A stretch of 24,000 nt of DNA from Desulfitobacterium hafniense DCB-2 (GTDB lineage: Bacteria > Bacillota > Desulfitobacteriia > Desulfitobacteriales > Desulfitobacteriaceae), in contig NC_011830.1 of the NCBI RefSeq assembly GCF_000021925.1, positions 222,346-246,345 of the forward strand, written 5' to 3'. A program made the position numbers and the translations under genes. Below, in pieces: positions 1 through 24,000 of this stretch. Numbering within the stretch: position 1 is the first letter of the stretch; each line of letters begins with the position of its first letter. The notes beneath the pieces are model-generated. The model worked only from the letters and a program-made list of their open reading frames with translations. It did no database searches and was not told the DNA's origin.

Positions 1-327
1 AAAAGCTATGCCTGGCCGGGGAACATCCGCGAACTGCGTAATGTTGTGGAAAGGGCCATCTCCCTATCGGGATCAGAGATGGTTGAAATTTCCGATCTGC
101 CGGAAAAAGTCATTGGCGGACAAAAAAAGATTCTCCCTGAGCAGGAGAATCTGGGAGCCTTTTCTTTTCACGAGGCTAAGGATATTTGCTTGAAGAGATT
201 TGAGATGGAATACCTTAAGGAACTTTTGGACAAACATCATGGCAATATTACTCAAGCGGCCAAATCAGCCGGGATGGATCGCAAAACAATCCATAGGCTG
301 ATCAATAAGTATGATTTGCAGAGGTAG
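1..327 (+). CDS. Sigma-54-dependent transcriptional activator (NtrC / enhancer-binding protein family), C-terminal fragment; the 5' end lies outside the window
   Basis: Frame 1 is open from base 1: KSYAWPGNIRELRNVVERAIS. This is the conserved end of the AAA+ sigma-54 interaction domain (WPGN[IV]REL). A Fis-type HTH follows (GNITQAAKSAGMDRKTIHRLINKYDL). Stop TAG at 325-327. Confidence 0.85.
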   Translation, partial: KSYAWPGNIRELRNVVERAISLSGSEMVEISDLPEKVIGGQKKILPEQENLGAFSFHEAKDICLKRFEMEYLKELLDKHHGNITQAAKSAGMDRKTIHRLINKYDLQR

Positions 328-879
328 TTAAGCCTCTAGATCGTCGATAAGAATGGTGTACTCTTTGGCTTCCGTAGCTATGCCATCTTGATCTGTGGTG
401 GGAGGAATAGTTAAGTGCAATTCTTTCACAGAGGTGACTTCCTTTTCCTTGATAGGAAAAGTGATAAAGCCCTGCTGCACCCGCTGAGGAGGGTAGGTCC
501 CGCCTAAAGATGAGGTCAAGGTGAGATCCGGCGAAGCAATTTCCTTGCCGTCGATGGTCATTTCGAAATCCTCGGGATAAAATAGGACATCTTTATCGGA
601 AGTGTTTCCGATCTCTATACCTAAAGCGATTTTACCCAGGGGGGCATCTGGGTCGGGATCGGTGTTTCTTACCAAACTGACATTGATAATTCTCAATTTC
701 ATAGTATCTAAATCAACGATCTTATTGAGCTCCATGGTTTTGCTGAAAACCTCAATTTCAGGCTTCTCTTGGGGTGTGATAGGGGCAGAGCCGGGCTCTT
801 GGCCTGAGGAGCAGCCGCTGACAAAGAGAACCAGGCTTGCGGCAAGACTGAAGATGATTTTAATTGTTGCTTTTCCCAT
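328..879 (-). CDS. Putative secreted lipoprotein of unknown function
   Basis: 183-aa ORF. N-terminal signal peptide with lipobox LFVSG|C SSGQ. AAGGAGG Shine-Dalgarno (SD) 8 nt upstream of the ATG (minus strand). Its stop codon abuts the stop of the convergent activator gene. Confidence 0.7.
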   Translation of the reverse strand: MGKATIKIIFSLAASLVLFVSGCSSGQEPGSAPITPQEKPEIEVFSKTMELNKIVDLDTMKLRIINVSLVRNTDPDPDAPLGKIALGIEIGNTSDKDVLFYPEDFEMTIDGKEIASPDLTLTSSLGGTYPPQRVQQGFITFPIKEKEVTSVKELHLTIPPTTDQDGIATEAKEYTILIDDLEA

Positions 880-915
880 AAATAAAACCTCCTTATGATT
901 AGGCCTAAATAAGAA

Positions 916-944
916 AACTCTTGCTTTTGAGCAGGAGTTTTTTT
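916..944 (+). terminator. Intrinsic terminator-like hairpin, possibly bidirectional
   Basis: 9-bp stem aactcttgc (916-924) / gcaggagtt (931-939) with one G-U pair and a 6-nt loop. A T7 run follows (938-944). The minus-strand side is followed by a weaker T-rich tract. Confidence 0.55.
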
Positions 945-1060
945 ATTGCTCAGAGACCTCCTTAGATTTTAATGCAAATAGCGTACCAACTTAATTTTAG
1001 ATAATCTGCCGCTATGTCCGAGGATAAGAGAGCATAGTGAGACATTTCTGGGACAATCGA

Positions 1061-1076
1061 GGGACATTGATGCCCC
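1061..1076. promoter_or_regulatory. Candidate enhancer (UAS) dyad for a sigma-54 activator
   Basis: Imperfect palindrome GGGaCATtgATGcCCC about 120 bp upstream of the predicted sigma-54 start. It sits within phased GGACA repeats (GACA at 1041, 1052, 1063, 1082). It is flanked by the 9-bp inverted repeat GCTATGTCC (1011-1019) / GGACATAGC (1081-1089). Confidence 0.3.
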
Positions 1077-1162
1077 AACAGGACATAGCTTCGCTTCACA
1101 AAGATATCCCAAAACATTCACAGAACGTTCACATAGCTGCTGATAAGCAGTTTTAGTTTTGT

Positions 1163-1178
1163 TGGCACAATAATTGCA
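1163..1178 (+). promoter_or_regulatory. Sigma-54 (RpoN) -24/-12 promoter
   Basis: TGGCAC-aataa-TTGCA matches the TGGCAC-N5-TTGCW consensus exactly, with GG-N10-GC spacing. It lies 87 nt upstream of the first gene of the array and 0.8 kb from a sigma-54 activator gene. Confidence 0.7.
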
Positions 1179-1264
1179 AAAACGAATTTAGTAACAATCT
1201 TCTCAAGCTTCTCGATGACAAAGGTATAGTCTTAGCACTAGGCAACATTGGGCATGGAGGTGAA

Positions 1265-2470
1265 ATGATGTTTGCAAAACTAATTTGGCGGAATGCCAAA
1301 AGACGGCTCTGGCAGCAGGGGCTCACCCTGTTTGTCGTCGTAGCCTGCGCTGCCGCCCTGACAGCCGGGATACTGTTGGTCTGGGGCATTGAGAAAGGGG
1401 GCCAAAGTGCCGTCGATAATCTGGGAGCGGATGTTATGGCTATACCGGCGGATGCCCACCTTGAACCAGGTCAGGTGCTGTTTACCGGGGCTCCTGCCAA
1501 TATCTATATGAATTCAGAAGTATTGAAGGAGATTGAGAAGGTGCCCGGTGTGGAAGCCATATCGGCACAATTCTTCAGCCAGACGCTTAATCAGGGCTGT
1601 TGCAGCCTTCCGGAAGAATACCGGCTGGTTGGCTATGATCCACAGACGGACTTTCTGATCAGGGACTTATTGGCGAAGGGAGTGGGCAGGGATTTAAAGA
1701 ACACGGAGGTTATTGTGGGCGGGAATGTGCCTGCTTTTCTAGGGGACCGGGTGGTGGTTTTAGCTGAACCCTTTGATGTTGCCGGTTACCTGGAACCCAT
1801 GGGAGGAAGTATTGACGACACGATCTTTGTGCCCATTGCAACGGCCCGGAGACTGGCCGGAAAAAGTCCCTATTTACAGGAATATTGGCAGGAGGCCGGG
1901 AGCCCGGAACAGTTGGTTTCGTCGGTATTGATTAAAACAAAAGATGGGGCTGATCCGAATCAAGTTGCCAAAGCTATCGATAGGATCAGTGGAATTAAAA
2001 GCGTGGCAGCAGGGAAATTATTTTCCGAACTTAAAGAAGAATTGCTCGTGATTAAAGAAATTCTGCGTTTGCTGGTGGTCATTATTTGCGGCATTACCAT
2101 GGCCTCCCTGGCGTCACGCTATTCCTCCCTGGTACTGGAGAGACAGCAGGAATTGGCTCTGTTGCGGGCACTGGGAACGGAAAGAGGGAACCTATTTAAG
2201 CTGGTCATGCTGGAAACCCTTTGCAGCGGACTGGCGGCTGCAGTCATGGGATGCCTGGCTGGATATGGCTTGGTTCTTTATCTGGCAAAGTCCCTGAGCA
2301 AGCACAGCTCCTTCCCCTTCATGCTGCCTGGGGCGGCTCAGCTTTGTGCCGCTGGCTTGGGGATTATCGCTTTTGTTCTTCTCATCTGCTGTTTAGCCGC
2401 CTTCTGGCCGGCCAGAAGTTCGTCACGCTTGGATCCCGTAACCGCTCTAACTGAAGGAGAGCTGAGGTAG
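1265..2470 (+). CDS. ABC transporter permease, FtsX/MacB-type (4 TM with a large extracytoplasmic domain)
   Basis: 401 aa. It has an N-terminal TM, an extracytoplasmic domain of about 230 aa (containing NQGCCSLPEE), then 3 C-terminal TMs. This topology is typical of the FtsX/MacB/LolC family. GGAGGTG SD upstream; ATG at 1265 or 1268. Confidence 0.85.
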   Translation: MMFAKLIWRNAKRRLWQQGLTLFVVVACAAALTAGILLVWGIEKGGQSAVDNLGADVMAIPADAHLEPGQVLFTGAPANIYMNSEVLKEIEKVPGVEAISAQFFSQTLNQGCCSLPEEYRLVGYDPQTDFLIRDLLAKGVGRDLKNTEVIVGGNVPAFLGDRVVVLAEPFDVAGYLEPMGGSIDDTIFVPIATARRLAGKSPYLQEYWQEAGSPEQLVSSVLIKTKDGADPNQVAKAIDRISGIKSVAAGKLFSELKEELLVIKEILRLLVVIICGITMASLASRYSSLVLERQQELALLRALGTERGNLFKLVMLETLCSGLAAAVMGCLAGYGLVLYLAKSLSKHSSFPFMLPGAAQLCAAGLGIIAFVLLICCLAAFWPARSSSRLDPVTALTEGELR

Positions 2471-2478
2471 GGGGTACT

Positions 2479-3192
2479 ATGGAAATATCGTTAAAAAACA
2501 TTACACACTACTACCGGGATGGGACGGGAGATCAGGTTACCCCCCTAAGAAACATTGACTTAACTATGAGGAGCGGGGATTCTCTCGTGCTCTATGGGCC
2601 GTCAGGTTGTGGCAAGAGTACGCTGTTGTTTATCCTGGGTTGCCTGTTAAGACCCTCGGAAGGACAGGTGGATATAGACGGGCGTTCCCTCCTCCACTAT
2701 GGGGAAAAAGAGTTAGCCGAATTGAGAAATCGGAAGATGGGCTTCATGTTCCAGGCGTGCTATCTGCTTCCCACCTTGACCGTCAAGGAAAATATCATGC
2801 TTCCTTTCTGGATTCAGGGAGGGAAAGCAAGGGATGGCAGGACGGAAAAGAAAACGGTTGAGCTTTTGCTGGAACAGCTGGAGTTGACGGAACGGGCTGA
2901 TTTTTTACCTTATCAGTTAAGCGGCGGCCAGAGGCGCCGGGTGGCTATGGCCAGGGCTTTGGCTAATGACCCGGAGGTGATTCTGGCTGATGAACCCACG
3001 GCGGAACTTGATGAGGAGAAAAAGGACTTTGTGGGAAAGTGGCTGGGGGAGCAGGCCGGAAAAAAGAAGATTGTTGTGGTTGCTACTCACGATCCGCAAT
3101 TAGCGGTTTATGCCGGACGGGTTTATAGCTTAAGTCAGGGGCAGTTACAGGAAAAGATTTTGGGAAAGGGAGCCGTTTATAGCTCAGGATAG
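2479..3192 (+). CDS. ABC transporter ATP-binding protein (MacB/LolD-like)
   Basis: Walker A GPSGCGKST, Q-loop FQ, signature LSGGQRRRV, Walker B ILADEPT, H-loop ATHD. It starts 8 nt after the permease gene. Confidence 0.9.
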   Translation: MEISLKNITHYYRDGTGDQVTPLRNIDLTMRSGDSLVLYGPSGCGKSTLLFILGCLLRPSEGQVDIDGRSLLHYGEKELAELRNRKMGFMFQACYLLPTLTVKENIMLPFWIQGGKARDGRTEKKTVELLLEQLELTERADFLPYQLSGGQRRRVAMARALANDPEVILADEPTAELDEEKKDFVGKWLGEQAGKKKIVVVATHDPQLAVYAGRVYSLSQGQLQEKILGKGAVYSSG

Positions 3193-3223
3193 GCGCTATC
3201 CAAGTGATGGTGAGGTTAAATGA

Positions 3224-3679
3224 ATGGAGGTTAAACTTTTGAACGGAAAAGTAACTAAGGTTATTGGCGGTTTGGGGGCGGCGCTGGGTCTATTGACCGC
3301 CTTGACTCCGTTCCAGCTTGCCCCGGTTTGTCAACGATTGTTGGAACTAACCTCAGGCAAGATGACCCATATGCGCTGCCATTATACAGGCCAAGGGGAG
3401 GTGTTTTTAGGCATAGTCGTTGTTTTGGTCTCCTTGATCTATCTGTTCAACACATCCATTCCCGCTCAAAAAGCCTTGGGTGGTGTGCTGATGATTTTGG
3501 GGTGTGCTGTAATTATCCTGCCTACAAATCTGGGAATTGGCGTCTGCATGAACCCGATGGAGTGCCATACCACCGCCAGAGTTCTCTATGTCCTGGGAAG
3601 TTTGACAATAATTGATGGGTTGGTTGCGGTCTTCCAGGAAAAGCTCCCTGTTTCGCCTTCTAAAGACATTAAGGCTTGA
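3224..3679 (+). CDS. Small 4-TM membrane protein, DUF4418-like, with Cys/Met/His-rich outward loops
   Basis: 151 aa with four hydrophobic helices. By the positive-inside rule, loops PVCQ...MTHMRCHYTGQ and GVCMNPMECHTT face outside. The pattern resembles my memory of the DUF4418 family (PF14387). The family assignment is from recollection, not a search. Confidence 0.65.
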   Translation: MEVKLLNGKVTKVIGGLGAALGLLTALTPFQLAPVCQRLLELTSGKMTHMRCHYTGQGEVFLGIVVVLVSLIYLFNTSIPAQKALGGVLMILGCAVIILPTNLGIGVCMNPMECHTTARVLYVLGSLTIIDGLVAVFQEKLPVSPSKDIKA

Positions 3680-3728
3680 TCAAGGAAATTTGCTCCTCTT
3701 AGAGGATGGACAAAGGAGGTTGAATCAT

Positions 3729-4046
3729 TTGCGGGGGTTGGTCACCGGAAAATTAAGCAAGGCTTTAGGGCTCAATATGGTTGTCGTTGGTTTGGTAATG
3801 GGATTTGCTCTTTTTGCATCCTATGCTGTTCCTCTTCCGGAAAAAGCAGAGGCCGCAGGGCAAGCAGGATATCTTACCTTTCAGTCGACCTGCACAGCCT
3901 GCCATACCGTGGATACTGTGCAGAATTATCAAGGTTCTTCCACTTGGCCGGAAATTATTGGCTTGATGAAGGGCTATGGGGCTTTCATGCAAGAGGAAGA
4001 GGAAGCAGAGATTCTTCAGTATTTGGAGGAAGCTTACCCCAGATAA
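3729..4046 (+). CDS. Membrane-anchored monohaem cytochrome c
   Basis: Single CXXCH motif (CTACH) after an N-terminal TM helix (VVVGLVMGFALFASYAV). I prefer the TTG start at 3729, 9 nt after AAGGAGG (3713-3719). The track start at 3612 overlaps the upstream gene by 68 nt. ATG at 3777 is an alternative. Confidence 0.75.
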   Translation: MRGLVTGKLSKALGLNMVVVGLVMGFALFASYAVPLPEKAEAAGQAGYLTFQSTCTACHTVDTVQNYQGSSTWPEIIGLMKGYGAFMQEEEEAEILQYLEEAYPR

Positions 4047-4080
4047 AGTAGGGTTCTAAGGAGGAATGGGGGATTAAAGT

Positions 4081-4314
4081 ATGAGTTTTTTTAATGAAGA
4101 AGGGGATAAGGAAGGTTTTGTGGTTTTGGCACTGGGAATATGGGCGGCCATAACTCTGGTCTTCATGATCGCCAGGAGCTGGGCAGCAGGAAACGCCTAT
4201 TGGGTAGCCATTTTTATGGGGTTAATTTGCTTTGCAGCCGCTTTTTCAGTTTATACATGGAGAGTTTTGATTCTGGACCGTAAAGGGGGTATGGAAAATG
4301 GAGAACAACAATAA
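4081..4314 (+). CDS. Small 2-TM membrane protein of unknown function, translationally coupled to the Rieske gene
   Basis: 77 aa with two hydrophobic helices. AAGGAGG SD at 4059-4065. Its 3' end overlaps the Rieske start by 17 nt. Confidence 0.5.
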   Translation: MSFFNEEGDKEGFVVLALGIWAAITLVFMIARSWAAGNAYWVAIFMGLICFAAAFSVYTWRVLILDRKGGMENGEQQ

Positions 4315-4744
4315 AGGGGAAATATCAAGACGCAAATTCCTCGGCATCATGACCGGGGTACCCTTGGTTTTGAGTGTGGGAACCCCCGCAGTTGCAGTAG
4401 GAAAGATGATCAGTCCCCCCGAGGCCTTAAGGCCCCTTCCTCCGCGAATGGCAATTCTCAAGGAAGATGAACTTTTGGAGAAGCCCAAAGAAATCATCTA
4501 TGATGGCCTTCCCGCTATGATCTTCAAAAAAGGCAATGAATATCGGGCCTTTTCCAGGGTCTGCACCCATCTCGGCTGCACGGTAATGTGGAATGAGGCG
4601 GAGAAACGCTTTGAATGCCCTTGTCATGGCGGCATATTCGATGAAGACGGGAATGTTCTGGAGGGACCGCCGCCCAAACCTTTAACCCGTTTAAGGGCCT
4701 GGGTGGAAGATGGTTATGTCATGGTGCAAAGGGAGGTTGTTTAG
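4298..4744 (+). CDS. Rieske [2Fe-2S] iron-sulfur protein with a Tat signal
   Basis: Twin-arginine motif SRRKFLG. Rieske box I CTHLGC and box II CPCHGG. Confidence 0.9.
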   Translation: MENNNKGEISRRKFLGIMTGVPLVLSVGTPAVAVGKMISPPEALRPLPPRMAILKEDELLEKPKEIIYDGLPAMIFKKGNEYRAFSRVCTHLGCTVMWNEAEKRFECPCHGGIFDEDGNVLEGPPPKPLTRLRAWVEDGYVMVQREVV

Positions 4745-4745
4745 C

Positions 4746-5384
4746 GTGGCGATTGAACCTAAAGAGGTCGGAGTAAAAGACATGTTTAAGGAAATCGCTG
4801 AACATCCTGTCCCCAGGCATGCCCGTAATTTCATATTCTGTTTTGGCGGGATCTCCTTTCTGTTGTTCTTGGTTCAGGTTGTTACAGGTATCGTGCTGGC
4901 GGTTTACTATAACCCGACCATGGAAGGCGCCTATCAGAGCGTGATGTTTATCAATGATGAAGTTTTCATGGGCAAAGCTTTGCGTTCGGTTCATAACATT
5001 GCGGCTAACCTGATGCTGATTATGGTGGTTCTGCATTTCTTGCGGGTTGTGTTTACCGGCGCCTACAAGCCGCCTCGTCAGTTCAATTGGGTAGTGGGTG
5101 TGCTCCTGCTGCTTTTAGTCATTTTATTCTGTTTCACAGGCTATCTTTTGCCGCTGGATCAGGTGGGTTACTGGGCGGCAATTATCGGCACCAAGATATT
5201 GGGGTCAATTCCTATCGTCGGTGATCAGCTCTTGTTGCTGGGCCAGGCCGGAACCAAGATTACGGACCATACCCTGATGAGGTTCTTTATTATCCATATC
5301 GTAGTACTGCCGGTGGTTGTCATAGTGTTGCTGATTGCGCACTTTTTAATGATTCGTAAACAGGGGATTTCCGGTCCACTGTAG
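4746..5384 (+). CDS. qcrB: Cytochrome b, b6/QcrB type (N-terminal four-helix half of cytochrome b)
   Basis: Haem ligands H-x13-H (VHNIAANLMLIMVVLH) and H-x14-H (HIVVLPVVVIVLLIAH). FCFGG Cys equivalent to the covalent-haem Cys of b6 / Bacillus QcrB. The C-terminus AHFLMIRKQGISGPL closely matches Bacillus QcrB. GTG start at 4746 lies 9 nt after AGGGAGG; ATG at 4782 is an alternative. Confidence 0.9.
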   Translation: MAIEPKEVGVKDMFKEIAEHPVPRHARNFIFCFGGISFLLFLVQVVTGIVLAVYYNPTMEGAYQSVMFINDEVFMGKALRSVHNIAANLMLIMVVLHFLRVVFTGAYKPPRQFNWVVGVLLLLLVILFCFTGYLLPLDQVGYWAAIIGTKILGSIPIVGDQLLLLGQAGTKITDHTLMRFFIIHIVVLPVVVIVLLIAHFLMIRKQGISGPL

Positions 5385-5396
5385 GAGGTGATGATA

Positions 5397-5792
5397 ATGG
5401 ACATCAATAAAAAGGAATTGGATAAGGATACGGTACCCTTTTTTCCAAACCATTTAACCACTGAAGTGAGTGTAGCCCTTGGTATTCTTGGCGTTGTTTT
5501 CTTTCTGGCTGGAGTAATCCCCAAGGACTTGGGGCCGCCGGCCAATCCTGTCATGACCCCTGCCCATATTGAACCGGATTGGTATTTTATGTGGCTTTTT
5601 GGTCTGTTAAAGATTGTCCCTCAGCTTTTGGGCTTGCTGATTCCGGCCCTTCTGGTTGTAGGCGTCATCTTATTGCCATGGCTGGATAAAAGTACATCCC
5701 GCCGGCCTGAAGAAAGGCCATGGGTTATTATCGGAGCGGAGATCGTACTGATCCTAATGGTGGTTTTAACGTATATTGCCTTGCATTTTTGA
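5397..5792 (+). CDS. Cytochrome b6f subunit IV-like protein (C-terminal half of cytochrome b), not fused to a cytochrome c domain
   Basis: PFFPNHL motif and 3 TM helices typical of PetD and the QcrC N-terminal domain. ATG at 5397 lies 8 nt after AGGAGG. The track's GTG at 5388 lies inside the SD. Confidence 0.85.
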   Translation: MDINKKELDKDTVPFFPNHLTTEVSVALGILGVVFFLAGVIPKDLGPPANPVMTPAHIEPDWYFMWLFGLLKIVPQLLGLLIPALLVVGVILLPWLDKSTSRRPEERPWVIIGAEIVLILMVVLTYIALHF

Positions 5793-5849
5793 CACTGTCA
5801 GATTTTCTTTATTGTGGATTAGGAGTTGGACGCGTTTGGGGGTGAATCA

Positions 5850-6389
5850 ATGACGGGAAACGGGCGGAATAATCCATCGTTTCACTTGCTTTCAATTTTT
5901 TGCATCTGGCTGGGGATGGGTTTCTTGGTAGGGATCACAGGGAGTGTAATTGCAGCACCCCATTATGTGCTGCCGGATGATCGTGAGGCTAAGCTGGTTT
6001 ATGCATCAGGTTTGCAGCCTCAGCAGTCTGCAGGGACTCAAAGCAGCGAGCCCAGCGGTGCCTCAGGAACAGCCAGAGAAGGAGAGCTCTTTCTAAAAAA
6101 AGGCTGCACCCAGTGTCATGAAGTCAGTTATTACGGAATAGCCGGCGGTGTGACCGGTCCCGATCTTACCAAGGCGTATGGGGATGTGCCGGATCGTTTT
6201 GGAAAGACCCTCGCTGAGTTTTTACAAGAACCGGAAGGGACAATGGCTGAGATGTTTGTCAGAATGGATATTACAGATGATGAAAAAAATCAGGTTCTCG
6301 AATTATTAACGGCAGCCGGCGGAGAGACGGCCCAGCAACCAGCCGGTGAGGAGAATGAAAGTACGGAAAATACCAATAACCCGGAGTAA
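5850..6389 (+). CDS. Membrane-anchored monohaem cytochrome c with an acidic low-complexity C-terminal tail
   Basis: N-terminal TM (LLSIFCIWLGMGFLVGITGSVIA), a single CXXCH (CTQCH), and the tail AGGETAQQPAGEENESTENTNNPE. ATG at 5850 is preceded by GGGGGTG. Confidence 0.8.
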   Translation: MTGNGRNNPSFHLLSIFCIWLGMGFLVGITGSVIAAPHYVLPDDREAKLVYASGLQPQQSAGTQSSEPSGASGTAREGELFLKKGCTQCHEVSYYGIAGGVTGPDLTKAYGDVPDRFGKTLAEFLQEPEGTMAEMFVRMDITDDEKNQVLELLTAAGGETAQQPAGEENESTENTNNPE

Positions 6390-6441
6390 AGAGCGATATC
6401 GGCAATATAATAATGCAAATGTATAGGGAGGTTTTTAGCAA

Positions 6442-8340
6442 GTGGAAAAAGGACTGTTTAAGAAGATTGTATTGTCCCTGGCAGGGCTGCTGGTTGGCCT
6501 GGTCATAGCTGTTTACTTATCCGCCCAGCTTAATCCCGAGGCGGAGGCGGCTGCTGCCTTCGGCGGGAAAAATATATCTGTGGACGGAGTGCCTGACGAT
6601 GTGGTGCAGGCGGCTCTGAAAACCTATGTGCCACCCGGTCAGCTGGATGAGTATTATATGTTTGCCTCAGGGGGCCATTCCGGTAATGTCTTCGTCTATG
6701 GTGTGCCATCCATGCGGCGGATTAGAACAATTCCGGTATTTACCCCCGAGTCCGCCGTGGGGTATGGCTGGACGACGGAATCCAAGGAAATGCTTGGCGA
6801 ATGGAGCTGGGGGGATGTCCATCATCCTGCTTTGAGCGAGACCAAGGGAGATTATGACGGGCGCTGGCTTTTTGTCAATGATAATGCCAACAGCAGGGCC
6901 GCCCGGATCGATCTGGATTCCTTCAGGACTAGTCAAATTTTGGATATTCCTAATATTTATGGACCCCACAGCGCTGTATTTATGACACCTAACTCCGAAT
7001 ACTTTATGCTGGGGTCCCGCTTTGCCGGACCGATACCCTATGGGACCTATTCTCCCATTGAGAATTTATCAAAAGATTATAATTGTGTTTTAGCAGCAGT
7101 AGCTATCGACCCCAATAATGGTGAGATGAGCGTGGGGTGGGAAGTGCTGATGCCCCCCTGGTCCTTCGATTTATCGGATGCCGGTAAGCTGGACAGTGAG
7201 GGCTGGGCCTTTCTGACGACCTATAATACTGAGGAGGCCTATGAGCTGCTGGAGGTCAATGCCTCCCAGCGGGAAATGGATTATGTGGTCGCTTTAAATT
7301 GGAAAATGCTTGAACAGGCGGCCAATGAAGGAAAATACAAAATAGTTGATGGCGTCAAAATGATTGATCCCCTGGATGTACCGGGCTCCGTCTACTTGGT
7401 CCCGGCTATGAAGAGCCCCCATGGTGTGGATGTCACACCGGATGGAAAGTATTTTATTGCTAACGGAAAAGTGGCTCCGGTAGCTACCGTATTCAGCTTT
7501 GAGAAATTCAAGGAATGCATTGACAACAAAGACTTCCAGGGCGAGGAACGAGGTTTCCCGGTTGTCAATTACGAGAAAGTAAGAGTGGCGGAAGTGCCGG
7601 TGGGCTTAGGACCATTGCATACTCAATTTGACGGCAACGGTTATGCCTATACCACCTTATTCATCGACAGTACTATTGCCAAATGGAGTCTGGACACCTT
7701 TGAGGTTGTCGACGTTACTCCGGTACATTATTGCCCGGGTCATCTGTGTGCTGCTGAGGGAGACACTGTCTCTCCGGACGGCAAGTATCTGGTCTCCTTA
7801 AATAAGCTGGCCAAGGATAAGTTCTTGTCCGTTGGGCCATCCCATCCCGAAAGCGCCCAGCTGATTGATTTAACCACGGATAAGATGAAAATCTTAATGG
7901 ATGTTCCCACAGATCCTGAGCCTCACTTCGCTCAGATGATTAAAGCCGATAAGATTACGACCTGGGAAGTTTTTGAGAAGGATCCCAGTCAGCCGGGTGC
8001 TGTCTATGAGAAAGAAAATGCCCGCATTGAACGGGATGGCAACAATGTCACAGTCTATCAAATGGGCTTCCGCAGCCGCTATTACCCGGATCATGTGGAG
8101 GTCAATGAAGGGGATCATGTGACCTGGTATTTAACCAATACGGATTTCGATGAGGATATCACCCATGGCTTTGGTATTTGTCTGTATGACCTTAATGCGG
8201 AAGCACAACCGGGTGAGACGATAAAATTTGAATTTGTCGCCGATAAAGCGGGAGTCTATCCTTTCTATTGCACCAACTTCTGCTCGGCCCTCCATCAGGA
8301 AATGCAGGGCTGGTTTATTGTCAAACCAAAAGGCCTATAA
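6442..8340 (+). CDS. nosZ: Nitrous-oxide reductase NosZ, clade II (Sec-dependent)
   Basis: Seven CuZ His contexts: DVHHPAL, YGPHSAV, KSPHGVD, GPLHTQF, CPGHLCA, PEPHFAQ. CuA site HGF...CTNFCSALHQEM (C-x3-C-x3-H-x2-M). The N-terminus MEKGLFKKIVLSLAGLL lacks a twin-arginine motif. There is no C-terminal haem domain. GTG start lies 9 nt after AGGGAGG. Confidence 0.95.
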   Translation: MEKGLFKKIVLSLAGLLVGLVIAVYLSAQLNPEAEAAAAFGGKNISVDGVPDDVVQAALKTYVPPGQLDEYYMFASGGHSGNVFVYGVPSMRRIRTIPVFTPESAVGYGWTTESKEMLGEWSWGDVHHPALSETKGDYDGRWLFVNDNANSRAARIDLDSFRTSQILDIPNIYGPHSAVFMTPNSEYFMLGSRFAGPIPYGTYSPIENLSKDYNCVLAAVAIDPNNGEMSVGWEVLMPPWSFDLSDAGKLDSEGWAFLTTYNTEEAYELLEVNASQREMDYVVALNWKMLEQAANEGKYKIVDGVKMIDPLDVPGSVYLVPAMKSPHGVDVTPDGKYFIANGKVAPVATVFSFEKFKECIDNKDFQGEERGFPVVNYEKVRVAEVPVGLGPLHTQFDGNGYAYTTLFIDSTIAKWSLDTFEVVDVTPVHYCPGHLCAAEGDTVSPDGKYLVSLNKLAKDKFLSVGPSHPESAQLIDLTTDKMKILMDVPTDPEPHFAQMIKADKITTWEVFEKDPSQPGAVYEKENARIERDGNNVTVYQMGFRSRYYPDHVEVNEGDHVTWYLTNTDFDEDITHGFGICLYDLNAEAQPGETIKFEFVADKAGVYPFYCTNFCSALHQEMQGWFIVKPKGL

Positions 8341-8395
8341 AGCTCTCCAGGGCTTTATAGAAGAATCGAGAGGGATCCTTGCTCAGGGATCCCTC
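8335..8395 (+). other. Two tandem perfect 9-bp stem-loops at the nosZ 3' end, without a U-tract
   Basis: Hairpin 1: ctataaagc (8335-8343) / gctttatag (8352-8360), spanning the nosZ stop codon. Hairpin 2: gagggatcc (8370-8378) / ggatccctc (8387-8395), followed by a C-run rather than a T-run. Confidence 0.6.
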
Positions 8396-8426
8396 CCCCC
8401 CTAATCGATAGGAAAGGCGGTTAACC

Positions 8427-9026
8427 ATGGATTTTGTAAGAAAGCTTTTCAAGGGAAACCTTAATCTCATCGGGAGAATCATGTTTGGTGCTGCCGGCTT
8501 AATTCTCTTAGCCTCTCTCTTTTTGCCTTGGTGGCATTTAGACTTGGTGGCACCCCAATATCCGGAGGGTTTGTCCGTGATTGTCTATCCGGACAAACTG
8601 GATGGCCGCATCGATATTATCAATAATATTAATCACTATATCGGCATGAAGTGGATCAGCGAAGAAGATTTCCCGGAATTTCAGGTTATTACTAAAGTTG
8701 CCTATGTGATCATTGGCCTGGCTCTTATTACCGCCCTGGTGAAAAAAAGGTGGCTTGCCTGGCTGACCGCCGGTCTGGGTGCTGTGGGAGGCATGATCGG
8801 GGTGTATGACCTATGGCGCTGGCTGCGGGATTATGGAACCCAGCTGGATCCCATGGCGGCAATTAAGATCGATCCCTTCACCCCGCCGATTATCGGCACC
8901 AATAAGCTTGCCAATTTTATTACCTACACAGGATTTAATTCAGGCGGATATTTGCTGGGACTGAGCATTATCCTGATGCTGCTGGCTGCTTGGAGGTTTA
9001 AGGAACATGAAAAGCAAAAAGAATAG
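8427..9026 (+). CDS. nosB: NosB-like integral membrane protein (clade II nos accessory)
   Basis: 199 aa with four hydrophobic helices. It sits immediately downstream of a clade II nosZ, which is the hallmark position of nosB. The call rests on position and topology, not on recognised motifs. Confidence 0.65.
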   Translation: MDFVRKLFKGNLNLIGRIMFGAAGLILLASLFLPWWHLDLVAPQYPEGLSVIVYPDKLDGRIDIINNINHYIGMKWISEEDFPEFQVITKVAYVIIGLALITALVKKRWLAWLTAGLGAVGGMIGVYDLWRWLRDYGTQLDPMAAIKIDPFTPPIIGTNKLANFITYTGFNSGGYLLGLSIILMLLAAWRFKEHEKQKE

Positions 9027-10512
9027 GCGCTGCTTTTGGCTGAGTCTGTTTCTTTTCCTGTGGATCATTCCGTTATCAGCTCATGCCGCTACCCTGGAAG
9101 TTCAAGGAGGCGGCTCGGCGGAGAGTATTCAATCTGCCCTGGCAAGGGCTGCTCCCGGGGATACTATTCATGTTTATAGCGGGACCTACGTGGGAAAGAT
9201 TGTGATCGATAAGGCGGTATCCCTCATCGGAATTGGTATGCCGATTCTTGATGGGGGAGGTGAAGGAGATGTGGTCAGCATTAAAGGGGATGGAGTGACC
9301 TTTAAAGGGTTTCAAGTCATGGGCAGCGGCAAAAGATTGCAGGACTCCGATGCGGGGATCAAGCTCTATTCCGCCGGCAATGTCATTGAAGATAACAAGC
9401 TGACCAATAATCTCTTTGGGATGTATCTGCTGAAATCTCCTCATAATACGCTCCGCAATAATACGATTATCGGCAGACCTGCCAAAAATAAGCTGCAAGC
9501 ATCAAAAAAAGACGAGGCTGGGGAGGCCGGCACCTATGACATTTTGCCTAGTTTTGAAGGGGAGAGCGGTGACGGAATTCATCTTTTTGCAGCATCCCAT
9601 AATTTGATCGAGAATAATGAGATTACGGATACCAGGGATGGCATCTACTTCAACTATGCTCACGATAATCGGCTTTTGTATAACCATATTGATGGGGTGC
9701 GCTACGCCATTCACTATATGTATTCTGATGATAATTACTTTGAGGGAAATATTGCGACCAATAATGTGGCCGGAGCGGCCCCCATGTACTCCAAAAGAAT
9801 AACCTTCCGTGAGAATGTTTTCGCCTATAACCGTGGTCACCGCTCTTTCGGAGTGCTGTTTTCCAATTGCAACGACTGTCTGGCCGAGGGGAATGTTTTT
9901 TTCGGCAATACCAGGGGGGCGCTCTTCGATGTGTCCTACCACAATATCTTCCGCAATAATTTGGTAGCCGCCAACGATATCGGCATCGATCTGATTTCCA
10001 GTTCGGGATTCAATACATTTACAGAAAATAATTTTATGGACAATATGGAGCAGATCGCTTTCCGGGCAGGGAGGATTGGGGAGGGGAATGTGTTCTATGA
10101 GGAGGGGACGGGCAACTATTGGAATGACTATCGGGGATTCGATCTGGATCAGAACGGGATAGGTGATACGCCCTATCTGACAGGAGATATTTTTACTTAT
10201 TTAATGAATAAAGCGCCTGCTGTGCGTCTTTTCTTAAACAGTCCCGCTGCTAAAGCTTTGGAGTTTGCCGAAAACATGTTTCCGGTTATAGAAATCCCTA
10301 AAGCTGAAGATGCATATCCTTTAATCAAGCCGGTGGCGATAGAGATTAATGGGCAGTTTCACATCGAGAAGAATCAGGTTTCCAATAAGGTCTTTGGTGC
10401 TTATTCCCTGCTTATGCTCCTCATAGCAGGGATGATAACCGCCCGGGCCTTTGGGGTGAGTTCCCAGGGCATTAAACGGGTGGAGAATTATTTGAGAGGA
10501 GGCCAAAAATGA
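9007..10512 (+). CDS. nosD: NosD, beta-helix (CASH/NosD repeat) copper-delivery protein of the NosDFY complex, with a C-terminal TM anchor
   Basis: Signal peptide ending SAHA|A. Repeated beta-helix turns (NNxIxxNxxG-type: IEDNKLTNN, LRNNTIIG, IENNEITDT, FEGNIATNN, FRNNLVAAN, FTENNFMDN). C-terminal hydrophobic helix VFGAYSLLMLLIAGMITARAF. Overlaps nosB by 20 nt. Confidence 0.9.
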   Translation: MKSKKNRRCFWLSLFLFLWIIPLSAHAATLEVQGGGSAESIQSALARAAPGDTIHVYSGTYVGKIVIDKAVSLIGIGMPILDGGGEGDVVSIKGDGVTFKGFQVMGSGKRLQDSDAGIKLYSAGNVIEDNKLTNNLFGMYLLKSPHNTLRNNTIIGRPAKNKLQASKKDEAGEAGTYDILPSFEGESGDGIHLFAASHNLIENNEITDTRDGIYFNYAHDNRLLYNHIDGVRYAIHYMYSDDNYFEGNIATNNVAGAAPMYSKRITFRENVFAYNRGHRSFGVLFSNCNDCLAEGNVFFGNTRGALFDVSYHNIFRNNLVAANDIGIDLISSSGFNTFTENNFMDNMEQIAFRAGRIGEGNVFYEEGTGNYWNDYRGFDLDQNGIGDTPYLTGDIFTYLMNKAPAVRLFLNSPAAKALEFAENMFPVIEIPKAEDAYPLIKPVAIEINGQFHIEKNQVSNKVFGAYSLLMLLIAGMITARAFGVSSQGIKRVENYLRGGQK

Positions 10513-11051
10513 GTCGCAAGATAATGGTGGTTTTGCTTTCTCTCTGGTGTTTATTCCTTACAGGATGTTCGTCAGGAGACGCTGCCGGGACTCCCCGGGA
10601 AATTGACCCTACTATTGATATTTGCCCCGTCTGCAGGATGAGTGTCATTGATGAGCATTTTGCGGCCCAGATTATTGACAGTCAGGGGCAAGTTGAGATT
10701 TTTGATGATATAGGATGTATGTCGATCTTTATGCGAAGATTGGAAGCGGGGGCACAGGATAGTATTTTAGCCACTTATGTCAAAGATTTCCAGAACATGG
10801 AATGGATCCAGGCCCAGGAGGCCTTTTATGTACAAGGCCGGATCGATACTCCTATGAGTTTTGGAATCGTAGCCTTTGCAGCCGAGGAGACGGCCCGGAA
10901 ATTTGCCCAAGAGGTGGGAGGGAAACAGCTGACCTGGGAACAGGTTCTGACAGAGCCCTTAACCATCGGCTTGGATATAGAATTTAATCAGGAAGATTTT
11001 AATGTCCAGGACCTGGATACAGGAGAAATGCGGGAAGAGAGGGGAAATTAG
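10509..11051 (+). CDS. nosL: NosL copper chaperone lipoprotein
   Basis: Lipobox LFLTG|C SS. CPVCRM and DDIGCM motifs typical of NosL. ATGA start/stop overlap with nosD. Confidence 0.85.
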   Translation: MSRKIMVVLLSLWCLFLTGCSSGDAAGTPREIDPTIDICPVCRMSVIDEHFAAQIIDSQGQVEIFDDIGCMSIFMRRLEAGAQDSILATYVKDFQNMEWIQAQEAFYVQGRIDTPMSFGIVAFAAEETARKFAQEVGGKQLTWEQVLTEPLTIGLDIEFNQEDFNVQDLDTGEMREERGN

Positions 11052-11888
11052 ATGCAGCTGATCAATGTAGTGACCATAGCAGAAAAGGAACTATTGGAAT
11101 CCATACGCAGTAAATGGTTGGGTACATTTACCGTGGTTTTTGCTTTAATCGCCCTTCTGGTTTCTTTTTTTGGTTTGTCCAGTCTTGGGGTTGGTGGGCA
11201 GCAGGGATTTAACCGGGTCACGGCCAGCCTTTTGAATCTGGTGCTGTATTTGCTGCCCTTGATTGCGCTTGTGATGGGCTCGGCGACGGTAGCCGGTGAA
11301 AAGGAAGCCGGCTCCCTTCACGTTCTCCTCACCCAGCCCATTGATAAAGCTGAAGTCATTATCGGCAAGTTCGGCGGTTTAGCCCTGGCTTTAATTGCTT
11401 CTATTCTGGTTGGCTTTGGTGGGGCGGGAGTCGTGATCGCCTGGAAAACAGGGTCCATCAATATTACGGATTATCTGATGTTTGTAAGCTTATCTATGAT
11501 TTTAGCCATGGTATTCCTCAGTATCGCTATACTCATTTCTGTCATCGTCTCGCGAAGAGCTCAGGGGATCGGTTTGGGGATTTTTATTTGGTTTTTAATG
11601 ATTTTAGTTTATGATTTTTTAGCTATAGGGGTGGCGGGCTTATCCAATGTATCTGTTATTATCCCCTTATTGCTGCTGCTTCTGCTGGCTAATCCGGCCG
11701 ATATGGTACGTGTACTGGTCATTTTGCAGCTTGGCGGTGAAGAAACCTTTGGACCTACGCTGGTCGCTTTGACGAGGATGCTCACTCAGGGATCGGGGGA
11801 ACTTTTATTATATGGAGCCCTTCTGATTTGGATGATCATACCTCTCCTGATTGCGGCAATTTTGTTCGGCCGCAAACAGGATTATTAG
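11052..11888 (+). CDS. nosY: NosY, ABC-2 type permease
   Basis: 278 aa with six hydrophobic helices. It lies between nosL and the NosF ATPase gene. Its ATG immediately follows the nosL stop. Confidence 0.8.
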   Translation: MQLINVVTIAEKELLESIRSKWLGTFTVVFALIALLVSFFGLSSLGVGGQQGFNRVTASLLNLVLYLLPLIALVMGSATVAGEKEAGSLHVLLTQPIDKAEVIIGKFGGLALALIASILVGFGGAGVVIAWKTGSINITDYLMFVSLSMILAMVFLSIAILISVIVSRRAQGIGLGIFIWFLMILVYDFLAIGVAGLSNVSVIIPLLLLLLLANPADMVRVLVILQLGGEETFGPTLVALTRMLTQGSGELLLYGALLIWMIIPLLIAAILFGRKQDY

Positions 11889-11899
11889 GAGGGGATCCT

Positions 11900-12811
11900 A
11901 TGGAAGTTATCAATACTTTAGAAGTGAAATATGCCCAGAAGTTTTATGGTCCGTTTCAAGCCGTTAAGGATATTAACTTAACAGTGGAAAAAGGGGAAAT
12001 CTATGCCTTGTTGGGGCACAATGGGGCCGGAAAATCAACATTAATAAAAATGATTCTAGGGTTAGTAAAAGCCTCCGCCGGGATGATCGAAATTGAGGGG
12101 TTAAATTATGATGCCAAGAATAAGGAGATTAAGAAAAGGGTAGGTTATTTGCCGGAGAGAATGAATTTTTATGATAATTTAACGGCATGGGAGACGATAT
12201 CGTTTTACGCCAAATTAAAAGGGATCACCAGGAAACGATGTGAAGAGGTGTTGGAACAAGTTGGGTTAAGGGAAGCAGAACACCGGAGAGTGGGGACTTT
12301 CTCCAAAGGAATGCAGCAGAGATTAGGCTTGGCCCAGGCTATTATCCACAAGCCCGATTTGCTTGTATTGGATGAACCCACAACCGGGTTGGATCCTATC
12401 GGCATCCTGGAATTAAAGGCAATGATTCGGAACTGGAACAAGGAAGGGACAACCATCTTATTTTCCTCACATAATCTTAATGATGTGGAAGAACTGGCCC
12501 AGCGGATTGGTATTATGAATCGCGGGGAAATGATTGCTCAAGGCAGCTTGGCAGAATTACAGGATAGGTTGGGTCTGCCCACGAAAATAAAAATAGATCT
12601 TGCTGTGATTCCGGTTGATTTAGAGGAAATACTCGTGGGAAAGCGAATTAAAACATTTCAGCTTGAAGAAAAAACTGTAAGCATTGATTGTCCAAAAGAC
12701 AAGAAGACCCAAGTCATAACAGCTGTAATGGATGGGATGCTGAAAGTACTTGATCTGCGTTTGGAAGAACCGGGACTGAACAGTATTTATCAGAATATCA
12801 TGGCAGAATAA
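11900..12811 (+). CDS. nosF: NosF, ABC ATPase of the NosDFY system
   Basis: Walker A GHNGAGKST, signature FSKGMQQRL, Walker B LLVLDEPT, H-loop SSHN. ATG at 11900 follows AGGAGGGG. The track start at 11828 overlaps nosY. Confidence 0.85.
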   Translation: MEVINTLEVKYAQKFYGPFQAVKDINLTVEKGEIYALLGHNGAGKSTLIKMILGLVKASAGMIEIEGLNYDAKNKEIKKRVGYLPERMNFYDNLTAWETISFYAKLKGITRKRCEEVLEQVGLREAEHRRVGTFSKGMQQRLGLAQAIIHKPDLLVLDEPTTGLDPIGILELKAMIRNWNKEGTTILFSSHNLNDVEELAQRIGIMNRGEMIAQGSLAELQDRLGLPTKIKIDLAVIPVDLEEILVGKRIKTFQLEEKTVSIDCPKDKKTQVITAVMDGMLKVLDLRLEEPGLNSIYQNIMAE

Positions 12812-12818
12812 ATTATAT

Positions 12819-12847
12819 TTGACAATCACCTCAGAACCCAATATAAT
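12819..12847 (+). promoter_or_regulatory. Sigma-A promoter of the infC-rpmI-rplT operon
   Basis: TTGACA (12819-12824), a 17-nt spacer, then TATAAT (12842-12847). Both hexamers match consensus. Confidence 0.7.
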
Positions 12848-12854
12848 GTTAATG

Positions 12855-12980
12855 TTCAAGTAGAAGCCATCCGCTTCTCACCTCATGGCTTGAGTCGATG
12901 AGGTATCTTCGGGTCCTGAGCCGCTGTGCTTGCTCATGATTTGTATGGAAGACGGGTGGAACTCTGCCCGTCTTTTTTGT
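12855..12980 (+). promoter_or_regulatory. Ribosomal protein L20 leader-type attenuator upstream of infC (Firmicutes type)
   Basis: Structured leader between the promoter and infC with competing helices: AAGCCAT (12863-12869) / ATGGCTT (12884-12890), and CCTCAT / ATGAGG. It ends in an intrinsic terminator. The position matches the known Bacillus L20-leader (Rfam RF00558), but I did not check it against the model. Confidence 0.55.
12951..12978 (+). terminator. Leader (attenuator) terminator upstream of infC
   Basis: Stem gacggg (12951-12956) / cccgtc (12967-12972) followed by TTTTTT (12973-12978). It lies upstream of the infC SD. Confidence 0.7.
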
Positions 12981-13006
12981 GTGATTTTTTTTGGAGGTGG
13001 TTCGTT

Positions 13007-13522
13007 ATTAGCAAGGATTTACGGATTAACGACGAAATCCGGGCCCGGGAAGTTCGTCTTGTCGGGGAAGAGGGAGAGCAATTGGGGATTGTCCAGCTTA
13101 GAGATGCTCAACGGATTGCTGCTGAGAAATCTCTGGATTTAGTGGAAATTGCGCCAACTGCTAAGCCGCCTGTTTGTAAGATCATGGATTATGGTAAGTA
13201 CAAGTATGAGCAGGCCAAACGGGATAAAGAGGCCCGTAAAAAACAGAAGACCATGGAAATCAAAGAAGTTAAGCTTCGCCCTAATATTGAGGACCATGAC
13301 TTCGAAACCAAAGCACGCAATGCCCAACGCTTTTTAAATGATGGGGATAAGGTTAAGGTCACGATTATGTTCCGTGGTCGGGAGGTTACCCATCCGGAAC
13401 TGGGAAGAACTTTATGCCTGCGTCTAGCTGAGTTTTGTAAAGCTGAGGCTAATATAGAGCGTGATCCCAAGCTTGAAGGACGCAATATGATTATGATTTT
13501 AGCGCCTGTGAAACACGACTAA
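13007..13522 (+). CDS. infC: Translation initiation factor IF-3, apparent non-canonical AUU start
   Basis: [28 protein letters not shown]...[21 protein letters not shown] matches IF-3. GGAGGTG SD (12994-13000) lies 6 nt before ATT at 13007. No ATG, GTG or TTG is suitably placed. The length of 171 aa is typical. Confidence 0.9.
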
Positions 13523-13542
13523 CACGAGAGGGGGATATCCCA

Positions 13543-13740
13543 ATGCCAAAAATGAAAACTCACCGCGGAGCTGCGAAACGTTTTAAGAAAACAGGTACGG
13601 GTAAAATTGTTCGTCATCATGCTTTTACAAGCCATATCCTGGAGAAGAAATCTCCAAAGCGTAAGCGTAATCTGCGCAAAGGTACTGTTATGCACAAAAC
13701 CGATGCTAAACGCATTGCCCGCTTAGTTGCTTATCTATAA
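13543..13740 (+). CDS. rpmI: 50S ribosomal protein L35
   Basis: [24 protein letters not shown]... is a canonical L35 sequence, 65 aa. Confidence 0.97.
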
Positions 13741-13846
13741 GATTGGCAGGGTCGGGGCGCATTGTGAGACAAGCTTTGTTCGGCATGAGCCGGGCAGATA
13801 AGAGATGAGAAGATGACAGAGATTAACATGTAAGGAGGTCTTCGCT

Positions 13847-14209
13847 ATGGCCCGTGTAAAAAGAGGGGTAACGAAGCATCAACGTCATAAAAAAGTATTA
13901 AAGCTTGCTAAAGGGTTCCGTGGAGCAAAGAGCAAGCTCTACCGTCCGGCTAATGAGCAAGTCATGAAGTCCTTGGCTTATGCCTATGCTCACCGCAGAG
14001 ATAAAAAAGGTGATTTCCGTAAATTATGGATCGCTCGTATCAATGCAGCTGCCCGTCTGAACGGATTAAGCTACAGCCGGATGATGAACGGCCTGAAAAT
14101 AGCCGGAGTATCCGTCAACCGTAAAATGTTGGCTGATCTGGCTATCAATGATGCAGCAGCTTTCACCGAATTAGTCAATGTAGCGAAAGCTCAAGTGAGT
14201 GCGAAGTAA
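13847..14209 (+). CDS. rplT: 50S ribosomal protein L20
   Basis: [33 protein letters not shown]... is a canonical L20 sequence, 120 aa. AAGGAGG SD. Confidence 0.97.
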
Positions 14210-14220
14210 AGAATACATCA

Positions 14221-14244
14221 AAGGGTGCTGAGGCACCCTTTTTA
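14221..14244 (+). terminator. Intrinsic terminator after rplT
   Basis: Stem aagggtgc (14221-14228) / gcaccctt (14233-14240), 4-nt loop, then a T-run. Confidence 0.8.
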
Positions 14245-14266
14245 CATAGGGGTTTGGGGTGATGAT

Positions 14267-15082
14267 ATGCTGACCTCCTTGCAGAATGAGCAAGTCAAAT
14301 ATGTGGTCAATCTCCATAAGCGGAAGTTCCGTGAGGAGAACGGTGAGTTTCTGATCGAAGGCTGGCGCTTTGTGGAAGAGGGCCTTGCCCGGGGTGCTCA
14401 TTTGACAAAGGTGTTCTTTTGCTCTGAATGCAAAAATGAATCATGGCCGCAGCTGGCGGAGGCCCTGAAAGTTAAAGGGGTACCGGTTATCGAAGTGGAT
14501 GAACGGGTGCTTCGCAAAATGAGCGATACGGAAAATCCTCAGGGAATTCTGGCCGTTGTTAAGCAGTCCAGGTGGACCTGGGATGATTTTATAGAAATAG
14601 TTAATCCGGCGGGCAGGAGTGCCATACCCATGCTGTTGATCCTGGATGGAGTTCAGGATCCCGGCAACTGCGGAACGATACTGAGGACGGCCTTGGCTGC
14701 AGGGGTAACTCAAGTCTGTCTGACGGAAGGAACCGTGGATCTCTATAATCTTAAGGTGCTGAGGAGCACCATGGGAGCGATCTTTTCTCTGAACATAGTC
14801 ACCCATTGCCAGCCGGAGGAGATTCTTAAGGTGTGCCGGAGCCATAAGATTCCTGTTTTTGTCGGCGATGTTGAGGGAACGGATCTTTATGAGACTCATT
14901 TTGCGCAGCCGATGGCTTTGGTTGTGGGCAATGAGGGAAACGGACCTTCCGCCGCCTTTCAGGGCCCTGGGGTGAAGCGGATTACTATCCCGATGAGCCA
15001 TCAGGTGGAATCTCTCAATGTGGCGATGGCAACAGGAATTATTCTTTATGAAGTAAGGCGCAGAATGACCTCAACAACTTGA
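14267..15082 (+). CDS. TrmH/SpoU-family RNA 2'-O-methyltransferase (YsgA-like)
   Basis: SpoU motifs LVVGNEGNGPS and IPMSHQVESLNVAMATGIILYE. Its position between rplT and pheS matches Bacillus ysgA. I chose ATG at 14267 because the track's GTG at 14225 lies inside the rplT terminator. Confidence 0.85.
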   Translation: MLTSLQNEQVKYVVNLHKRKFREENGEFLIEGWRFVEEGLARGAHLTKVFFCSECKNESWPQLAEALKVKGVPVIEVDERVLRKMSDTENPQGILAVVKQSRWTWDDFIEIVNPAGRSAIPMLLILDGVQDPGNCGTILRTALAAGVTQVCLTEGTVDLYNLKVLRSTMGAIFSLNIVTHCQPEEILKVCRSHKIPVFVGDVEGTDLYETHFAQPMALVVGNEGNGPSAAFQGPGVKRITIPMSHQVESLNVAMATGIILYEVRRRMTSTT

Positions 15083-15109
15083 AAATAGCGGCTTTTGGAC
15101 CAGGTTTTC

Positions 15110-15138
15110 TTGTAAACGGCCGCGGGTGGTGCTATAAT
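15110..15138 (+). promoter_or_regulatory. Sigma-A promoter with an extended -10
   Basis: TTGTAA (15110-15115), a 17-nt spacer, then TGcTATAAT (15130-15138). Confidence 0.55.
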
Positions 15139-15184
15139 TTCAATGAACAGGTTTAAGAATCCAGGCCGAAAGGTGGGCTTAACC

Positions 15185-15304
15185 ATGTCACCCGCAGAGT
15201 GGTTATGGAAGATTTTTGAGGCAACCGGTTCCCCAAATGCCTACTTGCTGTATAGGCAGTACACTCTGAACAACAATCTGGCAATGAATAAGAAAATGCA
15301 ATGA
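15185..15304 (+). CDS. Small YqzL-family-like protein (39 aa), below the ORF-track length cutoff
   Basis: ATG at 15185 is preceded by AAAGGTGGG. The product is MSPAEWLWKIFEATGSPNAYLLYRQYTLNNNLAMNKKMQ. The W-K-[IL]-F-x-x-T-G-x-x-x-x-Y-L-L-[FY]-[KR] pattern resembles my memory of Bacillus YqzL (PF14006). Confidence 0.5.
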   Translation: MSPAEWLWKIFEATGSPNAYLLYRQYTLNNNLAMNKKMQ

Positions 15305-15329
15305 TCAGGTTAAAAGGAGCTTTTCTTTT

Positions 15330-15561
15330 TCAGGGAGGTTAAGCCTAAGACTGAAAGCTTAACCAAGAGGAGTCCTCAGTTCCGGCTGATGCCGGAGGTG
15401 TTAAATTTCCCCTGTGAGTGGTTTGCTGAACTAAGAATTAGGTAAACCCGGTCTCCACCGTTAGCGGAGAAGGAAGCTGCGGCTCATCATTGAGCTGAAC
15501 CAGGGTGGTACCGCGGGAGTTATTTCTCGTCCCTTTTATAGGGATGAGAATTTTTGTTTTT
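15330..15561 (+). promoter_or_regulatory. T-box riboswitch leader controlling pheS-pheT
   Basis: T-box consensus GGGTGGTACCGCG at 15503-15515, preceded by the stem III hairpin GCTCA-tcat-TGAGC. Terminator ttctcgtccc (15524-15533) / gggatgagaa (15541-15550) plus a T-run to 15561. The 5' boundary is approximate. Confidence 0.85.
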
Positions 15562-15612
15562 ATATAGGATGGATTAAGTCAAAGGTTAAATCTTAACTTA
15601 GGAGGGTTTTCG

Positions 15613-16635
15613 TTGAAACAGGAAGTTCATCGTATTCAAGAAGAAACACTGGCAGAGCTTCAGCAGGTCTCGACTTTGGAAGCACTGCAGGAGCTGAAGG
15701 TTAAGGTTCTCGGCAAAAAAGGCTCCCTCACCGCTCAATTGCGGAAGATGGGCGGCTTAAGCCCGGAAGAGCGGCCGATTTTTGGTCAGGTGGTCAATGA
15801 AACGCGGGATATCTTGGAAGCGGCCTGGGTTCGTCGTGAGGAAGAGCTGTCCCAAGCGGCTATGCTGAAACAGCTGGAAGAGGAAAAGCTGGATATTAGT
15901 CTGCCTGGAGTAAGTCTGCCCCGGGGACATCAGCATCCTTTGACCAAGGTCATCGAAGAAATCGAAGAGATTTTTTTAGGGATGGGCTTCCAGATTGCTG
16001 AAGGTCCGGAGATTGAGAGTGATTATTATAATTTTGAGGCATTGAACCTGCCTAAGGATCATCCTGCCCGGGAAATGCAGGACTCTTTCTATATAACGGA
16101 AGAGATCCTTTTACGGACTCAGACTTCACCGGTTCAGATACGAACGATGGAGAAGCAGCGGCCTCAACTTCCGGTGAAGATCATCTGTCCGGGTAAAGTC
16201 TATCGGAATGATGATGATGCCACCCACTCGCCGATGTTCCATCAAGTGGAAGGATTGATGGTGGATCGGGGGATTCGTATGTCGGATCTTAAAGGAATCC
16301 TCTTAAGCTTCTCAAGAATGATGTTTGGGGAGTCCCGGGAGATTCGCTTGCGTCCCAGTTTCTTCCCCTTCACTGAACCCAGTGCCGAGGTGGATGTATC
16401 CTGCATGCTTTGCGGCGGAGCCGGCTGCCGGATCTGTAAAGGCACCGGCTGGATTGAGATTCTGGGCTCCGGTATGGTTCATCCCAGGGTTCTGGAAATG
16501 GGCGGCTATGACTCCAAAGAATTAACAGGCTTTGCTTTTGGTATGGGTGTAGAACGGATCGCCATGCTGAAGTACGGCATTGAAGATATGCGGCTTTTAT
16601 TCGATAACGACTTGCGCTTTTTGCAGCAGTTTTAA
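15613..16635 (+). CDS. pheS: Phenylalanine--tRNA ligase alpha subunit
   Basis: 340 aa with class II aaRS motifs ([36 protein letters not shown]). TTG start lies 6 nt after GGAGGG. Confidence 0.97.
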
Positions 16636-16647
16636 GGAGGCAGGGGT

Positions 16648-19053
16648 ATGAAGGTCAGTTTGGAATGGTTACGGGAATATGTAGATATCGCTCAGACTGC
16701 TGAGGATTTAGCGGAAAGCTTAACCCGGGGCGGGATTGAGGTCGGTGGCGTTGAGTATCTGAATCAAGGGCTGGAGGCAGTCGTGGTCGGCGAAATCACC
16801 CGCATGGAACATCATCCTAATGCGGATAAGCTGTGGATCTGCGAAGTGAACCTGGGAGACAGGTCCACGACCATCGTTACAGGAGCTCAGAATCTGCTGG
16901 TCGGGGATCGGATTCCGGTGGCTTTGCCGGGAACCACGCTGCCCAACGGAGTTCATATCGAAGTCTCGAAGCTGCGGGGAGTGGAATCTTCAGGGATGCT
17001 CTGTTCCACTGAGGAGCTTCATTTGGACTCCGGCTTAGGGGACCCGCGCAGTGAAGGCGGCATTCTTATCTTAGAGAAGGAGACTCCCTTAGGGGCAACC
17101 ATGGATACCGTTCTTGGCGAAGGGGATTGCGTCCTGGATCTGGAACTCTATCCCAACCGTCCCGATTGTTTGGGTATGGTGAATGTGGCGCGGGAGGTTG
17201 CTTCTTTGACCGGGGAAGCACTGCATCTGCCTGCATGGGCGGAGGGGTCCCAAGGCCCGGATTACCCAGGGGATCCTAAGGCCAGGATTGTTCTGGATGA
17301 TCCGGGTCTGTGCCAGCGCTATGCCGGCTTAGTCGTAGAAGATGTCAACATTGAGCCTTCTCCGGAGTGGATGCAGAAACGTCTTAAAGCAGCAGGAGTG
17401 CGCCCGATCAGCAATATTGTGGATATTACCAACTACATTATGCTGGAGATGGGACAGCCTTTGCATGCGTTTGATCGGGATGCCATCGCCGGCGCTGTCC
17501 ACGTTCGCCGGGCCCGTGCTGGAGAGAAGCTGGTGACCCTTGATGATATAGAGCGGGAGCTTGATCCGGAAATGCTGCTCATTGCTGATGACGAGAAAGC
17601 CCTTGGTTTGGCAGGGGTCATGGGTGGCTTAAACAGTGAAATCACCGACTCCACCAAAAGGATCTTCGTGGAATCGGCTCATTTTTCCAGTGTCAGCATT
17701 CGCCGCACCAGCCGTCGTTTGGGACTGCGCTCAGAGGCATCCAATCGTTTTGAAAAAGGGGTTAATCCACATGGTGTAGCGGCGACCCTGGGCCGTGTAG
17801 CTGAGTTGGTTATCCAGCTGGGAGCCGGAAAACCGGTAGGGTTTGTCGAACAAGCGGGGCAGCTCCCAGAGCCTGCGGCGGTTTCCCTTACTGTGGAAAA
17901 GACCAATTCCCTTCTGGGAACGGCTCTTACTGAGGAAGAGATTACCGGGGTTCTCAAACGCTTGCGTTTTCCTTATCAAGAAAAGGATAGGGGATATGAA
18001 GTTCAGATTCCTACCTATCGTTCCGATATTACTATTGAAGAAGATTTAATTGAAGAAGTGGCCCGTTTGACAGGCTATGATCGGATTCCCACGACCTTGC
18101 CCCAAGGAGATCAGACTCAGGGACGGAGAACTCCTGAGCAGGAATTTAAGCGTACGCTCCGCCATCTTCTGGTTGGTTTGGGTCTGAATGAGGTCATGAC
18201 CTATTCCTTCACCCGCCCCGATGCCGATCGCCAGTTTGGGGATATGGATCAGGCTATTCCGTTGCTGAATCCGCTGCGGGAAGAGTTAAGTGTGATGCGG
18301 ACTGCTTTGCTTCCTAGCATTATGGAGATTGCCGCCCGGAATATCTCCCGCAGGAACCTGGATATTCGGCTCTTCGAGATGGGCAGTATTTATAAGAGCA
18401 AGGAGCGCCCCTTGGTCAGGCTTCCTCAAGAGGAGCTGCATTTGGCCGGGGTGATCTGGGGCAAATCCTCCCGCCATTGGCTGACCCCGGTAACGGAGTA
18501 TGATTTCTATACAGTGAAAGGGATTCTGGAGGAAGTGGCTCGTGAGTTTGGTCTGGAGTTCGACTATCGGCTGCCCAATAATCAGGAGCTCACCCATCCG
18601 GGGCGTTCCGCAGATATCTACCTCAACGGGGTAAAGATCGGTCTGATGGGCGAAATTCATCCTGCTTTAGGCAAAGAGTGGGAACTGGAAAGGGCCTTGA
18701 TTTTTGAACTGGCTGTGGCTCCCATGCTGGAGGCCGGCAACCGGACCATTCGAGCTTTCTCCATACCGAAGTTTCCGGCGATGCAGCGGGATTTGGCTGT
18801 AGTGGTACCGCTGGAGGTCTCCGCCCAGGATGTTATGAAACGGATTAAGGAGCTGGGAGGAACGCTTTTGGTTCAGGTGAATATCTTCGATGTCTATACC
18901 GGCAAACCTATTCCCGAAGATCGTAAGAGCCTGGCTTTTGCGCTGAAGTATCAAGCCTTGGATCGAACTCTGAAGGACGAAGAGGTCAATGCCTTAAATC
19001 AGCAAGTTCTTGAAGGGATTGAAAAGGAATTTGGAGCTGCCTGGAGAAAATAG
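16648..19053 (+). CDS. pheT: Phenylalanine--tRNA ligase beta subunit
   Basis: 801 aa. N-terminal tRNA-binding (EMAP/OB) domain with HPNADKLWICEV, B3/4 and B5 domains, and a C-terminal FDX-ACB domain (DVYTGKPIPEDRKSLAF). Confidence 0.97.
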   Translation: MKVSLEWLREYVDIAQTAEDLAESLTRGGIEVGGVEYLNQGLEAVVVGEITRMEHHPNADKLWICEVNLGDRSTTIVTGAQNLLVGDRIPVALPGTTLPNGVHIEVSKLRGVESSGMLCSTEELHLDSGLGDPRSEGGILILEKETPLGATMDTVLGEGDCVLDLELYPNRPDCLGMVNVAREVASLTGEALHLPAWAEGSQGPDYPGDPKARIVLDDPGLCQRYAGLVVEDVNIEPSPEWMQKRLKAAGVRPISNIVDITNYIMLEMGQPLHAFDRDAIAGAVHVRRARAGEKLVTLDDIERELDPEMLLIADDEKALGLAGVMGGLNSEITDSTKRIFVESAHFSSVSIRRTSRRLGLRSEASNRFEKGVNPHGVAATLGRVAELVIQLGAGKPVGFVEQAGQLPEPAAVSLTVEKTNSLLGTALTEEEITGVLKRLRFPYQEKDRGYEVQIPTYRSDITIEEDLIEEVARLTGYDRIPTTLPQGDQTQGRRTPEQEFKRTLRHLLVGLGLNEVMTYSFTRPDADRQFGDMDQAIPLLNPLREELSVMRTALLPSIMEIAARNISRRNLDIRLFEMGSIYKSKERPLVRLPQEELHLAGVIWGKSSRHWLTPVTEYDFYTVKGILEEVAREFGLEFDYRLPNNQELTHPGRSADIYLNGVKIGLMGEIHPALGKEWELERALIFELAVAPMLEAGNRTIRAFSIPKFPAMQRDLAVVVPLEVSAQDVMKRIKELGGTLLVQVNIFDVYTGKPIPEDRKSLAFALKYQALDRTLKDEEVNALNQQVLEGIEKEFGAAWRK

Positions 19054-19075
19054 TATAGTATCTGGGGGGTGTCAT

Positions 19076-19333
19076 ATGGCTGAAGAAAATGAAAAGGTCA
19101 TTGTTGAGATATTTGGGGAAAAACATGTGATTCGCGGACAGGAAAGCCCGGAGCATATCCTGAAGGTTGCCCGTGAAGTAGATAAAAAGATGCGTCTCAT
19201 TGCCCAACGGACACCGCGCTTAGCCATTCATCAAATCGCCATTCTGGCCGCGCTGAATCTAGCCGACGAGTTGGAAAAAATCAAGGAAGAACAAGAAACT
19301 CTCATGCAGCTCATTGAAGCGCAAGAAGAATAA
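19076..19333 (+). CDS. zapA: Cell division protein ZapA
   Basis: 85 aa. VEIFGEKHVIRG...ILKVAREVDKKM...IAILAALNLADEL followed by a coiled-coil tail. Conserved position after pheT in Firmicutes. ATG at 19076 is preceded by GGGGGGTG. Confidence 0.8.
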   Translation: MAEENEKVIVEIFGEKHVIRGQESPEHILKVAREVDKKMRLIAQRTPRLAIHQIAILAALNLADELEKIKEEQETLMQLIEAQEE

Positions 19334-19349
19334 GGAGATCAGAGAGAAA

Positions 19350-19376
19350 GGGGACTGGCGCGACAGTCCCCTTTTT
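19350..19376 (+). terminator. Intrinsic terminator after zapA
   Basis: Stem ggggactg (19350-19357) / cagtcccc (19364-19371) followed by TTTTT. Confidence 0.85.
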
Positions 19377-19402
19377 GGCTGGGTAGATACCCTGGGCAAG
19401 GG

Positions 19403-19460
19403 TTATTGACATATGCCTGAAACTAAGATATTATTTCCTATAAAGGGCATATGTCAATAA
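19403..19460. repeat. Perfect 15-bp inverted repeat (TTATTGACATATGCC / GGCATATGTCAATAA) separated by 28 bp; candidate operator pair
   Basis: Left arm 19403-19417, right arm 19446-19460, exact reverse complements. The arms bracket the predicted promoter. Confidence 0.9.
19406..19434 (+). promoter_or_regulatory. Sigma-A promoter of the NifX-like gene
   Basis: TTGACA (19406-19411, inside the left repeat arm), a 17-nt spacer, then TATTAT (19429-19434). Confidence 0.55.
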
Positions 19461-19504
19461 TGACTTATCTTGCTCTCAGTTGAAGTACATGGAGGTAGGA
19501 ATGT

Positions 19505-19867
19505 ATGAAAATAGCCTTGCCCTCTCGCCAGAACAGGATTGATGACCACTTTGGCCATTGTGAGTATTTCACAGTGTTCTCTGTCGATGAAGGAAAGAAA
19601 GAACTGGTGGATCAAGAAACAGTCTCTTCTCCCGTGGGATGTGGCTGTAAATCCAACATTGCCCAAACACTTGCTGAAATGGGTGTAACACTCATGTTAG
19701 CCGGCAATATGGGTGAGGGTGCCGTTAGGGTACTGAGCAACTCGGGCATTTCCGTAATACGGGGATGTTCAGGAGAAGTTAAATCGGTAGCACAGCAATG
19801 GCTTGAAGGGACATTGGAAGACTCTGGAGACTCTTGCCATGAACACGAGCACAGCTGTCAGCATTAA
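19505..19867 (+). CDS. NifX/NifB-C-terminal family (dinitrogenase FeMo-cofactor-binding fold) protein with a His/Cys-rich tail
   Basis: MKIALPS...IDDHFGHCEYFTVF...GVTLMLAGNMGEGAVRVLSNSGISV is typical of PF02579-type small proteins. The C-terminal tail is DSGDSCHEHEHSCQH. GGAGGT SD. Confidence 0.8.
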   Translation: MKIALPSRQNRIDDHFGHCEYFTVFSVDEGKKELVDQETVSSPVGCGCKSNIAQTLAEMGVTLMLAGNMGEGAVRVLSNSGISVIRGCSGEVKSVAQQWLEGTLEDSGDSCHEHEHSCQH

Positions 19868-19898
19868 AAGGACCTGGCAAAGGGTCTGGTACCTCATG

Positions 19899-19930
19899 AA
19901 AGCGTAATTTTAAAGAGTTACGCTTTTTTT
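19899..19930 (+). terminator. Intrinsic terminator after the NifX-like gene
   Basis: Stem aaagcgtaa (19899-19907) / ttacgcttt (19918-19926) with a T-run to 19930. Confidence 0.75.
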
Positions 19931-19954
19931 GCCCTGAAAAGGGAGCCTGAAGAA

Positions 19955-19992
19955 CAAAAAAGAAGAAGAACCAGACCTGCTGATTCTTCTTC
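19955..19992 (-). terminator. Intrinsic terminator of the minus-strand flavoprotein/cytochrome operon
   Basis: On the minus strand, stem GAAGAAGAA / TTCTTCTTC (19962-19970 and 19984-19992 in plus coordinates) is followed by TTTTTTT (19955-19961). Confidence 0.7.
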
Positions 19993-20010
19993 ATGTCAAA
20001 TCACTGTCGC

Positions 20011-20391
20011 TTATTTGTGTTTCTTAAAGGCGAAGAGATATACCGCAAGCAATAGAAGAACAACAACACCGACGATTAACGCCGGACTCACCGCACCTGT
20101 TGTATCCGCAGAATCCGGCTGCTCCTTGGCAACCTGCGGGGATTCCTGTGCAGGTTCTTGGGGTGACGGAGTCGGCTGCACAGGTGCCGGAGCTGGTGGC
20201 GCTGGCTCCGGCTCAGTGGCCGGTTCGCCGGAGCCGCCATGTTCCCCTTCCTCATGGCAGGGAGTACAGGTTACACCGTCTTCACTCATATCCGGATAGG
20301 CGTTGGTGGTGGCGGCATTGAAGAAAATCCCCAAGGAAAGTCCTAAGAATAAGGTCATAAGCAAGAGAAATCTGCTTGTTTTTTTGTTCAT
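20011..20391 (-). CDS. Stalked, C-terminally membrane-anchored mini cytochrome c (single CXXCH)
   Basis: 126 aa. Signal peptide (cleavage near TNA|YP). A segment of about 25 aa carries CTPCH and a nearby His (EEGEHGG). A Pro/Ala/Glu-rich linker follows (EPEPAPPAPAPVQPTPSPQEPAQESPQ), then a C-terminal TM plus KKHK. GAGGGG SD. It starts 35 nt downstream of the flavoprotein gene. Confidence 0.65.
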   Translation of the reverse strand: MNKKTSRFLLLMTLFLGLSLGIFFNAATTNAYPDMSEDGVTCTPCHEEGEHGGSGEPATEPEPAPPAPAPVQPTPSPQEPAQESPQVAKEQPDSADTTGAVSPALIVGVVVLLLLAVYLFAFKKHK

Positions 20392-20426
20392 TTATCTTAC
20401 CCCTCTGATTGCTCTAAGCGCCAAAT

Positions 20427-22046
20427 TTATATTTGTTTTCCCGCCAGCCAGCCAAAGGTGCCGGCCAGAGCGATACTTCCGGTATAGATGCTTCTCATAA
20501 CGCCGCCGGCTGCCGGAGGAACGGCATAGAGGCCTGGGATAGGCTGCTTCTGGTGATCAAGGACCTGTACGTTTTCATTGATAGCCAATCCGCCGAAGTT
20601 GCAATAGATTTGTCCTGTGACCGGTACGCCATAGAAGGGCGGGGTGCTGATTTTATTCAGGTTATATTCTCTGGGTACTTCCAGTTCCATGGTCGTCCCC
20701 TTATCAATAGCTGCATTGTACTCTCGGATGGTTTTCAACAAGTTGGCCTTATAGACACCGGCCTTTTCCATATTCGCGGCAAATTCCTCCAAAGTGGCCC
20801 CTTCGATTACTTTTACGCCTTCGTCCTTAATAATTTTCATCATAGCGCTTGTGCTGGGGTTGGCGTCATACATGGCCTGGTCGCCGATGACAAAGGCCAT
20901 CCCTTCAGGCTGAACGAGAACCGCATCGGTGAGGCGGGGATATTTGGAGTCGATAGGATGGGCTTCATCCTTAAAGCGCTTGCCGTTGAGATTAACGACG
21001 ATAGCGGGAACCAATTCCGGCAGGACTGTGCCGGTTCCGAACCAGGGAGGATTAGGCCGTCCTTTATTGATACCGGCCATGCTGTTGGGATCGGTTTCGA
21101 TTATTTTTTCATAAGCTGCCGGATCATCCGTAACTGCGTTATTATGGGTGACACAGACCAGGGTTCCCGACCAGGTGCTTAGGCCTTCACTAAGCATGGC
21201 TCCGACTCCCTGGCCCATCCTTAGACCGTCTCCTGTTGCGTAAGGGACGCCCATGACTTTGGTTCTGTAGGCATAAGGCCCTACAAACTGGGTCAGCAAA
21301 CCTTTGTTGGCGAAGAAGTTTCCGGTGGCCAGAATAACTGCGCCTGCTTTGACATATTTCGGTTCTTCCCCTTGGGTGACGATCTTTAAGCCTACGACTT
21401 TTTCGCCGTCCGTGATCAGGTTAAGACCTCTTGTTTTCAGCAGGACGGTACCGCCTTTGGCTTTTACATAGTCCTCAATGGCCTTAAAATAATTCCGCAG
21501 ACCGGCATAGCCTTTGTCTTCCTTTGTTCCCATCTTCCACTCTTTGTCACCAATGGAGTTGGGTACCTTATCCTGAGGGCGTCCGTTGGGCCCGGCCTGG
21601 GGGCCCATGATATAGACAGGCGCGCCTACCGTATTTTGAACCCAGGGCATGAATTCTCCCTTAAAGGTTTCAAAGAAGAGCTTGCCCAGGACAGGATCAT
21701 GAAGCCCTTCGCTGTACTCCATATATTCTTCATAGGTTTGGGTGCCGAAGGTATGGAGAATCCCGCCGGACCAAGCCGAGCCGCCGCCGACAATGCCGCT
21801 GATCTCCACCAGCAGTACCTTTTTCCCTCTTTCCGCTGCTGTAGCTGCTGCGCAGAGGCCGCCGTGTCCGCCGCCGACCACCACAGCATCCACTTCATAA
21901 TCCCAGCTTCTGCCGGCAGGGGAAGCATCGGAGTTGGGTTTAACGGTTTCAGGGGTGCCGCAGGCCGTCAGCATACTTGCTCCGGCTAGAGCAGCCGCAC
22001 CAACGGTTGCCTTTTTCAAGAAATTTCTTCGGTTCATGTTTTCCAT
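20427..22046 (-). CDS. Tat-exported lipoprotein FAD-dependent oxidoreductase (fumarate reductase/succinate dehydrogenase flavoprotein-like, FAD_binding_2)
   Basis: Tat motif NRRNFLKK with lipobox LTA|C. Dinucleotide-binding VVVGGGHGGLCAAATAAERGKKVLLVE. Also ATGDG and C-terminal IPGLYAV..AAGG motifs. Confidence 0.9.
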   Translation of the reverse strand: MENMNRRNFLKKATVGAAALAGASMLTACGTPETVKPNSDASPAGRSWDYEVDAVVVGGGHGGLCAAATAAERGKKVLLVEISGIVGGGSAWSGGILHTFGTQTYEEYMEYSEGLHDPVLGKLFFETFKGEFMPWVQNTVGAPVYIMGPQAGPNGRPQDKVPNSIGDKEWKMGTKEDKGYAGLRNYFKAIEDYVKAKGGTVLLKTRGLNLITDGEKVVGLKIVTQGEEPKYVKAGAVILATGNFFANKGLLTQFVGPYAYRTKVMGVPYATGDGLRMGQGVGAMLSEGLSTWSGTLVCVTHNNAVTDDPAAYEKIIETDPNSMAGINKGRPNPPWFGTGTVLPELVPAIVVNLNGKRFKDEAHPIDSKYPRLTDAVLVQPEGMAFVIGDQAMYDANPSTSAMMKIIKDEGVKVIEGATLEEFAANMEKAGVYKANLLKTIREYNAAIDKGTTMELEVPREYNLNKISTPPFYGVPVTGQIYCNFGGLAINENVQVLDHQKQPIPGLYAVPPAAGGVMRSIYTGSIALAGTFGWLAGKQI

Positions 22047-22114
22047 GTTTTCTCCTCCTCATTTGATTTGTTGATGCCATTATAAGAATCGAGTATGCTT
22101 GTATTATCTCGGAG

Positions 22115-22130
22115 GGAATCCGGAAATTCC
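22115..22130. promoter_or_regulatory. Candidate LysR-type binding dyad in the divergent intergenic region
   Basis: GGAAT-ccggaa-ATTCC palindrome, plus a second GAATCC half-site 21 bp away (22137-22142). It lies about 30-50 bp upstream of a minus-strand TATAAT (22088-22093) that lacks a good -35. Confidence 0.3.
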
Positions 22131-22200
22131 AACAAAGAATCCTTAGGCCGCCTTTAAGAAAATTTTGTGATAGAAATTACAAGTATAGGGGCGTTGTACA

Positions 22201-23142
22201 ATGCGTCTTGAACAAATGGAATACCTCATCAGCCTGGCTGAGACCGGTTCCATCACCCAGACAGCGAAATATTTCTTTATGTCTCAGCAGGGAATCAGTT
22301 ATTCAATTCAGCAGCTGGAAAAGGAACTGGATGTGAAAATACTCCACAATCACAGGAACCGGGTTACCTTCACTGCGGCAGGAGAGTGCGTTCTGGTCAG
22401 GGCCAGAGATTTCGTGAAGCAATACCAGGAGTTGCAGGAAGAATTGCAGTCTTTTCAGAAAGACAAAACTCCTTCTTATAAAGCAAGATTATTTCTCTAT
22501 ATCGATCCCTTTATGGCCAACACGTTCCTGCCCAGGATATTGAAAAAACTGCACAAGCAATCCAAAATCAAACTGGCTACCAAAGAACAGAACCTGACCC
22601 TTCTTTTGCAAACCCTTTCCGATCCTTCGGAAGTGGATGGAATTGGGCTGGTGGGCTTGACAGAACATTATACTACGGAGCAGTTCAAGCAAAAATTTGA
22701 TTTTGAACCGATTCATAGTTGTCATCTGCAGGTCCTCGTCTCGGAAACTTCTCCCCTGGCCAAGCTTCCTGCCCTCAGTTTTGAGGAAATAGCCCAATAC
22801 CCCATCTGCCTTTTTGCCTCCGATTATAATAGTGAGGAAGTCGGTAAGGACTTATTCTTTGGTCGTACCGTCAAAAATCTGAGCGTCATTCTTCAGACAA
22901 CCAATGTTGACATGTATCGGGATATGGTAAATAAAAATATCGCCATCGGTTTAACCACGGATTATCTGGAGTCGTTTTTCCATAAGTCCAGTCTGACAGG
23001 AATTCCGCTCAAAGAGCCGATTCAATTCCATGTTGGTTTTATTCGCCGGAAAGGCAGGCCGTTTTCCGTCATGGATGAGGAATTTATGGCGATTGCCAAA
23101 GATGTACTGAACTCTCAGCTTGCTAAAAAAGTTAGCCAGTGA
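22201..23142 (+). CDS. LysR-family transcriptional regulator
   Basis: N-terminal wHTH MRLEQMEYLISLAETGSITQTAKYFFMSQQGISYSIQQLEKELDVKIL. 313 aa. Divergent from the flavoprotein operon. Confidence 0.9.
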   Translation: MRLEQMEYLISLAETGSITQTAKYFFMSQQGISYSIQQLEKELDVKILHNHRNRVTFTAAGECVLVRARDFVKQYQELQEELQSFQKDKTPSYKARLFLYIDPFMANTFLPRILKKLHKQSKIKLATKEQNLTLLLQTLSDPSEVDGIGLVGLTEHYTTEQFKQKFDFEPIHSCHLQVLVSETSPLAKLPALSFEEIAQYPICLFASDYNSEEVGKDLFFGRTVKNLSVILQTTNVDMYRDMVNKNIAIGLTTDYLESFFHKSSLTGIPLKEPIQFHVGFIRRKGRPFSVMDEEFMAIAKDVLNSQLAKKVSQ

Positions 23143-23273
23143 GGGCATCCCGGCTTTTAATATTCACGGAGAGCTGGCGTTTTGGATGGTTTTTGGATAC
23201 ACTAAAAAGGATGCATTGATTAGAAAGAGCCTAGATCTCACCTGATAAGGTACGATCCAACAGCGGAGGAGCA

Positions 23274-24000
23274 ATGAAAGAGCAGTATTATTCCATTGGT
23301 CAAGTAGCCAAACTCTCGAATATTTCGATCCCAACCTTGCGCTATTATGATCAGATTGATTTATACAAACCGGCTCATGTGGACACATTGACTAGTTACC
23401 GTTATTACAAGGAATCTCAATTGTATATATTGGATATGATTAAATCCCTTAAATACATCGGCACCCCACTGACAGACATAAAAACCGTTTTGAATTATAC
23501 TCCGGCTGAGCTCTTTTGCTTCCTTGAGCATCAGGAGGATGTTATCGAGGGCAAAATACAAGGGCTGCAGGAAATCCATAAGAATCTGCAGCAAACGAAG
23601 AAGCAGCTCCAACAGCAAATGAAGACGGCCTTGGCTACGGATGTTTTTGAGAAAACCGAAGATCTGCAGATATTCACATTGCCTGTCGAAAATTATGCTC
23701 CCCAATCTATTCCTAATGATTGTTACGGTGAACTGATTAAGTTGGTGGAAGCGGAAGGCAGTAGAATAAGCAGCCATTACGGCTGCATATACCCTCTTCT
23801 CGACTATAATTCGATGGATGAAGTTCGATGTACTCATATATTCACCCCATTAATGACCGATCGGTTGAACAGTCATCCTGCCTATAGGAGGAATATCCGC
23901 CTGATTTCGGAAAGCCGCTTTATAGGCATTGCTTTTCAGTATCATCCTGATCGGTATATAGAGCATTATCAGCGGCTATACCATTATATTCGCAGTAAGG
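23274..24000 (+). CDS. MerR-family transcriptional regulator with a C-terminal effector-binding domain (probably GyrI-like); the 3' end lies outside the window
   Basis: The ORF is not in the track because it has no stop in the window. I translated it by hand. It begins YSIGQVAKLSNISIPTLRYYDQIDLYKPAHVDTLTSYRYY (MerR HTH), followed by a coiled coil and an effector-domain-like region. GGAGG SD. The frame stays open to base 24000. Confidence 0.85.
   Translation, partial: MKEQYYSIGQVAKLSNISIPTLRYYDQIDLYKPAHVDTLTSYRYYKESQLYILDMIKSLKYIGTPLTDIKTVLNYTPAELFCFLEHQEDVIEGKIQGLQEIHKNLQQTKKQLQQQMKTALATDVFEKTEDLQIFTLPVENYAPQSIPNDCYGELIKLVEAEGSRISSHYGCIYPLLDYNSMDEVRCTHIFTPLMTDRLNSHPAYRRNIRLISESRFIGIAFQYHPDRYIEHYQRLYHYIRSK

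Follow-up and report, generated by a model that had tools for sequence, protein, structure and literature searches.

A DUF4418 and FtsX-type ABC transporter module tied to clade II nos clusters of Desulfitobacterium hafniense and its relatives: a candidate extracytoplasmic copper relay

The nitrous oxide reductase genes of Desulfitobacterium hafniense DCB-2 are headed by three genes encoding a MacB/FtsX permease, a LolD/MacB-like ATPase and a DUF4418 protein (hereafter the triad, positions 1265-3679), which run into the clade II nos cluster within the window analysed here, a 24,000-nucleotide stretch of contig NC_011830.1. Comparison of loci indicates a solid physical linkage of the triad to nos, and probably one by regulation, in the Desulfitobacterium/Desulfosporosinus/Thermanaeromonas lineage, and on the same comparison this triad is one clade of a wider, uncharacterised three-gene module. 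Our best explanation, to which we give a probability of about 40%, is that the triad is a type VII ABC relay for a soft metal, Cu(I), recruited into the nos regulon. The proposal builds on the family assignments, the unity of the module, its clade-specific nos linkage, the architecture of promoter and activator sites, and residue conservation. N2O reductase is the sole known biological sink of a potent greenhouse gas, and Gram-positive clade II reducers, acid-tolerant Desulfosporosinus among them, are of applied interest. The triad is a concrete candidate for a part in how monoderm anaerobes supply, outside the membrane, the sulfide and the roughly 12 Cu that go into each NosZ dimer.

The triad comprises open reading frames at 1265-2470 (401 aa), 2479-3192 (237 aa) and 3224-3679 (151 aa), all on the + strand and separated by 8 and 31 nt; a gap of 49 nt then leads to a TTG start at 3729, with AGGAGG before it, of a 105-aa cytochrome c. 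This is the gene order and spacing that a sequence-only reading of the region had given. The electron-transfer genes on the + strand (3729-6389), assigned by Pfam and NCBIfam matches and syntenic in all nos-type loci, encode this cytochrome c (3729-4046), a 77-aa membrane ORF (4081-4314), a Rieske protein (4298-4744), a cytochrome b (4710-5384), a cytochrome b C-terminal subunit (5388-5792) and a second cytochrome c (5826-6389). The nos genes follow on the same strand (6442-12811; Pfam nos_propeller, Cupredoxin and NosL, NCBIfam NosD at E 1e-115), in the order nosZ (6442-8340), nosB-like (8427-9026), nosD (9007-10512), nosL (10509-11051), nosY (11052-11888) and nosF (11828-12811). Divergent to the triad, a gene on the - strand (328-879) encodes a 183-aa lipoprotein with the lipobox LFVSGC, for which the Pfam search gave no matches; the gene is kept at the same position in nine of the ten nos-type loci, and no Cys, His or Met of the lipoprotein is invariant among those compared. 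Next to it lies the 3' end of a gene for a sigma-54 enhancer-binding response regulator with a Fis-type HTH (46-327, + strand; Pfam HTH_8, E 1.7e-8), which has 47% identity (tblastn) to the sigma-54 response regulator of locus L001. The complete upstream block, found on a D. hafniense metagenome contig (L013), encodes a corrinoid protein, URO-D, a GAF histidine kinase and the sigma-54 regulator.

The permease and the ATPase belong, by their sequence matches, to the type VII ABC (MacB/FtsX) superfamily. The HMM searches proposed by the sequence-only reading (PF02687, PF00005 and PF14387) confirmed the FtsX, ABC and DUF4418 families, and its description of an FtsX/MacB permease with an adjacent Cys pair beside a LolD/MacB-like ATPase was borne out by Pfam, NCBIfam and the location of the motif. 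In the permease, the FtsX domain covers residues 270-388 (PF02687, E 6e-16, 59 bits against a cut-off of 25.5) and the MacB_PCD outer domain residues 20-240 (PF12704, E 2e-14, 54.8 bits against 27). By hydropathy, TM1 spans residues 21-39 and TM2 260-287, with the large outer domain between them, and the N-terminus, which carries five Lys/Arg residues, is placed inside. The vicinal pair C112-C113 sits in the outer domain, in the TM1-TM2 interval, within the segment NQGCCSLPEE. The motif, TLNQGCCSLP in the window, recurs as 'TLxxxCC' in every DUF4418-linked FtsX protein that was aligned or inspected, i.e. in eight nos-clade loci and in all six distant linked ones, and is missing from four unlinked FtsX paralogues of the same loci. 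The nearest solved structures are LolE, LolC, LolF and MacB, which match in the TM domain only. In a weak alignment with LolE, the Cys pair falls into the membrane-distal subdomain, which makes a contact between the pair and the short DUF4418 loops uncertain. The ATPase (Pfam ABC_tran, E 8e-33) has all its motifs intact, i.e. Walker A GPSGCGKST, the Q-loop, the LSGGQ signature, Walker B ILADEPT and the H-loop ATHD, and its best NCBIfam matches are LolD, MacB and FtsE. Assignment to a named equivalog was rejected on NCBIfam scores for LolCE (47 against a cut-off of 362), MacB (14.5 against 966), Gram-positive FtsX (23.5 against 225) and LolD (188 against 308 bits). By analogy with the superfamily, the expected mode of action of the two proteins would be mechanotransmission to substrates at the membrane surface or beyond it, without transport across the bilayer.

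The third protein matches DUF4418 (PF14387) at E 6e-30 and 104.3 bits, against a cut-off of 27, over 116 of 117 profile positions, and the Pfam search matched it to no other family. An AF2 model (pLDDT 82, pTM 0.75) contains helices at 7-32, 51-75, 79-98 and 113-136. On hydropathy, charge bias and AF2, the two loops that hold the segments PVCQ, MTHMRCHYTGQ and GVCMNPMECHTT are outside the membrane, in agreement with the earlier description of a four-TM protein whose outward loops carry soft ligands. The ligand residues are C36, M50-x-C52, C108 and M112-x-C114, together with H49, H53 and H115. The DUF4418 family comprises 619 sequence clusters, and conservation was counted on 146 representatives: C36, C52, C108 and C114 are invariant, and the methionines nearly so (M50 in 140, M112 in 124). 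The three histidines, which stand next to the Cys/Met ligands, are invariant inside the nos clade, and loop His is conserved only there. Thus, of the loop residues whose conservation had been put forward as a test, the Cys and Met hold family-wide and the His do not hold outside the nos clade. In members with an expanded loop 1, Met makes up 15% of the loop (98/648 residues), against a family background of 4.9% (p ~1e-22), and the loop repeats, of the SMEGMSHG type, include SMEGMSHGSMEGMSHG and MDNMDMSGDTDMNMD. The protein of the window has short loops and four Met only, with HMRCH and CMNPMECH as its sole motifs of this sort. No PDB relatives of DUF4418 were found by sequence or fold, and a profile search of PDB sequences gave no matches at E up to 10.

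The linkage of these genes to nos is conserved. The full order of triad, cytochromes, Rieske/cytochrome b and nosZBDLYF is kept in all ten independent loci with a DUF4418 protein of at least 50% identity, which include Desulfitobacterium, Desulfosporosinus, Thermanaeromonas and Bacillota MAGs, and it holds at divergence down to 50-62% identity. The claim that the three genes form one conserved unit tied to nos was thus upheld. The triad proteins diverge in step with NosZ, D, Y and F, their pairwise identities being correlated at r 0.91-0.96, and the D. youngiae genome keeps the triad attached to nos despite replacement of the upstream regulator block. The linkage is confined to part of clade II: a cluster whose NosZ is 55% identical (L014) lacks the triad, as does the Geobacillus/Bacillus type of nos cluster (PMC3475470). 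Published descriptions of the present nos clusters, as found in the literature searched, do not include the triad, and the suggestion that it is undescribed in nos clusters agrees with this search.

The regulatory signals at these loci point in the same direction. A recognisable promoter had been reported upstream of the permease gene; it is present at 1163-1178 (+ strand), and its type is sigma-54, not sigma-70, as a perfect TGGCACAATAATTGCA (TGGCAC-N5-TTGCA). It would serve the triad and, in this genome, the nos genes too. A sigma-54 promoter precedes FtsX in every nos-type locus and in no non-nos DUF4418 locus. The divergent lipoprotein gene has a sigma-54-type promoter of its own at 973-988 (- strand; TGGTACGCTATTTGCA, one mismatch to TGGCAC-N5-TTGCA), with counterparts in L001, L003, L006, L007, L022 and L023. 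A palindrome (1061-1076; GGGACATTGATGCCCC, GGGACAT-N2-ATGYCCC) lies upstream of the triad promoter, about 100 nt from its -24 element; on placement and conservation it is likely to be an upstream activator site for the sigma-54 regulator. Occurrence does not add to this, because its single match in the window is at chance level (1.08 expected; at least one in 68 of 100 shuffles). Across the nos-type loci, the palindrome has 12 matches with at most two mismatches, all of them in the lipoprotein/FtsX or DUF4418/cytochrome c intergenic regions, and at the same threshold it has none in seven non-nos loci. Promoter and palindrome occur as a pair upstream of FtsX in all nos-type loci, and a second such pair precedes the cytochrome c gene in L001, L004, L005 and L006. 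This architecture, of which we found no published description in the literature searched, would delimit the regulatory unit to which such nos clusters belong.

Whether the triad shares a transcript with nos differs between lineages. Between DUF4418 and the nos genes, four related lineages carry a second sigma-54 promoter as well as a strong terminator; the D. hafniense window has neither there. A hairpin-plus-T scan of the + strand found five weak sites between 1265 and 12811, where the sequence-only reading had seen none; all lie within coding sequence, and none falls at a gene junction. The scan total of 12 is below the shuffled expectation of 16.6 +/- 4.5, and the best hairpin at the 3679/3729 junction reaches only -9 kcal/mol and has no U-tract. 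The earlier proposal of triad-nos co-transcription is therefore plausible for D. hafniense and would not extend to the four lineages that separate both units, which would make it a feature of the Desulfitobacteriaceae, where the triad unit and the nos unit seem to be fused into one operon. Common to all lineages would be one regulon, not one transcript, and the triad appears to be switched on together with the nos genes.

Beyond the nos clusters, DUF4418 adjoins FtsX and ABC genes in six of seven distant loci, and the DUF4418/CC-FtsX/ABC module is widespread in anaerobic monoderm bacteria. The neighbourhood survey that had been suggested thus found the triads not to be nos-specific. The distant triads stand in P19/FTR1 iron-uptake clusters, in clusters with an SsuA-type importer and radical-SAM genes, or alone. 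Two metagenomic loci have the DUF4418 triad directly downstream of a P19/FTR1 cluster, three distant contexts pair an SsuA-type importer with a BioB/HydE-like radical SAM enzyme, and one is a RiPP-like cassette. The latter four have no evident copper connection. A cysteine-desulfurase-like (Aminotran_5) gene, along with SsuA-family sulfonate-type importers, is found beside some distant triads, and no cop, CsoR or CopY genes or operators were found beside the seven distant DUF4418 loci.

We propose that the permease, the ATPase and the four-TM DUF4418 partner would assemble into one type VII ABC complex, whose working surface, facing outward from the membrane, would be made up of thiol and thioether ligands. 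The permease would contribute the vicinal Cys pair on its mobile outer domain, and DUF4418 a pseudo-symmetric C...M-x-C / C...M-x-C site where helices 2 and 4 leave the bilayer. ATP-driven movement of the outer domain would hand on a soft ligand, in the most likely case Cu(I), through exchange of ligands, first from the DUF4418 site at the membrane surface to the Cys pair and then to NosL, NosD or a similar acceptor. Copper for the CuA and CuZ sites of NosZ would thereby be supplied or buffered outside the cell. One clade of the module would have been recruited to the sigma-54-controlled nos regulon in the Desulfitobacterium/Desulfosporosinus/Thermanaeromonas lineage and, in Desulfitobacteriaceae, joined to the front of the nos operon. 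Met/His repeats like those of the expanded DUF4418 loops are characteristic of Cu(I)/Ag(I) sites outside the cytoplasm, as in CopA/PcoA, CopB, CueO, Ctr1 and CusF, and soft metals are relayed by vicinal Cys pairs on mobile segments in MerT and MerA. We infer formation of the complex, the identity of its ligand (copper), the direction in which this is passed on and any need for the triad in N2O respiration; handling of Cu or S by the triad is likewise a proposal, for which the added support for Cu(I) is circumstantial. A NosL-NosDFY route to NosZ exists in studied organisms, and a second copper system may therefore be redundant. Counter to the copper reading, remoter clade II clusters work without the triad (L014; PMC3475470), and in four lineages it would form a separate transcript. 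The short loops of the window protein with their few Met, the weak LolE alignment, the distant contexts with no evident copper connection and the lack of cop, CsoR or CopY beside the distant triads count against it as well. A further-reaching form of the proposal, in which the module is a new class of ATP-driven extracellular Cu(I) relay that metallates exported copper proteins, a 'metallochaperone-loading' type VII ABC machine of anaerobic Gram-positives, seems to us doubtful; the nos clade would then be a required, sigma-54-induced maturation factor, overlooked so far, for the clade II NosZ of Desulfitobacterium, Desulfosporosinus and Thermanaeromonas.

Other explanations were weighed against the Cu(I) relay. 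The triad could be an ordinary exporter or immunity pump of the MacB type, acting on a peptide, RiPP, antimicrobial or membrane-damaging compound, hitch-hiking beside nos and with structural cysteines, in keeping with the good scores of the ATPase against bacteriocin and darobactin exporter ATPases, the radical-SAM or RiPP-like genes near several distant family members, the triad's own terminator and promoter in four lineages and the many non-nos contexts of the DUF4418 family. We regard this as unlikely, given that nos linkage holds down to 50-62% identity in 10/10 loci and outlasts an upstream rearrangement, that the triad carries a nos-specific sigma-54 promoter and palindrome which non-nos triads lack, and that the cluster holds no precursor peptide gene. 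Moreover, anaerobic Firmicutes generally avoid Cys in exported protein segments, and the six invariant outward Cys therefore fit a function rather than structural disulfides. Another possibility is an extracytoplasmic thiol-redox device: during N2O respiration the triad, as a DsbB/VKOR/CcdA-like relay or reductant presenter, would maintain the reduced state of the NosZ CuA cysteines, of the thiol of NosL or of the cytochrome c CxxCH motifs outside the cell. DUF4418 does resemble DsbB/VKOR in topology, both being bundles of four membrane helices whose outward loops each hold a pair of Cys, and VKOR chains are among its top fold matches, at a non-significant level (Foldseek E 0.3, TM 0.31). However, CxxC is absent from all three triad proteins, DUF4418 lacks the quinone-site residues, and no significant fold or sequence likeness to any oxidoreductase was found. 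We know of no precedent for the ATPase-driven disulfide relay that would be needed, and the Met-rich loop expansions and the Met of M-x-C would be left unexplained. We therefore consider such a device quite unlikely, even though the DUF4418 triad adjoins a P19 cluster and P19 clusters hold thioredoxin-like genes in Gram-negatives, with FMN-binding genes at that place in Gram-positives (PMC8238504).

A relay of sulfide or persulfide that supplies the bridging sulfide of CuZ at the outer face of the membrane appears improbable. Cys pairs are able to carry persulfides, and some distant triads lie beside SsuA-family importers and an Aminotran_5 gene; to our knowledge, the source of the CuZ sulfide is still to be accounted for. 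Against a sulfur relay, a rhodanese, TusA or DsrE-type partner is missing, the Met-rich loops point to metal and not to sulfur, and the P19/FTR1 contexts have no sulfide requirement. Highly improbable is a role of the triad as the sensory partner of the upstream two-component system, reporting flux in a BceAB-like manner, and not as a maturation factor. FtsX-type transporters are co-sensors in Bce systems, and the conserved histidine kinase/sigma-54 regulator block directly adjoins the triad in nine of the ten loci; the kinase, however, is a soluble protein whose N-terminus is a Cys-rich GAF and which lacks an intramembrane-sensing architecture, L022 keeps the triad at nos though kinase and regulator are gone, and non-nos triads have no consistent kinase of such a type.

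Should the Cu(I) relay be correct, type VII ABC mechanotransmission would extend to soft-metal handling, and DUF4418 and the Cys-pair FtsX permease subfamily gain a first functional handle. The triad shares with MacB, LolCDE, FtsEX and HrtBA a four-TM permease with an outer domain between TM1 and TM2 and a separate LolD/MacB-like ATPase; it differs by the invariant vicinal Cys pair in the outer domain and by its obligate DUF4418 partner, which none of the characterised type VII ABC systems has. YknWXYZ of Bacillus subtilis is a MacB-type pump that needs the four-TM accessory protein YknW. It is likewise a Gram-positive FtsX-type ABC system with a small four-TM membrane partner, but the triad has no membrane-fusion protein and the Ykn system no Cys/Met signature. 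NosL is a lipoprotein Cu(I) chaperone, and NosDFY-NosL, encoded in the same cluster, is ABC-driven and matures NosZ outside the cytoplasm, a role like the one proposed for the triad. As a permease of the ABC-2 type and an ATPase of the DrrA-like kind, NosY and NosF are not homologous to the triad proteins, and the triad differs further in being absent from most nos clusters (L014; PMC3475470). Like MerT and MerA, the triad has a vicinal Cys pair on a mobile segment. It also has M-x-C motifs, and some DUF4418 members have long Met/His/Asp-rich repeats in an extracytoplasmic loop, which recall the Met/His-rich Cu(I) motifs of CopA/PcoA, CopB, CueO and Ctr1; the resemblance to these proteins lies in ligand chemistry only, with no sequence homology. 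FtsX-FtsX-ABC genes also occur in P19/FTR1 clusters, i.e. those of the Campylobacter cj1658-1665 type and the Gram-positive FMN-binding variants (PMC8238504, PMC6083913), where they stand beside an exported copper-containing metal-uptake protein. Their own FtsX proteins have no Cys pair, and the DUF4418 triad is an extra, separate module there. Two contexts of the module involve exported copper proteins, NosZ in the one and P19 in the other (PMC8238504), in keeping with the soft-metal reading.

The three genes heading the nos operon proved to be as the sequence-only reading had described them, in their ORFs, gaps and families. The first (1265-2470, + strand) encodes a 401-aa permease matching Pfam FtsX and MacB_PCD, the second (2479-3192, +) a 237-aa ATPase matching ABC_tran and the third (3224-3679, +) a 151-aa protein matching DUF4418, all above the Pfam gathering scores. 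The gaps within this triad are 8 and 31 nt, and 49 nt separate the DUF4418 gene from the start of the first cytochrome c gene, a TTG at 3729 with AGGAGG ahead of it. The ATPase is nearest to LolD, MacB and FtsE and the permease to LolC/E (NCBIfam), all with scores far under the equivalog cut-offs. Hydropathy, charge bias and an AlphaFold model (pLDDT 82, pTM 0.75) place the Cys/Met/His-rich loops of the DUF4418 protein and the Cys pair of FtsX outside the membrane, as had been proposed. The DUF4418 protein shares 99% identity with one from Desulfitobacterium hafniense, and a D. hafniense-like metagenome contig (L013) matches the entire region, its proteins being 97-100% identical; the G+C content of the window is 43-55%.

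Our neighbourhood survey was small, covering 10 nos-type and seven distant loci; three genome loci came from the alignment of close DUF4418 proteins and seven from a NosZ scan of metagenomes. The 10 independent nos-type loci are the window, Thermanaeromonas sp. C210, Desulfosporosinus nitroreducens, D. youngiae, a second youngiae-like contig and five metagenome or MAG contigs. Wherever the DUF4418 protein was at least 50% identical (10/10 loci), the order was FtsX, ABC, DUF4418, cytochrome c, a 77-aa ORF and Rieske, continuing through cytochrome b, cytochrome b-C, cytochrome c and NosZ, B, D, L, Y and F; a minus-strand lipoprotein gene, kept in 9/10, heads this 16-gene order. The triad proteins of the other nos-type loci are 50-63% identical to those of the window, with NosD, B, L and F comparable, and pairwise identity among the triad proteins is correlated (r 0.91-0.96) with that among NosZ, D, Y and F. 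In D. youngiae, other chromosomal genes stand in place of the regulator block and lipoprotein gene upstream, and the triad, promoter region and nos genes are still joined. A more distant cluster, L014 (NosZ only 55% identical), contains cytochrome c, NosZ, B, D, Y and F and has neither the triad nor the Rieske/cytochrome b genes, a layout matching the nosCZ-ORF-nosDYF type of Geobacillus and Bacillus (Heylen and Keltjens 2012, PMC3475470). Since all loci at or above 50% identity keep synteny while the L014 cluster has no triad, linkage to nos is a property of one clade, stable within that clade, and not of the whole DUF4418 family. The adjacency to nos raised from the sequence thus holds in 10/10 close loci and is not shared by the distant triads, which lie in P19/FTR1, SsuA/radical-SAM or solitary contexts.

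Literature searches on DUF4418, on nosZ with FtsX, on the D. hafniense locus tags and on sigma-54 with nos returned no description of the triad, and among the papers searched DUF4418 was named in one gene table only. For He et al. 2024 (PMC11096178) the cluster starts with the cytochrome and Rieske genes, Kim et al. 2012 give nosZDFYL alone, and no paper found, Heylen and Keltjens 2012 included, places the triad in such clusters, in agreement with the earlier impression that it is undescribed there. In the searched text of the PMC8238504 supplement, DUF4418 does not occur within P19 clusters. Type VII ABC systems are themselves already known; what is new here is the partner family, DUF4418, and the link to nos. 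The complete triad and nos cluster of D. youngiae (L022; CM001441.1, 4563024-4583473), in which zinc-ribbon proteins take the place of the regulator block, is at odds with the statement of He et al. 2024 that, among sequenced Desulfosporosinus, nos genes occur in D. meridiei only.

A profile search recovered 619 DUF4418 clusters. Four cysteines (C36, C52, C108 and C114) are invariant in 146/146 representatives, and M50 and M112 are nearly so, which places one M-x-C motif at the start of helix 2 and another at that of helix 4; H49, H53 and H115 are invariant in the close subfamily only. Conservation of the loop ligands extends family-wide for Cys and Met and fails for His outside the close subfamily. 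Seven distant members (23-41% identity) could be placed on contigs, and in 6/7 of these loci FtsX and ABC genes adjoin DUF4418: two triads sit behind P19/FTR1/FMN-binding iron-uptake clusters, three accompany an SsuA-type importer and a radical-SAM enzyme, and that of Peptacetobacter hiranonis stands alone. The seventh member, which is Met-rich, lies beside a radical-SAM/PqqD cassette without FtsX. In a Bifidobacterium longum transcriptome, DUF4418 adjoins an ABC permease gene and both genes change together (PMC7701253). The FtsX motif TLxxxCC was present in all DUF4418-linked permeases aligned or inspected (eight nos-clade loci and 6/6 distant ones) and missing from four FtsX paralogues whose genes lie a few kb from the linked ones in these loci. 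Because six outward cysteines and two methionines co-vary across FtsX and DUF4418, the sequences argue that the two proteins work together. No extra Pfam domain was found in longer DUF4418 members, which were possible fusions. In three non-nos loci (L019, L020 and L021) a BioB/HydE-like radical SAM enzyme and an SsuA-family binding-protein ABC importer recur ahead of FtsX-ABC-DUF4418, with a large Aminotran_5/NTP_transf_3 protein and a type III glutamine synthetase nearby.

The strongest new clue to the function of the module is the expanded loop 1 of some DUF4418 members, which is 15% Met (98/648 residues, p about 1e-22) with repeats including SMEGMSHGSMEGMSHG and MDNMDMSGDTDMNMD. Met-rich repeats of this type mark extracytoplasmic Cu(I)/Ag(I) sites in CopA/PcoA, CopB, CueO and Ctr1; in MerT and MerA, soft metals are passed on by vicinal Cys pairs located on mobile segments; and in type VII ABC proteins ATP hydrolysis drives the movement of an outer domain. 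Exported copper proteins, NosZ and P19, occur in two of the triad contexts. On these grounds we favour, as an inference, a reading in which the triad would act in the nos-linked lineage as an ATP-driven Cu(I) relay for NosZ metallation. However, no cop genes lie near any triad, the SsuA/radical-SAM contexts are unexplained by copper, and NosL-NosDFY may make the triad redundant; CopY and CsoR operator patterns were not found upstream of the distant triads.

Rival readings would make the triad a hitch-hiking exporter, a thiol-redox device, a sulfur relay or a sensor. No solved structure resembling DUF4418 by sequence or fold was found, VKOR and CD20 being among the four-helix matches that fell short of significance, and the triad proteins contain no CxxC motif. 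A BceAB-like sensor was rejected because the kinase encoded upstream is soluble and the triad persists where that kinase is gone. The loop-1 insertions, 40-90 residues of Met/Asp/Gly/Ser/His repeats, were seen in P0242 (non-nos locus L024, 10001-10660), P0239, P0155 and P0121. P0242 does not adjoin FtsX/ABC; its neighbours form a PqqD/radical-SAM-SPASM/54-aa peptide/HprK-like (ScmC-like) cassette, and a sigma-54-like TGGCAT-N5-TTGCT precedes it.

A perfect sigma-54 promoter (TGGCAC-N5-TTGCA, 1163-1178, +) precedes the triad. FtsX has a sigma-54 promoter ahead of it in all nos-type loci but in none of the non-nos triads. The palindrome GGGACAT-N2-ATGYCCC (1061-1076) had 12 matches with at most two mismatches in nos-type loci, all 12 in lipoprotein/FtsX or DUF4418/cytochrome c intergenic regions, and none in seven non-nos loci. 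Four loci, L001, L004, L005 and L006, have a strong terminator (-19 to -23 kcal/mol with a U-tract), the palindrome and a second sigma-54 promoter behind the DUF4418 gene. For the window, L003, L007, L012 and L022, DUF4418 and cytochrome c are 28-140 nt apart, with only weak hairpins (-7 to -11 kcal/mol) and no promoter between them. Co-transcription of the triad with nos, inferred earlier, is thus supported for D. hafniense and contradicted in the four terminator-bearing loci. Because those loci have a terminator and second promoter and the window has neither, two sigma-54 units in one regulon would be the ancestral or an alternative state, apparently fused in Desulfitobacteriaceae. The cytochrome c leaders after the second promoter (L001 10463-10800, L004 10421-10775, L005 6392-6859, L006 10433-10733) carry conserved complementary segments, AGTGAAAGGTTTC ... 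GAAACCTTTCACAA, perfectly complementary in L001, which may form a 5'-UTR RNA stem; they are missing in the window, where the gap has collapsed. Short-gap Desulfosporosinus-type loci retain a palindrome-like site, GAGACAAGAATGTCCC, between DUF4418 and cytochrome c (L003 8041-8056, L012 7337-7352, L007 about 10470), with no sigma-54 promoter detectable beside it; it would be a relic or else an additional site for regulator binding.

The window opens with the 3' end of a sigma-54 activator (response regulator) gene with HTH_8 (46-327, +). Apart from D. youngiae, every locus with sequence upstream has genes for GAF histidine kinase, URO-D-family and corrinoid-binding proteins ahead of this activator gene. 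The four-gene block (L001 2432-6794, L013 1-3877, also L003-L007, L012 and L023) encodes a corrinoid-binding protein with a DxHxxG motif, an MtaA-like URO-D-family protein, a sigma-54 response regulator and a GAF histidine kinase that is soluble and Cys-rich at its N-terminus. As N2O oxidises cob(I)alamin, the block could, as pure speculation, be a corrinoid-based N2O sensor. The 183-aa lipoprotein (328-879, -), divergent to the triad and with its own sigma-54 promoter (973-988, -), matches no Pfam family; a role as metal chaperone was rejected because it lacks conserved Cys, His or Met.

Downstream of the triad follow genes for cytochrome c, the 77-aa ORF, Rieske, cytochrome b, a cytochrome b C-terminal subunit and a second cytochrome c, then nosZ, nosB-like, nosD, nosL, nosY and nosF, and the housekeeping genes infC, rplT, pheS and pheT. 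The 77-aa ORF (4081-4314, +), between the first cytochrome c and Rieske genes, has two predicted TM segments and no family match, is kept in all nos-type loci at 40-57% identity and may encode a small subunit of the Rieske/cytochrome b complex. At its longest, the nosF ORF (+) would begin with a TTG at 11828, a 60-nt overlap with nosY; since homologues are 307-324 aa, the true start is probably the ATG (MEVINTLEV...) near 11900. Directly 3' of nosF lies a perfect sigma-70 promoter (TTGACA-17-TATAAT, 12819-12847, +), and behind it an L20 leader ahead of infC (12852-12985, +; 54.9 bits). A T-box leader precedes pheS (15292-15537, +; 82.9 bits), both leaders being slightly under their Rfam gathering scores (58.7 and 93); these are ordinary features.
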